Shown here in pieces: positions 1 through 64,000 of a DNA stretch of 64,000 nucleotides. How positions within the stretch are numbered: the stretch's first letter is position 1; every line of letters begins with the position of its first letter. The translations under genes and the position numbers were made by a program. The notes beneath the pieces are model-generated. The model did not search any database. It had not been told where the DNA came from and worked only from the letters and a program-made list of their open reading frames with translations. Source of the DNA: a virus; IMG/VR virus record IMGVR_UViG_3300009103_001660, positions 59,212 through 123,211 of that record; one strand, 5' to 3'.

Positions 1-790
1 CATCACTTATTGCTACTTCAATAGAGGGCTGACCACAGTTTTCTATTTCAATCTCAGAATCCACGCCCGTTTGCTCAACAGCACACTTACTATACTGATT
101 CCACCATGAATAAAATGTTCTATTCTCATCGAATCCTGTTGCTGTTATAATTTCTGCCCCGCTCGGCATGGGAGCACAACCTGGATGAGAGTCTTGATTT
201 AAACTTGCGGTCCATTGCCCGCTCATCATGTTATAACCATCTACTTGGGTATTACTATAATATATTACATGGTCAGTGTCTAAACTGTTACATCCCTTTT
301 CTACCTTTAAATAAATATCTAAATCTGAGGGACATCCTGCATCTGGATCGTATGGATCCTCCCCACACCCACTCCCCGTGGGAGGGGGCCAGTCCACAGT
401 AGCCTTAACGTTATAACACCAAGCTCCAGTAGGACATGCTGGTGCATCCGTACATTCCAACTGTTCGGAAACGCTAGATAGCATAATTCCCGTTGGATAG
501 GGCCACTTAACCCCAGTTATCTCACCTAAGTTACAATAAGTATAATCTCTTTCGCCTATTTTAGATGGGTCCGCACAACACTCTGCAAATGAAGAATTAT
601 AAAGCCCCTGAATGTAAACTTTATTTTCATCCCAAGAACATCCAGTAGCGTAGTATCTGCTATAGTCTCCAGTAAATTGACACACTGTATACGTATAGTC
701 CAAATCACAATTAACATCGTCTTTTTCGGTATACTCCCTAAAGATCATACCGCCCATGTTAGCTGGAAAATAATAAGGGCTTTGTGCCAT
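1..790 (-). CDS. Cys-rich probable structural protein (partial, runs off window start; not in ORF track)
   Basis: Manual translation from the ATG at 790 (MAQSPYYFPANMGG...) stays open to position 1 with many Cys; starts 4 nt after the stop of the 1646-aa ORF. Confidence 0.8.
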   Translation of the reverse strand, partial: MAQSPYYFPANMGGMIFREYTEKDDVNCDLDYTYTVCQFTGDYSRYYATGCSWDENKVYIQGLYNSSFAECCADPSKIGERDYTYCNLGEITGVKWPYPTGIMLSSVSEQLECTDAPACPTGAWCYNVKATVDWPPPTGSGCGEDPYDPDAGCPSDLDIYLKVEKGCNSLDTDHVIYYSNTQVDGYNMMSGQWTASLNQDSHPGCAPMPSGAEIITATGFDENRTFYSWWNQYSKCAVEQTGVDSEIEIENCGQPSIEVAISD

Positions 791-793
791 GGC

Positions 794-3700
794 TTATACT
801 GTTATGTTATATGTGTTTGTTCCTTTAGTAATCTTAAATTCTAAACCTTTATATAATGGAGAGTGCATCGTCATATTCCACGGGGCCCAAAATTTCCAAA
901 TATTTTGAATATAAAAGTCATAAGTAGGCATATTAACACTTCCGATTACCTGAGGGTCATACGAGTTGAAAAATCCCTTACCTCTACAGTCACAATTACA
1001 CATTCCGTTTGCTCCATAGTACCAAAAATGAGGACCAGAAATACCGTTGCCACAATTCCTCGTATTCCAAGCCACATAGGTACAATTTTGATTTGCTGGC
1101 GCCTGCCCAGTCCATTCATTTTCATATTTTAGAACACCTACTGGGTTATATATATCATTTTGGATCAAAAATGGATACCTCGCCCACTTGGTCGTTCTAT
1201 GGTGAAGGTCAAATGTCCATTTAAATTTATAGTGCTGGAAAGCATCCTCTATTACCGCCGCTGCTGGTAAATATCTTTCTCCTTCATACATTTCATGACA
1301 GCCTAGTATGGAAGAGGTTGTATTTGGATTCCACCAATCATACCCAGCACAATGCGTTGACGGATTAAGAAATCCCCTATTTCCCGTACCTACGCACAAG
1401 CAATTTTTACCTGGTATGTAGAAATCCATAACTGCTTGATGATTAGACCAAGACGGCTGTCCAACCCTAAATTTCTTTTCAAAGACTTTATTTCCTTGAG
1501 CAAATCCTCCGCCCGCTTGAGCTGTCATTTTATACATTTCTAATTTAGCTTTTGCGTAATTGGCACCAGCTTTGCCCGCTCCACATATGGGCCATGGCGG
1601 AGCAAGAAGAGTATGGTTTGTCTCGTGTCTCCAAGTAGTTACGCCGAAAGCTGAACACGACCACGGATAATTTGCGCCCCAAGGTTGACTTAATTGCCAC
1701 CAAGCTGCCCTGCAAGGATGCCAAATTGTTGAGTTAGGCCCGTGGGGGGTGAATGCTGGCTTCATACTTGTTGGCCAACCCTTCCAAAAGCCATCTCCAT
1801 GACAAGCTGTCCAGTTATTTACGGTAGTAAGCGCATCTGGAGATTGGATTTTCCAATACCCCTGATGCCTCCATAAATCTTCGTAGAATCCTGTTGGATA
1901 TTTTTCCCCCAAATTCCAAAATGCCCCACCAATGTCTGCATATCCATTTGCCTTATCGTACCCATGATGATGATGATATACTGTGTGGCCAATACCAGGA
2001 ACAAATTGAGAACTATATGTCCAACCGTTTTGATCGCCACCATGTGGATACATTCCTACGCAAGCGTCAGCGGCGTATCCTCTTAGATAGTCGTTATACT
2101 CATATGTTTCTTTTATGTCTACTGTCTTTTCATCAATACAAGCTACGTTTGTATTTGCCCCAATGTTTCCACCCCCCTCATTACAATCCACGGGTCCACC
2201 AATATTCATATTAAAGCCCCTAGAAGGTGGACTGTAGTTGTTGCCGACGGACGGTTGCCAACCTGGTTCGCCGTGATTTGGATTACTATTCCAACTCTCG
2301 TTAGCTGGAACAGTAGCTTTCCATTCCAGATCTACCTCTACTTTATATATCTTCCTTGGGATAATCCCTGCAAACGTTGCTGTTTTTCCACCCAATCTAT
2401 CATCAAACATTGGAGTTCGTAGTACAAGTTCTGAAATCTGGGGAACGTAGTAGCTCATCCCCCAATATCCATAGCCTAGGGTTGATTGATTTAGTATTTT
2501 ATTCCATCCTACGTAAAATCCATATTGCGAACATTGATCCCACCCTCTGAAATCTGGATACTCATCATGACAATATCTACCAGTATGTGGCGGCATTACA
2601 CGCGCCCCGCTGTCAATCATGGGTATCCAAGCCTGCCTAATGCCTGATTCATATACGTAGCAATAATCCTTTCTTGCAAGAATTGTAGGATCATATGGCG
2701 CACTAGAAGCGGGGGATGGGATACCATATGCTCCCCCCCTCTTTTGCACTGACCCATGAAATTCACATATTAAATTTCTTGCTGGCTTCACAAAACCTGG
2801 CAGTCTTTCTTGCGCGGGCCACCACCAATCTCTTACGTAAACCTTGGCTGTTCCAGTTCCAATTAAATTTGGAAACTTATAATCGACAACCAAATATGCT
2901 CTTTTGGTATCTACTTCACAGTCTGGGCAGTTTCCAGTAAAGCCGTGCTTCCATCTACACCCCTCTGATGAGGGTATGTGCGGACTGGGATGTTGAGACC
3001 CAGTGCAAACCCCAGTAATAAAATCTATTAGAAAATCATTAAATCCAGACGTCGTTACAGGTTGAAGGTGATCTGGGTGCGGATCATACGCAAATTTATA
3101 TGCAAGTCCAGAGCCAACTCCATATGGCCACGATGGATTGCCGAACCCCGCATCATAAACTGGGGGGGGATTTTGTCCGCTGGGTCCTGGAATTGCTAAT
3201 TGGTAATACGTTTGATTAGTTCCATTATGGGGTCTTGGAGATTGAGTGTTCGGCCATGCTGTAGTATCATTACTCCACGGCCAAGAGTAGCCGTTTCTTA
3301 CGTAAGACTCATGCCAATCTTGCAACCGCTCCCACGTGTGACTAAATCCAGTAAATGCTCTGGAAAGATACGAATAAGTTCCGTCAAACCGTTGATTCGC
3401 CATAGCGTTCCCAACCGTAACGATAGTATTCCCAGTAATACCTATACCCCCATTTGGTATGGAATTCATTAGATTCCACCAAGCGCCAGCATAAGAGGAT
3501 CTCGCATGGAAAAATGAATCCCAACCATCTTTAATGGCAATAAAATAATTATCGTTAGTTTGACCAATGTTGGGCCTAGGATGATAAAACTCGTAGTTAT
3601 GCTGGCCACCAACCTGAGGGAAAAGGTATTCGTGACCAGTTAGGCATGCCCCTAAGCGATTAGGAAAGTACCATCCCGCATGCCAGAAATTTGTCCCATC

Positions 3701-5734
3701 TATACCAGTGGGAAAATAAAAAGTGTTCCCAAGTCCACAATCAAAAGTCGTTAACAGGGGCCTAGTCTCTGACGCTTCGTGAGGCGTCCATTGCCACAGG
3801 GATTCCCCCGCCGTATTCACATCTTTTGATCCTGTCCATGCATTTTTATAATGTTGCATAGAATACCACAGTAATCCGCCAACTGCATCAACTTGTACCC
3901 CGCTATATGGCTCGCATAACACCCCAGAGGTTTGAGCACACAAACCGCTCGCTGCAAAATCTTCATGACCATACCATGAATCTCCAGATGCCGCAGTCGT
4001 CAAAAGCCCAGTATTCCAATGCACAGCGAAATCAACTCTTTGATGGGTAGTAAATTGACTTCCTGCTTTGGCCATCAGCTTATTATTGTAAGCAGAAGAG
4101 TGACTGCTTTTTATCCCCCACCTAGGTTCTTCATACCGCCACCACCACCAACCTCTGTACGTAGTTCGGTTCCGCCCAGTATCAAAAAATCCCCCTGGCG
4201 AATTAAATTGACTACCATTAAAAGACCCATATGCTCCCCAGAGATACCAACCATACCACCAATAACCCGACCAATAAGCATATCTCCAAGTGTGCCAATT
4301 GTACCAAGGATAACCTCCCCAATGCCAATGAGTATTCCCCCAGTAAAAAGGTGTCCAGTAGTATCCATACCACCAATCCCAGTAACCAGCCATCCACTCC
4401 CAACGGGTCCAATTAGGTCTTCTATGTTCAGTAACTAACTCGTTTTCTGAAATAGATACGGAAACAGCGTAACCCATATCAACCTCAAGTGATCCCTCGC
4501 TAGGCGAGCCAGCCAACATGCCGTCGCGCGTTAACGCATGGGCAGCACCACCCATTCCGTTGATATAATTCTTACCCCCGTACATGTGAGTAAATCGATG
4601 ATTATTTGGAAAATTAATTCCGTTAAGTTGAGTTGAAATTCCATATCCAGTTACTGGTGACGTGTTGCCGCCGCGATCATATACGTTATAGTGTTCAACC
4701 CATACAGCCGTAAGCGTATTATCACAATCGTTGCTAAGGGAGTTTCTAGTAAATCCTTTACGCCTTCTATCATAGCACGGGGCGTGGCCATAACACCCGC
4801 CTGGCATCGCTGGCTTGTCGGCTGGCCAATTAAATCTGCTATCTAATGACCCTGGTCTTATATTTTCATTTTCCGCTTCTTCTAAAAACCACTTTGCTCC
4901 AGGGTTCGTTGGCCCTTGAGCGGGTCCCCAAGCACCAGCTTGATTATATGGATGAGAGACACCTGCGCCAAGCCCTCCCCAACCATAAAAATGTGGCATT
5001 ATCCCATCGTATCCGTACCCTGGGTGGGGTGTTATATCACAGATATAGTCTTGTTTCTTTTTACCCGACCACTTTGCCTTAAGAGCAAACAAATCTCCGT
5101 TCGAGTATAAAATTGTAAAAAGTGTAGACGACCTCCAATAAAACCAATCCGAATTACTCCAATGCGTCCTACCGACTATGGCACTTCTCCAATCTGAAGA
5201 GGTGACATCAAATTGTCCAGGAATTAGATAGGGTAATAACCATGGTTCTATCCCGTTTATTGGTGAACGTTCTGAAGTATATGCCGTCTTAGATAACTGG
5301 TTCATATATGAACCCCAGTTCCAGTGCCATCTCCAACTCCAGTTATTATTTTGATTATAGTACCAAGGTCGTTGTACCCAATTTTTTACTATCTCTCTTA
5401 CTTTCGTTATTCTTTCTTTTGATAGCGGGTCTCCATTATTCTGTGCCAGTTCTATAAAATTAGCCCATGGATATCTATCCCAATAAGGATATCTAAGATA
5501 ACCACCAAAATAGTAACCCTTCCCATAGTAAGGGCTTTCTACGTTATTATAAGTTAATTCGGGAGCGCCCCACAAGCCAGTTATCGAAAAGGCAGGAAAC
5601 CTAACTCCGACATTCCCGATTGAGAATGGCCCGTTACTAGGCAAAATCTCCATTATACGCCCCTTGTTAGCGGGCGTTAAAATAAACGGGCCGTCTTTTA
5701 GATTTAGATTATTGGTGTCGTTTATTAAATTCAC
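794..5734 (-). CDS. 1646-aa Trp/Gly/Tyr/Asn/His-rich probable virion or adsorption protein
   Basis: Very long ORF in the tail module; aromatic low-complexity tracts; no family recognised. Confidence 0.6.
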   Translation of the reverse strand: MNLINDTNNLNLKDGPFILTPANKGRIMEILPSNGPFSIGNVGVRFPAFSITGLWGAPELTYNNVESPYYGKGYYFGGYLRYPYWDRYPWANFIELAQNNGDPLSKERITKVREIVKNWVQRPWYYNQNNNWSWRWHWNWGSYMNQLSKTAYTSERSPINGIEPWLLPYLIPGQFDVTSSDWRSAIVGRTHWSNSDWFYWRSSTLFTILYSNGDLFALKAKWSGKKKQDYICDITPHPGYGYDGIMPHFYGWGGLGAGVSHPYNQAGAWGPAQGPTNPGAKWFLEEAENENIRPGSLDSRFNWPADKPAMPGGCYGHAPCYDRRRKGFTRNSLSNDCDNTLTAVWVEHYNVYDRGGNTSPVTGYGISTQLNGINFPNNHRFTHMYGGKNYINGMGGAAHALTRDGMLAGSPSEGSLEVDMGYAVSVSISENELVTEHRRPNWTRWEWMAGYWDWWYGYYWTPFYWGNTHWHWGGYPWYNWHTWRYAYWSGYWWYGWYLWGAYGSFNGSQFNSPGGFFDTGRNRTTYRGWWWWRYEEPRWGIKSSHSSAYNNKLMAKAGSQFTTHQRVDFAVHWNTGLLTTAASGDSWYGHEDFAASGLCAQTSGVLCEPYSGVQVDAVGGLLWYSMQHYKNAWTGSKDVNTAGESLWQWTPHEASETRPLLTTFDCGLGNTFYFPTGIDGTNFWHAGWYFPNRLGACLTGHEYLFPQVGGQHNYEFYHPRPNIGQTNDNYFIAIKDGWDSFFHARSSYAGAWWNLMNSIPNGGIGITGNTIVTVGNAMANQRFDGTYSYLSRAFTGFSHTWERLQDWHESYVRNGYSWPWSNDTTAWPNTQSPRPHNGTNQTYYQLAIPGPSGQNPPPVYDAGFGNPSWPYGVGSGLAYKFAYDPHPDHLQPVTTSGFNDFLIDFITGVCTGSQHPSPHIPSSEGCRWKHGFTGNCPDCEVDTKRAYLVVDYKFPNLIGTGTAKVYVRDWWWPAQERLPGFVKPARNLICEFHGSVQKRGGAYGIPSPASSAPYDPTILARKDYCYVYESGIRQAWIPMIDSGARVMPPHTGRYCHDEYPDFRGWDQCSQYGFYVGWNKILNQSTLGYGYWGMSYYVPQISELVLRTPMFDDRLGGKTATFAGIIPRKIYKVEVDLEWKATVPANESWNSNPNHGEPGWQPSVGNNYSPPSRGFNMNIGGPVDCNEGGGNIGANTNVACIDEKTVDIKETYEYNDYLRGYAADACVGMYPHGGDQNGWTYSSQFVPGIGHTVYHHHHGYDKANGYADIGGAFWNLGEKYPTGFYEDLWRHQGYWKIQSPDALTTVNNWTACHGDGFWKGWPTSMKPAFTPHGPNSTIWHPCRAAWWQLSQPWGANYPWSCSAFGVTTWRHETNHTLLAPPWPICGAGKAGANYAKAKLEMYKMTAQAGGGFAQGNKVFEKKFRVGQPSWSNHQAVMDFYIPGKNCLCVGTGNRGFLNPSTHCAGYDWWNPNTTSSILGCHEMYEGERYLPAAAVIEDAFQHYKFKWTFDLHHRTTKWARYPFLIQNDIYNPVGVLKYENEWTGQAPANQNCTYVAWNTRNCGNGISGPHFWYYGANGMCNCDCRGKGFFNSYDPQVIGSVNMPTYDFYIQNIWKFWAPWNMTMHSPLYKGLEFKITKGTNTYNITV

Positions 5735-7371
5735 TATATATACCTACGATGAACTGATGTTAAATAATTACCATTTATATTTTTTATGGTAAGAAGGTCA
5801 ATGCCAGTATTAGTAAAATTGGGTTCTTCTGTATACCCAGCGCTATGTCTTAAGCCGCTTGAGAGACCACTTATTCTCTTGACAACATACCCATCGGATA
5901 ACAACCCATTGGTTCCATGGTAGCCCCCAGACTCAGGATGCCCAACATACCCAGTCCAAATTGGCCCCGCCCCAGATGTTAGTACATCATTAAACCCAGT
6001 GTTACAAAAACCACAGCTCTCTTCTGAAAATCTATATTTTGTTGAAAAAGATATACTACTTAAATGGTCGTGAGGTTTTATCATTACTTCGATTTGTTGT
6101 CCGTTTACCATTCCGCTTGGGTAATCCAAGTGACACCCAGACCCCTTATAAGTTAGCTCAAAAGCACCAACAAAAGGCTTCATTTGATAAAGTCCCTTCC
6201 ACAGGTGATTTGTACCAAACTCAGAACCGTCTATCGTATTAGCTGGATTAACTACTGGAAAATAGAACGGCTGATCATAGAGTTCTTCACCCCAAGCGGC
6301 AACAGTTTCATTTTCAGTTGGACCAAAAGATGTGAGTGATAAAATGCCTATCGCCTGAGCGGCAACAGAAAACGGCATATCCCCTATCCAAGTAATATTT
6401 TCATCGAAAAATATATTTCTGCTTACATCCCCGCCAACTATTCTTAATGTTACATTTTTTATTCCTGCATTTTGTGATTCTGCTCCCATGCTAGAAATAT
6501 TGAAAGGAGATCTACTTCCACTTAAAGTACTTATAGTTACAGCGTTTTCTAAAAATAAGGTCTGAAAAGCCGCACTATCAAAATTTACCTTCAGATCCCC
6601 ATCCGCAGGAAATGTAAGTTTATTTTGGTAGTTGTTTCTAGAATCAATTCTAACTTGATTAGAGGATGGGTCAAGTCTTGCGTAAGTTCCATACCCGTCA
6701 CCCATTTTTCTAAATCTTAAATCTACGCCCTGTTTAGAATCAAACAAACCCACTCCCGACCCAACGCCTACGTTAGAAGCGGTATTTGTTTCGCCATCAG
6801 TAACGGCCAAGAAGTTTGCCATTTCCCTTACTTCTATATCTTCTAAATAACCTGGGGGCTCTATGAAACTTATACCAGAGTAAGCGTCTTCTCCAGCATT
6901 ACCCGCACCTGATACCACACCAGTTAATTTATAATCAGAAAGAGGAGTTTGTATCGCCCCACCAATAGAGACAATTAAATTATTTGGATCTTGTGTTAAG
7001 CTTGGAAAATAAAAATCATAATTAGTTCCATTACCAGTATAAGAATATGTTTTAAGCGACAGGTTTCCTCCCCCTCCGCCGCCGCCTCCGCCGCCTCCGC
7101 CGCCCCCACCCTGATTGGGCAAAGAGCCAGTTAAAACGTATGCGTTTTTATATTTTAAATACTCCCAATAATCTACGTGAAACTGTTGATCAGAAAGATA
7201 TAACTTATTTTCCACATACATGTTAGAAACGGGGTTGGCAGTCGCGCCAACATTATATTCCCCACTACCGCTTGGCACAAAATTTCTAGCAAACATGGTG
7301 AAAGCGCCGCTGCTCGTGACAACGTCCGTTTTCAACTCATCTGTTCTTAATGTCCTTGGCCCGTTATACAT
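5734..7371 (-). CDS. Tail fibre-like structural protein with poly-Gly linker
   Basis: 45-nt poly-Gly run at 7066-7110; fibre-type segments (TASNVGVGSGVGLFDSKQGVDLRFRK); abuts the downstream gene. Confidence 0.6.
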   Translation of the reverse strand: MYNGPRTLRTDELKTDVVTSSGAFTMFARNFVPSGSGEYNVGATANPVSNMYVENKLYLSDQQFHVDYWEYLKYKNAYVLTGSLPNQGGGGGGGGGGGGGGGNLSLKTYSYTGNGTNYDFYFPSLTQDPNNLIVSIGGAIQTPLSDYKLTGVVSGAGNAGEDAYSGISFIEPPGYLEDIEVREMANFLAVTDGETNTASNVGVGSGVGLFDSKQGVDLRFRKMGDGYGTYARLDPSSNQVRIDSRNNYQNKLTFPADGDLKVNFDSAAFQTLFLENAVTISTLSGSRSPFNISSMGAESQNAGIKNVTLRIVGGDVSRNIFFDENITWIGDMPFSVAAQAIGILSLTSFGPTENETVAAWGEELYDQPFYFPVVNPANTIDGSEFGTNHLWKGLYQMKPFVGAFELTYKGSGCHLDYPSGMVNGQQIEVMIKPHDHLSSISFSTKYRFSEESCGFCNTGFNDVLTSGAGPIWTGYVGHPESGGYHGTNGLLSDGYVVKRISGLSSGLRHSAGYTEEPNFTNTGIDLLTIKNINGNYLTSVHRRYI

Positions 7372-7374
7372 TTT

Positions 7375-7602
7375 TTATTTAAATATATTTTTTATTTTTG
7401 ACAGAAACCCGCTACCCCTTTTTGTCTCGGGTAAGTTGTTAGTTTCGTTTGGGGGTTTTTCCGTGCTTGCTGTATCCATATAGTTTTTCGCAATTTCTTT
7501 TGACTTTTCTATCAATATGGACAAAGCGGTTGCAACAGACATATTATTTAGGACTTCGCCAGCTATTCTTTCGATTTCCTCTTCTTTTTCCTTTGGGGTC
7601 AT
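7375..7602 (-). CDS. Small hypothetical protein
   Basis: Tiles with neighbours on the coding strand. Confidence 0.6.
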   Translation of the reverse strand: MTPKEKEEEIERIAGEVLNNMSVATALSILIEKSKEIAKNYMDTASTEKPPNETNNLPETKRGSGFLSKIKNIFK

Positions 7603-7676
7603 GTCAATTAATTATTGTTAGTTATCGCTAGATAATCAATAATAAATTAGTATAAAAAAACTAAAAAAGCAAATAA

Positions 7677-7706
7677 AAACCCGCCCTCGTATTTGAGGGC
7701 GGGTTT
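7677..7706 (-). terminator. Intrinsic terminator
   Basis: AAACCCGCCCTC-GTATTT-GAGGGCGGGTTT perfect stem with U-rich tail on minus strand. Confidence 0.85.
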
Positions 7707-7725
7707 CGTCTTTATGTTGTTTATA

Positions 7726-9354
7726 CTAGAATCCCATCACTACGTAATTAATCTTATAATTTGTATTTGGAGTCTTAGTAGTGAACTGAACTTTTGCGAC
7801 TGTCGAACTCACGCTAGTTGTCATGCAACCAATGAGATCATCAGTATCGGCCGTGCCCTGCATGGTTACTACTACGGTGGGTGTAGCTGAATATCCATTG
7901 GCAAACGTAATCGTCTTTTCCACAAGGTCTTTCGCCAGAGCAACCGTACCTCTTTCTATCTTGCCCTTTGTAAGAATCTCGTAATTTGTACCAGCGTATC
8001 CAGCTTCCCAAGAATCATTAGCCTCATTCCATTGAAGAATCGCGTCTTTACGAGTGCTATCGTCAGTATGAAGTCTTTTAACAGAGATGCCGCCATTTGA
8101 ATTATTTGCATCATCAACGATATCGGAGTTCAAAAGGATATTGCTATCGCCAATGTTTACCTCGTTAGAAACCACTGTGGTAGTCGTACCATTTACAACC
8201 AAGTTACCAGCAATAGTTACGCCACTATTAAACGTAGCGTTTTGTACCCAAGTTTTCAGTCCGTCAATTGTTTGTGTCCCAGCGGTCCTTACGACTGTAT
8301 TGTCCACGGCAACTGTTTTTGCGGCAGACCCATCAAAACTAAGTGTGCCAATACCATCTCCGTTCGTAAGCGCGTTTGCAACCGAGGTTGCTGCTCCACC
8401 CTTGCTCGCAGACCCAGCGTAATTTACCCCAAGCTCTGTGTTTCCAATTCCTCCAGCTTTAATACCAATTTGGTTATTTCCTGCCACCTCTAGTTGAGTT
8501 TTATTAATTGCGACCTGAATTGTTTGGGTCCCACCCAATGCTGTACTTTGTGTGGTTGAAGCTGCCACACCAGTTATACCAGAAGCGAACGTAAAATTCG
8601 TAACGCTATTTGCGAGCTTCGCATTCGTAACATTTGCGTCCAAAATTTTGGATGTAATTACATTATCGTCTTTTATCTTTACGCTTGTAACTGAATCTGT
8701 AGCCAATTGGGTAGTATTAATTCCCCCGTCTCGCACCTTAAGAATGTCTGTGCCATCGGTAATCTTTAGGGTATCTGCATCAGTGAGAACATATAGGGCG
8801 CCATCGGGCTGTACGTGAAGGCCAGAGCCCGCTACGCTGGATTCAATTTCCGTCTTGGTTATGCTATCAGCTTTTATCGCTAACTCTGTACCAGCAAACT
8901 CGAACCACGTATTCTTAGCTTTAACATTAATTGTCGTCGTGTTTCCAAGTGAAACTAGTCCACCCCCTTGAATACCATTACCCGCAGCAACCGTAAGTGA
9001 ACTATTCGCGAGTTTCGCATTCGTAACATTTGCGTCCTTTATAAATTCTGTAACGACCCCATCTTTGTCTATATGAACCTTATCACGCGCGGCAACTTGG
9101 CCAGCACCCGCACCAAAATCAGAAGCGGCAACATAAATACCAGAACCAGCATTAACGTGGATAGTTCTGTCCGCAGACAAATCTCCACCCCCGCCCAGGC
9201 CATCCCCAGCGATAAGTTGTCTGGTACCTGGGATGGCGGGACCGTACGCAAGTTCAGTACCACCGTAATAAAGGTTATATGGTGATTCGTGGTGCCCAGA
9301 TAGCAATCTGCCATTGAGCCTTAATTGTTCTACACTAAATACTTTATTGGCCAT
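7726..9354 (-). CDS. Long tail fibre / structural protein
   Basis: Gly/Ala/Thr-rich; GDGLGGGGDLSADRTI and repeated VTNAKLANS motifs; C-terminal H-type-lectin/gp53-like segment (ITFANGYSATPTVVVT). Confidence 0.7.
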   Translation of the reverse strand: MANKVFSVEQLRLNGRLLSGHHESPYNLYYGGTELAYGPAIPGTRQLIAGDGLGGGGDLSADRTIHVNAGSGIYVAASDFGAGAGQVAARDKVHIDKDGVVTEFIKDANVTNAKLANSSLTVAAGNGIQGGGLVSLGNTTTINVKAKNTWFEFAGTELAIKADSITKTEIESSVAGSGLHVQPDGALYVLTDADTLKITDGTDILKVRDGGINTTQLATDSVTSVKIKDDNVITSKILDANVTNAKLANSVTNFTFASGITGVAASTTQSTALGGTQTIQVAINKTQLEVAGNNQIGIKAGGIGNTELGVNYAGSASKGGAATSVANALTNGDGIGTLSFDGSAAKTVAVDNTVVRTAGTQTIDGLKTWVQNATFNSGVTIAGNLVVNGTTTTVVSNEVNIGDSNILLNSDIVDDANNSNGGISVKRLHTDDSTRKDAILQWNEANDSWEAGYAGTNYEILTKGKIERGTVALAKDLVEKTITFANGYSATPTVVVTMQGTADTDDLIGCMTTSVSSTVAKVQFTTKTPNTNYKINYVVMGF

Positions 9355-9470
9355 TTTCTACTTCTCTCTAATTAAATATGTTTTCTCACTCAGAAAAATT
9401 TTTCTCCAAGATTTCTTACACGTTATTATAGGCAAAGGAAACTAAAAAGAAAAAAAAATAGTTAGTAGGA

Positions 9471-10412
9471 TTAAATATAAGCAGAGACATATGAATCTAA
9501 TGTCATCCCAGTAGACAGTACTTTTGCACTAAAAGATACGTAAAACCCACTATCTTGTACTTTTGCTACCTGAGGTATATATATATCTTGAGCATAATCG
9601 TCATTATCACCTACAGTTTGGTAGGTTGGGGCAACTAAATTACAGACAACTTTTGGTACATACGGAAGGGTTTTGCCATAACTTATCCAATAGCTTTCGG
9701 TTCCAGTGGGTATACTGGTTTTTAAGAAAAAAATGCCGTCTTGAACATACTTATATTCTAGATTTCCGTAAAAGTTTTTAAATAGTTTATCTGCAGATCC
9801 AACATTTGAAGAGTTCGACACCAAAGGAACAACATCATTGCCCAGTAACACATTATCGTCAAATCTAGCGTTCCCGCTTGATACATGGAATTTTTCTTGT
9901 GGGTTTGCATTTCCCACGCCTATGTAATATTCAGTATCGGAAAATGACGTAAATAGTATCTTTTTATTTTTAGTATCAACCCTAAATAAGTCCCTATTTC
10001 CAGTGTCCTTTACTAAGAGGGCATCATCCGTAACTGGGGGAGCTTCTATTTTATATTTACCGCTATGTATAACAAGGGTTGTTCCGCTAACGAGCATGTG
10101 CCCCGCAGATGTGTATTGTATGTGGTTTGCGCCACCAAATTCAGTATGATTATCGTTATATTGAAATGCCCTGTTAGCTCCCCTAGGATTTTTAGTCCCT
10201 GTTACAGCCATTATTATATTCCTAATTATAGGAGTTGTACCCGCCCCCGCAACCTGTGCGCTTTTTAATCCAATTGTAGAAATCTGAGGAGTTGATGAGG
10301 GAACAACGACTGATGCACTTGAGGATGGAATTATGACAGAGGGGGTGCTTTGAGCGGTATTTACTGTTACCCCACCCTGACCAAGAACAACTACATCTAC
10401 CCTATTAGACAT
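9471..10412 (-). CDS. Tail fibre-like structural protein
   Basis: IGVGNANPQEKFHVSSGN fibre repeat motif; position in module. Confidence 0.6.
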   Translation of the reverse strand: MSNRVDVVVLGQGGVTVNTAQSTPSVIIPSSSASVVVPSSTPQISTIGLKSAQVAGAGTTPIIRNIIMAVTGTKNPRGANRAFQYNDNHTEFGGANHIQYTSAGHMLVSGTTLVIHSGKYKIEAPPVTDDALLVKDTGNRDLFRVDTKNKKILFTSFSDTEYYIGVGNANPQEKFHVSSGNARFDDNVLLGNDVVPLVSNSSNVGSADKLFKNFYGNLEYKYVQDGIFFLKTSIPTGTESYWISYGKTLPYVPKVVCNLVAPTYQTVGDNDDYAQDIYIPQVAKVQDSGFYVSFSAKVLSTGMTLDSYVSAYI

Positions 10413-10415
10413 TGG

Positions 10416-10814
10416 TTAAAAAATTCCCCCTGGATAAGGCGCGTCCCAGTTACCTCTAGTTACTTCTGGATGTATATTGACTTTTCCATCTAGAACTTTG
10501 GTGATTTCCCCAGAAACCGTATTGTGATGACCACTTATGTTATACAATTCTATATCATATACAGCCTGTGTGATTGGTAGGTTGCGGGTTACTGAGGAGG
10601 GAACATTCACCTTCAGAACCCCGCTGTGGATTGGGTCCTTTATGGTGACACCTAGGTCTGCCAATATTTCGCTAGATCCATAAGAATATCTTATATGTCC
10701 ACTAGCTAGATATCCGCTTAAATTGAGAGGAGTAACCCCGTCGTCCCCTTTTGTAGCTAGCTCTACGGTAAATGTATTTCCGCGAGTGAGATTTAGATCG
10801 TAATATACTGGCAT
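10416..10814 (-). CDS. BppU/LtfC-like fibre adaptor protein
   Basis: YDLNLTRGNTF...PLNLSGY.ASGHIR...YDIEL...KVLDGKVNIHPEVT pattern typical of these adaptors. Confidence 0.65.
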   Translation of the reverse strand: MPVYYDLNLTRGNTFTVELATKGDDGVTPLNLSGYLASGHIRYSYGSSEILADLGVTIKDPIHSGVLKVNVPSSVTRNLPITQAVYDIELYNISGHHNTVSGEITKVLDGKVNIHPEVTRGNWDAPYPGGIF

Positions 10815-10868
10815 AATCTACTATTATTACACCAATATATCAGGTAATTAGAATACTATTATTACTTT

Positions 10869-11294
10869 TTATCTACCCTCGTTTAGAATATCTTTTACAT
10901 CTTTTTCTAATTTGGGTAATTCGTTCGAAGAACTAGACGGTTTCGTAAATTTTGCTCTATGAACATTGAATTCTCTTACGAGACGCTTTTTAAGTTCTCC
11001 AACGTGCTCGACTGGAAGTAGCCCAACAGATGTTGCGTGCGTTTGAAGAGAGGCTTTATCCTGTTCATCAAGCCAGTTTTTATACTCTTCTGGATCTAAG
11101 GTTTTATACTTTTGTTCACCAGAATCTCCCCAGATTTGGTCCAAGGTCGTAGGCACAAAAGTCTCTTTTTCTATCATTGCATGAGTTTGCTTGAGCTCTT
11201 TAGCTTTCGTACTCTTTTTTTTATTTGTCTTTTTAGGCATAATATTTAAATGGTTAGCCGATGCAGTATTTGAGTTACTGTCATCTCGGAGCAT
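10869..11294 (-). CDS. Hypothetical protein (start may be 11240, MPKK)
   Basis: Basic N-terminus then helical domain; lies just downstream of the group I intron. Confidence 0.7.
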   Translation of the reverse strand: MLRDDSNSNTASANHLNIMPKKTNKKKSTKAKELKQTHAMIEKETFVPTTLDQIWGDSGEQKYKTLDPEEYKNWLDEQDKASLQTHATSVGLLPVEHVGELKKRLVREFNVHRAKFTKPSSSSNELPKLEKDVKDILNEGR

Positions 11295-11330
11295 GGCGAA
11301 ATGTTAGTACACTGCCTCAATACTGTAATC

Positions 11331-11554
11331 CAATTTGTTATCATTAGTTTTTTAATTTTCTAACCTCTATATGTCGCCATATAGTTCGGACTATATCTTC
11401 GCTAATAAGCGTCGGGCGCTCGTGGGCGGGTTATTGTCGGGTCTCACCGCCTAGTCTCTACACCTTCCAGAGTATCAGTACCCCCTCTGGCTTGGCTCGG
11501 TATTGTCTCCCAAAAGAGATTTTCACCGAATTCACCCAATATGGCCAATTTTTT
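11331..11554 (-). ncRNA. ORF-less group I intron (IA-like, with P7.1)
   Basis: Core elements present in order: P3 UUGGGUG/CGCCCGA, P4 UUCGGU/ACCGAG, P5, P6/P6a CCAGAG/CUCUGG, P7 GACUA/UAGUCC, J8/7 AAGAUA, P8 CGCU/AGCG, P9 CUAUAUG-GCGA-CAUAUAG, P9.0 and terminal UAACAAAUUG. Confidence 0.9.
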
Positions 11555-11611
11555 ACCTTAACATATTCTACACTATCTTATGTAAAAATCAAATTATTTA
11601 TTAATATTTAA

Positions 11612-13249
11612 TCAAAACTCATCAGGACTTATTAATCCTTGACCTATACATTTATCGGTAAAGCTCATGATTCCTCCAGCATGCCCAGTATAATCTGTAT
11701 AATAATATATACTTCTATGAGGCCTAAATACGCCAGTATTAGTATATTCACCAGTATGGTAAGCACCTATCTTTCCCGTATCCCAAGTCATTCCACAGTC
11801 AGTATATATCGCCACAGTATGGCCTGGAATATTTCCACTTGCTGCTGTCGGGCTGGTTAAATTTATAGTCCCCCCCATATAAGTATGGTTTTCACAAGCG
11901 TAATATAGGGTATCTGGAGCGTTAAGGGGGGGTCTAAATTTTATCCCAGAACCATCTCTATTTAACGGTTCCATTCCGCTTAAGTACGGGTTTGTTCCAG
12001 AAGTAAATGCGAATAAATTCCCAGATTCGCCAGAGGTGTTTGCCCACAATACTGCGTTATAATGAACCCCCGTATCTCCGCCCCCATGAGGGGTGGTTGA
12101 TATGTATATTGTATGGTTTGCGTTTCCAGTAGCCTCTTGGAAGAAGTAGTATTCTCCCCCTCTAATAAGATCTAATGTCGGAGAGAAAATAAACCCACTA
12201 CCAGTGTGGTCTGGCGCAGCGCCAGTATCTACCAAAAACCCTCGAGAATGACCAACACCATGGTGCGGATGGGAAGCATCTTTTCCGCTTGTATCAATAT
12301 AAATATAATTCATCGAACTCGGTGTGATAAATTTAGTTATATTACTATGCAATTCTCCAGAAATTTCTGAACTTATATCGTTATTTATTCCAGATTTTCC
12401 ATCATATGTTTGCGCGAGCTTAAATGGAACCTGTATATACTCCGACACACCAGTTCCTGTGGTCATAACCCACGGAGGGGTCAAATCAAAATAAAAATAT
12501 TGACCATTTCCACTATGGATTTGATTAGCCATCTCTCCGCTAGTTCGAATACCGCTAGAGAGCATGTGGACATGCTTCTTTCTTATTCCCTGTATATAAA
12601 ATGAGTCGTTTGATGAATCAAAATAAACTTCCATGTCATTCTTTGAACAGGGGGTGTCATATTTAGTAACGTCTGTATAAAGATTCTCTCCATAGTACGT
12701 TTGCCAAAGGGTAGTAGATACTTCTTTTTCTGGGACATTTCCAACCGCATGTTTGTTTCTTATAGGTTCTAATACATCAAACTCTATACATGGATATGGC
12801 TTGTCGTAAGTTCCGTCTTGGGCATTATAATTTCTAATTTGAACCTTGTCTTGGTTATCTTCCCAGTATCTTCTATAGAAAGACTGAAACGCTCGATTAT
12901 ATTTTACATCTAGATTGTATCTTTTTATAGATGAGGTATCGTTTTCGTCATATCCATAAGGATAGCTAGCGGATAGATTCTTGTAAAAGGTTTCTACCGT
13001 CTCATCATCTAGAAAAGTATCAAATTTTCCTATGTAAAACCTATTTCCCTTTTTATAGTATCCGTTGTCATTGGAGCGATGAGTAAAACCCAATCTTTCA
13101 ATAGATAAAAGCTTCACTGGTTTTAGAAAAAATCTAGGCGTAGTATCCTCTACTCTGTTATATGAATTATAATTAAAGTAAAGGCGAACCCTAATCGCCA
13201 TTGCGCGATTGATTTTATTTATCTTTAAGTCAATCCATTCGTTAGCCAT
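11612..13249 (-). CDS. Virion structural protein with C-terminal cupredoxin-like domain
   Basis: PDTLYYACENHTYMGGTI motif seen in aquatic phage structural proteins. Confidence 0.55.
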   Translation of the reverse strand: MANEWIDLKINKINRAMAIRVRLYFNYNSYNRVEDTTPRFFLKPVKLLSIERLGFTHRSNDNGYYKKGNRFYIGKFDTFLDDETVETFYKNLSASYPYGYDENDTSSIKRYNLDVKYNRAFQSFYRRYWEDNQDKVQIRNYNAQDGTYDKPYPCIEFDVLEPIRNKHAVGNVPEKEVSTTLWQTYYGENLYTDVTKYDTPCSKNDMEVYFDSSNDSFYIQGIRKKHVHMLSSGIRTSGEMANQIHSGNGQYFYFDLTPPWVMTTGTGVSEYIQVPFKLAQTYDGKSGINNDISSEISGELHSNITKFITPSSMNYIYIDTSGKDASHPHHGVGHSRGFLVDTGAAPDHTGSGFIFSPTLDLIRGGEYYFFQEATGNANHTIYISTTPHGGGDTGVHYNAVLWANTSGESGNLFAFTSGTNPYLSGMEPLNRDGSGIKFRPPLNAPDTLYYACENHTYMGGTINLTSPTAASGNIPGHTVAIYTDCGMTWDTGKIGAYHTGEYTNTGVFRPHRSIYYYTDYTGHAGGIMSFTDKCIGQGLISPDEF

Positions 13250-13258
13250 AATATTTTC

Positions 13259-14773
13259 CTAGTATGCTGACCCTCCGCCTACATTATTTGAGGTTGAAGT
13301 ATTGGTTTTATTAGATAGTGACCCCTTGTATATACCAGATGAGGGATATAAAATGTGAGCTACTGGGTTTGATATTTTATCAAGCCAAATATCTGTATAG
13401 TTGTAGTTGGAACTATCCCTTGTTCCGCCATACATGTTTAACATACCGTCATAGTACATTGGCGATCCAACTGGAGAAGACTCTGTGCCTTGAGCGGCCC
13501 CCACCTTTTCGTTTCTTGCTATTCCATAGCCATCGTATACATTTTGTGCAACCCTATCAAGCATTTTTTCGTATCTCTTCATTCTGGATGATTTATTTTT
13601 GACACCCAAAGATACTAATAGTAAATTTAATTTTTTATAATATTTTCGTTTGGCTGAAGCAATAGCTTTATCAACAGAGTATTCGTACGTTGCATCCACT
13701 CCTACACCAGTAAATATTCCAGAGCAATCAATATCTATCTTATTAGAGTATGTTGCTCCTTCACCAGTATATTGGACAACAGAAATTTCCCCATCAAAAC
13801 CGATATATTTGCCATCCGTTGATGCGGTTTCTATCCTAGCGTATGCGCCAGATGGAATCACCCCGTCCCACAAACCAGTAAATACATTTTTAATATATTG
13901 ATTTGCGTATTGGGAGTGGCTTTGATTTATTGTATTTGTTTGCAGAGCAAGATCATTCGTTCTGATATCTCGGTATTGTGTTCCGCTACCTAATATTTCC
14001 CCCTCTGGAATAATAACGTGATTAGAAGTAAAAGTTGTTATTATTGCGTCGTTTGTTACTTTACCAGATCCCAAATGAGTATACACTAGCCCACTAACCC
14101 CGTATATTTCATGAGGAGAGATATAAACAGCCTGTTCTCCCGCTGGTGTAAGAAGACTTTTCTGGTTTTTATTGCTCCAATGAGACATAAAAGTTCCAGT
14201 TTTAATTATTAAAATATCATTTAAATTATCTATATCTTTTGTTACTTTTAATACGGTTGGGTAGTTATATGGACCAACGCACCAAGACTGGGAATATGGG
14301 ATGGAATAAAAAAGATCTGATGAAGTTTGTTTTGTAAAAATAAAATCAAGCTTTTTTTTGGAAATTTTGTCTATTGTATTTTTTAAAGATTTTTTTGACT
14401 TTTTATATCTTAGTAGATCTTTAACTACTAGCTTTTTTAGTTCCCCCCTAAATTGAGCAAAAACATCTTTTATTGAGTGAGATACCTCAGCGGTTGTAGA
14501 ATAGTATTTTCTTACTGAATTTGGCACATAGTGAATTTCTGTATTTTCATCTAGAGGCTTATGGAAGCCAAACCCCATTTGATTTTGTAACTCATCAAAT
14601 ACCAACCCATCACTACTCCTATCACTAAAAGCTTCTGCCTCTAAAGTGCCATCCTCATGTATTCGAACGGTTTTACTTTTCGCCCCTTTCCCGTGATGTT
14701 GGGCAATTACTTCAGAAGTATCTTCTTTTTTATAACCTTTTGAGCCATAATTATGATTTTTTGGATAGGCCAT
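13259..14773 (-). CDS. Hypothetical structural-module protein
   Basis: Long ORF directly after the capsid terminator, with its own GTGTA motif. Confidence 0.5.
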   Translation of the reverse strand: MAYPKNHNYGSKGYKKEDTSEVIAQHHGKGAKSKTVRIHEDGTLEAEAFSDRSSDGLVFDELQNQMGFGFHKPLDENTEIHYVPNSVRKYYSTTAEVSHSIKDVFAQFRGELKKLVVKDLLRYKKSKKSLKNTIDKISKKKLDFIFTKQTSSDLFYSIPYSQSWCVGPYNYPTVLKVTKDIDNLNDILIIKTGTFMSHWSNKNQKSLLTPAGEQAVYISPHEIYGVSGLVYTHLGSGKVTNDAIITTFTSNHVIIPEGEILGSGTQYRDIRTNDLALQTNTINQSHSQYANQYIKNVFTGLWDGVIPSGAYARIETASTDGKYIGFDGEISVVQYTGEGATYSNKIDIDCSGIFTGVGVDATYEYSVDKAIASAKRKYYKKLNLLLVSLGVKNKSSRMKRYEKMLDRVAQNVYDGYGIARNEKVGAAQGTESSPVGSPMYYDGMLNMYGGTRDSSNYNYTDIWLDKISNPVAHILYPSSGIYKGSLSNKTNTSTSNNVGGGSAY

Positions 14774-14822
14774 CTTACTAAGGAATATTACACTATTATA
14801 GATATCTTTCTAGTAAAAGTAT

Positions 14823-14851
14823 AAAAAAAACTCAGGGGCAAAGCCCCTGAG
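14823..14851 (-). terminator. Intrinsic terminator after major capsid gene
   Basis: CTCAGGGG-C-AAA-GCCCCTGAG stem followed by U8 on minus strand. Confidence 0.9.
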
Positions 14852-14875
14852 TATGAATTTTAAGTTTATCGAGTG

Positions 14876-15988
14876 TTAGATAACTACGCCAGCGAGTACT
14901 CTGGAGTCGATACAAACGCGTCCCTCTTCCAACCAGCCGTAGTAACCAGTCTTATCGGCGCGAGCCACGAACTGGTCATCAGGCAGAACCATAAACTGGC
15001 TGCCAGACTCGTTTTGCTGAGCAACTGGACGGATAAACGCATCGCGAGAAGCGTCGAGTCCAATAATCAACTCTGTGTCTGCACTATTGAAGTCGGATGC
15101 ATCTGGGCTAAGTCCGTCACTTGTCACGAAGGTGTCAAACAACTTGTTATATTTACCATTTACACCGAGCTCGATTAGCTCATTGATTCTGATACCGAAA
15201 AGCTCGGCAGAACCTGCAGCACGATAGATATCCTCACGGACGTTATCGGGCAGAGGAACTGGGCCACTTTCGTTAAACTGGGAACCAGTCGAACTATGCA
15301 TTGAGTTGTAAGCGAACGCTCTGATATCTCCCTTAACCTCTGGGCTGACGAACAGATCGGTCATGCCGAAACTATCGCCACCAACAGGTGTGCCACCATC
15401 GGTTACCCAAGAGGCGTTAAGCCTACGAACCTTGGTGATCAACTTGCTAAGGTGATCAATCTTAAATACGCCTGCGTCACCAGAGGGCGCAGAGACGATT
15501 TGCGAGCTAGCCTTAGCGGCCAGTGCGCGAAGCACAACTGCCCAAGCATTACGCTCTTGCTTAATGAGGAGCTCTTGCGCCATGCGCTCGAGAGCTTTAC
15601 CAATTACGTCCAAACGATGCTTACGAGCATATCTCTTCATGAAAGAAACAGCTGCATCAAGACGATAGGTGGCGATTTTCATCTCGGCGACGCCTTCGAC
15701 TTGTGAAGTGGGAAGACCACCAGCCATCGACTGCGACCACACGTTGATGTAGCCTTCATTCTCGTTATAATACAGATCAAGCGGATAACTTGGGCTATCG
15801 TCCTCGTCATACACAACATCACTATAGAACAGTCCAGCTGTTCCAGCGTGTTGAATAACTTTTTGGATCACGGGACCGATAAAAGCTGCGAAGACTGAAT
15901 TAGCTTCAGCAGAAACGGTAGGATCTTTAGACCCGATCGCCTTAATAAGCTCAACTTGTTCTGGAGTATTCTTTAATTTTAATTTCAT
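14876..15988 (-). CDS. Major capsid protein
   Basis: 370 aa; follows protease/scaffold and decoration genes; strong RBS; biased codon use; followed by a terminator. Confidence 0.8.
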   Translation of the reverse strand: MKLKLKNTPEQVELIKAIGSKDPTVSAEANSVFAAFIGPVIQKVIQHAGTAGLFYSDVVYDEDDSPSYPLDLYYNENEGYINVWSQSMAGGLPTSQVEGVAEMKIATYRLDAAVSFMKRYARKHRLDVIGKALERMAQELLIKQERNAWAVVLRALAAKASSQIVSAPSGDAGVFKIDHLSKLITKVRRLNASWVTDGGTPVGGDSFGMTDLFVSPEVKGDIRAFAYNSMHSSTGSQFNESGPVPLPDNVREDIYRAAGSAELFGIRINELIELGVNGKYNKLFDTFVTSDGLSPDASDFNSADTELIIGLDASRDAFIRPVAQQNESGSQFMVLPDDQFVARADKTGYYGWLEEGRVCIDSRVLAGVVI

Positions 15989-16016
15989 TTCTTTTTCTCC
16001 TTAATTATTTAAATGT

Positions 16017-16601
16017 TTACGGATTTGTATCAACCACACCAGCGTCAACTGAATGCTCGATGTTAAGTTTGAGAAGTACATCTCCATTTTCGCCAGTCGG
16101 CCCTAAGAAGATGCCGATCACGTGAGCGTCTGTGACACCAGAGGTGCCGATCGCGCCGTTAGCAGCGGTCCAAGCTCTGCCGCCAGCGGCAGGTTTGACA
16201 CTCGTGGTGTGTGTTACTCCGTTCATCATTACCAAGCCCCTTGTGAGGACAGGTACCGCTTGACCGCTCATGGCGACTTGCATCTCGTCGGCCTTTCGCG
16301 GGTGAAATACTAATTTTTCTCCGTTTTCGTCAACTTCCTTTACGTCATACATGAGCATGCCCAAGGGTCTGTCGGTTGCACCGCAGAGACCAACAAGAGC
16401 CTTAACTCCCCAACGATCCGAAAGTGTATTCGGATAGCTGTTGTTGATACTGAGATTCTCCAACGTATCGTCGTGCTTGTAACCGTTAACAAGCTTTACG
16501 ATGGCTCCTCGAGTAGCTGCACCATGCGTATGGTAGTCAAACGCAAACAGGTTAATTACATCATTTTCATGAATTTGTCTGAATGGTCTTAATGTTGCCA
16601 T
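16017..16601 (-). CDS. Capsid decoration/stabilising protein
   Basis: Between scaffold and MCP; PLGML..V...GQAVPVLTRG pattern typical of decoration proteins. Confidence 0.65.
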   Translation of the reverse strand: MATLRPFRQIHENDVINLFAFDYHTHGAATRGAIVKLVNGYKHDDTLENLSINNSYPNTLSDRWGVKALVGLCGATDRPLGMLMYDVKEVDENGEKLVFHPRKADEMQVAMSGQAVPVLTRGLVMMNGVTHTTSVKPAAGGRAWTAANGAIGTSGVTDAHVIGIFLGPTGENGDVLLKLNIEHSVDAGVVDTNP

Positions 16602-16622
16602 AATATTTTATTCTCCTTTTAA

Positions 16623-18161
16623 TTATCTGTGTTTAATGTCGAATTGATCAAAACCGAAAGCATTCTTATACTTTTCGTACAAAGTGGGCTCTTCAGTCTC
16701 CGAGCTTACAGGAACATCCTGAGCTTCAGCTTCTGCGTTGTCCAGCACCTCTTCAGCTAGTTGGGCAGTCGGCTGCTCTTCTTGAGTAGCTTCAACCTTA
16801 ACCTCAGCAGGTTCTTCGGTAGTTACTTCCTCCACGACTTCTTCTTTCTTACTAAGAAAGATTTCCATCTTGGTCTTGTAAATGTTAAAATCTTCATCAG
16901 ACATACCTTTAATATCTGTTGCGAGAACTTCCTTCGCCTTGTCGTTGAGATCATACTCTTCGTCAAGGGAGGCCATTCTCTGGTTAAATTGCTCTTGAGC
17001 TTCTTTCTCAAGCTTGTCCTTTTCTAAGGATTCAAGAGCCTCCTTTACTTTAGCTAGCTCGTCTTCGAGGGTTTTATGCTCGTCTTCAAGCTGCTTGTGT
17101 TTGTCCTCTGTAGATTCGAGGATATCTTGCTGCTTTCTGACTGCCTCGTCGTGCTCTCCAGCTTGTTTTTCAAGCTCTTGCTCGATGAACTCAGAGATAG
17201 CAGAAGCCGAAATCTCTTTGAGATTTTCGTCAGTAATATCTTTTATGCTATTAATTTTGTTCATAACTTTATTATCCTTAATTTTCTCACTTTTTATTAC
17301 ATTTATTTTGGTTTCTTGTGAACTTTCAATTTTTGGTTGATCGCTCTCTTGTTTAGAATCGTTCTCTGCCCACTTATCATAGACATCATATGGTTTTTTA
17401 TACCCTTTATCTTCTGGGAGTAGCCTTTGTCTTGTCGCAACCCCACTGACATCTGCCGCTGGGTTTTCTGTTAATCCAATTCCCAATGGAACAACATGAC
17501 CTTTAACTCTGCGGTAAACATATTTACCATTTTCTAGCCTTCCCTCTCCGCCGTTTGCTCTTAGGTGAGACTGTAGTCGTTGTACTTCGGTACTTTCTGT
17601 TACATAATCACCATGCTCTATATTTTTTTGATTTTCGTCCAAAAGTACTAAATCATAGTCTTCGAAGCCTAACTCCCAGCTAGCTGAAACTGATTGGTAG
17701 CTTGTGCTGGTTGGATCATTGGACTCCTCTACGATATCAGCAAGCTCGCTGTTAACCACTTTCCATATAACACCACCCAATGTGACGTTAAAGGGACCAA
17801 GAAATTCCCTTGGAACATCTTTCATAGCCTTATCAGTGCCAAACTCGCTAAAGCCCGCAGATAAAATAACCCCAACAACCCTTTCTCTGTTGTGTTCGAG
17901 GTTGATAGGTTTATTGACAAAATTTTGAAAAATATCAACAGAAGTTGCGGTATTGATAACATCACCGTTTTTATTTACCCTGTTAGCCACAAAAGCGTTG
18001 AATGCAACGGGCAGAAGGTCAACGTTCGAGTCGGTGTCGATATCTGGAATAAAATCGCCGACGTCTATCAAGCTAGCCATGGCTAGATACTTGTCTTTTT
18101 CTTCTGCGACCAGAGGTCTTAACGTAGCACTAAATGATGTTTTATACTTAAAATCTTTCAT
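16623..18161 (-). CDS. Prohead protease fused to scaffold
   Basis: N-terminal NKNGD...PINLEH...SWEL...GIGLTENPAAD; C-terminal acidic coiled coil. Confidence 0.75.
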   Translation of the reverse strand: MKDFKYKTSFSATLRPLVAEEKDKYLAMASLIDVGDFIPDIDTDSNVDLLPVAFNAFVANRVNKNGDVINTATSVDIFQNFVNKPINLEHNRERVVGVILSAGFSEFGTDKAMKDVPREFLGPFNVTLGGVIWKVVNSELADIVEESNDPTSTSYQSVSASWELGFEDYDLVLLDENQKNIEHGDYVTESTEVQRLQSHLRANGGEGRLENGKYVYRRVKGHVVPLGIGLTENPAADVSGVATRQRLLPEDKGYKKPYDVYDKWAENDSKQESDQPKIESSQETKINVIKSEKIKDNKVMNKINSIKDITDENLKEISASAISEFIEQELEKQAGEHDEAVRKQQDILESTEDKHKQLEDEHKTLEDELAKVKEALESLEKDKLEKEAQEQFNQRMASLDEEYDLNDKAKEVLATDIKGMSDEDFNIYKTKMEIFLSKKEEVVEEVTTEEPAEVKVEATQEEQPTAQLAEEVLDNAEAEAQDVPVSSETEEPTLYEKYKNAFGFDQFDIKHR

Positions 18162-18472
18162 TATCCATCAAATTTTGAATTGTAAGTTCTTTTATGAACT
18201 AGCGTGAGAATATCTTCGTAATACTCTTTCCACCTAGTTTCGTCATCTGGGTAAGCTTTTTCATCCCAAGAGATTAGAATTTGTTTTAATTCTTCAATGA
18301 TCGGTTTTGGGTCATTGTCATAAAAGCTTTTTATGTCAATTCCAAATTTTTCAGCAGCCTCATTTACTTTTTGAACAAAAAGCTCTTCAGCGGCTGGATC
18401 GACCTGTGTGTTAGAGCTTTCATCTTGTAGCTCTTTTATCTGTTCACTAAAGTCAATTTCTTCTTGTTTCAT
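18161..18472 (-). CDS. Hypothetical acidic protein
   Basis: Abuts the protease gene. Confidence 0.65.
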   Translation of the reverse strand: MKQEEIDFSEQIKELQDESSNTQVDPAAEELFVQKVNEAAEKFGIDIKSFYDNDPKPIIEELKQILISWDEKAYPDDETRWKEYYEDILTLVHKRTYNSKFDG

Positions 18473-18682
18473 TATATATATATGTTTGGTTGAAAAAAAT
18501 TTAATCCCGCATATTCATATACACTAATTATGGAAAAAATGCACACTATTATAAAAAAAAAGTATTCAAGATGTCAATATTAAAAAAGCGTAACGCGCGC
18601 AAGCTATCGCTTACGACACGTTACGCCATTCTCCACCCATTTTTAGGCACTCCTTGACTTTTCACCCCTTGGCCCAAAAAAC

Positions 18683-18832
18683 TTAGTCTTTACATGAACA
18701 GCTACAGCCGTCTACGGCACAAACCCCAGAGTCACAGCACCCCTTATTACAGGAACAGTTAGAACATCCAGAGTTTCCCCAATTGCAGCCGATCATAAAT
18801 AGGGCGGCAAACAGTGTTATAATTTTTTTCAT
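18683..18832 (-). CDS. 49-aa Cys-rich, metallothionein-like lipoprotein (not in ORF track)
   Basis: MKKIITLFAALFMIG-C-NWGNSGCSNCSCNKGCCDSGVCAVDGCSCSCKD; lipobox; ATGA overlap with the protease stop. Confidence 0.75.
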   Translation of the reverse strand: MKKIITLFAALFMIGCNWGNSGCSNCSCNKGCCDSGVCAVDGCSCSCKD

Positions 18833-19770
18833 TCTTTTTCTTTCTTTTTAATGATTAATACTTTTGGATAAGTTACACGCAGCATAAAGGGGAACATTTT
18901 TTTAGCCGCTTCCTTATCTGCATCTATGCTATCGCTCTTTTCTTTTGGACTATTTTCGATAGGCATCTTATCCAATTCATCTTCTGAAGGCATAGATACA
19001 CTTTTATCTAGTGCCCACATAATCTTATGTTTCTGACAATACTCAACCATTCTGCGCACAGGTACGATAAGATTAAAGCCCTCTCCCGCTCCTCGGACCA
19101 ACATTCCTACATATCTAGCGTCTTTCTTTAAATATACTCCGCCCCCAGAGCTTCCTGGGAAGGCCGTGCAAGTTGTCTGATCAAATACGTGCTTGTTTAA
19201 TGACTTGATTAATCTACCGTGTTGAGAATAGATTCCATCTGTCATACTATTCGCCCCCATTTGGCCTAATAGAGAACCAACGTGCAGGAGATCTTCACCA
19301 AGAGGGGGAATTTTTTCATCAAGATAAAAGGTTACCGTATCTGTGACGAAGTTAAGTTTACGGACACGAAGCAGAGCGAGATCGTGCCCATCTTCGGAAT
19401 CGCTATATTTTAAAACCTCAGCATCCATTTGCAACCTGCCAACCGTTCTGCCGTTTTGTCGGATTTCTTTAATGACTGCTGGGTCTTTAAATTCCACTAG
19501 GGTTTTAGGGGCACCATTGACCAAGACCTTTCTTTCAGAACGGAGGTTATCTATGACGTGAGCGGCGGTCCAAATAAAATTTACTTGATTACCTTTAGAA
19601 TCTTTTCGAGTAAAAATTACCCCAGACCCTTCCCCATTTGAGAATTGTCCCTCAGACCTAATTGTAACAGAAACATTTTGCAAATGATCTGCTGTACTTT
19701 GTCTCTTCTCGCCAGCGGGTGAAGATGTCACTAAGGCGAGACCTAGAATTAATGGTGTAAGAATTTTCAT
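18829..19770 (-). CDS. Secreted trypsin-like (S1) serine protease
   Basis: Signal peptide; catalytic motifs WTAAHV, DLALL, FPGSSGGG. Confidence 0.9.
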   Translation of the reverse strand: MKILTPLILGLALVTSSPAGEKRQSTADHLQNVSVTIRSEGQFSNGEGSGVIFTRKDSKGNQVNFIWTAAHVIDNLRSERKVLVNGAPKTLVEFKDPAVIKEIRQNGRTVGRLQMDAEVLKYSDSEDGHDLALLRVRKLNFVTDTVTFYLDEKIPPLGEDLLHVGSLLGQMGANSMTDGIYSQHGRLIKSLNKHVFDQTTCTAFPGSSGGGVYLKKDARYVGMLVRGAGEGFNLIVPVRRMVEYCQKHKIMWALDKSVSMPSEDELDKMPIENSPKEKSDSIDADKEAAKKMFPFMLRVTYPKVLIIKKKEKE

Positions 19771-19843
19771 AAATATTACTTTCTATTATAGGAAGTCCTA
19801 TTCTAAATATAAAGCTTATTCTGAAATAATGAAAGGAAAAAGT

Positions 19844-20272
19844 TTAGTAAGTGAAGCCGAAATTGTGATATTCATCTAAGTAAAGATCGTCTATGTTGTC
19901 AAAATCAAAATTTAAATTAAATTTTTCGACATCGGTTTTAGCTTTTACAAAATCGTCTTCCGACGGAATTATGGATGCGGAACAATCAAAATTACGCTTT
20001 AGGTCGCCAGAGGCTAATCCTAAATATGCGTTTACTCGAGCCATACACCATAAAGTTTTTGTTACATTATCACATTCTTCTGGAAATTCTCTAGACGCGT
20101 TCCTGAAAACCTTTTTAAGTATGCGGATGTTAGTTTTTTTGTTTTTGTTTTCTTTGTTATACTCTTTTACTTTTGACTGAAGCACACCGACAATCTTATT
20201 GGAATACTCGACAAACAAGACTTCTGAGTTTTCCTCTGGCTCAGGGGCTTGGTTTGTTACGTCGATTTCCAT
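19844..20272 (-). CDS. Hypothetical protein (start likely MEIDV)
   Basis: GTGTA motif 10 nt upstream of this ATG. Confidence 0.6.
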   Translation of the reverse strand: MEIDVTNQAPEPEENSEVLFVEYSNKIVGVLQSKVKEYNKENKNKKTNIRILKKVFRNASREFPEECDNVTKTLWCMARVNAYLGLASGDLKRNFDCSASIIPSEDDFVKAKTDVEKFNLNFDFDNIDDLYLDEYHNFGFTY

Positions 20273-20303
20273 TATTACAATATACACTTAAATTATAATT
20301 TTT

Positions 20304-20525
20304 TTAGTTTTTTTTGAAAATGTTAAAAATCCCCTTCCACTGGCCAGATTTTTGGTTTTCTTCCTTTTTCATTCTTTGTACATCGAGCTCGTTTTTAAAC
20401 TCTCTTAATGCAAAAATCGCATGGGCAGCGTATCGCCCTTTGGACTTGCGATAGCTTTTATCGCGATACTTTTTGTCAAGATCGCTGAGCATGTCGCAAA
20501 TCTCCTTGTATGCAAAGTAAACCAT
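20304..20525 (-). CDS. Small basic hypothetical protein
   Basis: Tiles on the coding strand. Confidence 0.55.
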   Translation of the reverse strand: MVYFAYKEICDMLSDLDKKYRDKSYRKSKGRYAAHAIFALREFKNELDVQRMKKEENQKSGQWKGIFNIFKKN

Positions 20526-20531
20526 CTCTCA

Positions 20532-21917
20532 TTACTCTTTGATCTTTATGGTGCCACTGTCCACCCACAAAGCGCCAACCACAGCGGGCTCGCTAGTGGG
20601 TAGTTTACTAGTGTTTAGAACAACGTGACCATCCTTTGTGAGCTTCATCACTTCATCTGCGGTGCTCACGTCGTTACCATCCGTAGAGCTATCGACGCAA
20701 AATAGCAATTCTCCTTGTCCGTTGCCACCTGTTCTTTTATGGACTATAGCAGACTTCATAAGTCTACCGCCTGTGTCTACACCAAATCCTATTCCTGCAT
20801 ATTTGTCGGAAGCGGCAACCTCCGAGTGGATTCTAACTTTCATACCGCCTTGGTCAAAGGTGTCGCTGGCATCATCCACATGAAATAATGAATCAGGCGC
20901 AGTTGCTCCGCCAGTTCCAACGCCGACTCTTTCTGCTGATGTGATGGTAATGGCTGTTGCGTCTGCGCTTGAAGATATACCTGCCGTACTTCCGCCAGCC
21001 GCTGCCCAAGCAGTTGTTCCGTTAGTTTGTGCGGTCAGAACATAATCATTAGTTGACGTAACCGCTGTTGGTAAAGTATAAGCGCCGTTTATTTTTACTC
21101 CTCCTGCATCCAGAATCTGTAGACGTTCGACGGCAGCGTTCCCGCCGCTTGCATTTTCAATTACTAAATTTCCACCAGTATCTTTTATTCTATAGTCAGT
21201 ATAGTTATCTGCTCCCCAAGTGTCATTTGCTCCACGCTGTAGCTCAATCGCGGGAACGGCAGAAGAATCTGTGTCGGCATGAATATTAAAGACCACGCTT
21301 GAATCAGCTTTTTTCATTTGGAGAAGGCAAGTTGGGGACGTGGCACCCGTGCCTATCCCAACTCTTCCGTTTGCTAAGTCAATGCTTAAATTATTCGCGT
21401 GCGCTCCCGTTGTTCCGCCGAAAGTACCTATCCCCGCATCAGAACCAATATACAAACTGTCGTTGGAATCCCTTATCCTAAGATAGGCATCCGTATCAGT
21501 AGATTGAAAATCTGCTAATTGATTGTCAGCATTCACAACACTAATAGGAGAACTTGGACTTGGCTGACCTATGCCCAAGCGATTATTTGTCGAATCCCAA
21601 TGTAAACCAGAATCAGCAAAAATTGTATCTTCGTCAGACCAAATAGCGACCTTATTTGCCGTACCAGTTCCGATTTCTCCTGCTGCTGTTAAATCCGACT
21701 CTGAAACGTCGTTAGACCTCCAGTATAGTTTACCATCAGCTTTAGTATATAAAAGTCCGCCATCTCCATTACTCGGCGCAGATGGGGTACTACCCTGCTC
21801 TTCAGAGATATGAATAATACCACCGACCTCAAGAGCTTGGTCTGGATCAGTAACCCCTGCTCCGACATTATGAAGGAACACAATTGGGTTTATATCTCTT
21901 AGCAGTATTGTTGCCAT
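20532..21917 (-). CDS. Tail fibre-like protein
   Basis: Repeated RLGIG/RVGIGT/RVGVGT fibre motifs. Confidence 0.7.
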   Translation of the reverse strand: MATILLRDINPIVFLHNVGAGVTDPDQALEVGGIIHISEEQGSTPSAPSNGDGGLLYTKADGKLYWRSNDVSESDLTAAGEIGTGTANKVAIWSDEDTIFADSGLHWDSTNNRLGIGQPSPSSPISVVNADNQLADFQSTDTDAYLRIRDSNDSLYIGSDAGIGTFGGTTGAHANNLSIDLANGRVGIGTGATSPTCLLQMKKADSSVVFNIHADTDSSAVPAIELQRGANDTWGADNYTDYRIKDTGGNLVIENASGGNAAVERLQILDAGGVKINGAYTLPTAVTSTNDYVLTAQTNGTTAWAAAGGSTAGISSSADATAITITSAERVGVGTGGATAPDSLFHVDDASDTFDQGGMKVRIHSEVAASDKYAGIGFGVDTGGRLMKSAIVHKRTGGNGQGELLFCVDSSTDGNDVSTADEVMKLTKDGHVVLNTSKLPTSEPAVVGALWVDSGTIKIKE

Positions 21918-21936
21918 ATCTTAAATTACACTTTCT

Positions 21937-22125
21937 TTAATCCATTTTTTCATTTAAAGCTCCCAATACTGTTTTTGTAGCTTTACTTACAACCATATGC
22001 TCTTTATATGTCAGCTTAGCGTTCCTAGCTAAACCGACGATCAGATTAAAAGCATCTTCTACCGACATTTCGTCTACGCGTAAGGATTCTTCTTGATTTG
22101 CCTGTTCTGTATTTTCTGTTTCCAT
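21937..22125 (-). CDS. Small protein, possible fibre chaperone
   Basis: Short helical ORF between two fibre genes. Confidence 0.45.
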   Translation of the reverse strand: METENTEQANQEESLRVDEMSVEDAFNLIVGLARNAKLTYKEHMVVSKATKTVLGALNEKMD

Positions 22126-22144
22126 AAGTTATATTATACTGCAA

Positions 22145-23041
22145 TCATTTAGCTGTGTAAACTCTTATATATCCACGTTTTGGTGCACTTCTTGTGCCAA
22201 GATTAACTTGTATCCAGCCTTCTGTTCCTGCAGATTTTCCTGCGGTTCCTCCATCCTCAAGGATATATTTAGTGTTTCCGCCTATAGCAAATTCTAAATT
22301 TGTTGTAGAGTCTGTTGTATCAATAACCCCAGTATTATCATCCATATCCCAGCTTAATACAATCCCTCGCTCAAAACCACTATCATAAGGATCATCCTGA
22401 AAAAATCTAGCTTCACCTTTTACTGTCAATAGTTGGGAGGATGTGCTTGTCGGCGTAGAAGCTCTTTGTGCTAATATATTTGTTACTGAAGGTAGGCCTA
22501 CCCCTATATTACTATCTAAAAGAGTAGATGCTCCCCCAGATGCTATGGACATAATATCTTTATCTGATGAGTCGTGGCTCTTTTTAATAACAAAGTTATT
22601 TGCAGAGTTTGACCCAACCCTCCATTTGTCCGTATCGTCTTTTCTAAATGATAAATAAGTATCATTGTTATCAGCAGAATTTACAGTAACCATGGCGCTA
22701 CTGTCTGTCGATGCTGTCCCTATGCTTACTTTTCCGTCTTGTTTTGCGGCGAGTGCAGTTATGGTGCTGCTAATTAATCTAATGTCATCTGTCTTGTCGG
22801 CGCTCTCATCATTGACCAATCTCCACTTTTGAGTGTTGCTACTATTGTACCAACTAATGTTACTTTTGTTTCCCGTGTTAACGCTTGATTTAAATTGTAT
22901 TCCCTGTCCAGTGTTATCATGTTCAAGCTTTATGTTTCCGCCTTTTATTACAAGCTTTTCATCTGGCACAAAATCTGCGCCCAACGCCATGTTGTTTAAA
23001 AAAACTACTGGATTTAAATCTTTTAAATTAACTGTTGCCAT
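22145..23041 (-). CDS. Tail fibre-like protein
   Basis: KVSIGT/NIGVG motifs; N-terminus paralogous to 20532..21917. Confidence 0.65.
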   Translation of the reverse strand: MATVNLKDLNPVVFLNNMALGADFVPDEKLVIKGGNIKLEHDNTGQGIQFKSSVNTGNKSNISWYNSSNTQKWRLVNDESADKTDDIRLISSTITALAAKQDGKVSIGTASTDSSAMVTVNSADNNDTYLSFRKDDTDKWRVGSNSANNFVIKKSHDSSDKDIMSIASGGASTLLDSNIGVGLPSVTNILAQRASTPTSTSSQLLTVKGEARFFQDDPYDSGFERGIVLSWDMDDNTGVIDTTDSTTNLEFAIGGNTKYILEDGGTAGKSAGTEGWIQVNLGTRSAPKRGYIRVYTAK

Positions 23042-23339
23042 TATGTTTTATCCTATCTCCATCTAAGTAAAATTCTGACGGCTCAGATGGATCTACTTTA
23101 TGCTTGGCACATTGTATGACCAACTCTTTCATGAAATCGTTAATCTCTTTTTGAGATGGGTCTTTTTTACTTTTTACTTTTTCATAATACTTTATGAATT
23201 TATCGTCTGCGACAAAATCTATTTTGGAGTCTTGTCCGTTCATAATTTTTAAACATTCTAATACCGCGAGGTTGTTAAGAAATTTTGGCTTTTGCAAATC
23301 TTCATCGAAAGACACTTCTGGTTGTTGTAATTTACTCAT
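23028..23339 (-). CDS. Hypothetical protein
   Basis: Tiles in operon. Confidence 0.6.
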   Translation of the reverse strand: MSKLQQPEVSFDEDLQKPKFLNNLAVLECLKIMNGQDSKIDFVADDKFIKYYEKVKSKKDPSQKEINDFMKELVIQCAKHKVDPSEPSEFYLDGDRIKHNGNS

Positions 23340-23341
23340 AT

Positions 23342-24607
23342 TTAAAATGGTGGAAAAAATTCTTGTGATATTTTTTGGTTTGAATTATTAACTACAAAAT
23401 TTCCGCTACTATCTATAATTTGATGGCTAAACGTAACCATAGACCCACTAACGAAAAGTCCTTTTGCATTATTTTCAAAATCGTTCGGGCATGAAAATCT
23501 TAAATTAGATGTGGTCTGCCCTCCAATCGCCTGACCCCCAGCGCTATCAGTAAGCTTTGCGCCAGACAAAACGTGTCTCAATATTACATCAGATCCGTTC
23601 TTGAATTTAACTACTAAATTATAATCAGAATTAGTATCCAAATTATCAGCTAGATTACCCTTTGAAAGACCAGAGTTTAATAGGGAAATAGAGCACTCTG
23701 TTACTACTGGAAAAACCAAAGGCTTATCACTAGGAAGTTTATTTCCAACATAATCAAGGCTTTCTCTGGGTAAGGTAGTATTTGCTGAATACGTTTGAAT
23801 TACTTGGTTTTGAAATTTTATTGACTCATCTCCAGCGGGTGGGTTGCTTTCTAAGATGTCTACCGTTATATCCCCCTGAGTAAAAGCTTTTGGCTGGTTT
23901 GTTACATTTGTATTTGCTTCCGCAAAATGTCTAGGTATAATAATTTTTTTATTATTGGATACAACGACACCAGATTTTAAGTTTAAATCAGGTATATGCA
24001 CACCACTTCCAGAAGTATAAATCACTACATTGTTTGATTGTAAACCAACAGAAGTGGTTGCGACTGATCCAACCTCTGCAGCTATACTGTGACTGGTGGT
24101 ATAACAATTTTGGAAAGACATAACGTTAAAGTCTTTACTTTGGTTATGTATGTAGTCATGTATTAAAAGTGTCCCAGAAACATTGGGGACCTCTAAAGAC
24201 TGGTCTCTTATATCCCCACCTCCATCATTGGTAGTACAGACATAAAGATTTCTTTGATCTTTTTTTCTACCAACGTCAGCGAAGTCATAGAAAAGGTTTT
24301 TACTTTCGCTAGTTGATTGATTTTCTGTATAGAATCCTATTCTATTTTCATTAGATATTCCGTCTGTAATGTAGTTTAATTCTATATCAACCGTTGCCCT
24401 ACCTTTTTGTCTTGCTGTCGGGGTGGACTTTCCTAAGGTTATCGCATCTTGCTGTTGAAAAGATATGCCATAATTAAAAGATTGAAGTCTATTAACTCTT
24501 TTTAAAATTTCATGACCAGGAACACCAGTTATGTATGGGTTTTGTTCGGAAGGAGTAGAACCCATAAAAACGTCTTGTACATTATATATTATCCTGTTTC
24601 GAGCCAT
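23342..24607 (-). CDS. Tail tube-like / major tail protein
   Basis: Beta-rich, duplicated architecture (RLQSFNYGISF...; IQTYSANTTLPRESL..VG); follows portal. Confidence 0.5.
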   Translation of the reverse strand: MARNRIIYNVQDVFMGSTPSEQNPYITGVPGHEILKRVNRLQSFNYGISFQQQDAITLGKSTPTARQKGRATVDIELNYITDGISNENRIGFYTENQSTSESKNLFYDFADVGRKKDQRNLYVCTTNDGGGDIRDQSLEVPNVSGTLLIHDYIHNQSKDFNVMSFQNCYTTSHSIAAEVGSVATTSVGLQSNNVVIYTSGSGVHIPDLNLKSGVVVSNNKKIIIPRHFAEANTNVTNQPKAFTQGDITVDILESNPPAGDESIKFQNQVIQTYSANTTLPRESLDYVGNKLPSDKPLVFPVVTECSISLLNSGLSKGNLADNLDTNSDYNLVVKFKNGSDVILRHVLSGAKLTDSAGGQAIGGQTTSNLRFSCPNDFENNAKGLFVSGSMVTFSHQIIDSSGNFVVNNSNQKISQEFFPPF

Positions 24608-24615
24608 ATAAATTC

Positions 24616-26682
24616 CTATGCTTTACTAACATATAGAATACTGGCTAAATAGTCATCTACTTGGTGGGCGCAAGCTATTTCTTGAATTTGTTTAACTCTT
24701 TTTTTATTCGTATCCACTGGGTTTTTTACATAATCTTTAACTTTTAACTCCCAATTTTTTACAGCTTCGTTTGCCAGTATGACGCCCGTTATTCCTTCGG
24801 CCACTTCTATTTGTTTTTTGTCTAATATCTTCTTTTTAAATTTTCTTTTTAATAGACCACACACTTTATTGAAAACCTTGTCAGCTTTAATAAAATTATC
24901 TTTTACCTTATTTAAAGAAAAGTTCTCAGAGGAAGCTCCAACGGGTTTTACGTTTTTGGTTGATTGGGGGGTGTGGGTTCCTGGGGGTCTTCCCGTTTCT
25001 TGCGGGGTTTTAGGCATTGGAGCTTGTTGCTCTTGCATTTTATTAACTTGTTTTTCTTCTGATTTTAAATTTTTATCAGCAAGATCCATTTGCCCCTTTT
25101 GAGCTTTATCTGCAAGTACGCCTTGAGTGTGCGGTCCTCCTGCCATGGGTTCGTAATACCCTTTCTTTTTGAGTTCTAGATACTTCTTTTGAGATTCTCG
25201 AGACTCTTTACTGTCGGGAAGTCTTCCAGTTTCAAGAGCAGTTATGCCCTCTTCTGCAGTCAAAATGCCAAGTTCAATAAGTCTGCTATATATTCTAGTT
25301 ACCACATCATCGTTTTGTAATGAAATTGGTTCAAAGTGTGGCATGGGATAATTTTTAAACCCTAACTCTTTGGCGATTCTTTTTATTTCTGGAGCTAGAA
25401 AATCATTTATAAAAGCCTCTCTAGCCTTATTAAGCCTCGCTAAGAATAATTCGACTCTACTGTTTTGATTTGCGAACCTTTCCCCAACTCCAGTTATTAT
25501 AGCATTTAATCCCATGGTGATATCTCTATCTACTACTTCATACTTTTTGGGATCCAAGAGGTCAGCAATTTTAGGAACGACAAATTCAGCTTTTGTTGTA
25601 TAATCTGCGATTAGAACTCTACCTATAGATTCGTTTTCAAAAAGTTTCTGCATCGCTTCTAAATTCTTATGGTTTATGCCGCCCTTATCTGGCTCCGAAC
25701 CCATAGTAACTAAAAGAATTGTTTGCTGCATTGTTCTAGTGACAGCCATATCCATCTTTTTGAGCTCGGCTTTCCAGTTTATATCATCCAAAACTGGATA
25801 AGCCATGGGAACAGCTAGGGGCTCATAGTCCTGCCTTTTATAAAAAACCGCATTTAGTTTTTCCATATCCAATGGAACAGTAACAGCACTATGCCTTTGT
25901 TTGATTAGGCTTTTAACCTCTTTCGGCAGATTATTAAATACTTCTCTGTCTTCGTCAGTTTGCGGGTCTTTCAGCCTAAGTAATTCGTAATCGCTTAGTA
26001 CCTTATAGTATTTTCCAGCCGCAAAAGAAATGTTTCCCCCCACCTGAATATCCGCGGGGTTTAAAATAATATATCTAGAAGGAATTACATAAGTTAGACC
26101 AGCATTCGAAGTTCCGAAGGTCTGTGTCATTTTGTTTAAATCATTTTTTTGTATTTTTGCATCAAACCTATAAAGAAAGACATTTCCAGATCGATAGTAC
26201 TCTCTAAAAAATTTATCCTGCAAGCTTGATAGATTTACTTTTTTAAATAGGGCGCTAAAAAAATCTACAGACTTCTTGCTTCCGCCACGGAGAAATATGT
26301 CACTCGCAGAAAATTCCGTCATTAAGTCTATGGCGTTTCTAAAAATAGCAAAATTATAATATGCTTTTTGGCACAAAATAACCGCATCCCTTACATCTAT
26401 GTTTGCAGTACTCCCATACCCGCCAGTATTTTTAAAAGGTACAAGCCCATTATCTATGTTTGCAAATCTATCTGTACGCTCTATGCTTGCAGACCTATTT
26501 CTTCTAGTCCTAGTAGCCGTTGCAGCGGTAGATACGGCGGCGGTAGCTTGTGAGGCGCTTGAAACCATTAGCGGCTCACTAGAACTATTGGACTTTTTGG
26601 TTCTTTTGGTAGCTCTTTTTGCTGGCGCTTTTTTCGCCGTTGCCGCTTTCGTCTGCTTTGGGCTATTTTGACCTTTTTTCAT
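24616..26682 (-). CDS. Portal protein
   Basis: 688 aa directly after terminase; IFRNAIDLMTEF, EYYRSGNVFLYR and other portal-like helical motifs. Confidence 0.75.
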   Translation of the reverse strand: MKKGQNSPKQTKAATAKKAPAKRATKRTKKSNSSSEPLMVSSASQATAAVSTAATATRTRRNRSASIERTDRFANIDNGLVPFKNTGGYGSTANIDVRDAVILCQKAYYNFAIFRNAIDLMTEFSASDIFLRGGSKKSVDFFSALFKKVNLSSLQDKFFREYYRSGNVFLYRFDAKIQKNDLNKMTQTFGTSNAGLTYVIPSRYIILNPADIQVGGNISFAAGKYYKVLSDYELLRLKDPQTDEDREVFNNLPKEVKSLIKQRHSAVTVPLDMEKLNAVFYKRQDYEPLAVPMAYPVLDDINWKAELKKMDMAVTRTMQQTILLVTMGSEPDKGGINHKNLEAMQKLFENESIGRVLIADYTTKAEFVVPKIADLLDPKKYEVVDRDITMGLNAIITGVGERFANQNSRVELFLARLNKAREAFINDFLAPEIKRIAKELGFKNYPMPHFEPISLQNDDVVTRIYSRLIELGILTAEEGITALETGRLPDSKESRESQKKYLELKKKGYYEPMAGGPHTQGVLADKAQKGQMDLADKNLKSEEKQVNKMQEQQAPMPKTPQETGRPPGTHTPQSTKNVKPVGASSENFSLNKVKDNFIKADKVFNKVCGLLKRKFKKKILDKKQIEVAEGITGVILANEAVKNWELKVKDYVKNPVDTNKKRVKQIQEIACAHQVDDYLASILYVSKA

Positions 26683-26703
26683 GCTTTTTATACTTACACT
26701 AAT

Positions 26704-28530
26704 TTATAACATTCTGGGTACAAAAGTTTGTGGTTCTTCTGCTGGGGTTGCCATCATATCATAATAGCACTTTATAGCCCAATTTGCTAACATTAATGTG
26801 GTATAATTATCTTTTCTAGCCCTATTTGCCGAGGTACTCTTCCTTAGGTGTAGCGGTAAATCAAATGTTTGACTACCTCTAGCTGTACTCTTAACCTCAA
26901 CAAGGGCACACTGCTTTTTTGTTTGATATACCAAAGCGTCTTGATTTTCGATAAAGTCTAAAAGGGATGGCTCATTTACGTGGTCTAATTTTACCTTGGA
27001 GTTTGAATATACATTAAAAGCCGCCTCATTACTTTGCACCCTAGAAGCAAACCATATTTTTTTATGATCAATTCGAGCTTGAAGATGTTCATTTGACTTT
27101 CTTATAAAGTCGGTTGTAAAAACTTGCTTGAAGCATACTTTACCGTCTTGTTTATTATATTCCCTTCTAGACTTCCTAATTCCTTTGTCATAATCTGCGC
27201 CTTCTGCGTCGCTATCAAATTCAAAGAATTTTAAATTGATTTTATCACTTTTAAATAATGCATTTTCGTTACAGCTATCTATAAATTGAAATCCAGCATT
27301 ATCAATGCATATCATTTCGATATTAAAATGAGTCATCACATGATACATATACTTGATGTGATCTTTAAGGTCACCGCCAGCAACAGCATAGCTGTGAACC
27401 AACGTACCAGTTTTCGTTTCGTCATCTAATTCAAGAACGGACATTGCAAAATAATCAGAAGAAGGACTATTACTAAAGCTGGGGTCAATACCCATTATAT
27501 ATTTTTTATCTTTATCTCCTATTATTTTTGTAGTTGGACTTTCTCCATCTGGAATGGTGCATTCGTGCATCTTTTTCGCACTAAAATAACTATCACTTCC
27601 GTCAGTAAATTGAGCACAATATTCTCTTTGGAAAGATGAATGACTTTGACCTCCGCTTTGTGCTTCGTCGATAATCGTTCTATCTATCATATGTTCTGGA
27701 AGAGATTCGTATCCCATTTGAGAAATAAAATATTTTGCTTCTTCGCTATCGTTTTTGTCATAGATTTTCGCTGTCCAGTCTTGATAGGTTTTAAATAGAT
27801 TTTCAAAAGTATAACTGGCAGATGATAATGCTATCATTTTTGTATCATTTTCAAAAACAGTTCTGTCCTCCTCCTTCATTTCCCCCTTTTCTATAAGCTT
27901 ATCTTCTATTTCTCTTACCTCTATTCTTTCTTTCATGTTTTGGGGCGCAACCAAAAACGGCATAAGAACTGTTTGGATTATATCTTCTGGAAGAAGAAGG
28001 TACTCATCTAAAACCAAAACGTTTGCGCGAAAACCTCTAATCTTTTCTCCGTTTAGCGGAATGGCTGTAATTGACCCTCCATTTATCAACCATTCAAACT
28101 GGTCGTTTCTTCTAGTTTTTGCACCAAAAGCTTGAGCTAATAATTCTGCACCCTTAGATTCTACTATTTTTTCTAAGTTGTTGAACACAAACCTTGCAGT
28201 TCTAAAAGTCGGACCAGCTATAAGAATTTTAGTTCCAGGATTAAATATGCACTGTAAAAAACAAAAGATTGAAGCAATAAAAGTTTTCCCACAACCACGA
28301 CCCCACACGCACATTGAAAAATTTCTATTCATTAAGGCCTTTAGTGTTATTTCTTGGTAGGGAGCTAACTTAACTCCAGAAATCAAATCTGTAGTAAGCC
28401 CCAAATTTGCCCTTAAGAATTTGGCTAGGCTTATCTTAGCTTCCTTGTTATCTAAATATCCCTTTATGTTAAGAAGCTCAGCGTTTACGCTTGGTATGTC
28501 TTTTTTATATTTATCTGGACAATACCACAT
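26704..28530 (-). CDS. terL: Terminase large subunit
   Basis: Walker A GRGCGKT, Walker B VLVLDE, FQREYCAQF, RNase H-like IMGIDP nuclease domain. Confidence 0.92.
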   Translation of the reverse strand: MWYCPDKYKKDIPSVNAELLNIKGYLDNKEAKISLAKFLRANLGLTTDLISGVKLAPYQEITLKALMNRNFSMCVWGRGCGKTFIASIFCFLQCIFNPGTKILIAGPTFRTARFVFNNLEKIVESKGAELLAQAFGAKTRRNDQFEWLINGGSITAIPLNGEKIRGFRANVLVLDEYLLLPEDIIQTVLMPFLVAPQNMKERIEVREIEDKLIEKGEMKEEDRTVFENDTKMIALSSASYTFENLFKTYQDWTAKIYDKNDSEEAKYFISQMGYESLPEHMIDRTIIDEAQSGGQSHSSFQREYCAQFTDGSDSYFSAKKMHECTIPDGESPTTKIIGDKDKKYIMGIDPSFSNSPSSDYFAMSVLELDDETKTGTLVHSYAVAGGDLKDHIKYMYHVMTHFNIEMICIDNAGFQFIDSCNENALFKSDKINLKFFEFDSDAEGADYDKGIRKSRREYNKQDGKVCFKQVFTTDFIRKSNEHLQARIDHKKIWFASRVQSNEAAFNVYSNSKVKLDHVNEPSLLDFIENQDALVYQTKKQCALVEVKSTARGSQTFDLPLHLRKSTSANRARKDNYTTLMLANWAIKCYYDMMATPAEEPQTFVPRML

Positions 28531-29468
28531 TATAAGACCTTACTGTCATATGCGAGTTGTAAGTCCATTTTTTTATACAAACAACCGCACGTAAATATTT
28601 TTTCTATAATCTCTGAGGCTTTTTTTCTTCCGTGAACAAATAAAAATTGTATATGGGGATATTCTTGGATAAGATCCCTTACATTCCTAAAAATATATTC
28701 TGGGGTAGCCTTAGTATTCTTTTTATAAACGTGGGGCAGATAATTAAATGAGAGACAGTTCGAAAGAGACTCCTCAACCAATACTACTAAATATGCATCC
28801 GCGTCTCTCGCTCTCTCTATTTCATTTTTAAATCTTTCTAGTCCACCACTCATTGTACCTATGAAGTCACCTACAGATTTTCTTTCTATATAACAGTTAC
28901 AAGCCAGCTCCTTGTTACTTAAAGCATAGTCTCCGAACTTCAACGTTTTGACTTCTGTTTCCCTTTTAAATTTTAGTGGTTTTTGTTCTCTTGTATCTAC
29001 GTAAATTTTATATTTAGGGTTATCATACTCTGAGCCATAAACAATATTATCTATATAAGAGTATTTATTTTTAAGACCTATCGACTTACACAGTTCATAA
29101 TAATCTCCTATAATCTTGTTATAAAAATGAATTGGGGGTATCATTACAGATCTTAGTTCGACTTGGCACGGTGAATATATTAGGTTTTTTTTATTTTTTC
29201 TTTTCGTAATTAAGTCTTTGCAATATTCTACCGCTTCGTTTTTTGGTTGGTCTTTAAGCCACATTCTCATATTCGTCCTGCTGTTAAAGTCTGTGGAAAA
29301 ATATTGATCTTTGTTTTTAAATTTGATTATGTCCCCAGTGTGTTTGTCATATCTTGGATATTGAGTTTGATAATATTCTACCATTCTGACCCCGTGAACT
29401 TTTAAATGTGAATGTAAGCTTCGGTCAGTATTAAACTCTTTGTTGCATATTTTACACAAACTACCCAT
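28530..29468 (-). CDS. C2H2 zinc finger plus ERCC4 (XPF/Mus81-type) nuclease
   Basis: CKICNKEF...LHSHLKVH; VDTREQ...GDY...IERKS catalytic motifs. Confidence 0.85.
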   Translation of the reverse strand: MGSLCKICNKEFNTDRSLHSHLKVHGVRMVEYYQTQYPRYDKHTGDIIKFKNKDQYFSTDFNSRTNMRMWLKDQPKNEAVEYCKDLITKRKNKKNLIYSPCQVELRSVMIPPIHFYNKIIGDYYELCKSIGLKNKYSYIDNIVYGSEYDNPKYKIYVDTREQKPLKFKRETEVKTLKFGDYALSNKELACNCYIERKSVGDFIGTMSGGLERFKNEIERARDADAYLVVLVEESLSNCLSFNYLPHVYKKNTKATPEYIFRNVRDLIQEYPHIQFLFVHGRKKASEIIEKIFTCGCLYKKMDLQLAYDSKVL

Positions 29469-30594
29469 CTAGTACCTCATCTTCTGATATACCTAAGATC
29501 CTTGATTTTATTTCGTCCATGGTGGAAAGATTTTTTACCTCTCTTTTGATGTCTTTTTTTCTTAATTCCGCTAGGTCTATTAATTTTTTTCTAGACTCTT
29601 CCTCTTTCCATATCTGAACTAGATTTATAATGCTTGCATTTTCTTTTATTTGATTTTTGAGGCGGTCACTTCTTTTTTCCTTCAGGGCTTCGAGAAGCTT
29701 TGTTTGCCTGTTGATACATTGATTGTATTCAGTTTGAGATTTACTTATGGATTCTACGAGAGACATAGATATTCTTCTACCCTCTGTATCATCTGCAGCA
29801 TTGTCTAAAAGTCCAGACAGGTGTTCTATTCTTCTTTGTATGTTAGAAGCTATTACAACTTCTGCGGATAATACGATATACTGATCTACCTCTTCTTGGG
29901 TTAAGTCTGGTTTGTCCCACGTATATCTAACGAAACTACTTTCAAACAAGTCTCTATCGGTTTGGCTTACGTAGTTGTTAATTTGATGTAAGAATCTATA
30001 GGTATTTAAATATCCTATAAATTTTTCTATATCCTTTTTTATTTTGGTGTTTGTTTTACTTTTATCTATAGCTTCGTGAACATATCTGTTTATTTTAGAT
30101 ATGGCTTTATCAATAGTTTTCGGCGGCTTATACTCCTCCATGGCAATTCCTGCAGTATTTTGAAAAGATTCAGAAACGTTCAATGTGTCTGTGTATTCTT
30201 TTACTGCTCGAGCTTCTTGGCTCAAGTTTGAAAGCTCTTGGTTATCAAATAGTATTCTGGCCATTTCGACGCAACTCATCATGGTAAAATTATTTCTGAT
30301 ATACTCTTTATGCTCTTCGGTCAATGTTATCTTTTTAGGTTGGTAATCGTGCAGGGATCGCGCTTCTATTTTCCTTGTTGCTAAGAATGCTTTAACTAGT
30401 CTACCCTCTTTTGTTCGGCCATCTAAATTTTGTCCAGGAAAAGCGACATTAATCATTTCCTTGAGAGAGGGGGGATTACTAGGTCGAGAATTCCACTCGT
30501 TTAAAATTAGATTCTCTTGATCGTCCGTAAGGCCGTTTTCATTGTCGGGCCTACGTTCATAATAATCTTCCCCAGATGAAGCGTGTAAATCCAT
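29461..30594 (-). CDS. Helical/coiled-coil protein, possible terminase small subunit
   Basis: Upstream of terL; HTH-like segments; coiled-coil C-terminus. Confidence 0.4.
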   Translation of the reverse strand: MDLHASSGEDYYERRPDNENGLTDDQENLILNEWNSRPSNPPSLKEMINVAFPGQNLDGRTKEGRLVKAFLATRKIEARSLHDYQPKKITLTEEHKEYIRNNFTMMSCVEMARILFDNQELSNLSQEARAVKEYTDTLNVSESFQNTAGIAMEEYKPPKTIDKAISKINRYVHEAIDKSKTNTKIKKDIEKFIGYLNTYRFLHQINNYVSQTDRDLFESSFVRYTWDKPDLTQEEVDQYIVLSAEVVIASNIQRRIEHLSGLLDNAADDTEGRRISMSLVESISKSQTEYNQCINRQTKLLEALKEKRSDRLKNQIKENASIINLVQIWKEEESRKKLIDLAELRKKDIKREVKNLSTMDEIKSRILGISEDEVLDG

Positions 30595-30595
30595 T

Positions 30596-31309
30596 TTAAT
30601 AAATATCTATTTCATCATTTTCTATTGCTTTTTTTGCCATAGAAACTATTCTTTTCTTTACGTTTTTGATTTGTTTATATCCTGGTGACCTATTTTTTTC
30701 TGTAGTTTTATATCCCATTTTTTTTGCTACTTCAAGTTCAGATAGGTTGTCAATATATAAATATTGATAAATTGTCCATTCGTGCGGTTTTAATATTTCC
30801 TCCATTCTTTTATGTAAATTTCTGCTGCTTATTTCTATATCCAAAGATTTATTATTGGCTATGTAATAAGTTTCTTGGGTCTGATTTTCTAAAGATAAAG
30901 CAAATTTAGTTTGCAGTCCACTCTTTTTGTTCTTTTCCCAATTTTTGTATAACGGACATGAAGAGCTTTGTTCGCCATATATAGTACATCCTTTTTCTCC
31001 AGATACCGCTTCACACCTATTACAAGGTTTAACGAAGTTACTGTAATTATTTCTAATTAGATTTTTTATTTGATTGGTTATGATTGTTCTAACCCAAGGT
31101 TTTGGGTTTTTTGTTTGGTCAAAAAGGTGCCACTTCTTATAGATATGAAATCTAAGAATTTGAGCGACATCATCATAGTCCATCCAACTAATAGAATCTA
31201 ACTGCCATTTAGAGCGTCTTTTTGCGATTTCGACATTTATCATGTCAAGACAGTCTTCGAACTTTAACTCTTTTGATGTGGTCTTTTTAGAGCTTTTTTT
31301 TCTGCTCAC
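30596..31309 (-). CDS. Phage RNA polymerase sigma factor (ECF-sized) with Cys insert
   Basis: Region 2-like DYDDVAQ...WVRTIITNQIKNLIR; region 4 HTH LSELEVAKKMGY; intervening CxxC...C...C. Confidence 0.8.
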   Translation of the reverse strand: MSRKKSSKKTTSKELKFEDCLDMINVEIAKRRSKWQLDSISWMDYDDVAQILRFHIYKKWHLFDQTKNPKPWVRTIITNQIKNLIRNNYSNFVKPCNRCEAVSGEKGCTIYGEQSSSCPLYKNWEKNKKSGLQTKFALSLENQTQETYYIANNKSLDIEISSRNLHKRMEEILKPHEWTIYQYLYIDNLSELEVAKKMGYKTTEKNRSPGYKQIKNVKKRIVSMAKKAIENDEIDIY

Positions 31310-31686
31310 TTCTCGGGCTTTTTCCTTATAGATCCAGCTTCTTTTTGGAACTGTTGTTGTACCTCATCCTTGTTAAACTTTTTTGGTCTTCCCCTTTTTC
31401 CTTTTATCCCTAAATCTTTATTGCTCCATTTTCTTTCTGGCGAATTTATTAAATCCTCTAAGGTGGGGGCTTCACCGTGCTGAGAATCTATTTCTACATC
31501 TAGACCCGTCATACCTTCGGAAGTAAAAGGCATGGAGCTTTCTTCATTTTGTTGAGTTTGTGGTAACTGCGGAGATTCTATATTGGCGTGTGCAAATGCT
31601 GTACCACATTTTTGACAAAAATTAGGCTTTTCAGACGCATACATATTAGCATGCCCACATTTGGTACAGTAAATCTTTAGCTTCAT
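31306..31686 (-). CDS. Zinc-ribbon protein (start likely MKLKIYC)
   Basis: CTKCG...NFCQKCG double zinc-ribbon motif. Confidence 0.7.
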   Translation of the reverse strand: MKLKIYCTKCGHANMYASEKPNFCQKCGTAFAHANIESPQLPQTQQNEESSMPFTSEGMTGLDVEIDSQHGEAPTLEDLINSPERKWSNKDLGIKGKRGRPKKFNKDEVQQQFQKEAGSIRKKPEK

Positions 31687-31749
31687 CTTTATATTATAAC
31701 AAAAAAATGAAAAAAAACTACACATTTTTATACGGGTGTAGTATTATAT

Positions 31750-31947
31750 ATGAGGAAAAACTCTGTTATGACCTTGGCAGCAATAAAATCAGCAGCCAAA
31801 GAAATAGGAAGCGTCACATTACCGTTGTGCAAGCATTCTGAAGAAAAAGTGTCTGAAGCCTCCATTCAGGCAAATCACCTCGCTCAAGAGATTCATAAAA
31901 TCACAGAGCTTATAGAGCAAATGGAAAAGTATAAAGATTTAAATTAA
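31750..31947 (+). CDS. Small hypothetical protein
   Basis: GTGTA motif 9 nt upstream. Confidence 0.5.
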   Translation: MRKNSVMTLAAIKSAAKEIGSVTLPLCKHSEEKVSEASIQANHLAQEIHKITELIEQMEKYKDLN

Positions 31948-32976
31948 ATCTGACTCTATTGTAAAATTTAGATTTGATTCTTTATTGCTAACACTTTCAA
32001 TAACTGTTTTTATAAACTGAAGTCTATTGCTATCTAGCATACCATAAGAACTCTCTATCCTTTCTGAGTTTGCCCTTATTCCTCTCCCGTAACACACAGG
32101 AAAATTATAAGTGTTTTCGTTAAAAATATTTTTATTAAATAAAGATTTGAAATATCCAGAAGAGTGAGAAACGGTCGACCCCAAATCACTCATTAATACG
32201 CAATTTATAAAAGGGGAAATAGAAAACAGGCTTGCTGCCCCTCCAATTGCTGAATATTTAATATTGTTATAAAGGGAGCATAACATTTGATAGGTTAATA
32301 AATATTTTGATCCTTCGTAATTTAAGATTATCTCCTCTTGGAATCCCCGTTTCCACATTTTATTTTTACTTGCTACATATACTGGTACATCACAATGTTT
32401 AACAACCCAATCCATTAGTCTACTTTGTTGCCTTAGTTGTCTAGAGTATTCTACCCACATGCCGTTTGAAGGGAAAGCGTTTTTGTTTTCCAAGAAGATT
32501 TCAAGACCCCTTGCATCTATTAACATTGCTTTATCTATAGCGTTTTTATAAAGTTCATGTAAAGGTCCGTGTCCACCAAAACAGCTACACGCGTCTTTCA
32601 AGTCGCAAAGGTTAGTCCATTTTTTTATCTTGTACTTTTCCCAAGCGTACCCTTTATCAAATCGATATCGGGTAATCTTACTATTGTAGTATAAGTTGTT
32701 TAAAAAATCTTCACCAGATTGAAAGGGCTGGAGTATTACGGTGTGGCCTATTAGAGATGCTATTGGAAATAGATTATATGTAGTATATATTTTGACTTTT
32801 ATATTATTTTTATTACAATAATCAAAAATATAATAGTATCCAACGTTGCCACAAGATTCATTATCGTATAACAAAACGTCAATTTCTTTTTCAAAACTTT
32901 TTTGGGGAAAGAGGTCTATCTCATACCAGCCGTCTTTTTGCTTGTATTTTTCTAAATCTATAGTTTTAATGTTCAT
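31939..32976 (-). CDS. Hypothetical protein, possible divergent glycosyltransferase (paralog A)
   Basis: Similar along its length to 32973..34055; in GT cluster. Confidence 0.45.
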   Translation of the reverse strand: MNIKTIDLEKYKQKDGWYEIDLFPQKSFEKEIDVLLYDNESCGNVGYYYIFDYCNKNNIKVKIYTTYNLFPIASLIGHTVILQPFQSGEDFLNNLYYNSKITRYRFDKGYAWEKYKIKKWTNLCDLKDACSCFGGHGPLHELYKNAIDKAMLIDARGLEIFLENKNAFPSNGMWVEYSRQLRQQSRLMDWVVKHCDVPVYVASKNKMWKRGFQEEIILNYEGSKYLLTYQMLCSLYNNIKYSAIGGAASLFSISPFINCVLMSDLGSTVSHSSGYFKSLFNKNIFNENTYNFPVCYGRGIRANSERIESSYGMLDSNRLQFIKTVIESVSNKESNLNFTIESDLI

Positions 32977-34055
32977 TGTATAATTAGCGAGCTTAAATTA
33001 GCATTTCCTCTTTCGCTTGTCAGACCCCTCATTACTGTTTTTATAAATTCTGTCCTGTTCTTGCTTAGGGCGTCGTAAGAGTGCTTGGCGGAATCCATCT
33101 TAAGCTCGCAGGGAAAACAATAAGTATCCTCATTAAAAATAGCCTTATTGAAGAGTGATTTAAAAAATCCCGTTTGGTGAGAAACGTTATGCCCACTATC
33201 AAGCATAATTGCACAATTAATAAAAGGGGCTATTGAAAAAAGACTAGCTGAGCCACCTACCGCTGCGAACTTAACATTATTGTATATGGAGCATAACATT
33301 TGATATGTGAGAAAATATTTATGTCCTTCATTCTCGTAAACCACTTTTTCAAGAAAGCCATTACCGCCAAACCTACTTTTACTTGACAAAAATATCGGGG
33401 TGTTAGAGTAGCTTTTTATTAGTTCCATTATATTAGCCATTGGCCCCCGCCTACCTGAGTATTCGATCCACAAAAGATTTTGAGGAAAATGGGAGCCCTC
33501 TTCACTAAATATATCAAGTGCTCTTTTGTCAATAAACATGGTTTTATCTTTAATTGAATTAAAGAGAGTAAGTAACTCAAAGTGTCCATAAATTCCAACG
33601 GTTTTTGCAACATAATATTTCGAACCTTTTGTCCAGATGTCCACATCGTTAAGCCATCTCATATTTTTTAACCCACCTTCATTGGAGCCTCCATCTTCCC
33701 AATGTGTTACGCCATACTTCTCCCAAGAATATTTTCTATCAAATTCATAAGTTGACTTTCTCGACAGACACTGTTTCAGCCAAGAGTCTGCGAGTAATGG
33801 TTTTTGCAAGATAATAGTATGACCGAGCAAAGACGCAATTGGGAACAGATTATAAGCCGCATGTACCCTAACTTTTATATTGCGAGCATTGTAATATTGG
33901 AAAAGATAATGATAATGAAAATTTCCATAAGATTCACTTCCGTACAGTATAACATCCACAGTTCTCTCAAAGGATCTTTCTGGATATAAATTTATTTCAT
34001 ACCAGCCATCGCTTGAATCCCTGTGGTCTTTTAAATCAATCGTTTTGATTTTCAT
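32973..34055 (-). CDS. Hypothetical protein, possible divergent glycosyltransferase (paralog B)
   Basis: Shared motifs DGWYEI.L.P, YFLTYQMLCS.YNN, A.GG.ASLFSI.PFINC. Confidence 0.45.
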   Translation of the reverse strand: MKIKTIDLKDHRDSSDGWYEINLYPERSFERTVDVILYGSESYGNFHYHYLFQYYNARNIKVRVHAAYNLFPIASLLGHTIILQKPLLADSWLKQCLSRKSTYEFDRKYSWEKYGVTHWEDGGSNEGGLKNMRWLNDVDIWTKGSKYYVAKTVGIYGHFELLTLFNSIKDKTMFIDKRALDIFSEEGSHFPQNLLWIEYSGRRGPMANIMELIKSYSNTPIFLSSKSRFGGNGFLEKVVYENEGHKYFLTYQMLCSIYNNVKFAAVGGSASLFSIAPFINCAIMLDSGHNVSHQTGFFKSLFNKAIFNEDTYCFPCELKMDSAKHSYDALSKNRTEFIKTVMRGLTSERGNANLSSLIIQ

Positions 34056-34983
34056 GTTCGTTGATGCTTTTGTGGAATTCTTTTAGTTCGGTTTCAATAA
34101 TAGCTAAACGATCTAGTTGTACTTTTTGATCTTCTTGACTTTTAGCCCAAGTTTCTTTAATCCATTCTTTTTCAAACGAAAATTCATTAACAATAGCTTT
34201 GTGAACATATATCGGGTCATGATACCAAAGCGCTGGCCAAGGTTCATTTAATTTTATAACCTTTTGTGAGTTTGTATCTTGCATCATTTTCGTAAATGGG
34301 TCATCTCCCATTTTTGGATGTTTGATAACAATCATTGGTTTTTGTAAAAGGGCTGCAAGATGCGCGGTCCCAGTATTATTTCCTATATAGAATTTCGAAG
34401 ACTGTATTAGTTCTACTTCTGAATCTTCGTCGGGATATGTCCAAGAGTAATACTTAGCTCCAGGTACCTTATAAGAACTTTCTTGTTTTCCCAGTATTGC
34501 GTAAGATATCCCTGAAGACTCTAACATTTCCCCCAGTTTATTCCAGTGATTCCAATTTTTACTGCCCCTTCTACCCCTTTTTCTTGGACCGATCACTACA
34601 TCACATTTTAGACCCCTTAATTTATTTGGTTTTATTTTAGGTACTGATTTAGGTATGGTCCCGTCGTATTTGGATAAATCTACGATTTCATGATTGGGAT
34701 ATTTTTCAGAAAATATAGATATTAATTTTGATTTGTCTTTTATGGAGTCTTCGTGGTGATTGTCGCTCCACCCTCGTCTATTGTCGTCCGAAAGGGGATT
34801 CTCCCAATCATAAAAAAAATCAGAAGCTGACGGAAAGAATAGTTTTTGGCTGGGCTCACAACAAACTATTTTTTGGGGCGCTTGTATTTCGTGAACTAAC
34901 CTTATATATCTAAATATAAAAAAACCAAATTCACCGTAGTGTGGAAGTATAACAATTGGTTTGTCAAAACTGTATTTAGGCAT
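34036..34983 (-). CDS. GT9 (heptosyltransferase-like) glycosyltransferase
   Basis: FYIGNNTGTAHLAALLQKPMIVI motif; GEFG N-terminal motif. Confidence 0.75.
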   Translation of the reverse strand: MPKYSFDKPIVILPHYGEFGFFIFRYIRLVHEIQAPQKIVCCEPSQKLFFPSASDFFYDWENPLSDDNRRGWSDNHHEDSIKDKSKLISIFSEKYPNHEIVDLSKYDGTIPKSVPKIKPNKLRGLKCDVVIGPRKRGRRGSKNWNHWNKLGEMLESSGISYAILGKQESSYKVPGAKYYSWTYPDEDSEVELIQSSKFYIGNNTGTAHLAALLQKPMIVIKHPKMGDDPFTKMMQDTNSQKVIKLNEPWPALWYHDPIYVHKAIVNEFSFEKEWIKETWAKSQEDQKVQLDRLAIIETELKEFHKSINEHENQND

Positions 34984-35429
34984 TATGTGATATTGTCTGG
35001 TCTAATTGGGGGCGGCTCTTTCGGTGGCCATTCTCCTATCTTTTTCATATATTCAATGAGAGCCTTATAATAAATATCTAATCTCCAAAGTTGCTGCCTA
35101 GCGCTATTTAATTCATCTTCTAATTTATTGATAACATTACTCTGTTTCGTAAGAATATCAAACACTTCAACCATTGTATCATCCTGCTCCTTAAGAAGAG
35201 TTTGCTGTGTTTTTATTATTTTTTCTGACTCGTTAATTACTATCAATGTTTTTTGATTAGCCCCAAGAACAGCTGCTTTAGTTTTTATATGTACAGAAAT
35301 AGACCATAGTCCGCATAAAAGCACGGTTATACATGTAGAATATACGGCATTCTTATTTTTTAATAGAAAATTTAATGTTTTGTTACTAGTTTCTACAAAC
35401 TTTTCTTTTATTTTTCGTAGGTATCTCAT
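34983..35429 (-). CDS. Membrane-anchored coiled-coil protein
   Basis: One hydrophobic helix then a heptad region. Confidence 0.6.
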   Translation of the reverse strand: MRYLRKIKEKFVETSNKTLNFLLKNKNAVYSTCITVLLCGLWSISVHIKTKAAVLGANQKTLIVINESEKIIKTQQTLLKEQDDTMVEVFDILTKQSNVINKLEDELNSARQQLWRLDIYYKALIEYMKKIGEWPPKEPPPIRPDNIT

Positions 35430-35493
35430 AGCAACAATTACACTTTATTATACCTCCCAAGGCCGTTTTTAGTGTAATCATATATAGCAAAAA

Positions 35494-35808
35494 ATGCTTG
35501 GCGTACTAAAAAACAAAGTAAAAGAGATAGAAGCAGAAGCAAACAACCTGGACCTCCCCATCTTATGGCAAGATGCACTTCAGGATAATTTAGCTATACT
35601 CACAAATCAGAGCGCTGGTAAAGTAGTTGCTCTTTTCGCTGTTGAAGACGATAACCAAAAACATACGTTCAAAGCTTTTGAGCTAAACGTAAAAAAATGG
35701 TCATGGGCTACAGCAGAAGGTTTCACTCCCCAAGAAATGTATGACAAGATGGGTAGTGATATTTTCAAACCAATTTCACTTAATTTTATTTTAGCTAGTC
35801 TTTCATAA
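35494..35808 (+). CDS. Hypothetical protein
   Basis: GTGTA motif upstream; plausible composition. Confidence 0.6.
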   Translation: MLGVLKNKVKEIEAEANNLDLPILWQDALQDNLAILTNQSAGKVVALFAVEDDNQKHTFKAFELNVKKWSWATAEGFTPQEMYDKMGSDIFKPISLNFILASLS

Positions 35809-35843
35809 CTTTTTAATAAACCCCCAACTAAAGGAGTGTTACT

Positions 35844-36077
35844 ATGCATATATATACCTGTCCGTATTGTCCACCGAGCAAGCGCTCTAATTTATACATC
35901 ACGAAAGATATGAACACCCATTGTAATTGTGAGAAAACCATATTTAACAAAACAAAGGGGTGCGAAAAGATAAAATACAAATGTAAAGAAATAATGGAAT
36001 GTAAGTTGTGTAGCTCAGCCTTTAAAATAACTAAGAAGTTTCTTGCGCAACAAAAAAGGAAAATAAAAGATGGATGA
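35844..36077 (+). CDS. Small Cys-rich zinc-finger protein
   Basis: CPYC, HCNC, C...C, CKLC. Confidence 0.55.
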   Translation: MHIYTCPYCPPSKRSNLYITKDMNTHCNCEKTIFNKTKGCEKIKYKCKEIMECKLCSSAFKITKKFLAQQKRKIKDG

Positions 36078-36132
36078 TTACGTAGCAGTATACGGATAGC
36101 CCGCTAAGTGAATATCCTGAGGCATTCCAGTG

Positions 36133-36894
36133 TCAATCGTCATGTAATTGTCTTAATTTTTTGAGCATAAATTTAACAATTTCTGAACGCATGACGTCGT
36201 CCTCGTTGAACGAAAAAGTATTTATCCCAAATGCTTTACTTTCTTCATCAGAAAAAAGTTGTCTTAAGGTTTTGTATCCGCCAGTTTTTCCAGAGTATAA
36301 ATCTGTTTGCATAGGATCTGCAAGGATGAAGCATCTGCTAAAATGACCAAGCCTAGTTAACACGGTAATAATTTCCTTTATGGTGGAGTTTTGCGCCTCA
36401 TCAAAAATTATGCATTTCGCATTCCAGTTCATTCCTCGAGCGTAGTTAACGGGATACATTGATATCCTTTCATCCTTCTCCAGCTTTTCTATTTCTGGCG
36501 TTGGAAGAAGTTCATCAAGCTTTTCTAAAAAGGGTATATTATAGAAGTGTAGTTTTTGTTCAGCGTCTCCTGGTAAAAAACCAAGTTTGCTATCTGAGCT
36601 TTCTACAGCAGACCTAATGTATATAATATCAGAAATGTTTTTGCGGTCTAAGAGCTTAAGAGCACAGTATACAGCTAATGTAGACTTTGATGTTCCAGCT
36701 GGTCCATTTAGAAAAAATATCCTATTATCTTTATCTAAGGCCGTATCTATAAATTCCTTTTGTTTATCTGTCCACTCTAAATCTCTTACGTTTAATTTAT
36801 AGTTTAATTTATCTCTTTGGTAAACCTTAGGTCGACTTGAAGTATTGGTGCTTTTATCTTTTTCTCCCTTGGGAGAAGCTTTTTTTCTAGGCAT
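36133..36894 (-). CDS. phoH: PhoH-family ATPase
   Basis: GPAGTSKS, LGFLPGD, RG.....IIFDEAQN, TRLG, DPMQTD motifs. Confidence 0.95.
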   Translation of the reverse strand: MPRKKASPKGEKDKSTNTSSRPKVYQRDKLNYKLNVRDLEWTDKQKEFIDTALDKDNRIFFLNGPAGTSKSTLAVYCALKLLDRKNISDIIYIRSAVESSDSKLGFLPGDAEQKLHFYNIPFLEKLDELLPTPEIEKLEKDERISMYPVNYARGMNWNAKCIIFDEAQNSTIKEIITVLTRLGHFSRCFILADPMQTDLYSGKTGGYKTLRQLFSDEESKAFGINTFSFNEDDVMRSEIVKFMLKKLRQLHDD

Positions 36895-36909
36895 GTACTT
36901 ATTTACACT

Positions 36910-37557
36910 TTATTTTTTTAATACGGAAGCATATAGACCCTCCCACCAATTTTTTCTTCTAGTATTTTCTGAATCTGAAATCGGAACACCAAGCTCTTCT
37001 TCGTGTAGTATTTTTAGGTTTAAGTTTTTGATCGCTTTTTGGGTTCCCTCTTTAACCCCGTCCCACCCATAGTCATCTACGATAAAGATAAATTCATCCT
37101 CTAGGGCTCCAATATTAATCATATGATCTAGGGCTTTGTATTGACTTTCTGTTTCATGATTACCGTCATAAAAATAAACATTGAACTTGGTGTTATTAAA
37201 ATCTTTTAAGGCGGTTTTAAAAATGTTCTTTTCTATGAGTTCAATTTTTTGGGCGGGGTCAAGATAATCTTTACAGTTTTGAATAAAAAATTCTCTACGC
37301 ACACCAAACTCTGACCAATTATCTACAGCGTAAGCTTTTTTAAGATTGTTGCCACAAATCGCAGGTATAAAGGTGGAGCCAAACAATACTCCGACTTCGA
37401 CATATTTAAGTTCGCCATGTGATAATATTTTATTTAAAAGTTTTCTTATTTTGGTTCCAGAAAATCCACCTATTTCATAAATCGGGTGAATGGGTTCTTC
37501 TGTATCTAAAGCTTTCACCTCGCTGAGTGAGTTTAATAAAATCTTGCTTAGGTCCAT
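36910..37557 (-). CDS. Class I SAM-dependent methyltransferase (Methyltransf_24-like)
   Basis: YVEVGVLFGST, AVDNW, YFYDGNH, FIVDDY motifs. Confidence 0.85.
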   Translation of the reverse strand: MDLSKILLNSLSEVKALDTEEPIHPIYEIGGFSGTKIRKLLNKILSHGELKYVEVGVLFGSTFIPAICGNNLKKAYAVDNWSEFGVRREFFIQNCKDYLDPAQKIELIEKNIFKTALKDFNNTKFNVYFYDGNHETESQYKALDHMINIGALEDEFIFIVDDYGWDGVKEGTQKAIKNLNLKILHEEELGVPISDSENTRRKNWWEGLYASVLKK

Positions 37558-37578
37558 TATGTTGACTATAATATACTT

Positions 37579-38358
37579 ATGGATCTTTGGCAAAGAAAAA
37601 GTTTTCAAGTACTAATGAGCTATTACAACGCCGAAGACTATATAGAGCGAGCGATAGATAGCATTGAAACGTCCATGAAGGGGAAGGATTGGGTAATTAT
37701 ATTTTGTGGGGACGGAGAGCAAAAACACACAGAGTCAATCATACAAAAATACTCCAAAATAAGCTCATCTAAAGAGGTGATACATAATGTATACCCAAAG
37801 GCAATAAACGTCAGCACAGCCAAAAATAGAGCCATTAAAGAGGCCCTCATAAGATCTGGGGAATACCCAGGGTTGCTAGTGATTGACGCAGATGATGAAA
37901 TGTTACCAGAGAGGCCGCGACTCATAGAAACGGCCATAAAATACAATACTCCATTTAACGTTGGGGCTTGGGAGTATGAAAAGGGAGAAGGATTTAGCTT
38001 ATTGGATTCAAAGTACGGAGCAAGGACACTTGGGTTTACTTCATGCTGCACATTAATACATGAAAGCATCATACCAAGAAATGGAAGATTTTTTTACGAC
38101 AAGGTTATAAGCTACGGAGATGTAATAACTTGGCACTATCTAAGGACAATAAAAAAGATTAACCCACAAGCCCACGAGGAAGTAAATGAGCCAGTACATA
38201 AACATTATAAAATCCCAAACTCAATTACAAATCCAACCAAATATAAAACATTGAGAAAAAAAAGGATTATTTTCGACAGGCTCAAGGGCGATCTAAAAAG
38301 GGGTATAAATATTTTTGATAATCCACCAAATTATAGCGAAGATAGTATAGATATATGA
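37579..38358 (+). CDS. GT2-family glycosyltransferase
   Basis: VLMSYYNAEDYIERAIDS, AKNRA, DADD motif. Confidence 0.85.
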   Translation: MDLWQRKSFQVLMSYYNAEDYIERAIDSIETSMKGKDWVIIFCGDGEQKHTESIIQKYSKISSSKEVIHNVYPKAINVSTAKNRAIKEALIRSGEYPGLLVIDADDEMLPERPRLIETAIKYNTPFNVGAWEYEKGEGFSLLDSKYGARTLGFTSCCTLIHESIIPRNGRFFYDKVISYGDVITWHYLRTIKKINPQAHEEVNEPVHKHYKIPNSITNPTKYKTLRKKRIIFDRLKGDLKRGINIFDNPPNYSEDSIDI

Positions 38359-39272
38359 GCGTTAAAATTTACTACTATACTCGGTTAAATGGACATACCT
38401 GTTGGGATGTATTTTTCGTAGACGAGTTAAAAAAGAGTTTTGAAGACAGGGGGTATGAAGTAGAACTTTTTCATAAGAATGAGTGGCCTTTAGTTAATGG
38501 TGACGCAAATAGTTTCGGACTCAAGAGATGTATTATTGTTGACATTGGATCAAAATTTTTTATAATTAATCATCACGATAGATATTATTCATTCCTAGCC
38601 ATAAAAGACCAAATAATAAATCACAAAGACTGTATAGCCATTTTTCAATGTCAATACAGAGAGGCCCCGCACCCTAAAGTTTTACCGTTTACCTATCTAG
38701 AGCAACACAGGGGCAAATATATAGAATACAAAAAAGAATTGGGGTGGAATCCTAAAAGTAAGATTTTACATTGCAGAACAAATATTCATTCTAGAGATGG
38801 TAGAAAAAAACGTAGACATCTTATTCCCCTCCTAGAAGATATTATCACTCCATGCCTGACTGTACATCCAGATGATTCTAACTTGGATATACCGAGACCT
38901 ATGATGGAAACAGTCGATATGAAAACATTTATGACCGAGTTAACTGAGTCATATCTTGCTTTAGCGACGCCAGGAACTGGGAATTTTTGTCATAGAGAGT
39001 TAGAGTGTTTTGGGTTAGGGGTTCCTGTATTAATGCCTAGATTAATAAATGTTTATTATGATCCACTGATACCAGATTATCATTATGTTTCAGTTGACTG
39101 TAACTGGGAGAAAGATAGTGATGAGTTTATTTCTCAAGCTATAAGGCGTAGATATCATGAGGTAATAGATAACATGGATATTCTAAAAAAGGTAAGCAAA
39201 AATGCAAAAGCATGGCACGAGAAAAATGTAGATGGCTTTTTCCATATAATTGAAGAAAATATCCTTTATTAG
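38355..39272 (+). CDS. GT-B glycosyltransferase-like protein (exostosin/GT90-like)
   Basis: LALATPGTGNFCHRELECFGLGVPVL...L.PDYHYV C-terminal pattern. Confidence 0.6.
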   Translation: MSVKIYYYTRLNGHTCWDVFFVDELKKSFEDRGYEVELFHKNEWPLVNGDANSFGLKRCIIVDIGSKFFIINHHDRYYSFLAIKDQIINHKDCIAIFQCQYREAPHPKVLPFTYLEQHRGKYIEYKKELGWNPKSKILHCRTNIHSRDGRKKRRHLIPLLEDIITPCLTVHPDDSNLDIPRPMMETVDMKTFMTELTESYLALATPGTGNFCHRELECFGLGVPVLMPRLINVYYDPLIPDYHYVSVDCNWEKDSDEFISQAIRRRYHEVIDNMDILKKVSKNAKAWHEKNVDGFFHIIEENILY

Positions 39273-39289
39273 CAGTGTATACATAAGAT

Positions 39290-40456
39290 ATGATGCCAGA
39301 TCATATCGAAGACCATCTTATATTCCCAAACGACATAAATGATAACGTAATTAGTCAGGCTTCTAACGGAGACCTCAGAATAGACCATTATCCACACAAA
39401 TCACGTCAAAACCGAGTCTACCTAGGAGATATCATCTGGATAATAAATTATCTTGTTTACATCGCTAAAAGCTCAAAATCAAGAATCAATAAGATTACAT
39501 TTGTAAAGAACGAATTTATGCCATTACAATGGACTTACGCAAATTCGTTTGTTCAAAACAGATTTAAAAATGAAGAAAAAGAAAACACACCAGTATCTTG
39601 GGACAAGTTAAAAGATACATTTGATTCTGTAATGAAAAATAATGAAGAAAAGTGGAGATGGAGTAACTTCTACTGGGAGAGATATAGACATAACTATTTT
39701 TGGAAAACTCTTGAAGAGCTTATTGAGATAATAGACTCTCCTATTGAATTAAGATGTATAATAGAAAATGATTGGACAAAAGATAGTCGCACAAGTCTTT
39801 ACCTTGATGGTTATAGTATGCGTGACGTTTTAAAAGTAACTCAACACAATCGCCACTGCTGGAAACAGGAAGCATTATGGTTCTTGTTACTCAATAAAGA
39901 TCTCCCATTACTAAAAGCTAAAAAAACATGGAAAAAAGAAAACCTAGGATCAAACAACATAACACACTGCCTTAGAGGTCATTCAAACAATGCAACTCAA
40001 TATGAACAATCAATATTAGCTTGCTGCAAAGATAAATCCCTACACGCCCCACACAATCTTAAAGTGGCTTGGGGAACGCTCAGCGGCAAATCCCCAAGTC
40101 ATTATGATATAAACATGCCTGAACCCATGTTCGAGGGATCTCTAAAAGAATGGCTCGAAGTAATGTATACTTCAAAGTATTATATAGGAGCAGATACAGG
40201 TATAAGTCATCTAGCAGAAATGATCAACATCCCTACTCTTATCTTGTACCCAGGCATTCTCCATCATGCACTTAGGGGAAACTATGACGAAAAAGGAAAA
40301 TTTTGTTCAGATAAAACCAGTAATCAATCATGGACAAATATGTACCCAAACTCAAAAGAAGCAATCATTAGCTGCGAAGATGACCTATGCCCCGTAATCG
40401 ATGGGTTTGAGTCCCACTTAGATCACTGGGCATGGGCCAACTCGCAAACGGACTAG
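39290..40456 (+). CDS. GT9-like glycosyltransferase
   Basis: YYIGADTGISHLAEMINIPTLILY motif. Confidence 0.7.
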   Translation: MMPDHIEDHLIFPNDINDNVISQASNGDLRIDHYPHKSRQNRVYLGDIIWIINYLVYIAKSSKSRINKITFVKNEFMPLQWTYANSFVQNRFKNEEKENTPVSWDKLKDTFDSVMKNNEEKWRWSNFYWERYRHNYFWKTLEELIEIIDSPIELRCIIENDWTKDSRTSLYLDGYSMRDVLKVTQHNRHCWKQEALWFLLLNKDLPLLKAKKTWKKENLGSNNITHCLRGHSNNATQYEQSILACCKDKSLHAPHNLKVAWGTLSGKSPSHYDINMPEPMFEGSLKEWLEVMYTSKYYIGADTGISHLAEMINIPTLILYPGILHHALRGNYDEKGKFCSDKTSNQSWTNMYPNSKEAIISCEDDLCPVIDGFESHLDHWAWANSQTD

Positions 40457-40821
40457 TTCACTCTAACATTCACTCCTTTCTCTTCTTCTTTTTTGTTTAA
40501 TTTAATGTGAAGTAGTCCATCTTCGTATTTAGCTATGGTAGCATTAGGATCAATTTTATTTGGCACAGACCAGTGTCTGGAGAACTTACGTTCGCCCTGC
40601 TCTGCTTTAACATGGAGTAATCCATCTTCAATGTTGACATTAATGTTATCCTTGCTGAATCCAGCTAAATTAACCTCAAATTCATAACAATCATTATCTT
40701 CTACATGGTCTAAGGGCCAATCAAAGAAATCATTAAACAAGTTACCAATTCTATTTCTATCTCTTAATGTATATGCAATCATGCTTTGTATAAAGCAGGA
40801 GGCGTGCCAACCAAAAATCAA
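40453..40821 (-). CDS. Small heat-shock protein (Hsp20)
   Basis: LAGFSKDNINVNIEDGLLHVK...AKYEDGLLHIKL alpha-crystallin motif. Confidence 0.92.
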   Translation of the reverse strand: MIFGWHASCFIQSMIAYTLRDRNRIGNLFNDFFDWPLDHVEDNDCYEFEVNLAGFSKDNINVNIEDGLLHVKAEQGERKFSRHWSVPNKIDPNATIAKYEDGLLHIKLNKKEEEKGVNVRVN

Positions 40822-40895
40822 AGAAAATAGGGGGTTTTAGCGGCGATTGTGTCACCGTGTCACAGTTATGTACCTGTCACAGTTGGGACACTATG

Positions 40896-41714
40896 TCACG
40901 GGTTGCTATCTTTAAGTTGATAATATTTTTTATAGTACTCTAGAATGATTGGAAAACTTGAAGATGTCCATAATTTAAATATGTCACGCGATAGTCTATT
41001 GGGTTTATGTAGCGAATAACCCCAATTTAGGAAGTGAACAATCTTTACTTTTTCTTTTTCAATTATAGGTAAATTCGAAAGTACTTCTTCCTTGGTATAA
41101 TAAACATTATATTCTCTTCCCATAAGACCCACCCCATCTGCGTGTTTTTGAATATTGTGTTCATTTCTCCAGTCTTTACAAATTGAAAGATCAGAAAATT
41201 TAGCTCTTAGTATTGTTTCATCCATGGAGCTCCAAGTAGCCTTATTTGTTCCACGTAAGCTGGCAATTTTAATAAGTTCTGTATATAGTGCGCGGTTTGG
41301 GGTAATCATCATTACACCACTGTTAATTGAGAAGACGTCTGTTTCTTGTGTAGCGCTTTTTGCGAAAAGGTAGCGCTCTTCTCTTTCAAATACCTCAGAA
41401 ACATTATCAAGAAGCATACAGTCTGCGTCCATAACAAGTATTTTATCATATTTTTCAAGACCGAAAGCATGAAGTTTTAATAGATTGCTCCCATTCCACC
41501 TTTTTTGACTAGGTCTACAATATGGACAGTTAACTACTGGGAAATTAATTGTTTTTGCACCAAAAGTTTTAAGTTTTAGTTGATTTTTTTTATTTAAACC
41601 TTTTCCATGCCCTACAATGATGTCTTCTGTATGTCCATTTTCTCTTATGGACTTAACGAGCACTTCAGCAAGGTCTACATAATTGTCATCTGTAACACAA
41701 AAGAAAGCATTCAT
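40896..41714 (-). CDS. GT8-family glycosyltransferase
   Basis: KLHAFGLEKYDKILVMDAD, INSGVMMI, DETIL, KIVHF motifs. Confidence 0.88.
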   Translation of the reverse strand: MNAFFCVTDDNYVDLAEVLVKSIRENGHTEDIIVGHGKGLNKKNQLKLKTFGAKTINFPVVNCPYCRPSQKRWNGSNLLKLHAFGLEKYDKILVMDADCMLLDNVSEVFEREERYLFAKSATQETDVFSINSGVMMITPNRALYTELIKIASLRGTNKATWSSMDETILRAKFSDLSICKDWRNEHNIQKHADGVGLMGREYNVYYTKEEVLSNLPIIEKEKVKIVHFLNWGYSLHKPNRLSRDIFKLWTSSSFPIILEYYKKYYQLKDSNP

Positions 41715-41797
41715 TTTAATTATTATAGCTTTTTTTGGTGTTTTTTTTATGACTTTTTTATTGACCTCTATATGGTACCCTGCTATTATTAGCGGAC

Positions 41798-41968
41798 ATG
41801 AACACAGACAAAGATAGTAATAATGTAATCACACAGGGCAAACCCCTATATGCACGAATTGTAATGCTCCTTTTGGCATTCAATTTCATCGTTAATGGAT
41901 ATGTTCTATATCATTTGACGGAATTGCAGACGGAACAAGTTAGCTCCACCCAAGTACAGGGTGAGTGA
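41798..41968 (+). CDS. 56-aa single-TM membrane peptide (not in ORF track)
   Basis: MNTDKD...ARIVMLLLAFNFIVNGYVLYHL...; followed by a terminator. Confidence 0.55.
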   Translation: MNTDKDSNNVITQGKPLYARIVMLLLAFNFIVNGYVLYHLTELQTEQVSSTQVQGE

Positions 41969-41983
41969 TTCCTACTCATGTAC

Positions 41984-42030
41984 AGCCTCGTCGTTTAACA
42001 ACTTAAGCGGCGGGGCTAATTTTTTATTTT
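41984..42030 (+). terminator. Intrinsic terminator
   Basis: AGCCTCGTCG/CGGCGGGGCT stem with G-U pairs, then T tracts. Confidence 0.75.
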
Positions 42031-42148
42031 TTTATTTTTTTAGAGAAGTCAAAAAGTTCTCGGGGAGACTGAAAAGTACCCCCTCCCCCCAAAAAATGAA
42101 ACGCTAACTCGTTTGAGATTTCAAAAAGGGGGGGGAGTCCCACCCCAC

Positions 42149-42394
42149 TTACAGTGCGGCAAGGTCCTCCTCTGTTACCTTAACTAGTGAGTGATTGTCT
42201 CGACCAAAGACACGCTCTGGCTTTGGTGTGCCATTAGGCAAAAGACCACAGGCATCGTAAAACCTAGGCTTGTCGAAGCGTGGGTTATCCTTCGCGAACT
42301 TCGCAGCGGCGAGGATAGCGAGGTGTTGGGGTGGAGTGCCATTGCTTGCGGCGTTAATTAGTGATGCGACAAATTCGAAATGTTGTTTCGTCAT
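42149..42394 (-). CDS. Small early-type phage protein
   Basis: MTKQHFEFVA...DNPRFDKPRF..AC, a pattern recurrent in phage early genes. Confidence 0.7.
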   Translation of the reverse strand: MTKQHFEFVASLINAASNGTPPQHLAILAAAKFAKDNPRFDKPRFYDACGLLPNGTPKPERVFGRDNHSLVKVTEEDLAAL

Positions 42395-42401
42395 AATTTT
42401 T

Positions 42402-42548
42402 TTAGTTGTTAAGGGTCAGCCAGTCGATTGCTTCAATGAGTTGTGCTGAGTAGTCAACGGCTACTGCAAAGCCAAAGACTGTGAGGGCAACGAAAGTGAT
42501 GGGCTTCACCACTTCATTAATGAATTGTTCGGTTTCTTGTTTGTTCAT
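42402..42548 (-). CDS. 48-aa membrane peptide (not in ORF track)
   Basis: MNKQETEQFINEVVKPITFVALTVFGFAVAV...; fills the gap in the operon. Confidence 0.6.
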   Translation of the reverse strand: MNKQETEQFINEVVKPITFVALTVFGFAVAVDYSAQLIEAIDWLTLNN

Positions 42549-42575
42549 AATATAAAAAGGTTGAGTTGGGTTGAG

Positions 42576-42884
42576 TTAGTCGCCGTGATATGTTCCCTTG
42601 CGGTAATAGTCGCAGCGGTCTTTTTCAATGGCTGCTGTGAGTTCGGAATGAGTCCAAACCGTTTCAGTAGTGCAATCGGCGTTGTGAGCCACAACGAAAG
42701 ACTCGAAAGCGTCAGCCAATCGGATCGCTGCCTCAAGTCCTTTGTGGGACTTGGGGAACTCGCTGTTGCCCGTGTACTCGTCAGGAGTCCAGACGCCATA
42801 ATAAGGAGTTTGGGTTTCGCCGCGCTTGGCGAGGCGATAGCGTGGGTTTTGGTTTTTGTTTTTCATATCGTTCTTAATTTTCAT
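42576..42884 (-). CDS. Early hypothetical protein, cassette 1 (starts MKIKNDMK)
   Basis: Starts right after TATACT of the hairpin promoter. Confidence 0.65.
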   Translation of the reverse strand: MKIKNDMKNKNQNPRYRLAKRGETQTPYYGVWTPDEYTGNSEFPKSHKGLEAAIRLADAFESFVVAHNADCTTETVWTHSELTAAIEKDRCDYYRKGTYHGD

Positions 42885-42927
42885 GCGAGTAGTATAACAC
42901 ACTGGGTGGGACATCCGCTGTCCCACC
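42860..42927 (-). repeat. Hairpin-promoter cassette copy 1
   Basis: GGTGGGAC-N7-GTCCCACC at 42905-42927, then -10 TATACT and ATGAAAATTAA. Confidence 0.85.
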
Positions 42928-43236
42928 GCACAATTAAAGGTGTGAAATCATCATCCAAATCATCAAGCCCCAAATGGCGACCATCTCCACAATAAAACGA
43001 GAGGTTGGCCAACTGTCTTTTGTTTCGTTCGTTGTTTTCATTGTTAAGAGAGTATCAAAATTTTAGTCTTTTGCCAAGAAAAAGTTATTCACAATATAAC
43101 TGAGACTCGGTCTCATTGGCATGAAATCGGCTGCACATATCGTGCCAAAGTGTTGATATACAGTGCTTTATGTGGATTGTGAGTTTACATAGTGCTTGTG
43201 TCCTTAGGGGTTAGCGTCAGGGGTTAGCGTGTACGC

Positions 43237-43386
43237 CTACCATCCACAAGCATGACGCCCTAGGATAGTAAGCGCAACACCAGCAAAGCCAATAAGCAAT
43301 GTGGTCATGTTCTTCTTATCTGTTTTGTATAGAGAGAACAGGATGAGGCCTACGCCTATGATGGTTTCGAATCCAACGTGTAACAT
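43237..43386 (-). CDS. 49-aa two-TM membrane peptide (not in ORF track)
   Basis: MLHVGFETIIGVGLILFSLY...TLLIGFAGVALTILGRHACGW. Confidence 0.6.
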   Translation of the reverse strand: MLHVGFETIIGVGLILFSLYKTDKKNMTTLLIGFAGVALTILGRHACGW

Positions 43387-43429
43387 ATATGTCCTTGGTT
43401 AGGGTTAGTGTGTGTGCGTGTGTGTGGTG

Positions 43430-43627
43430 CTACCACGTCCACTGTGTGGTGAGCATACCATGAGCGACTACAAAGCCGAGGGCAATGATTGCGCCAATGA
43501 GACCATCTAGCAAACGAGAAAGGCCGCGATCAATCTTTCTTTCATGCTTTGCTAATACCTTGTTGAGTTTGTCACCCAGTTGCTTTGTGGCGAATGGGCT
43601 TGCGTTTTGTATGTTGTGTTTTTTCAT
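43430..43627 (-). CDS. Small C-terminally anchored membrane protein
   Basis: Start likely MKKHNIQ; C-terminal hydrophobic helix. Confidence 0.6.
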   Translation of the reverse strand: MKKHNIQNASPFATKQLGDKLNKVLAKHERKIDRGLSRLLDGLIGAIIALGFVVAHGMLTTQWTW

Positions 43628-43656
43628 AATTATAATAAGGGTTGAATTGAATAGGG

Positions 43657-44010
43657 TTAGTCTCTGCATCGAATGTCATTGCCATAACTATCTTCGTAGT
43701 AGCCTTGTACGTTCCAATAGGTATCGTAATTCTTAACGCGTTGCGCTGGCATCTCTTTGTGAGATGGTGCTTTAGCGTTAGCGGTGAATGTGCGGTGATC
43801 TTCTAGGTGATCTTGAACCTCGTCTTGGTCTGCATAGTGGCAATCTTCAAATTTAACCAGTTCACCGTATCCCTCACCGTCATAAGTCTCTAACCAGACA
43901 CCCTGACAGGGTACGATGTTGACCAAGCGGCAAGGTTGGCCAGTGTTTGCGTTGATGTAAATGGCTCCGAGTTTTAGGTTGTTTGCTTTCATATCGTTTT
44001 TAATTTTCAT
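43657..44010 (-). CDS. Early hypothetical protein, cassette 2 (starts MKIKNDMK)
   Basis: Follows hairpin promoter copy 2. Confidence 0.7.
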   Translation of the reverse strand: MKIKNDMKANNLKLGAIYINANTGQPCRLVNIVPCQGVWLETYDGEGYGELVKFEDCHYADQDEVQDHLEDHRTFTANAKAPSHKEMPAQRVKNYDTYWNVQGYYEDSYGNDIRCRD

Positions 44011-44053
44011 GCGTTCAGTATATCACAGGGGGTGGGACATTTGTAGTCCTACC
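43986..44053 (-). repeat. Hairpin-promoter cassette copy 2
   Basis: GGTGGGAC-N7-GTCCTACC at 44031-44053. Confidence 0.85.
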
Positions 44054-44054
44054 G

Positions 44055-44249
44055 TTAATTTATCTCAATCTTTTTTATGGTGCGCTTTTGCCACTCTTCG
44101 TCGTCTCTTCTACGCCACAGGCTAAATCCTTTGTTGTTTTCCACAATGCGGCGAGCGTGTTCTTTGTCTCGTGCGCTAATGAATACCGTGCTGTCGTTGT
44201 CAAATGTAACTTCGAAGGTCGTCTCTGGTAGTGCTGGTAGGTTTCTCAT
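44055..44249 (-). CDS. Small early protein
   Basis: Downstream of a TTGACT-N17-TATACT promoter. Confidence 0.6.
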   Translation of the reverse strand: MRNLPALPETTFEVTFDNDSTVFISARDKEHARRIVENNKGFSLWRRRDDEEWQKRTIKKIEIN

Positions 44250-44284
44250 AATCTTTAATCTCTCACTCTCAATACAAAGAGTAT

Positions 44285-44310
44285 ACCTGATTTTTACCAA
44301 AAAGTCAACC
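44285..44310 (-). promoter_or_regulatory. Sigma70-type promoter
   Basis: TTGACT-N17-TATACT; near-identical TTGACTTTTTGGTAAAAAT blocks recur at ~47630-47650 and ~49205-49228. Confidence 0.8.
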
Positions 44311-44412
44311 CCTAAAATGAAAAAGTTATTCACAATTTAATTGAGAATCAGTCTCAATCGGCAGCCGACTTCGTGCCAAAGTGTTGAAAAACAAGGCTTT
44401 CCTGGCAACTAG

Positions 44413-44700
44413 TTATTCACAAGCTTTCTTGTGTAATTCTTTTTCGTCCTCCCAAATGTAACCAAATGGGGCCATGATGTAATTAAGCTCATTGCCACGA
44501 GCTATGCTTGCAATGTGTGATTCAATCTCTGGCATATAAACGCTTCCCCATTCGTTTTCAAAGCCCATGACAAAACCAAAAGCAACGCCTTCGTTATCTG
44601 CCTTTTCCAAATAATACTCCCAGCCATTACGCAGGATGATGTGTTGATATACTCCAAAGGCTTGGCTGCCTTTCACGTTTGGGTCGATGATGTTTCTCAT
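44413..44700 (-). CDS. DUF2958-like protein
   Basis: WEYY...AFGFVMGFENEWGSVYMPEI motif. Confidence 0.65.
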   Translation of the reverse strand: MRNIIDPNVKGSQAFGVYQHIILRNGWEYYLEKADNEGVAFGFVMGFENEWGSVYMPEIESHIASIARGNELNYIMAPFGYIWEDEKELHKKACE

Positions 44701-44714
44701 TTTCTTTTTTTTGT

Positions 44715-45170
44715 TTAAAATTCTGTCTGGTCTTGTGTTACTAATTCAAATAAACCTTCTGGAAGGTCTGCACCGTTTCTTGGATCGTTGTCTACGAGTT
44801 TGCGCATGATCTTACGAATAAAGCTTTGCTTTTTCTCTGCTACGTCATCCGCGCTAACTTTGTCCATGTCTTCGGGAGTGTCAATATCGATTCCTACGCA
44901 AATAATGTCTCTGACGTTAAATCCTAAATTGGTGAGTGCAACTCTAACAAATCTTGCGTTGCTTTTTCCTCTTGCTGTGAGAATGTCAAATTGCTTTCCT
45001 GAATCTCTGACTAACACTCCGAGATGAGTCAAATCAGATTCTTTTAGGTTTAGAATAGCAGCGGAGTTGTGAAAATCAAATAGGCGGGTGCTGCTTCTAT
45101 CCTCTACGATAAGAGTGCCGTCTAAATCAAATATTGGTTTGATTGCTTCGTTGTTGTTTTTAATTTTCAT
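44715..45170 (-). CDS. HAD-superfamily phosphatase-like protein, cassette 3
   Basis: IFDLDGTL, ILTARG, LVDND motifs; starts MKIKNN. Confidence 0.75.
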   Translation of the reverse strand: MKIKNNNEAIKPIFDLDGTLIVEDRSSTRLFDFHNSAAILNLKESDLTHLGVLVRDSGKQFDILTARGKSNARFVRVALTNLGFNVRDIICVGIDIDTPEDMDKVSADDVAEKKQSFIRKIMRKLVDNDPRNGADLPEGLFELVTQDQTEF

Positions 45171-45214
45171 GCGTCTAGTATAGCATATGGGGTGGGACAT
45201 CCGCAGTCCCACCC
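45160..45214 (-). repeat. Hairpin-promoter cassette copy 3
   Basis: GGGTGGGAC-N7-GTCCCACCC at 45190-45214. Confidence 0.85.
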
Positions 45215-45297
45215 TTAAACTAATTGAAAAAAAGCACTTGGCATGAAATGTGCAGCCGATATCGTGCCAAAGTGTTGAAAATCAACAACTTCCCCCC

Positions 45298-45555
45298 TTA
45301 CCACTCGGGATACTCGTGGGCGTCGTGCCACGCGTCAGCCGCGTAAGAACCATAGCCGTCGTCTGCGGCATAGTCATTAGAAGAAGGGCAGCACCCACAG
45401 CAAGGTGCATCCTCACACCGCCCGCCCTTGGGCGGTTCGGGTTGTGGCTCAGGCTCATTGGCCCAAGTCGCGGGGCCCATGTCCTCGGTGAAAGCCTCCT
45501 CGCAGGAGATACGCGCGTCGTGGTTGGTGGGGTTGCTCATGTCGTTATTCATCAT
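45298..45555 (-). CDS. Small acidic protein with CEDAPCCGC motif
   Basis: GRCEDAPCCGCC is a recurrent small phage protein motif; upstream promoter TCGACC-N17-TATACT. Confidence 0.65.
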   Translation of the reverse strand: MMNNDMSNPTNHDARISCEEAFTEDMGPATWANEPEPQPEPPKGGRCEDAPCCGCCPSSNDYAADDGYGSYAADAWHDAHEYPEW

Positions 45556-45601
45556 TTGAGTAGTATAGTTGAATTGAATTAAAAGGTCGATAAAAAGTTA
45601 T

Positions 45602-45970
45602 TCACACCCGCTTTGGATATGGTTTGGACTCATGCCCACACGCGTCCAAAGGGTCAAGATGGGCCTTGCCATCGATACACTCACGCCGCCACGCGTGTAG
45701 ATTCAACGGGTGCCATCCCGCGCTACGATAGTCACCATCTTCATCCACGGGCCAAATGATTTTTGATGACCCCATTGGGCTGGTGGCTCGAATTTCAGAG
45801 ATGGGAAGCCATCCCAACCAATCGCGTTGACCACGCAATAAAACGCGATCCGCAACGGAATTCTTGCCCGTAAACTCACGGGTGACATCTTCAAAGATCG
45901 GCCCGATCTCACTGATGCGATTGCGAGTGCGGCGGGTTGCGTTAGGTGCTGCGGTCAGTTTTAATTTCAT
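45602..45970 (-). CDS. Early hypothetical protein
   Basis: Start MKLKL after TTGCTT-N17-CATAAT. Confidence 0.55.
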   Translation of the reverse strand: MKLKLTAAPNATRRTRNRISEIGPIFEDVTREFTGKNSVADRVLLRGQRDWLGWLPISEIRATSPMGSSKIIWPVDEDGDYRSAGWHPLNLHAWRRECIDGKAHLDPLDACGHESKPYPKRV

Positions 45971-46212
45971 GGGAGCATTATGACGGAAAATCGTCAAAGA
46001 AGCAAGAACTATCCTGGTAAAGTTATTCACAACGCTAAACCCTTGATAATCAACACTTTATGCCAAGCGGGCAGCACATGCCGTGCCATAGTGTGGAAAA
46101 ACAATGCTCTACAGGTAGGGCAAAATTTCAATATAAATACCCGTTGCGATTATAATAATAAACGCACCGATTAAACAGAAAAGGAAAAAGTGCAAATCTC
46201 TATAGGAGTCAT

Positions 46213-46979
46213 TCATAGTTTTTTAATATAGTTCAACCAATGTTCAACGTCGCTTTCATTCAACCACCCCTTAACGGTATCGCCCCAATCAGAAGGGTCA
46301 ACCATGTGATTGTTGAAGAAGCAACCAATTTCAAATAAACCTTTTTCGCCACCGTATGAAAACCGATGCTTCACCACGGAAACATCATAACCGTTCGGCA
46401 ATTCCACATATGCCTGAATTGCGTTCTCTCCGTGTGTTGCAGAGACATCCTCAAATTTTAAATCTTCAAATTTCATTTTTTCTTCCCGCTTAACAAGATC
46501 ACCCCAATAGTCAATCATTTTAAAGCCCTTCTCTAATGTAATTCACTAACCCCTTTTTATTAATGAAGTGAGTCTCTAATATATCAAAGTCATGCTCACC
46601 TGTTCCCATGTTGTTAGCGTGTTGCAACGCTCTAAACAAACTCACGGCCTCGTTATATGTCTCGCAGGACTTCGCCGCAGCAAAATTTTGTTTGCGCGTG
46701 GTCGGCACTACGTTTTGAGGCTTTCCGCTTTTAAAGATTAGTTGTCTTTTCATTCTCATAATCTTAACCCTCCCAAAGTTCGGTAGTGAATTCACCCTCA
46801 TCGAGAGAATAAACCTCTTGCCCATCCTCAAGAGTGAACGTCTCAAGAGTATGTCCGAAATCATCAAAATGATGAATGTTTGTTATGCGAAGAGTCTCTC
46901 CGTTAATGTTCAACCAACCATCTTCCGCAAGGTCGAGCGGTGGAATAAATGTTATGTTTTCTTTCATTGTTTTATTCAT
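46213..46979 (-). other. Run of three small early ORFs (46213..46518, 46520..~46760, 46764..46979)
   Basis: Contiguous minus-strand ORFs with no recognised family. Confidence 0.55.
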
Positions 46980-47009
46980 TTTAAATTAATACCGTAATGA
47001 GGTCAAGCT

Positions 47010-47285
47010 CTAAATGTGGTCTTGAACCACGCTGTTAGCGATTGGGCCGAGGCTTTGCTCGGTCTTGGCGAACTGTGTCCGCTCTTGAATCTCACTGACA
47101 AAAGTGACATCCAGAAAGGCAATCTTGCCGCTACTGTTAGCAATCTCAACCTCAAGGCTACGACCATCGGCCATGACCTTGCGAACAAGGGCGGTCTTGC
47201 CCGCGAACTGACCCACGTTAATCTTCACCTCGTTATTGAGGAGGAGTTGTGCTTCTGTGATGTTGTTGTTTTTCATATTCTTCAT
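47010..47285 (-). CDS. KOW/SH3-like small protein, cassette 4
   Basis: VKINVGQFAGKTALV KOW-like motif; starts MKNMKNN. Confidence 0.6.
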   Translation of the reverse strand: MKNMKNNNITEAQLLLNNEVKINVGQFAGKTALVRKVMADGRSLEVEIANSSGKIAFLDVTFVSEIQERTQFAKTEQSLGPIANSVVQDHI

Positions 47286-47328
47286 GCGTCTAGTATACCA
47301 TAGAGGGTGGGACATCCGTAGTCCCACC
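47271..47328 (-). repeat. Hairpin-promoter cassette copy 4
   Basis: GGTGGGAC-N7-GTCCCACC at 47306-47328. Confidence 0.85.
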
Positions 47329-47330
47329 GA

Positions 47331-49193
47331 TTAACTTTCTTGATTCGCTTCGCAATACTTGCGACGTGGGTGAAAACGCTTTGGCGCAAGCTTTTGAAGA
47401 TTTTTTTCAATCTTCTTAATTTTGTCGGTGGAATGCTTCCAAATCTTTGCCATGTCATTAGTGCGATAAATCGCGGTGCTGCCAACGCCACCAAAGTGTT
47501 TGCCATGAATCCTGACTTCAATGTCATTGACTTCTATACCTGTCACCACATCGAAGTTGGTGATGTTCTCAGCAATAAACTCTTGCTCTTTTTTGTTCAG
47601 TTTCATTTTCAACATAGTATAATGTAACCCATTTTTACCAAAAAGTCAACCCCTAATCCAGGAAAGTTATTCACAGTAGCACTTGGCATCAAATCTGCAG
47701 CCGACTTCGTGCCAAAGTCAAGAAAAACAGTGTTATTCTTCGTCCTCTATGTTGCGCCATTCTTCAACCACCGTGTCCATAAACGCCTCTGGCGTGAGTG
47801 TTGTCCTCATCTGTTTAGCAAGCTCGCGGAGCGGAATAAATTCTTCTTGTGCCGCTTCAATATATCGGTCACCCACGCGAATAAACGTTTGAAGGGTATT
47901 ATCATTTTGTATGATTGCAAAAGGTTTACTCATTGTTGACTCCTAACGCTTTTACCTCTCTGCCTAATTTACCACAACCAAATATAACTGTATCCGCTTT
48001 ATATATTGGTTCGCCTGTATCTACACGCACAAAGGATTTATATTTATAAGGGTCATATGTAATAGCAATGGCTTCAGTCATGGCATCGCAACTTGGGCCA
48101 ATGTACTGCCAACGCTGCTGTTCTTCATTCCATCCTTCTCTGCCTTGAATGTAAGCGTGAACATTTTTTCTTTTCTCGTCACGCACACGCTCGTTGCCCT
48201 TATCACTCACGCGAAACGTGCAATCCCAAAGCGTAAGGTGACAGGTGTGTTTCTTAACTAAACCATCATCACCTCGCACACTATACACTGGGCCGTGGTC
48301 GCCATCGTGTAACTTTTTATTCAGATTACGATAAACTTGTACAAAGCCTTTCATGATTAGAGAGTTCCTTTCGAGAATCCTTTTTCGTCGGTGGTTTCAA
48401 TCGTACCCATACCGAACACCGAAAGGTTTTTATAGGGTTGATTTAAGGCTAGGTAAATGGGCTTGCTGCTTTCTTTTTCCATTTTGCTAATGGTCTGTTG
48501 CGCTAACTCTTTAGCGTAAGGCATTGCACCCCCTTTTACACCCTTAAAGCAATCGGATTCTTCCGACTCATTCAAAAGGCGGTGAAAGTAAATGCTAGTT
48601 AAGCCAGAGAGTAGCTTCTTCTCGTTTGTATAGAAACAAGCACGATCATCAAAAATCCATTCGAGTTCATCGTTTGTTCCACCGTGATTGAATAGCAAAA
48701 GCCAATCGTTTTTAATGTCTGACCTTTTTCCATTCAAATAAACGAGGCGTTGGTCGTGGTCTGCGAGGTATGTTAGTTTTGTTTTCATTGGTGTCGATTA
48801 TACAGTATTGAGTTAATAAGCCGAGCAAAAGTTATTCACATTTGCCCTTGTGTTTAGAGTGACGACGAAAAGATCCTTTGCCCTTTTTAACACGGTGAGG
48901 GCGTGACTTACTACCCATAAGCCCCTGCTTGTTCACTCGCGCTTTGACTGTCACTTTGATTTTCATTTTTCTAATTCTACTAAATACACGGCATGGTGTC
49001 AATCACCAAATGTATTCTCCCATTCTTCGGGAGTGATGCCCGTCTTGATGAACTCGCGTTCATCTGCCGAGAGGTTCGGCATGGCGTTTTGGATAAGCTC
49101 GCCGCCCTTCCACGCTTCAATTTGCGCGAGGGTTACGTCTATGTCCATGATGTTTTTGTTGCCGCTGAGAGGTGATTCTTTTTCGATTAACAT
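47331..49193 (-). other. Run of small early ORFs (47331..47615, 47733..47933, 47926..48354, 48357..48788, 48999..49193)
   Basis: Contiguous minus-strand ORFs; 47926 (VYRNL...RVRDEKRKNVHAY) and 48999 (LIQNAMPNLSADEREFIKTG) look like widespread conserved phage hypotheticals. Confidence 0.6.
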
Positions 49194-49387
49194 AAGTACA
49201 GTATAACCCATTTTTACCAAAAAGTCAAGAGACAACCTGGCACACCCCGTTAACAACGTGTGAATAACCTAGGGTCAACATGACCCAGGCGGGCAGCCGA
49301 TATCGCCTAAAGCGTTGCAGGTCAAGCACTTATTAAAGGGTAAATATCGCCGAGGCTTATTTTAAGTGAAATATCGCCGAGGACATT

Positions 49388-49900
49388 TTACAGCTTAAAG
49401 AATTTATGATTGCCGATTATTTTTGTAACCTTCCCTTTTCTTGTCCAATAGTTATTGATTTCTTTTCTACAATAGTGATTTGCGTGACCAGTAAATTTTT
49501 GATCTAAAGGCTTACCCTTACAAATTGCCCTTGCTAGTTCTCTAGCATACATCATAGACTTCGACTTCCACAGATAATATAGCTCACTCTCTTTTTTAAT
49601 CTTACCCTTCCCAGCATTCCAAATGCTGAACTGATAAGGTTGATGACACACCTTTGCTGGCGTGAGGTTACGCTCTGACGCACGTTTTTGAATTACACAC
49701 CCCACGGCATACATTCCACGTTTTCCTTCACCACGAGCCTCTCCTAATATAGTAAGCGCAACGATACGCTCATCTCTCGTCAACACCTCGTCAGCAAATA
49801 CTTGCGTCAAGCAAAGCATATAAATAACACACAATAGGCCGAAGCTAATACTAATTCCGTTTTTCATTTTGTTTAATTTGATAATTTGATATTGATTCAA
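49388..49900 (-). CDS. SleB-like cell-wall hydrolase (Hydrolase_2)
   Basis: N-terminal hydrophobic segment; VALTILGEARGE, AVGCVIQKR, VCHQPYQFS.WN, IGNHKF motifs. Confidence 0.88.
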   Translation of the reverse strand: MNQYQIIKLNKMKNGISISFGLLCVIYMLCLTQVFADEVLTRDERIVALTILGEARGEGKRGMYAVGCVIQKRASERNLTPAKVCHQPYQFSIWNAGKGKIKKESELYYLWKSKSMMYARELARAICKGKPLDQKFTGHANHYCRKEINNYWTRKGKVTKIIGNHKFFKL

Positions 49901-49986
49901 TTAACTCCACACTCACAACTAAAAGAAGGAGGAAGGGTAAAAGAAATGTTATTCCGAAATAAGAGATTAAAAATAGTATACTCATT

Positions 49987-50247
49987 TTAGTATGGCATCG
50001 AATAGGGGTATATATCTGCGGCGTTTTCAGACATCACATCTTCAACAGTATAATTAACATGATTGTTAAATACTTGCTCGCGTCTCTCTCCATCCTCTGG
50101 TGCGACAAAAGCTAAATCATCTCGACAAGTCTCCCAATCTTCACGGTAAGGATAGTCTGGTAAGTCGCTGGTGGTACACCCGATTTCTGAATCAAGTCGT
50201 TCGTCTAATTCAATAATGAAGTCTTTGAATGTATATGTTGTTTTCAT
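49987..50247 (-). CDS. Small acidic protein
   Basis: ORF downstream of the RNA array, with promoter-like TTGACA upstream. Confidence 0.6.
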   Translation of the reverse strand: MKTTYTFKDFIIELDERLDSEIGCTTSDLPDYPYREDWETCRDDLAFVAPEDGERREQVFNNHVNYTVEDVMSENAADIYPYSMPY

Positions 50248-50289
50248 CTTTTTTAATAGTAACTCGTAACCAAGTTTATGTCAATTAAA

Positions 50290-50945
50290 AAAAGTGTCCG
50301 TTACGCCACTACGGATAAACTGTAAGATGTCTTACCATCCCTGTCCCCGAAGGGCTATGGAGGCGTTGTACTCAGCACCTAGCATCCGTGGCCTGTAATC
50401 CAGCACCACGAAATAAATGTAACAATCAAGTGGTGAGCGTCATACGTCAAGTCAATGGGGTGTCAATTCACCTCTGCACGTTACAAACAACTTTGTTGCC
50501 GCCGTCACAGACACGTCATCGGAGCAGTCACCTACCGACATTCTTTTTCTGACTGTTACAAAATTAATGGGTAGTAGGATTGCTGCATTACCTACAAGAC
50601 CAGTGCACAATACAGTTCAAGTTTACCGATCTACTAACACTACGCAAGTCATACGATTGCACTCTCTCACGTAGCCCTATGCCTTTCCCCTTATGATGGA
50701 GGGATATTCAGCCATACCCTTTGTCCAACCGTCGTCGGACAAAATTGTTTAAAAAGAGCGGGTGAAATCCTTCGTGTTTCACGAATAGAATTGCTAGACT
50801 GTTATATGCATCTGTGCGACGCTAACACCGCTCTAATTTGTTGTTCCCCTACTTTGTCACGCTGTCTCGCTCATGGCCTGTAACCCAGCACCATCTCATT
50901 CCGCTCAAGCGTAGTGTTTTCAGAGAACTAAATTGTCTCAAAGAA
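50290..50945 (-). ncRNA. Putative multi-domain structured non-coding RNA array
   Basis: No minus-strand ORF in the track; nested closing stems with G-U pairs on minus strand; UUCG tetraloop; repeated hairpin; promoter TTGAAC-N17-TAATAT upstream; terminator downstream. Confidence 0.75.
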
Positions 50946-51053
50946 CTGTTTATATATTACAGCATTACCTTGTGCTGTTCAAGTCTTTTTTTTAAAAAAG
51001 TGCCCGTGGAGGGTAAAACAACCAAAACCCCGCCACGGGCTGTGTCAAGGAAA

Positions 51054-51299
51054 CTAACTCGCGCCCACTACACCCACTTGTGGGAGTGTAAATTGCATCC
51101 GTTTGTTGTCCCCCAAATAGGAAGTACATTCCTCGTTACTCGCTAGACGCAAATCTTTTGTTTGTACGTCCCGTGTGTTTTCTTTGTGGTGTTTAGTCCA
51201 CACTCGACGAGTGTTGACTGTCCCTAATACTCGCTCGACTCGTTGCCGTTGGCTGTTGAAATAAAGCGAACCGTTTTTGATTTTGTTTGTGTTCGTCAT
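51054..51299 (-). CDS. Small hypothetical protein
   Basis: ORF with upstream promoter-like TTGTGT...TATAT. Confidence 0.6.
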   Translation of the reverse strand: MTNTNKIKNGSLYFNSQRQRVERVLGTVNTRRVWTKHHKENTRDVQTKDLRLASNEECTSYLGDNKRMQFTLPQVGVVGAS

Positions 51300-51408
51300 C
51301 GTTTATATATAATAAGGGATTACCAAAAGCGACACAAGCTTTTTTTTAAAAAAAGTACTTGGCATGAAATCGGCTGCCCACTTGCGTAAAGTGTTGCAAT
51401 ACAATAGT

Positions 51409-51612
51409 TTAGCTCTCGACAACCTCAAGTCTGCCAACACTATTGCCATTGATGTCTCGACACCCTATCATGTCACCCACCCTATCGCAAGACACACCAG
51501 CAACTTGCCCTTCAATGTTATCCGCAAGAACTTTTAAAATCCGTGCTAGTTCTGCACTTGGATGCTGCACGAATGCATCGTTATCCATTTGTATGTTTAT
51601 TGTAGCCTTCAT
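51409..51612 (-). CDS. Small conserved-type phage protein
   Basis: IQMDNDAF...ELARIL...RDINGNSVG pattern. Confidence 0.65.
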   Translation of the reverse strand: MKATINIQMDNDAFVQHPSAELARILKVLADNIEGQVAGVSCDRVGDMIGCRDINGNSVGRLEVVES

Positions 51613-51728
51613 AGTTAAATAGGTTTTATCTGTTAGGTTTATAGAGTAATGCGAACATTATTCCAATTAAAAAAAATACGTATAGCTCAATAGGACATCA
51701 CCACCTTTCTTATAGTATAGAGAAATAC

Positions 51729-52484
51729 CTAAACGGCGGCAAGCCTTTTTTGTTTGTTGATAGCTGACAGTGCCGCGCTCGCCGTGCTGCCCTTGGGCTG
51801 TGTACCATGAATGAGCAACGCAAAGTTTTCCTTTCCAAATGCTGCGTGTGTGTCGTCGTGGTCTATCTCTAAACCTTTTTCCTCTGCCTCTGCCTCACTG
51901 TAAACAACAAGAGCCTCTTTCCATCCGTGTAAATCAATTAGTTCGTCATACTTACCACCACGGGAAGCGGTCAACACAAGGTTTTCGGGTAGAGCAAACT
52001 GTCTAAACAAATGTAAAGATTTGGAATAAGAATAAAAAATCTTATCAGGGTTGCGCCTTGCGACTTCAATCCACGCTTGTAAATACTCTTTTGTAAAATA
52101 GTCACCACCGACATGGACACGCATGATGTCAAACTTTTTCGGCAAACTCTTGTGAATCAAATCGGCTGTGTGTGGACTGTTTTCAAATCCTGCTTTTTCA
52201 TCTTGAATAAGCGCGGCGCGTAATAGTTCAAAATTGTGCCACACCATGTTACGCAATGACGGATAGGTTGCCTCTGCACTAGCGGCAAAGCAACGAAACT
52301 CTGTGTCAGGCCCATCTTTAATCTTTCCCGTTTCACGATTAGCACGCGACAAGCAATCTTTAGCCCCTGGACAAGTGTGTCCCGCTGGGAGTGTGAATGT
52401 CTTTAGAGTAAGGCCAAGCTTTTTAATTAGTTTTTTTAGTTTGGAATTAGGATTGCCAAATCTGAGTAGGTTGTCGTTTTTCAT
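51729..52484 (-). CDS. Gp88-like protein
   Basis: FTLPAGHTCPGAKDC...CFA...RVHVGGDYF...W...ARRNP...FYSYSK. Confidence 0.8.
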   Translation of the reverse strand: MKNDNLLRFGNPNSKLKKLIKKLGLTLKTFTLPAGHTCPGAKDCLSRANRETGKIKDGPDTEFRCFAASAEATYPSLRNMVWHNFELLRAALIQDEKAGFENSPHTADLIHKSLPKKFDIMRVHVGGDYFTKEYLQAWIEVARRNPDKIFYSYSKSLHLFRQFALPENLVLTASRGGKYDELIDLHGWKEALVVYSEAEAEEKGLEIDHDDTHAAFGKENFALLIHGTQPKGSTASAALSAINKQKRLAAV

Positions 52485-52611
52485 CTGTTCTAATTATGAC
52501 AGGTTTCCCAATTCAACACAAGCTTTTTTTTAGTTTTTTTAGGATGCACTTTGGCATGAAATCGGCTGCACACATCCCTAAAGTGTTGCAAGTCAATAGT
52601 TTAAATTAATG

Positions 52612-52642
52612 CAAAAAAAATCCCCCGCTTTCGCGGGGGTTA
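52612..52642 (-). terminator. Intrinsic terminator after DUF932 gene
   Basis: CCCCCGC-TTTC-GCGGGGG stem with U tract on minus strand. Confidence 0.8.
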
Positions 52643-52718
52643 TGGTTTGGAGGATAAACCGCTTGGCCCATAATACACGGTCACCAGTGGCGAATATCTT
52701 TTACTCCGATTTACTGAA

Positions 52719-53609
52719 CTACTCGGCGACTGTTACCGCTTCGTCTTCTATAGGCTCGACCAGTTCGGCGAGTCGTGACGGAGTGGTAGCTGCACCGCGC
52801 AACGTTTGATACCAACGACCATTCAATTCAAGACTGCGAGCGTGACCACGATATTGGTGAGTCAAATACTCGGTTCCAGCATTGTAAAGGTTGAAAAGGT
52901 TGCGATCCTCATCCTCTGAACGGGAAGGCGCATTCCACAAGCTGACAATACCCTCGCGGATACGCTTTGAAATAACCTTCTCATCTTGGAGATGGTTGAG
53001 AATAAACTGACCCTGAGCTTGCGTCAGGTCGTGACCGTAAAGCGGTTGAATATGCTCTACTGCATTGTCAAACCTCGCGATAATGTTCTTGAGACCCGCT
53101 GTTACAAACTCAAGGCTCAAGTCAGAACCGCAATGCTTTTTAGTCATCCCTTCTTCTTCTGAAGTTGTGACCATACCGTTCAAACAAGCAAGGCGTAAGA
53201 TACCCAGCAACCAGTTCAAACGCAAAACACCGTCAAAAGAGTTTTGAATCGATAGGCGCATACCCATCTGCATTCCCTTCGTGCGGTCTTCGCGCCGTAC
53301 CTCGTTGGTATGGTCGTTGAAGTCGTAAACACCTCTAAACTGACGACCACCATCGTAAACGTAAAACTTACGCTTGCTCCACTTTAAACCCAACGCTTTG
53401 AAAGCGTCTTCGGCAACGTTGATCACGTCGTCATTATTGTAGAGCTTGTAACGCTTGCTGCACGTTCCAATCGGTTTGCCCGTCTTCTCATTGATGTTTA
53501 CAAATTGATCTGGAATTAAGATGCGGTCGCCGCTTGGTAGGGTTGCCTCCATCGGGCGTTGGATTACGGTGTAGTGAGGGTCGTTGGTTTCTTTTATGAT
53601 TTTTGGCAT
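52719..53609 (-). CDS. DUF932/DUF945-family protein
   Basis: IQNSFDG...RLACLNGMV...KKH; NLFNLYNAGTEYLTH motifs. Confidence 0.85.
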   Translation of the reverse strand: MPKIIKETNDPHYTVIQRPMEATLPSGDRILIPDQFVNINEKTGKPIGTCSKRYKLYNNDDVINVAEDAFKALGLKWSKRKFYVYDGGRQFRGVYDFNDHTNEVRREDRTKGMQMGMRLSIQNSFDGVLRLNWLLGILRLACLNGMVTTSEEEGMTKKHCGSDLSLEFVTAGLKNIIARFDNAVEHIQPLYGHDLTQAQGQFILNHLQDEKVISKRIREGIVSLWNAPSRSEDEDRNLFNLYNAGTEYLTHQYRGHARSLELNGRWYQTLRGAATTPSRLAELVEPIEDEAVTVAE

Positions 53610-53945
53610 ATCGTTTTTAGTAGTTCGTTGTTATCTCTTAACTGTTCTTAGTATCTCATACTACCCTTTTCTAAACAAGAAAAAACCTGGTGCACATGAA
53701 AGTTTTTTTAGTTCTTTTAGTGTTGACACTTCGAGGGATGTCGGCGGGGGAGTCAAGCATAAAGTGTTGAAAAACAAGGCTCAAATGAAGTTTCTTAAAA
53801 TCAATGAATTTCACATCGGAGAAAACTAGGGTAAACAAGAAATAATTTGAACAGTCAGCCCACAAAAACAAGGCTATGATGAAAAACAATTAAGCTAATT
53901 AAAGCCAATCAATTAGGGTAATTAGACGATCAATAAAGACATATT

Positions 53946-54030
53946 GTGAGCAGCAAAAATCTTTGTCGATCATTCGTGAGCGGCAAAATATTTTGACAAT
54001 CAAAAATCTTAATTAGTGAGCGACAACATC
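53946..54030 (+). repeat. Three GTGAGCRRCAA direct repeats in a long AT-rich intergenic region
   Basis: At 53946, 53976 and 54016. Confidence 0.65.
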
Positions 54031-54291
54031 GGGTAATCTAATTCGACCCATATTTTATTCGCTGACTTTATTCAAGCCCTCTTTATTTAACAGATAACCT
54101 CTTTGAAGTTAGTCTTATTTTGGTCGATATTGTTCTCAATCCTTATTTATATTTTACACTGATATCTTCAATATTTCAACTAGTTTTTATTTAAGCCAAA
54201 TATTTGAAGCATCCCAATTACCATACCAAGTGTAACCACAAGGCCCATGTATATTAAGGCCAATGAAATAATGTATGCCATTTCAAAAAAT

Positions 54292-54633
54292 TTAAACATA
54301 ACCTAATTTATATTCCCATTTTAAAAAGTCTAATATATCCATTATATTTAGTGCTGGAGTTTCAAGTTTCTTATTCATGTAAACAGAACCAACAAGATGT
54401 GTTTTCTTATTTAATATTAAATCATATTCCGTCTCGCCATAATCAATCTTTATTATGCCCAAAACCAAATGAATAATAATATTTACCTCCTCTCCCTCCT
54501 GGTTCTCCCCCACACAATGCCATTCTATCTTATTTAAGACTCCCGTATTCATCTTATAGGCACATCCTATTTTGAACTTACCCACTAGCTTCTCGTAGTC
54601 GTTCGAAGGCTTGATGACTTTCTTATTTTCCAT
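54292..54633 (-). CDS. Hypothetical protein
   Basis: GTGTA motif 10 nt upstream. Confidence 0.55.
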   Translation of the reverse strand: MENKKVIKPSNDYEKLVGKFKIGCAYKMNTGVLNKIEWHCVGENQEGEEVNIIIHLVLGIIKIDYGETEYDLILNKKTHLVGSVYMNKKLETPALNIMDILDFLKWEYKLGYV

Positions 54634-54756
54634 GACACTTATTTACACCCAAAAAAAAAGCAGGGCAACAATACCTACATGGAATTACGCGGCTGGCTCT
54701 CTCTGCCTGTGCGACCAATGCTTGTCGTCCTACTTTCTAAATAATACACTAATACC

Positions 54757-55716
54757 CTACTCCGAGTCAAGTTCTTTCAGATATTTTTGACCCTTTTGAG
54801 TGAGTGTGCGTCCCTCTGGTTTAATTGAGATAAGCCCCAGCTTGGTCGGAAACAGTTCGTAGTCTGCTTGAATACTACGTCTGCTCAAGCCCGTGATAGC
54901 AACCAGTTCAGTAAGGCGAGTAGCTTTCTTCTTCTTTAGAATGCGAAGCAAGTTAATCTCTCCATTGGACAGCCCGAAGGGAATGATACCCAATGTGTCG
55001 CGCAACTCTTTCCACGCTTCCATAGTAAACTTCTTCTTGCTGTTCTGGTCGAGATACTGCTTGACCTTAACAGCCATTTTTTGTGCAGCGCGAGCATTAC
55101 CACGAAGGGTCTTTGCCACTTCATACAACGCCTCATCATCAACCGCATAATCCTCAAGACCCAGCATCATAATTTCACCGAGATGATTAATCTCATATTC
55201 CTCTAGGTCGATACGCTCCATTCTATCCATGAGCGCATGAAAGATGCTCTGTCCCTCTGTCGTAGCGAACATAAACGACTGACGAGAGAAATCAAACTCA
55301 AAGTTGAAATCCTCATAGCTAAATTCGTTTCGATTACGAGGGTTAGGATTTAGAATAGTAAGCAATGCCATTCCAACATCACGGGGAATCTCTGATGCCT
55401 CATCAAAGAGAACGGTGCAATCCTTTTGGTGGATGTGAGGTAATACAAATGAATTAAAAAACTGATTAAGGTTCTTCAACCCCGCGCAGTTCAGTGTGAT
55501 TAGGCGTTTGGGAGTGCCATCACCATTTGCCAAGTTGCGAGCGAACGCTTCTGCCATCGTGGTCTTGCCACATCCGCGAGGTGCGGTAAACATCAGATGG
55601 GGAACGATACTGTTCGCCTTGTGACCGTCAATATAAAAGGAGAGCGCACGTTTGACGCTATCCTGTCCGATTATGTTCGGGAAGTAGGTTTTAATTTTTT
55701 CCATTTCTTTTACCAA
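54757..55716 (-). CDS. ruvB: RuvB-like AAA+ Holliday-junction branch-migration ATPase
   Basis: IIGQ, HLMFTAPRGCGKTT, LFDEA, ATT, LMDR, RGNAR sensor II, C-terminal winged helix ending PEGRTLT. Confidence 0.8.
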   Translation of the reverse strand: MVKEMEKIKTYFPNIIGQDSVKRALSFYIDGHKANSIVPHLMFTAPRGCGKTTMAEAFARNLANGDGTPKRLITLNCAGLKNLNQFFNSFVLPHIHQKDCTVLFDEASEIPRDVGMALLTILNPNPRNRNEFSYEDFNFEFDFSRQSFMFATTEGQSIFHALMDRMERIDLEEYEINHLGEIMMLGLEDYAVDDEALYEVAKTLRGNARAAQKMAVKVKQYLDQNSKKKFTMEAWKELRDTLGIIPFGLSNGEINLLRILKKKKATRLTELVAITGLSRRSIQADYELFPTKLGLISIKPEGRTLTQKGQKYLKELDSE

Positions 55717-56295
55717 TCTTGAATATCAATTTGTAAAGAGGCAGTATCATCATTATCCTCTTTTACCTGTTTTGGTGCAACATTAATCGGCATTGCTTCA
55801 GTCGGAAAGAACATATTGCTCCCTGCCACTGTCTTAACTGGTTGTCCTTCTATCCCCGCACTTGCGGCATACTTACTTGATAGAACAACCATGTCATTAT
55901 CACCAATTTGTTGCTTCAGTTCAGACCCAAGTACCATTACAAATGAATATGAGCCTTTTTTTCTACCTGTTTTCTTTCTCGCTGCCATCTTCTAATTCTA
56001 TCAAATCACCCAAACCGAGTCAACTAAAAAAACTAAAAAAAAAGCCCCCTAAAACTGGGGGCAAATTAACTTATATTTTTTTATATTTTTAGAATGGTAT
56101 ATTAGGATCACTTCCAGAGGGTACAGCGTGCATCTCATCGTACCACCTTTCAGCTAATAGTATAGCTTCTTTTGTTGCATCATCAGCGTGTCTACCGAAG
56201 GGTTCCTCAATGATAATGTTTCTTTTCCATTCAGAATAACCATTTACAGTTTGATTCCATGCTTTCTCATACAGCTTTGCTAATTCAGATGGCAT
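55710..56295 (-). other. Two small ORFs (55710..55988, 56089..56295)
   Basis: Minus-strand ORFs with a hairpin terminator at ~56043-56066 between them. Confidence 0.55.
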
Positions 56296-56535
56296 ATATT
56301 TTCCTTTATTTTAATCCAATCTAAATAATTTATTTTTAATCTAAATAAACTAAAATAAATTTCTATTTGCTAAAAAAACTAAAAAATATTCATTCTAGCC
56401 GCCCTTATTTAGGGCTTATTTATCCTGGATATTGTTGCATATTGATTACACTATAATTTTCTCATCTTTCCATAACTAAAACAAGTAAATTTTTATATTT
56501 TTTTATTTAATTGAAATAAAGCCCCATGCCCTTGC

Positions 56536-56621
56536 GGTTATTTAAGGCTGAAAATGCTGGAGGCTGGTTATTTAGGCATAAAAATGCTGGATACTATATT
56601 TAAGCTCAAAAAATCCTGGAG
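56536..56621. repeat. Three tandem ~30-bp direct repeats
   Basis: GGTTATTTAAGGCTGAAAATGCTGGA / GGTTATTTAGGCATAAAAATGCTGGA / TATTTAAGCTCAAAAAATCCTGGA. Confidence 0.75.
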
Positions 56622-56627
56622 ATGAAT

Positions 56628-56882
56628 TTACTTTTCAATTCTTCTATAATTTTTATTCCATATTACTCTTGTCATTTCATTAGCAGTATCATGTACCCTT
56701 TTTTCACTCCATGTAGGTGCAAAACAGTGCAACATTTCATGTATTAATGTATCTAAATAATCTTTACTCTCTTGTCTTTCTTCTACTTCTATTGTCATCT
56801 CTCCAGAATAAGCTAAACCATAGGCTTTTTCTCTACCTAATTTTTTTTCAATAACTTTAATTTTTTTTCTTGGTCTTGCCAC
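56628..56882 (-). CDS. Small zincin-like (HExxH) protein
   Basis: TLIHEMLH motif. Confidence 0.7.
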   Translation of the reverse strand: MARPRKKIKVIEKKLGREKAYGLAYSGEMTIEVEERQESKDYLDTLIHEMLHCFAPTWSEKRVHDTANEMTRVIWNKNYRRIEK

Positions 56883-57247
56883 ATAATTATATACACCTTA
56901 TGCCCAATTTTGTTTGCTGCTAAAAAATATAAAAATTTATTGACAGAAATATAAAAGTCGCGCAGCACCAATCCCATCTAAAAAAACTAATTAATTAGAT
57001 GATAATGTATGTCTTATATTACTGTGGATAGGTATATTGCTAACCCCCAGAGGAACCAATTATCCTGTTTTTTGATGTTATTCTCTAAACTAGAGCGGGT
57101 TTCTATGAAAATAGCTCTATATGAAAAATATATTAAGCCTATTATTAGTGCTATGAAGAATATCATTTATGTGTCTTTCGTTACAGTGTTCGTTATATGT
57201 TAATAGGTTCATAATTATATGCTTTTGTATGCTAAATAGGAGGAGAA

Positions 57248-57271
57248 TGGGGCAAAGTGGGGGATAGTGGG
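57248..57271 (+). promoter_or_regulatory. Triple TGGG box with 10-bp period (MraZ-operator-like)
   Basis: TGGG at 57248, 57258 and 57268. Confidence 0.55.
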
Positions 57272-57276
57272 ATAAA

Positions 57277-60132
57277 TCAATCCCCCTTCATTGAGTCCAG
57301 CAGGAGTTTCAAATGATGAACCATCCAGCTTTCTCCAACGCTTTGCCCTAAATCTCCCCTTTCATGCGCTTCTAGCCTATGTCGCAAATCGTCACATTGC
57401 GCTCGATCCAATATGGATTCAACCAGTTGCACTTGTTCTTCTTTAGTCAATGCTCATCCTTTCTCATCAATTCCACTTCTGGAACTTTAATCCCGTCCCA
57501 ATACCAAGTCCCTTCATACTCCTCATGCACCTTACGTTTGTTATCCATACGGATAAATGAGAAGTCTCCAGACACACCCTTAAAGCACCCAAAATCCTGT
57601 ATGGGAAGGGTTGCCGTCTTTGGCCGTCCATCATCATAAGTTTGATTAAAGCACGTTAGACGAGCGTGTGTGGCGTGTTGAGGGGGTTTAGGGATATAAG
57701 TCTCCCATGCACCCCTACCAACCTTGATATAGGGTTTAGATTTGAATGGCATTAGCCTAACTGCTCCTTTCTGGATTAAATGTCCATCATGGGCGGCATG
57801 GGCTGATCGGGCGGCTTGTTCTCAAGCATCCACTCTTTCATCTTCTTGGCCTTATCAACCAAGAAGTCTCTATCCTCTTGCGATTCGACCTTCTGGGAAT
57901 CTTCCCATGTAAAGCCCAACATCGCAACCATCAACCAGTTTTCTTCTTGTTTACTCATAATTCTACTTTAATCTATTGTTGGTTAAAAATCAAATTCTTT
58001 TTACAATTTCTCGAAATACTCTTTTTCTATAATCTTTGTTCCCACAAACTGCTCCGTATAGTGCGGGTAGTCTGTTAAGAATTGTTCTACTGCCGCCGCA
58101 ACGATAACATTATCTTCCCCAAAAGGGAGTTCATCCTGCAAGCGTGTAGCAATAGCATTAGCCCATTCTTCAGTTGGCACTCCATTTATATTCACCGTAG
58201 GTGGATTTGTTATATTCATAATTAGTTTTTATTCTTTTTCCACAAGTTCTCTGCACCATGCTTCTTGCATAGTTCATCGAACCAATCTTCTTTCTTTTTC
58301 TTTTCTGGATTACCTTCAGAAAGTTTAGGGGCATACGCCTGTTTATAGCGTCCCTGTAAATTACCATTGCCAGTTACATCTCTGCTCATTTTACCTCCGA
58401 TACAGTACCGTCAGACCCAATTTCCAATCCGAGATGACGCTCAATCTCTTTCACATCGGTAGTGCAAGGGTCATCAAAATGGTGAGAAACGTCTATGTTA
58501 TAGGCATCATCAATCACCTCGCCTTTACTATTAATATGACCACCTATTCCATATCCTTCAGTGTTAAAATGGGCTTCCTGCCAATCCATTTTATCTAAAG
58601 TCTCTTGTGACTGATGTACGTCGATTGCTTCATACTCGACATAGTATGAGTTTTTAACAAACTCTCCTTTGGGAAGAAACTCTCCTCCAAATTTAGCAAA
58701 GTCTGCTTTAGCAACCTCTACTGCTTCAGCGAGGTCTTTAGCTTCGACCTCAACCATAGATGACATTTCCCATGAAACGGGAACCTTGAATTTTAGCTTT
58801 TTATTCTTCATCATATACTTCTAATTCTTGGACTTCTCTATCCTGACACTCTTGACACATTAGCACGGGGGGTTCCCCCTCGACTATTACATTAAATAAT
58901 TCGTGAGTTGGCCTACCACATTCGGGGCAATCAATAGGATGCCTGTAATAAGCGTAAGAGTAGTCATCGTTATTAGTATTGTTTCGCATAGTTTACCGCA
59001 TCATTAAGATTATCATATACTTTAACTTTATCTAGGCTTGTCTTTAGGTCTTTATAGACAATATAGATAGGCTCTCTACCTTCAGAAACACTAGACGTAA
59101 CAACCAGATTTTCCGCTCCACTATGTTCGTACTCTATGGTTTCTCTACTATGCCGTATTAGATGATTCAGTTCATCTTCTGAAAGCTCACCATGACTGCT
59201 TTTTTGTTCCCTCCAGCCCCCTGCGTCTGGATTGACGTTGATACTATTCTCTTGCATAAATTTAATGTTTACCAGTTAGTATTGTTTTCCACGAAAAAGA
59301 CCCGCGCCAAATTCTCTTAACTCTCTTTTGTGCTTGTCTAGTAGATTATATAGCTCTTTCTCTTTGTCGGAATTGCTGTCTATCTCATACTCCTCCTTTG
59401 CGACAAAGAAAATCTCCGCAAACCTTTCATCGACCATGTGGTCGAGGGTTTTTATTCTTTCGTCTTGTCTTTCCATAACTGCTATCATTACATAATACCC
59501 TAAAAAAGTCAAATGAATCCCTAATTATTCATATCTAATAATATATTCTTTTACATCAAGTATTTCGTAATTAAAAGCCTTTGCTTGTGGCTCGTATGCT
59601 CTACGGACTGCTTGTGGGTCGCCGCTCCTAAATTGAGCGGCAGTCAACTCCCATCGTGCCTTGCCGTCCTCGTATCTTTTATGAATCCAGTATTGTTTCA
59701 TAATTTAATCCATGTGGTTATCTCTGTGAGGGTATTTCCTCATTTCTTCCATTAAACTTTCTTCCGTAGGTAGCTTCCCTGCTATTTCGGGACGGTGCAA
59801 TTCAATCATATCTATGATGTCTTGGCATCGGTCAACATACTGGCTAGTGCTATAATGGTAGCCATCACGCATATCGGGACATCTATCATAGATTGCTTTA
59901 ATTAATTCGTAGTTTCTCATTGTTAAATATCCCATTCTCCTAGTGCTGCTTCTAATACTTGTTCCATCGTTTGTCCATGCTCGTTTGCCTCTGCCGCCAT
60001 TGTAAGCGCACTCCACATTACTTCTGCCGCCATTCCATGCTCATTAGCAATATCTAACGTCTCTGCAACCAGTGTTAAATTTGTCGGCTGTTCTTCCATT
60101 GGGGGTTCCTTTCTTCTATATGGGGAGTTCAT
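57277..60132 (-). other. Run of ~11 small hypothetical ORFs (including the untracked 57277..57450)
   Basis: Tightly tiled minus-strand ORFs with overlapping start/stop codons; no families recognised. Confidence 0.6.
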
Positions 60133-60135
60133 TGT

Positions 60136-61302
60136 CTACTCGTAATCTCTAATTGCAATGACGTAGGGAAAGCGCGGCACACCGTCAGGCGTGAGATTAA
60201 AGAACTTAACCGTTGCTTCCTTACCTATCAGTTCATCTGCTTTCTCTAGTAGTTCCGCTAGGTATTCAAATGAACCTTTTATGTTTGAATTAAATTCCTT
60301 ACCATTTTCATTTTCAAATTTGAAGTGTTTTACGGTTCCAGTACGATTACCTTCGCCTTCTTCATATCCAAGGATAGTATATTCCCTGTCGATAAACTCC
60401 TTGCGCTTGAGCAGTCTTGGTGAGCGTTTATTCTCGTAAGGCCCATCGAGCCTAATCATTTGGCCTTCATATCCCGCTTCTACATAATCTTCATAGCAAC
60501 GGTCTAGTTGCTCTCTGCCGAGGATTTCAATAGTTTCTACCATCACAAGGCAGTCATGTTTCATCAAGCTCAACTTGCTATACTGTGCGTCTAGCATGGA
60601 GGTTCTGTCTGAAAAAGTATCCTTTTCAGTAAGGACATACTTGCCCTCACCAATCACGGGGGCATCATAAATATGATACTGAATCATCTCGGCACTCTCC
60701 GCAAGATGTTCTTCTGTGAGATTTTGCTTACGAACGAGGTGAATGATTTTGTTAAAATCGTCTTTGTAAGCATGATTGTATAACTCACCGTCAAGAACAG
60801 CATTAGGATACTTCTCAAAGAAAGGTTCCAACGCTTCACTGATGTGAGGTACGGCAGTAATCTCCTTACCAGTGCGAGTAAACAGTCCCTCTCGCATGGC
60901 GATACAACGTATGCCGTCCAGCTTGGGTTGAGAGAATACAGGCGCACCAATGCCCTCCTCATCAATCTCAAACATTACTTCCTTCTGACGATTCTTGTTC
61001 TTGAAGTCCTGCGCGAGCATAGGCTCATAGAATCTTTTCTTGTCAATGTTGTCCAAGTTTAGATGGTATCCAGCCTTGAGCTTCTTCTCATGTTTAGCTT
61101 CGGCCTCTTTGAGTGCCTGTTCTTCTGCTGTGGTAGCGTTGGCTTTGCCTACGTTCTTGCCTTCACAAACAGTCCAGTTGTTAGTGATCTTCTTGCCGTC
61201 TGACTGTCCAGATATAGTGCGGAATTTATTCTCGTTTACTTCGATTTCCCAAGTTTGGGTCTTGCCGATTGTAGTCTTTTTGTATAGTGTAGGTAGCTTC
61301 AT
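60136..61302 (-). CDS. lig: ATP-dependent DNA ligase with N-terminal WGR-like domain
   Basis: QPKLDGIRC (KxDG), LDGELY, GYEGQMIR, LLKRKE, PRFP motifs. Confidence 0.92.
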   Translation of the reverse strand: MKLPTLYKKTTIGKTQTWEIEVNENKFRTISGQSDGKKITNNWTVCEGKNVGKANATTAEEQALKEAEAKHEKKLKAGYHLNLDNIDKKRFYEPMLAQDFKNKNRQKEVMFEIDEEGIGAPVFSQPKLDGIRCIAMREGLFTRTGKEITAVPHISEALEPFFEKYPNAVLDGELYNHAYKDDFNKIIHLVRKQNLTEEHLAESAEMIQYHIYDAPVIGEGKYVLTEKDTFSDRTSMLDAQYSKLSLMKHDCLVMVETIEILGREQLDRCYEDYVEAGYEGQMIRLDGPYENKRSPRLLKRKEFIDREYTILGYEEGEGNRTGTVKHFKFENENGKEFNSNIKGSFEYLAELLEKADELIGKEATVKFFNLTPDGVPRFPYVIAIRDYE

Positions 61303-61341
61303 AATAAAAAATCTATTTTTTTAGTTCTTACTCTTTAAGTT

Positions 61342-61724
61342 TTAATAATCTATTCCAGCCTCTTGTTGCTGCCAATACTCTTTCGTTTGTTTTTTCTGTG
61401 AGGCTAACACCTCGATTGCCACATCTTTGATGATTGCTGTTGCAATCATGTCCCTAGCCGCTTCTGACGCAAGGTTTACTTGATTGTCTGCATAACGCTC
61501 TAGCACTTTTGTAATTGTCTCTTTCATTAGCAGTCCTCCTTAATGATATAGTCTTTTTTAGTAATGCTCTTGTAAGCATAACCATCACAAATGAAACGTA
61601 AGTCTCGCAGCTTTTCGGGCGGCAAAGGCTTAAACTCTGGTGGCCCTTGATATGATGGTTCATCGCATTGAAAGCACTTGCATCCAACTGCGAACAGCGA
61701 TAATGTAATAATTAGGTACTTCAT
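61342..61724 (-). other. Two small ORFs; 61527..61724 is a probable lipoprotein
   Basis: MKYLIITLSLFAVG-C lipobox. Confidence 0.55.
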
Positions 61725-62021
61725 GTTTATCTTTCTATCTTTTCAAAGTGTTTGTCTACAATGTCAAGTACGTCCTCTTGTAGTGTTTGTTTCCATCCAG
61801 CCTCGTTGTCTAGTTGAGGCCAATACCGATTGAAGTATGCTTCAACATCTTCATGTATGTCTGCTTTAACGTCTAGTATTTTGTATCCCATTATACTGTC
61901 CTTTTAATTCCTAATGTACCATGCTAAATAAGCCTCGTAGCCAAACCCTATTGCTGCCACAACAATAGCGCAAACAATTAAAGTCCCAATAATAAACATA
62001 CTTCCGTCTGGTTCTCTCATT

Positions 62022-62309
62022 TTAGTCCTCTGCTAATCTATCTCTTGCTGCTCCAATTACTTCTTGATAATAATTGTAATCGTGGTCAGAAAGAACTCGA
62101 TGCTCATGCTTCCAAGCACTCTCCGTATTATACTTCAACCAATCTGACAACGCCCATAAGCCTTTGTCAATGTTGTCCTTGTCTACCATTCTCCCGTTGT
62201 GGCTAATCGGGCCTTCTTCTGCCTCTGCTTGAGCCTTCTCGTAGTCTTTGAGAAACTCTTTGTCTGATGCGCTTGCGTCATCACGCGATAAGTATTCTTT
62301 GAATGTCAT
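62022..62309 (-). CDS. Hypothetical protein
   Basis: Minus-strand ORF in operon. Confidence 0.55.
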   Translation of the reverse strand: MTFKEYLSRDDASASDKEFLKDYEKAQAEAEEGPISHNGRMVDKDNIDKGLWALSDWLKYNTESAWKHEHRVLSDHDYNYYQEVIGAARDRLAED

Positions 62310-62477
62310 AATTTATCTCCTAATTAAATCGTTACAATAATCTTCAACAATTTCAATCGCCTGTCGTTCAAGGTCGGCTTGTGCTTCCTGTTGAGCATAC
62401 ATGATGTCGTGTTCAGCAAGGGTATTAGCTTTTGCCAATTTTAATACAATATCAAATGCTTCTTTGTTACTCATAAT

Positions 62478-63236
62478 TTAATCCTCCAATACATAGCTCC
62501 AGTAGCGGCTATCAGTTTTATCCTGCTTCCTGTCCCACAAGATGCAACGTGCAATGTAAGACGGTACATTCCACATACGGCACATATCGAGCCAGTAGTT
62601 TTCAATCTCATTGTAGCGGCGAGCATCTTTCGTTTGGCTCAACCCATACGCTTGAAACAGATGTGTGTCCATGCACGTTACCTCTGCTTTGTTTGGATAA
62701 ATCATCTCAAGACTAAAAGACACTTTGGCAATTCCAAGGCCGAGAATACTTTTAACAAGTCTGTCCCGAAAGGTCTGCCAGTTGCCGTCTTGGTGCTTGT
62801 ACCATTCGGGGTCAGACCAAAACTTACGAGCAAACTCCGAAATGAAACGGACGCGATTGTTATGGAGTCCAACCTTTGCCCCCTTAATAACCTCCATGAG
62901 CTTCTCGTCATCGTTGAACCACGCAGTCCAATCCTTAATAGCTTCGTACCCAATAACATTGCGCTCCCATGTAGTATGCACCGACATGAACGCAAACAAC
63001 CAACGCTGAAATACTTCGGTATCGGTCTTTGGTGCTACTGATTGCCAATAATTTTTATACTGTTCGACTTCCTCCTGCTTAAAGGAATTGAACAAGGTAT
63101 CGACGATTGAGAAATCAATATCTTTTTGAATCTTGTTTGGTTTACCAAGTTCATTCCAAAGGTCGAACTGCTCTGGCTCTCTTTCAATCGTTGGAGTACC
63201 GATAAAGTCTAGTTGTCGTGGTGTAGAGATCGTCAT
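62478..63236 (-). CDS. HhH-GPD-type DNA glycosylase-like protein
   Basis: KVGLHNNRVRFI; HhH ILGLGIAKVSF; CMDTHL catalytic Asp motif. Confidence 0.75.
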   Translation of the reverse strand: MTISTPRQLDFIGTPTIEREPEQFDLWNELGKPNKIQKDIDFSIVDTLFNSFKQEEVEQYKNYWQSVAPKTDTEVFQRWLFAFMSVHTTWERNVIGYEAIKDWTAWFNDDEKLMEVIKGAKVGLHNNRVRFISEFARKFWSDPEWYKHQDGNWQTFRDRLVKSILGLGIAKVSFSLEMIYPNKAEVTCMDTHLFQAYGLSQTKDARRYNEIENYWLDMCRMWNVPSYIARCILWDRKQDKTDSRYWSYVLED

Positions 63237-63263
63237 AGTTTGTTATAGGTTTTTGTTTAATGT

Positions 63264-63943
63264 TTATTGAAAATCTTCCCATTCTGTGCGTGGATTATCT
63301 TTTTCCCATTGGTTACAGTAGGCTTCGGCTTCTTCTTTCGTATCGTATTCTCCAAGTTCAATTTTTTTTAGTTTAAGCATACGGGCTTTTTGTTTTGAAT
63401 TTATCATGTCTACTACCCAAGAATCTTTGCCGTTTATGATGTTATGTGCTACATAAGTTCTTGGTTTTTGAAAGGCTTTCATTTGTTTGAAAACCTCCAT
63501 TAGTTCTTCCCAATTTTCTGGCTTTTTTTTACTCATATTAAAGACTCCCTATCATTTCTCTCACACACTTCTTGAAGGCTCGTACCTTCTTTGCTTGCTT
63601 CTCGAAACCGTACTTCTTGTAGTATTGAGCTTTACGCTCAAGGGTTTCTTGAAGATTATCGCTTAACATCCTGTCTAGGTGTTCTTTCTGCTCTTGCTTT
63701 TTGTTAGCCATTGAATTTTCCTGTATCTAAATTTACTCCTGCATCATCTACTTTGATGAACTTCTTTTTTTTCTTCTTGTTCTTTTTAATCTCTGGCACT
63801 TCTGCCAAAACATCATTTTTGTCTCGTACCTTTTCTTTCCATTCTGACTTTGGACAATACTTCCAGCCTTTTTCTTTTATTAAATTTTCTGCATCTTTAT
63901 CACTTACCCGCATGATGCTTTTATTCTTTTTAACTGTTTTCAT
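63264..63943 (-). other. Small hypothetical ORFs (63264..63536, 63704..63943)
   Basis: Minus-strand ORFs. Confidence 0.55.
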
Positions 63944-64000
63944 AAAAAATCTATTTTTTTAGTTTATGCGTTTTAAGTTTTAAGAAGTGGGGAGTGACCG

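What the first reader, a model, noticed from the sequence alone, without database searches (positions are those of the whole stretch)
11240..11580. Complete group I intron outside any recognisable gene, in a late-transcript leader with alternative folds
Seen: a compact (~224 nt) group I ribozyme with all core helices and no homing endonuclease lies between two structural-module genes. The likely 5' splice site is ...AAGGU| at 11555 (U-G pair with GCC). The likely omega-G is at 11331, since the preceding UU can pair with AA after P7. A GTGTA late-promoter motif is at 11569-11573, so the 5' exon would be only about 5-15 nt. The only ATG there gives M-L-R-stop with or without splicing, so no protein is restored. 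In the 3' exon, segment 11260-11274 can pair with either 11316-11330 (first bases after the splice junction) or 11276-11285 (local hairpin); these pairings are mutually exclusive. Splicing also creates AGGUGAU, complementary to the anti-SD. Known: phage group I introns normally interrupt CDSs or tRNAs; the C. difficile c-di-GMP-II-linked intron is a precedent for splicing-controlled translation from a leader. Inference: a splicing-gated regulator of the 10869 gene, an intron inside an unknown small RNA, or a stand-alone ribozyme making a stable linear or circular RNA.
Basis: partly seen in the sequence, partly recalled or inferred. Interest (0 to 1): 0.85.

Follow-up and report, generated by a model that had tools for sequence, protein, structure and literature searches.

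The report
Rearranged phage ribozyme making RNA rings
The group I self-splicing ribozyme is real, but it interrupts no gene: its cutting site lies behind its catalytic core, so it should cut a folded 75-base RNA out of its own transcript and close it into a ring, a layout known from RNA engineering but not found in print for phages.

Summary
A genuine group I ribozyme lies on the minus strand (Rfam RF00028, 68.3 bits, gathering score 50). The proposed 5' splice site at 11555 is not: that pairing is absent from all relatives.

I collected 42 distinct homologues from related uncultured phage contigs. In all of them the guide (UUGGCC, 11548-11543) pairs with a target GGCU|AA lying 70-80 nt downstream of the terminal G (window 11259-11254). 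The G.U wobble is kept in 42 of 42, and two positions show compensatory changes.

The enclosed segment (11330-11256) is a covarying, pseudoknotted hairpin whose base holds both splice sites side by side. Most relatives have a promoter-like box just upstream, and three have a terminator right after the target.

This order (guide and core, then 3' site, segment, 5' site) matches engineered self-circularising constructs. It predicts a 75-nt RNA ring and a cut 15 nt before the next gene's AUG. No RNA data could be obtained, so catalysis and the ring are inferred.

Earlier notes of this scan report the same family on other DNA. The nearest natural case I found in print is a coral mitochondrial intron.

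The parts
11612..13249 (-). Upstream gene, 545 aa, tail-fibre or baseplate-like. Its stop codon is TGA at 11614-11612. It is not interrupted by the ribozyme.
   Evidence: ORF list. Weak PHROG phrog_677 match. All three frames are closed between the stop codon and the ribozyme.
11565..11592 (-). Sigma-70-like promoter candidate, TTGATT-N16-TAGAAT. The -10 box ends 16 nt before the guide hexamer (14 nt before the P10 strand at 11550).
   Evidence: Consensus scan gives 9 of 12, not above the shuffled background for the window alone. By position, 36 of 39 relatives have a -10-like box ending 0-29 nt before the guide (0-20 nt in all but one). Several are TTGAC(A/T)-N17-TATAAT. Inferred, not shown.
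11543..11550 (-). Internal guide. UUGGCC (11548-11543) pairs with the downstream target to form P1. AAUU (11550-11547) could pair with the first bases of the segment to form P10.
   Evidence: P1 is 98% paired, with G.U in 42 of 42 and UA30/CG6/UG6 and GC33/AU8 at two pairs. The complement sits at a fixed offset of +286 to +297 in 15 of 15 elements and never consistently upstream. The single-sequence fold already pairs 11547-43 with 11255-59. P10 is weak.
11343..11539 (-). Catalytic core: P3, P4, P5, P6/P6a, P7, a P7.1-type hairpin, P8, P9 (GNRA loop) and a P9.1-like hairpin with an A-rich loop. There is no P2 and no ORF.
   Evidence: Rfam alignment. Every helix pairs in 86-100% of cells, with compensatory changes in P6a, P7.1, P8, P9 and P9.1. 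P7 and its C-G pair are invariant. Mean pairwise identity is 84%.
11331..11342 (-). 3'-terminal motif GAUAAC-AAAUU-G. G11331 is the terminal (omega) G, so the predicted 3' splice site lies between 11331 and 11330.
   Evidence: The G is invariant in 42 of 42. The preceding UU can pair with the invariant AA after P7 in 37 of 42. The same motif ends canonical terminase introns directly before their 3' exon.
11256..11330 (-). Enclosed 75-nt segment, the predicted circular product. It is a long closing helix that starts at its first base, plus an inner hairpin whose loop forms a 3-bp pseudoknot.
   Evidence: Length is 75-80 nt in 41 of 42 (70 by my first filter for L200). RNAalifold finds 17 pairs, all with compensatory changes. 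The fold is 84% paired against 34-41% when slid, 0 of 500 shuffles, and the pseudoknot is 100% paired. No tRNA or tmRNA is found when it is read as a circle. It is not conserved as coding.
11254..11259 (-). P1 target strand GGCU|AA. The predicted cleavage (5' splice) site lies between U11256 and A11255.
   Evidence: U is invariant in 42 of 42 and pairs with the invariant guide G11546.
10869..11240 (-). Downstream gene, 123 aa from ATG 11240, lysine-rich N-terminus, unknown function. Its AUG lies 15 nt after the predicted cut.
   Evidence: Homologues at 40-43% identity align from about residue 15-20 of the longer 141-aa ORF. In relatives the AUG follows the target strand by 2-102 nt. No family is found in Pfam, PHROGs, NCBIfam or the Atlas.

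Best explanation
This is a natural, stand-alone, rearranged group I ribozyme unit, not an intron in a gene. It reads 5'-guide, intact core, terminal G, 75-nt structured segment, target strand-3'. In effect it is a group I intron circularly permuted at the P1 loop.

Inferred mechanism:
1. The guide UUGGCC pairs with GGCU|AA downstream to form P1.
2. A free guanosine nucleotide bound in P7 attacks after U11256. This frees the downstream RNA, which begins 15 nt before the AUG of the next gene and now carries one extra 5' G.
3. G11331 then occupies the G site, and the new 3'-OH of U11256 attacks the 11331|11330 bond.
4. This closes the 75-nt segment into a ring and releases the roughly 220-nt ribozyme as a linear RNA.

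Shown here: the ribozyme's identity, its conservation, and the position and covariation of P1 and of the segment's fold. Inferred: catalysis, the ring, the promoter, and any biological role.
For: - Rfam RF00028 at 68.3 bits, above the gathering score.
- Three of five related long phage records carry the same ribozyme directly upstream of the homologous gene, although the proteins are only 40-43% identical.
- 42 distinct elements were collected.
- The whole structure is 93.6% paired against 34-40% when slid, with 0 of 500 shuffles reaching it.
- P1 with the downstream strand has G.U in 42 of 42, and compensatory changes arose more than once on a core-only tree.
- No conserved upstream partner exists.
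- The terminal G, the cleavage U, the P7 G-site pair and the J7/9 AA are invariant or nearly so.
- The segment's closing helix reaches its first base, so both splice sites sit at the base of one covarying helix.
- Terminator-like hairpins directly after the target strand in L166, L202 and L228, and -10-like boxes ahead of the gene in L166 and L211 (a perfect TATAAT also in L204), show that the unit can stand alone.
- An engineered Tetrahymena construct of the same order self-circularises with P1 alone (Lee et al. 2023, PMC10457212).
Against: - There is no RNA evidence.
- P10 is only weakly supported.
- The segment is no more conserved in sequence than the flanks (49% against about 50%). It could therefore be only a structural tether and not a functional product.
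- The window's own promoter match is weak (9 of 12), and no terminator separates it from the upstream gene.
- Homologues were retrieved with an exact 15-21-nt P3/P4 string, and target strands were first located by complementarity. Diversity is therefore limited and the P1 test is not fully independent.
- The tree is poorly resolved.
Confidence: 0.6

Rival explanations
1. Cleavage only. The rearranged ribozyme performs just the first step, cutting after U11256. Its job is to separate or define the 5' end of the downstream gene's mRNA. The 75-nt segment is merely a structured tether that presents the target strand to the guide, and no ring is made in vivo.
For: In 34 of 42 loci the gene's AUG lies within 40 nt of the cut (35 in all within 50 nt), and in L201 it is 2 nt away. 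The segment's sequence is no more conserved than the flanks. P10 is weak.
Against: The terminal G is invariant, and UU/AA (P9.0) is kept in 37 of 42, which only the second step needs. Three loci terminate transcription right after the target strand, so in those there is no downstream mRNA to process. The constant segment length and the internal pseudoknot go beyond what a tether needs.
Confidence: 0.2
2. Hydrolytic route. The 3' site after G11331 is hydrolysed, and the freed terminal G then attacks the P1 site. This excises the 75-nt segment as a linear piece and leaves the ribozyme fused to the downstream mRNA as its leader.
For: 3'-site hydrolysis followed by terminal-G attack is a known side pathway of group I introns (general knowledge). 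The same conserved elements (P1, terminal G) would be needed.
Against: It is not the main pathway of characterised group I ribozymes. It does not explain the loci with a terminator after the target strand. No data were available to test it.
Confidence: 0.06
3. This is a conventional intron in a transcript leader, with a very short upstream 5' exon (splice site at 11555, or at 11585 as Rfam's P1 suggests). Splicing remodels the leader of the next gene through mutually exclusive folds.
For: In the window alone, GGU (11557-55) can pair with GCC. Rfam aligns a P1 hairpin at 11587-82 with 11571-66 containing a U.G pair.
Against: Neither pairing is conserved. Rfam's 'P1' in relatives falls on unrelated hairpins, and in the window it overlaps the promoter-like boxes. 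G003 has no GG within 60 nt upstream. In the L186 type the -10 box ends 7 nt before the guide. The alternative hairpin pairs in 35% of cells, equal to chance. No aptamer is detected.
Confidence: 0.04
4. A decaying remnant. An orphaned intron was left behind after a rearrangement, is no longer active, and has no function.
For: It is absent from two related loci (G005, G007), so it is dispensable for the phage group.
Against: The core is 84% identical across elements whose flanks are about 50% identical. All catalytic landmarks are invariant, and helices are maintained by compensatory changes. That is purifying selection, not decay.
Confidence: 0.05

Closest known systems
[quoted passage not shown] 2023, PMC10457212)
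   Same: Identical order: guide and intact ribozyme at the 5' end, then the cargo, then a target site at the 3' end. Two transesterifications join the cargo's ends into a ring, and P1 alone is sufficient.
   Different: STS is man-made, uses a large Tetrahymena ribozyme with P2, and carries kilobase coding cargo. Here the unit is natural, uses a compact P2-less phage-type core, and carries a 75-80-nt non-coding structured cargo whose own helix juxtaposes the splice sites.
Classical permuted intron-exon (PIE) constructs (T4 td, Anabaena pre-tRNA), and the cis-splicing design of Qi et al. 2024 (PMC11417360)
   Same: The splice sites are in reversed order around an exon, so back-splicing gives a circular exon.
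   Different: PIE splits the core into two halves around the exon. Qi et al. keep the core whole but place it at the 3' end and break the intron at P9.0. Here the core is whole, sits at the 5' end, and the break is in the P1 loop.
ND5-717 group I intron of corallimorpharian mitochondria (Chi et al. 2019, PMC6545197)
   Same: A natural group I ribozyme that back-splices from a permuted precursor through a circular exon-containing RNA. The authors call it the first reported natural case.
   Different: There it is a true intron of a protein gene. The permutation arises from how a giant intron on a circular genome is transcribed, and the ring is an intermediate towards ND5 mRNA. Here there is no host gene and the unit is a dedicated cassette in phage genomes.
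Natural circularly permuted group II ribozymes (Roth et al. 2021, PMC8637638)
   Same: Stand-alone bacterial ribozymes derived from self-splicing introns. Their splice sites are reversed and under 100 nt apart, they give small RNA circles (15-86 nt) in vitro, and their biological role is unknown.
   Different: A different ribozyme class and chemistry (branching). In group II the circle's sequence is poorly conserved. Here the circle's fold is strongly conserved.
Canonical ORF-containing group I introns in phage terminase genes (Staphylococcus phage 6ec/BE02, Arcanobacterium phage TPWB06, Proteus phage 3H10_20)
   Same: The closest sequence relatives among annotated phages, at 74-78% identity over the 3' part. 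They share the P7.1-type hairpin, the A-rich P9.1 loop and the GAUAAC...G 3' end.
   Different: They interrupt a coding gene and carry homing endonuclease genes, with coding exons annotated on both sides; I did not examine their P1.

Membership tests
Group I catalytic RNA (Rfam RF00028) | Covariance-model score at or above the curated gathering score | tested here: met
   68.3 bits against 50, full-length match. Homologues score 58-79 bits.
Group I catalytic RNA (Rfam RF00028) | Core helices P3-P9, including the P3/P7 pseudoknot, maintained in evolution | tested here: met
   86-100% of cells paired per helix. Compensatory changes occur in P6a, P7.1, P8, P9 and P9.1. P7 is invariant.
Group I catalytic RNA (Rfam RF00028) | P1 helix with a U.G wobble at the cleavage site, and a terminal G at the 3' site | tested here: met
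   G.U in 42 of 42 and terminal G in 42 of 42. The U-bearing strand, however, lies downstream of the core.
Group I catalytic RNA (Rfam RF00028) | Self-splicing or self-cleavage activity | not testable with these tools
   Needs in vitro transcription or RNA data.
Canonical group I intron (an intervening sequence in a gene) | Flanking exons that restore a protein, tRNA or rRNA gene after excision | tested here: not met
   All frames are closed upstream. There is no tRNA in the window or in the segment read as a circle. There are no other Rfam hits. Ribozyme-less loci show terminator plus promoter, not a continuous gene.
Canonical group I intron (an intervening sequence in a gene) | The 5' exon strand of P1 lies upstream of the guide | tested here: not met
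   No conserved upstream complement exists. The complement is downstream at a fixed offset.
Permuted, self-circularising group I unit (PIE/STS topology) | Order on the RNA: 3' splice site upstream of the 5' splice site, with the ribozyme outside the enclosed segment | tested here: met
   The order is guide and core, G11331, segment 11330-11256, then U11256|A11255, conserved in 42 elements.
Permuted, self-circularising group I unit (PIE/STS topology) | P10 or another device that aligns the 3' site with the cleaved 5' site | tested here: inconclusive
   P10 has its inner two pairs in 39-42 of 42, its outer two in about 55%, and few compensatory changes. The segment's own closing helix does align the sites and covaries strongly.
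Permuted, self-circularising group I unit (PIE/STS topology) | A circular product with a back-splice junction | not testable with these tools
   The tools for sequencing runs and encoding contigs were unavailable.
   No riboswitch family is found at E up to 10 in the region. The proposed alternative hairpin is not conserved.
Lariat-capping (GIR1) ribozyme | A match to the GIR1 family and a location inside a twin-ribozyme intron ahead of a homing endonuclease gene | tested here: not met
   The only group I-type hit is RF00028. There is no endonuclease gene and no enclosing intron.

The most novel reading that the evidence does not exclude
The conserved, pseudoknotted 75-80-nt ring is itself the functional product. 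It would be a nuclease-resistant small circular RNA that these phages make in quantity from a dedicated ribozyme gene and that acts in trans during infection, for example by binding a host or phage factor. It would then be the first natural group I-derived 'circular RNA gene' in a virus of bacteria.
Probability: 0.3. Interest if true: 0.92.

Novelty: new variant of a known kind. Interest (0 to 1): 0.8.

Why it matters
Group I ribozymes are textbook selfish introns whose only known job is to remove themselves. This family is conserved across many uncultured phages and has been rewired so that the same chemistry should make a small RNA ring and cut a transcript instead.

- It would be the group I counterpart of the circularly permuted group II ribozymes.
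- It would be a natural version of the designs now used to manufacture circular RNA, in a compact (about 220 nt), scar-free form that evolution has already optimised.
- It would add a new kind of phage non-coding RNA whose role can be tested directly.

Tried and rejected
Tools and searches that gave nothing:
- No whole genome is held for this window.
- IMG/VR searches with either flanking protein found no relatives. Relatives were reached through the terminase instead.
- The terminase search of prokaryote genomes found nothing, so the host is unknown.

Ideas rejected:
- GTGTANAAT as a recurrent promoter motif: not enriched.
- A tRNA, permuted tRNA or tmRNA in the segment: ARAGORN finds none on doubled segments or in the window.
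- A coding ring. Only the window's 75-nt version gives an endless frame. The 76-nt majority give 0-31 codons, and no other member exceeds 38.
- A fusion of the short upstream ATG (11565) to the 141-aa ORF. It is in frame only with arbitrary 3' sites and has no comparative support.
- Function of the downstream protein: no family in Pfam, PHROGs, NCBIfam or the Atlas.

Literature searches for a natural permuted group I ribozyme in phages or bacteria found none.

Full report
**1. The observation**

The region was read on both strands.
- The default whole-window Rfam scan reported only a manA RNA elsewhere.
- Searching the region alone gave a full-length match to RF00028 (group I intron) on the minus strand at 11594-11367: 68.3 bits against a gathering score of 50, E 3e-17. 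A sensitive whole-window scan repeated it.
- The ribozyme contains no ORF.
- It lies between a 545-aa tail-fibre-like gene, whose stop is at 11614-11612, and a small gene downstream.
- All three frames are closed between that stop and the ribozyme, and the window has no tRNA.

**2. The 3' end**

The only DNA matches among annotated phages are about 100-nt stretches covering window 11331-11467. They lie in or beside split terminase genes of Staphylococcus, Arcanobacterium and Proteus phages and a crAss-like phage. In the first two the match directly abuts the downstream terminase exon.

The alignment shows a shared 3' motif, GAUAAC then AAAU(U)G, followed by the exon. It is invariant in all 42 homologues. 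The UU before it can pair with the invariant AA after P7 in 37 of 42.

**3. Relatives**

The window is a divergent, uncultured phage. Its large terminase (26704-28530) has at best 26% identity to cultured phages, but it has 422 relatives at 70-87% in IMG/VR.

| Records examined | Result |
|---|---|
| G001, G003, G004 | RF00028 ribozyme (58-79 bits) directly upstream of the homologue of the downstream gene; proteins only 40-43% identical |
| G005, G007 | Gene present, ribozyme absent; a terminator hairpin and a short promoter-like stretch in a spacer of about 95 nt |

The roughly 300-nt unit is thus an accessory cassette at a fixed locus.

**4. Where P1 is**

Laying the loci side by side showed three things.
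- Rfam's 'P1' falls on unrelated hairpins in each relative.
- The box UUGGCC, just 5' of P3, is complementary to a conserved GGCU|AA about 75 nt downstream of the terminal G.

In 15 of 15 elements the full complement lies at +286 to +297 from the guide, with no consistent upstream partner.

Pattern scans of IMG/VR and of metagenome contigs raised the set to 42 distinct elements. On an unguided MAFFT alignment:
- The whole proposed structure is 93.6% paired, against 34-40% with partners slid. None of 500 shuffles reaches any of the five measures.
- P1 is 98% paired. The G.U wobble is present in 42 of 42.
- Two P1 positions show compensatory changes: UA 30, CG 6, UG 6; and GC 33, AU 8.
- On a tree built from core columns only, the GC-to-AU change occurs in two separate groups, and the other pair changes state about nine times.
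- The thermodynamic fold of the window sequence alone already pairs 11547-11543 with 11255-11259.

Caveats: relatives were retrieved with an exact P3/P4 string, target strands were first located by complementarity, and the tree is weakly resolved.

**5. The enclosed segment**

Between the terminal G and the cleavage U lie 75-80 nt in 41 of 42 elements, and 76 nt in 28.
- RNAalifold on the segment alone predicts a long closing helix in which all 17 pairs show compensatory changes. The helix begins at the segment's first base, with GAY pairing with RUC immediately before GGCU.
- With an inner hairpin and a 3-bp pseudoknot added, the fold is 84% paired against 34-41% when slid, with 0 of 500 shuffles. 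The pseudoknot is 100% paired.
- Both splice sites therefore sit at the base of one covarying helix.
- In sequence the segment is only 49% identical, the same as the flanks. The core is 84% identical.
- It is not a tRNA or tmRNA when read as a circle, and it is not conserved as coding.
- P10 between AAUU (11550-47) and GAUU (11330-27) is only weakly supported.

**6. Transcription signals**

- In 36 of 39 evaluable relatives a -10-like box ends 0-29 nt before the guide (0-20 nt in all but one). Several are perfect or near-perfect TTGAC(A/T)-N17-TATAAT. In the L186 type there is essentially no room for an upstream exon.
- In L166, L202 and L228 a terminator-like hairpin with a U-run follows the target strand. 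In L166 and L211 a -10-like box then precedes the gene's AUG, and L204 has a perfect TATAAT there. The unit can therefore be an independent transcription unit.
- In most loci, including the window, the gene's AUG follows the cut by 10-40 nt (15 nt here).
- For the window itself the promoter match is 9 of 12, which is not above background, and there is no terminator after the upstream gene. Its own promoter is therefore inferred only.
- GTGTANAAT is not enriched in the window.

**7. Mechanism (inferred)**

The order is guide and core, 3' site, segment, 5' site. That is a group I intron permuted at the P1 loop.
1. Standard chemistry predicts attack by a free guanosine after U11256. This releases the downstream RNA with an added 5' G.
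2. U11256 then attacks the 11331|11330 bond. This gives a 75-nt ring and a linear ribozyme.

The engineered STS constructs have this same order and self-circularise with P1 alone (PMC10457212). That shows the topology is competent, at least in another ribozyme.

The invariance of the terminal G, and the loci with a terminator after the target, favour the two-step reaction over cleavage alone. Without RNA data this remains an inference. I put the two-step ring at about 0.6, and the broader claim (rearranged ribozyme that cuts at U11256) at about 0.85.

**8. Comparison and novelty**

- Natural back-splicing by a group I intron is in print for one coral mitochondrial intron. That is a true intron of ND5, permuted by transcript organisation (PMC6545197).
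- Natural circularly permuted ribozymes that make small circles are known for group II (PMC8637638).
- Four full-text searches found no description of a stand-alone permuted group I ribozyme in phages or bacteria. The library does not hold most subscription journals.
- Earlier notes of this scan describe what is evidently the same 76-nt family, and other permuted group I units, on other DNA. Those are unchecked AI notes. One of them gave me the lead to the STS paper. The tests reported here were made independently on this window and its relatives.

I class this as a new variant of a known kind.

Noticed in passing
window 50564-50742 (-): A manA RNA motif (Rfam RF01745, 67.1 bits against a gathering score of 55.2). 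This is the only other Rfam hit in the window. From memory, the motif is typical of marine phages, which fits the marine-looking contig names of the relatives.
   Followed up: no
L187 (minus strand; guide at 11848-11868), with L153 and L222: A more distant subfamily has the guide GUGGCC, an enlarged P5 region, and a possible target AAAAGGCU|AAAC about 125 nt after the terminal G, 9 nt before an AUG. The rearranged layout may therefore extend to units with a longer, different enclosed segment.
   Followed up: partly
L214, L115 and L130: Another variant has the guide AUGGCC and the same P3/P4 string. I could not find a convincing downstream target with a U.G wobble, so its architecture is unresolved.
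   Followed up: no
window 11256-11330 (-): The window's segment is 75 nt, divisible by three. Read as a circle, one frame starting at AUG 11283-11281 has no stop, giving an endless ORF. This is not shared by the 76-80-nt relatives and is probably a coincidence.
   Followed up: yes
L201 (= IMG/VR L143), just after its target strand: The downstream gene's AUG starts 2 nt after the predicted cleavage site. Cleavage there would leave an almost leaderless mRNA.
   Followed up: no
window 11565-11557 and 11294-11286 (-): The short ATG upstream of the guide and the longer 141-aa ORF inside the segment both begin M-L-R. I found no comparative support for either start, so this is probably chance.
   Followed up: partly
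L089 1903-1994 and L230 about 1910-2011: The ribozyme-less relatives have a strong GC-rich terminator hairpin followed by a promoter-like stretch at the position that the cassette occupies in the window. These could serve as natural 'empty site' controls.
   Followed up: yes

Follow-up and report, generated by a model that had tools for sequence, protein, structure and literature searches.

A manA RNA within a putative boxA-led array of small structured RNAs in a large uncultured marine phage

manA RNA was described in 2010 by Weinberg et al. as a riboswitch candidate of marine sequences and cyanophages, found mostly in 5′ UTRs (PMC2864571). Its usual context is the 5′ UTR of mannose/fructose, nucleotide, chaperone or photosynthesis genes, a setting that is typical rather than defining (PMC2864571). 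The motif has stood as an orphan riboswitch candidate for sixteen years; a 2026 preprint now reports RNA-only cages in the test tube, with members of the family (Rfam RF01745) forming decamers and a pentamer-based, 60-mer icosahedral cage via kissing loops (preprint 10.64898/2026.07.01.735769). The cyanophage S-CREM1 carries manA in the order wcaG, tRNA-Met, tRNA-Leu, manA, tRNA-Asn, abiF, tRNA-Gly (PMC9964418). GOLLD, ROOL and other ornate phage-associated RNAs exist as well, and some form RNA-only multimers (PMC12286853).

A second described system that bears on the locus is boxA. The γ-proteobacterial boxA consensus is GYTCTTTAANA, with C4 and T6 essential (PMC5725501), and the NusB-binding boxA element of Bacillus subtilis is AUGAUCUUUGAAA (PMC13753749). 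Besides rRNA operons, boxA occurs before suhB and before CRISPR arrays (PMC5725501, PMC13753749), the latter being another long untranslated transcript (PMC13753749).

The locus and its manA RNA

We analysed 64 kb of the virus record IMGVR_UViG_3300009103_001660; "the window" below means this whole stretch of DNA. Its genes lie almost all on the minus strand and are those of a large phage, with a T4-type terminase N-domain, GP88, DUF932, a SleB-type cell-wall hydrolase, a clamp loader and an ATP-dependent ligase. The best matches of the terminase, to Bacillus phages, Staphylococcus phages and a Microcystis phage, are only about 24% identical; hence, by its terminase, the phage is not a T4-like cyanophage. 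A blastn search of INPHARED phages with a 901-nt region covering the locus gave no match. Elsewhere in the window, at 11367-11594 (minus strand), a permissive scan reports a group I intron (RF00028, 68.3 bits), which is absent from the whole-window list at gathering thresholds.

On the minus strand, positions 50288-50982 run from a promoter to a U tract and consist of separately folding RNA domains without a credible ORF; the minus-strand ORFs in the roughly 660 nt past the promoter are of 25, 30 and 52 aa only, and the 52-aa ORF begins inside manA. The initial annotation had proposed just such an array of discrete domains between a promoter and a terminator, and all of the elements that it listed are present in the sequence. 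Folding energy discriminates little at this locus: the MFE z-score of the whole stretch is -1.53 and that of its 5′ part is +0.81, which is not significant. Thermodynamics alone is thus weak, and the case above chance is comparative, consisting of covariation in manA and in a 3′ domain that we term module X, and of complementary helices in an 80-nt unit that we term module Z.

The centre of the array, at 50564-50742 (minus strand), matches manA RNA (RF01745) over the full model (positions 1-192 of 192) with 67.1 bits against a gathering threshold of 55.2 (E = 6.6e-15). It is the sole Rfam family above threshold in the array by cmscan, and relaxing the search of 50200-51100 to E ≤ 10 added only two chance-level matches. 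A pattern search derived from manA yielded 10 distinct true manA loci. Among 11 related copies, 24 of the 52 predicted pairs show compensatory changes on both sides, which makes the call solid: we conclude that the central 179 nt are a manA RNA. The RNA had been annotated as undescribed, which for this part is not the case. A hairpin at 50720-50743 and a unit of about 150 nt closed by GGGUA/UACCC had been taken for separate domains; both are real, but together they make up one manA RNA, and the GGGUA/UACCC helix is the outer helix of RF01745. A match to a known Rfam family, which had been named as an outcome that would refute the annotation, is thus obtained for this part. In line with the annotation, ARAGORN found no tRNA or tmRNA in the array. 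The further suggestion of a GOLLD- or ROOL-like large RNA found no support, since neither these nor other catalogued large RNAs have an Rfam match in the array, even at E ≤ 10, and the modules are each small.

The manA copy of the window is not part of a 5′ UTR: it comes with a promoter, a boxA-like element and a U tract of its own and no ORF inside, and the same is true in relatives. In three related contigs (L052, L048 and L206) manA directly follows boxA, and in S-CREM1 (OP535465) it sits flush between tRNA-Leu and tRNA-Asn. We infer that manA here is a free-standing RNA rather than a switch for a neighbouring gene. Because tRNAs bracket it flush, the S-CREM1 copy is presumably cut out by tRNA processing. 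The S-CREM1 array (L045, 1246-2144) lies on a single strand behind a consensus promoter, with wcaG, manA and an "abiF" motif interleaved with five tRNAs and no spacer at the manA-tRNA junctions.

Companion modules and their order

Relatives were collected by a GP88 search, which gave 39 IMG/VR loci, and by a metagenome scan seeded with a hairpin, H, described below, which gave 92 stretches, many of them marine and many of them true arrays. The strongest comparative evidence outside manA concerns module X, a conserved pseudoknot-type domain at 50288-50383 (minus strand) defined by a hand-derived structure and a covariance model, R1. Its helix P1 pairs UAGGUG with CACUU in the window, and UAGGUG with CAC(C/U)UA across homologues; P2 is a hairpin that varies among copies and is the cUUCGg hairpin in the window; P3 has the invariant loop GGUAAGAC on top; P4 is a terminal hairpin, UCCGU/ACGGA, whose GUGGCG loop is able to pair with a conserved ACGCC; and P5 is CUG/CAG. 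In the hand-derived structure of seven sequences, 95.6% of cells are paired and 14 of 30 pairs are compensatory, whereas slid controls give 0-3; in the 16 full-length copies under model R1, where the window copy scores 90.1 bits, the figures are 96.2% and 17 of 26 pairs, with the structure derived from the same sequences as were scored. Throughout, the loops GGUAAGAC and GUGGCG are invariant while the stems vary. Module X has no Rfam match, and model R1 detected no copy in the IMG/VR loci. Covariation among homologues, which had been put forward as a check, is thus found in both manA and module X.

Two pairings were rejected on the way to this structure. The first, AGGUG/CGCCU, which is also that of the MFE fold, leaves G-to-A variants uncompensated, the true partner being CAC(C/U)UA at the 3′ end. 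The second, a GUAAGA/UCUUAC hairpin that had been annotated as a domain, is spelled out in the sequence, but the 16 homologues rule it out as a conserved pairing, since GGUAAGAC is an invariant loop under a different, covarying stem. The annotated cUUCGg and terminal hairpins are present, though not as stand-alone elements: they are helices P2 and P4 of module X. In some contigs (L003, L042, L129, L131, L133, L158, L161, L173 and L206) a different module family, Y, replaces X after H; it begins GACGCGCCUCAA(A/C)CGGA...GUAAGUAUUCC, and a CGCCUC element is common to X and Y.

Module Z occupies 50755-50834 (minus strand) and forms a three-way junction in which AGAGCGG (50834-50828) pairs with CCGCUCU (50761-50755), as annotated for this unit (MFE z = -3.75). 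Homologues were found in four contigs (L132, L133, L150 and L173), and Z is always directly upstream of manA. The closing helices differ in sequence, and all of them pair (AGAGCGG/CCGCUCU, GGGAAG/CUUCCC, GGAGUAG/CUACUUC); the architecture is the same in four independent MFE folds, and a 20-nt single strand, GUCUAGCAAUUCUAUUCGUG, is invariant while the stems vary. Support for Z comes from 4 sequences, the 5′ strand of which MAFFT misaligned. A search of the window for a target of the invariant strand found only its own complement.

The 143-nt unit, module W (50418-50560, minus strand), is an optional element in the linker between manA and the second copy of H. Its 12-bp closing helix with two G-U pairs is present as annotated, and its internal fold is unexceptional (z = -0.62). 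More than 12 contigs lack W at the equivalent junction, among them L042, whose sequence on either side is 100% identical to that of the window. One diverged homologue, in L206, occupies the equivalent site, and all three of its closing-helix substitutions keep the minus-strand pairing, so that support for W comes from 2 sequences. We had considered W a recent mobile insertion, in view of its 12-bp terminal inverted repeat and a possible TTT duplication; this was downgraded on account of the diverged L206 homologue with its pair-preserving changes. Exact pattern scans of IMG/VR derived from the 80-nt and 143-nt units gave no match, and homologues of both emerged only from the H-seeded metagenome scan.

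At the 5′ end, leader module L (50843-50928, minus strand) has an outer helix, GUUCUCU/GGGGAAC, around an invariant core of CUACGCUUGAGC, hairpin H1 (50875-50892) and GAGACAGCGUGA. L has homologues in L001 and in about 17 metagenome contigs, among which the outer helix, read by eye, varies yet stays complementary. RNAalifold detected 0 compensatory pairs because the core is sequence-invariant; beyond the outer helix, the structure of L is therefore putative. The hairpin within the core recurs as H2 at 50386-50410 (minus strand; MFE z = -4.9), a bulged hairpin GGUGCUGG(A/G)UUACAGGCC with a 5-nt loop. Two exact copies in the window compare with 0 expected, and marine metagenome contigs carry dozens, set in four contexts that recur. 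Since H is sequence-invariant and recurs in several contexts, it points to a sequence-specific partner. In seven contigs (L119, L127, L143, L147, L149, L179 and L182) the invariant H comes after GUUCACCGGAGAAUAAUGAGC, with a U run and a TTGACA promoter behind it, such that it would act there as an intrinsic terminator stem.

These data bear on a reading in which, apart from manA, the region is a DNA-level recombination or regulatory mosaic, similar to T4-type promoter/stem-loop cassette junctions, and its remaining hairpins do nothing as RNA. In its favour, the early region is a pronounced mosaic whose breakpoints fall at module edges, and H recurs at junctions and can serve as a terminator stem. 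However, in X, Z and W both the compensatory changes and the G-U pairs are specific to one strand, which agrees with the annotated choice of the minus strand as the folding RNA, and the conservation of the two X loops and the Z single strand beside variable stems is a signature of RNA-level selection. We therefore regard a DNA mosaic as very improbable.

The order of modules in the window is L (with H), Z, manA, W, H, X. About 40 related contigs carry arrays of the same modules in varying combinations, drawn from boxA, L/H, a T-arm-bearing module, a small module, Z, manA, W, H, and X or Y; the window array is the longest in the sample tallied. W occurs in 2 of about 25 arrays and Z in 5, and H/X and H/Y are interchangeable. 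Such shuffling speaks for independent units and against one cooperative fold, and hence for the polycistronic array that had been offered as one option in the initial annotation. A single large, unprocessed multi-domain RNA, acting as one molecule in the manner of GOLLD, ROOL or OLE, would be consistent with one promoter and one terminator, with the lack of internal promoters and terminators in our scans, and with the existence of ornate phage-borne RNAs that form multimers (PMC12286853). We consider it unlikely: module combinations and orders vary widely among related contigs, each module has its own closing helix, the comparative data contain no long-range helix spanning modules, and no large RNA in Rfam matches.

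The modules are joined by AU-rich linkers, (A)ACAAUUU. At the DNA level, each island has ACAATTT 2-3 times, at module boundaries and on the sense strand only, against 17 occurrences in 128 kb of window strands. The linkers are probably endonuclease sites at which the modules are set free as separate small RNAs. At the equivalent place, relatives carry tRNAs or the T-arm-bearing module. The latter, of about 130-150 nt, lies before manA in L001 (7505-7645), L046, L050, L059, L131, L148, L149 and L174; it starts GGGUGAAAUUGGUG and finishes with a perfect T-arm, GGUUCGAAUCC, and CACC, so as to resemble a tRNA-like end on a large non-tRNA body, and it was not called by Rfam or ARAGORN in the loci scanned. 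An ORF-poor intergenic region of the window, at 53610-54070 (minus strand), contains the repeated motifs GCCGCUCACGAAUGAUCGACAAA / UUGUCGCUCA. Motifs of this type, sometimes inverted, are also found next to the arrays of relatives (L003, 2147-2328; L001, 7117-7291; L014, 3300-3560), and may serve the early region as operator or iteron sites.

Promoter, boxA-like leader and neighbouring genes

Upstream, a strong intrinsic terminator at 51040-50994 (minus strand; GCCCGUGG...CCACGGGC followed by a U run), whose inner hairpin was picked up by the terminator scan, separates the array from the preceding 81-aa gene. The annotated promoter TTGAAC-17 nt-TAATAT, of sigma-70 type, is present at 50954-50982 (minus strand; -35 at 50982-50977, -10 at 50959-50954). 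With 8 of 12 consensus matches it falls slightly below the cut-off of the promoter scan, and relatives have near-consensus TTGACA-N17-TATATT at the equivalent position. Consensus promoters in this place head homologous arrays in L001, L002, L011, L003, L008, L132, L133, L150 and L206.

Six nucleotides past the -10 box begins a boxA-like leader, AGUUCUUUGAGACAAUUUA (50929-50947, minus strand). It is the sole match to GHTCTTTRANA on either strand of the 64-kb window; as one match per window is expected by chance, the argument for boxA rests on position and conservation. The element heads arrays in more than 30 contigs, and most arrays that reach upstream begin with it, in the same form or as CGAUCUUUGAGACAAUUUA, UGAUCUUUGAAACAAUUUA, CGUUCUUUGAAAA or AGUUCUUUAAUAGA; in some relatives a small 5′ hairpin lies ahead of it. 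Compared with the γ-proteobacterial consensus GYTCTTTAANA, GUUCUUUGAGA matches at 10 of 11 positions, C4 and T6 among them. The window leader has UCUUU and CAAUUUA in common with that of E. coli rrnB, UGCUCUUUAACAAUUUA, and the core G-N-UCUUUGA-N-A in common with the B. subtilis element. A search for the rrn leader of the host, with the 18-nt extended boxA GWTCTTTGARACAATTTA against 185,579 species genomes, gave 55 scattered matches, approximately the number expected by chance, and none upstream of 16S. Two copies of the boxA pattern in L071 were set aside as an unrelated intergenic repeat. Since the leader resembles boxA and sits at the head of the array after the promoter, we infer that the array is transcribed under Nus-factor antitermination.

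At the other end, the 3′ strand of P1 runs into a U7 tract (50287-50293, minus strand), which is likely a terminator. Its stem is short, of 5 bp, with CAC before the U run, and it was missed by the terminator scan, such that read-through into the next genes is possible. The next gene, of 86 aa with its ATG at 50247, has its own promoter, TTGACA-N17-TACTAT (50256-50284, minus strand), identified by sequence and promoter scan. With 8 nt from the -10 box to the ATG and no Shine-Dalgarno sequence, its mRNA is probably leaderless. A similar arrangement is seen in L001 (7880-7930), where, as in the window at 50247-50284 (minus strand), early genes begin 8 nt past the -10 box without a Shine-Dalgarno sequence, and the mRNA is again probably leaderless.

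The arrangement of these signals allows an assessment of a cis-regulatory leader, in which manA and the other domains would form a long 5′ UTR, and conditional termination at U7 would control early genes. The published prevalence of manA in 5′ UTRs (PMC2864571) is in keeping with such a leader, the weak terminator of the window makes regulated read-through conceivable, and manA in L057 follows an ORF without a promoter of its own. Against this, read-through RNA would offer no ribosome-binding site to the next gene, which has its own promoter. In most relatives a strong terminator ends the array, and the genes that follow are not conserved. In the window, 270 nt with two or three unrelated modules intervene between manA and the U tract, and the next ORF lies beyond W, H, X and a separate promoter. 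The placement of manA directly after boxA in three contigs and between tRNAs in S-CREM1 argues likewise, and the reading comes with no known ligand or expression platform. We judge a cis-regulatory leader to be decidedly improbable.

The proposed RNA operon and described systems

We consider it likely that the large, uncultured marine phage uses 50288-50982 (minus strand) as an early RNA operon that is not translated and is transcribed with rRNA-style antitermination, rather than as a gene switch. Its transcription, ends and processing are read from sequence features, which suggest the following scheme. The sigma-70-type promoter would fire, and the first bases of the transcript would form the boxA-like element. 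In the manner of boxA in rRNA operons and CRISPR arrays, this element would load NusB/S10 and other Nus factors onto RNA polymerase, and the resulting complex may shield a long, ribosome-free structured transcript from Rho and aid its folding. L (with H), Z, manA, W, H and X would fold independently; the transcript would end at the closing helix of X and U7; and endonuclease cuts at the (A)ACAAUUU linkers may free the modules as small RNAs.

manA is already catalogued, and its companions are in no catalogue (Rfam). X, Z, L/H and W may be four new structured RNA families of marine phages; as new motifs for RNA family databases, X is the strongest, with Z, H and W less supported. A bolder proposal, which we offer as a long shot, is that the operon is a co-transcribed kit in which manA provides a cage subunit early in infection, L/H, Z, W and X dock to the cage, are enclosed in it or regulate its assembly, and H is a shared address tag or a site for a phage protein. 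To judge by this locus and its approximately 40 relatives, manA stands as an independent gene in one lineage of marine phages. It appears to come with a small repertoire of uncatalogued, conserved folded RNAs, in a dedicated operon with rRNA-style signals, and thus offers a natural context for asking what the manA cage is for. The locus also adds a further case in which phages appear to borrow the boxA/Nus machinery of the host for non-coding RNA.

Within the manA family, the window copy is a regular member in that it passes the curated threshold over the full model, has helices with covariation, and is phage-borne and marine, as most members are. It differs in lying midway in a dedicated untranslated operon, with promoter, boxA, terminator and uncatalogued flanking modules, and in belonging to a phage that its terminase sets apart from T4-like cyanophages. 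Cages have been seen in vitro for RF01745 members. GOLLD and ROOL are, like the window array, phage-encoded, non-coding and near tRNA-type genes, and some of these RNAs form RNA-only multimers (PMC12286853); the array has no sequence or structure match to them, and consists of several independent modules of 25-180 nt rather than one fold of 400-800 nt.

Phage arrays of the S-CREM1 type similarly combine several small structured RNAs on one strand, manA among them. The T4 tRNA region, with its stable RNAs C and D, is a further example of a phage tRNA/ncRNA array. Unlike the S-CREM1 array, that of the window has no tRNA, and ACAAUUU linkers separate its modules; hence, release could not rely on RNase P or RNase Z.

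The λ-type nut site comprises boxA and a boxB hairpin bound by protein N. Similarly, the boxA of the window has an invariant, short hairpin with a 5-nt loop downstream, namely H, which recurs later in the transcript. However, H lies about 45 nt from boxA within a larger fold and doubles as a terminator stem in other contigs, and no N-like protein was identified. A further comparison is with the boxA/Nus system of rRNA leaders. The window element heads phage small-RNA modules rather than rRNA, and its position 8 is not A but G, which B. subtilis also has. Some relatives of the window array have a small hairpin ahead of boxA, again in the way reported for B. subtilis. As in rRNA leaders, G-Y-UCUUU-R-A-N-A follows closely on a strong promoter and opens a long, untranslated, structured transcript, and the CAAUUUA extension of the window element matches that of E. 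coli rrnB.
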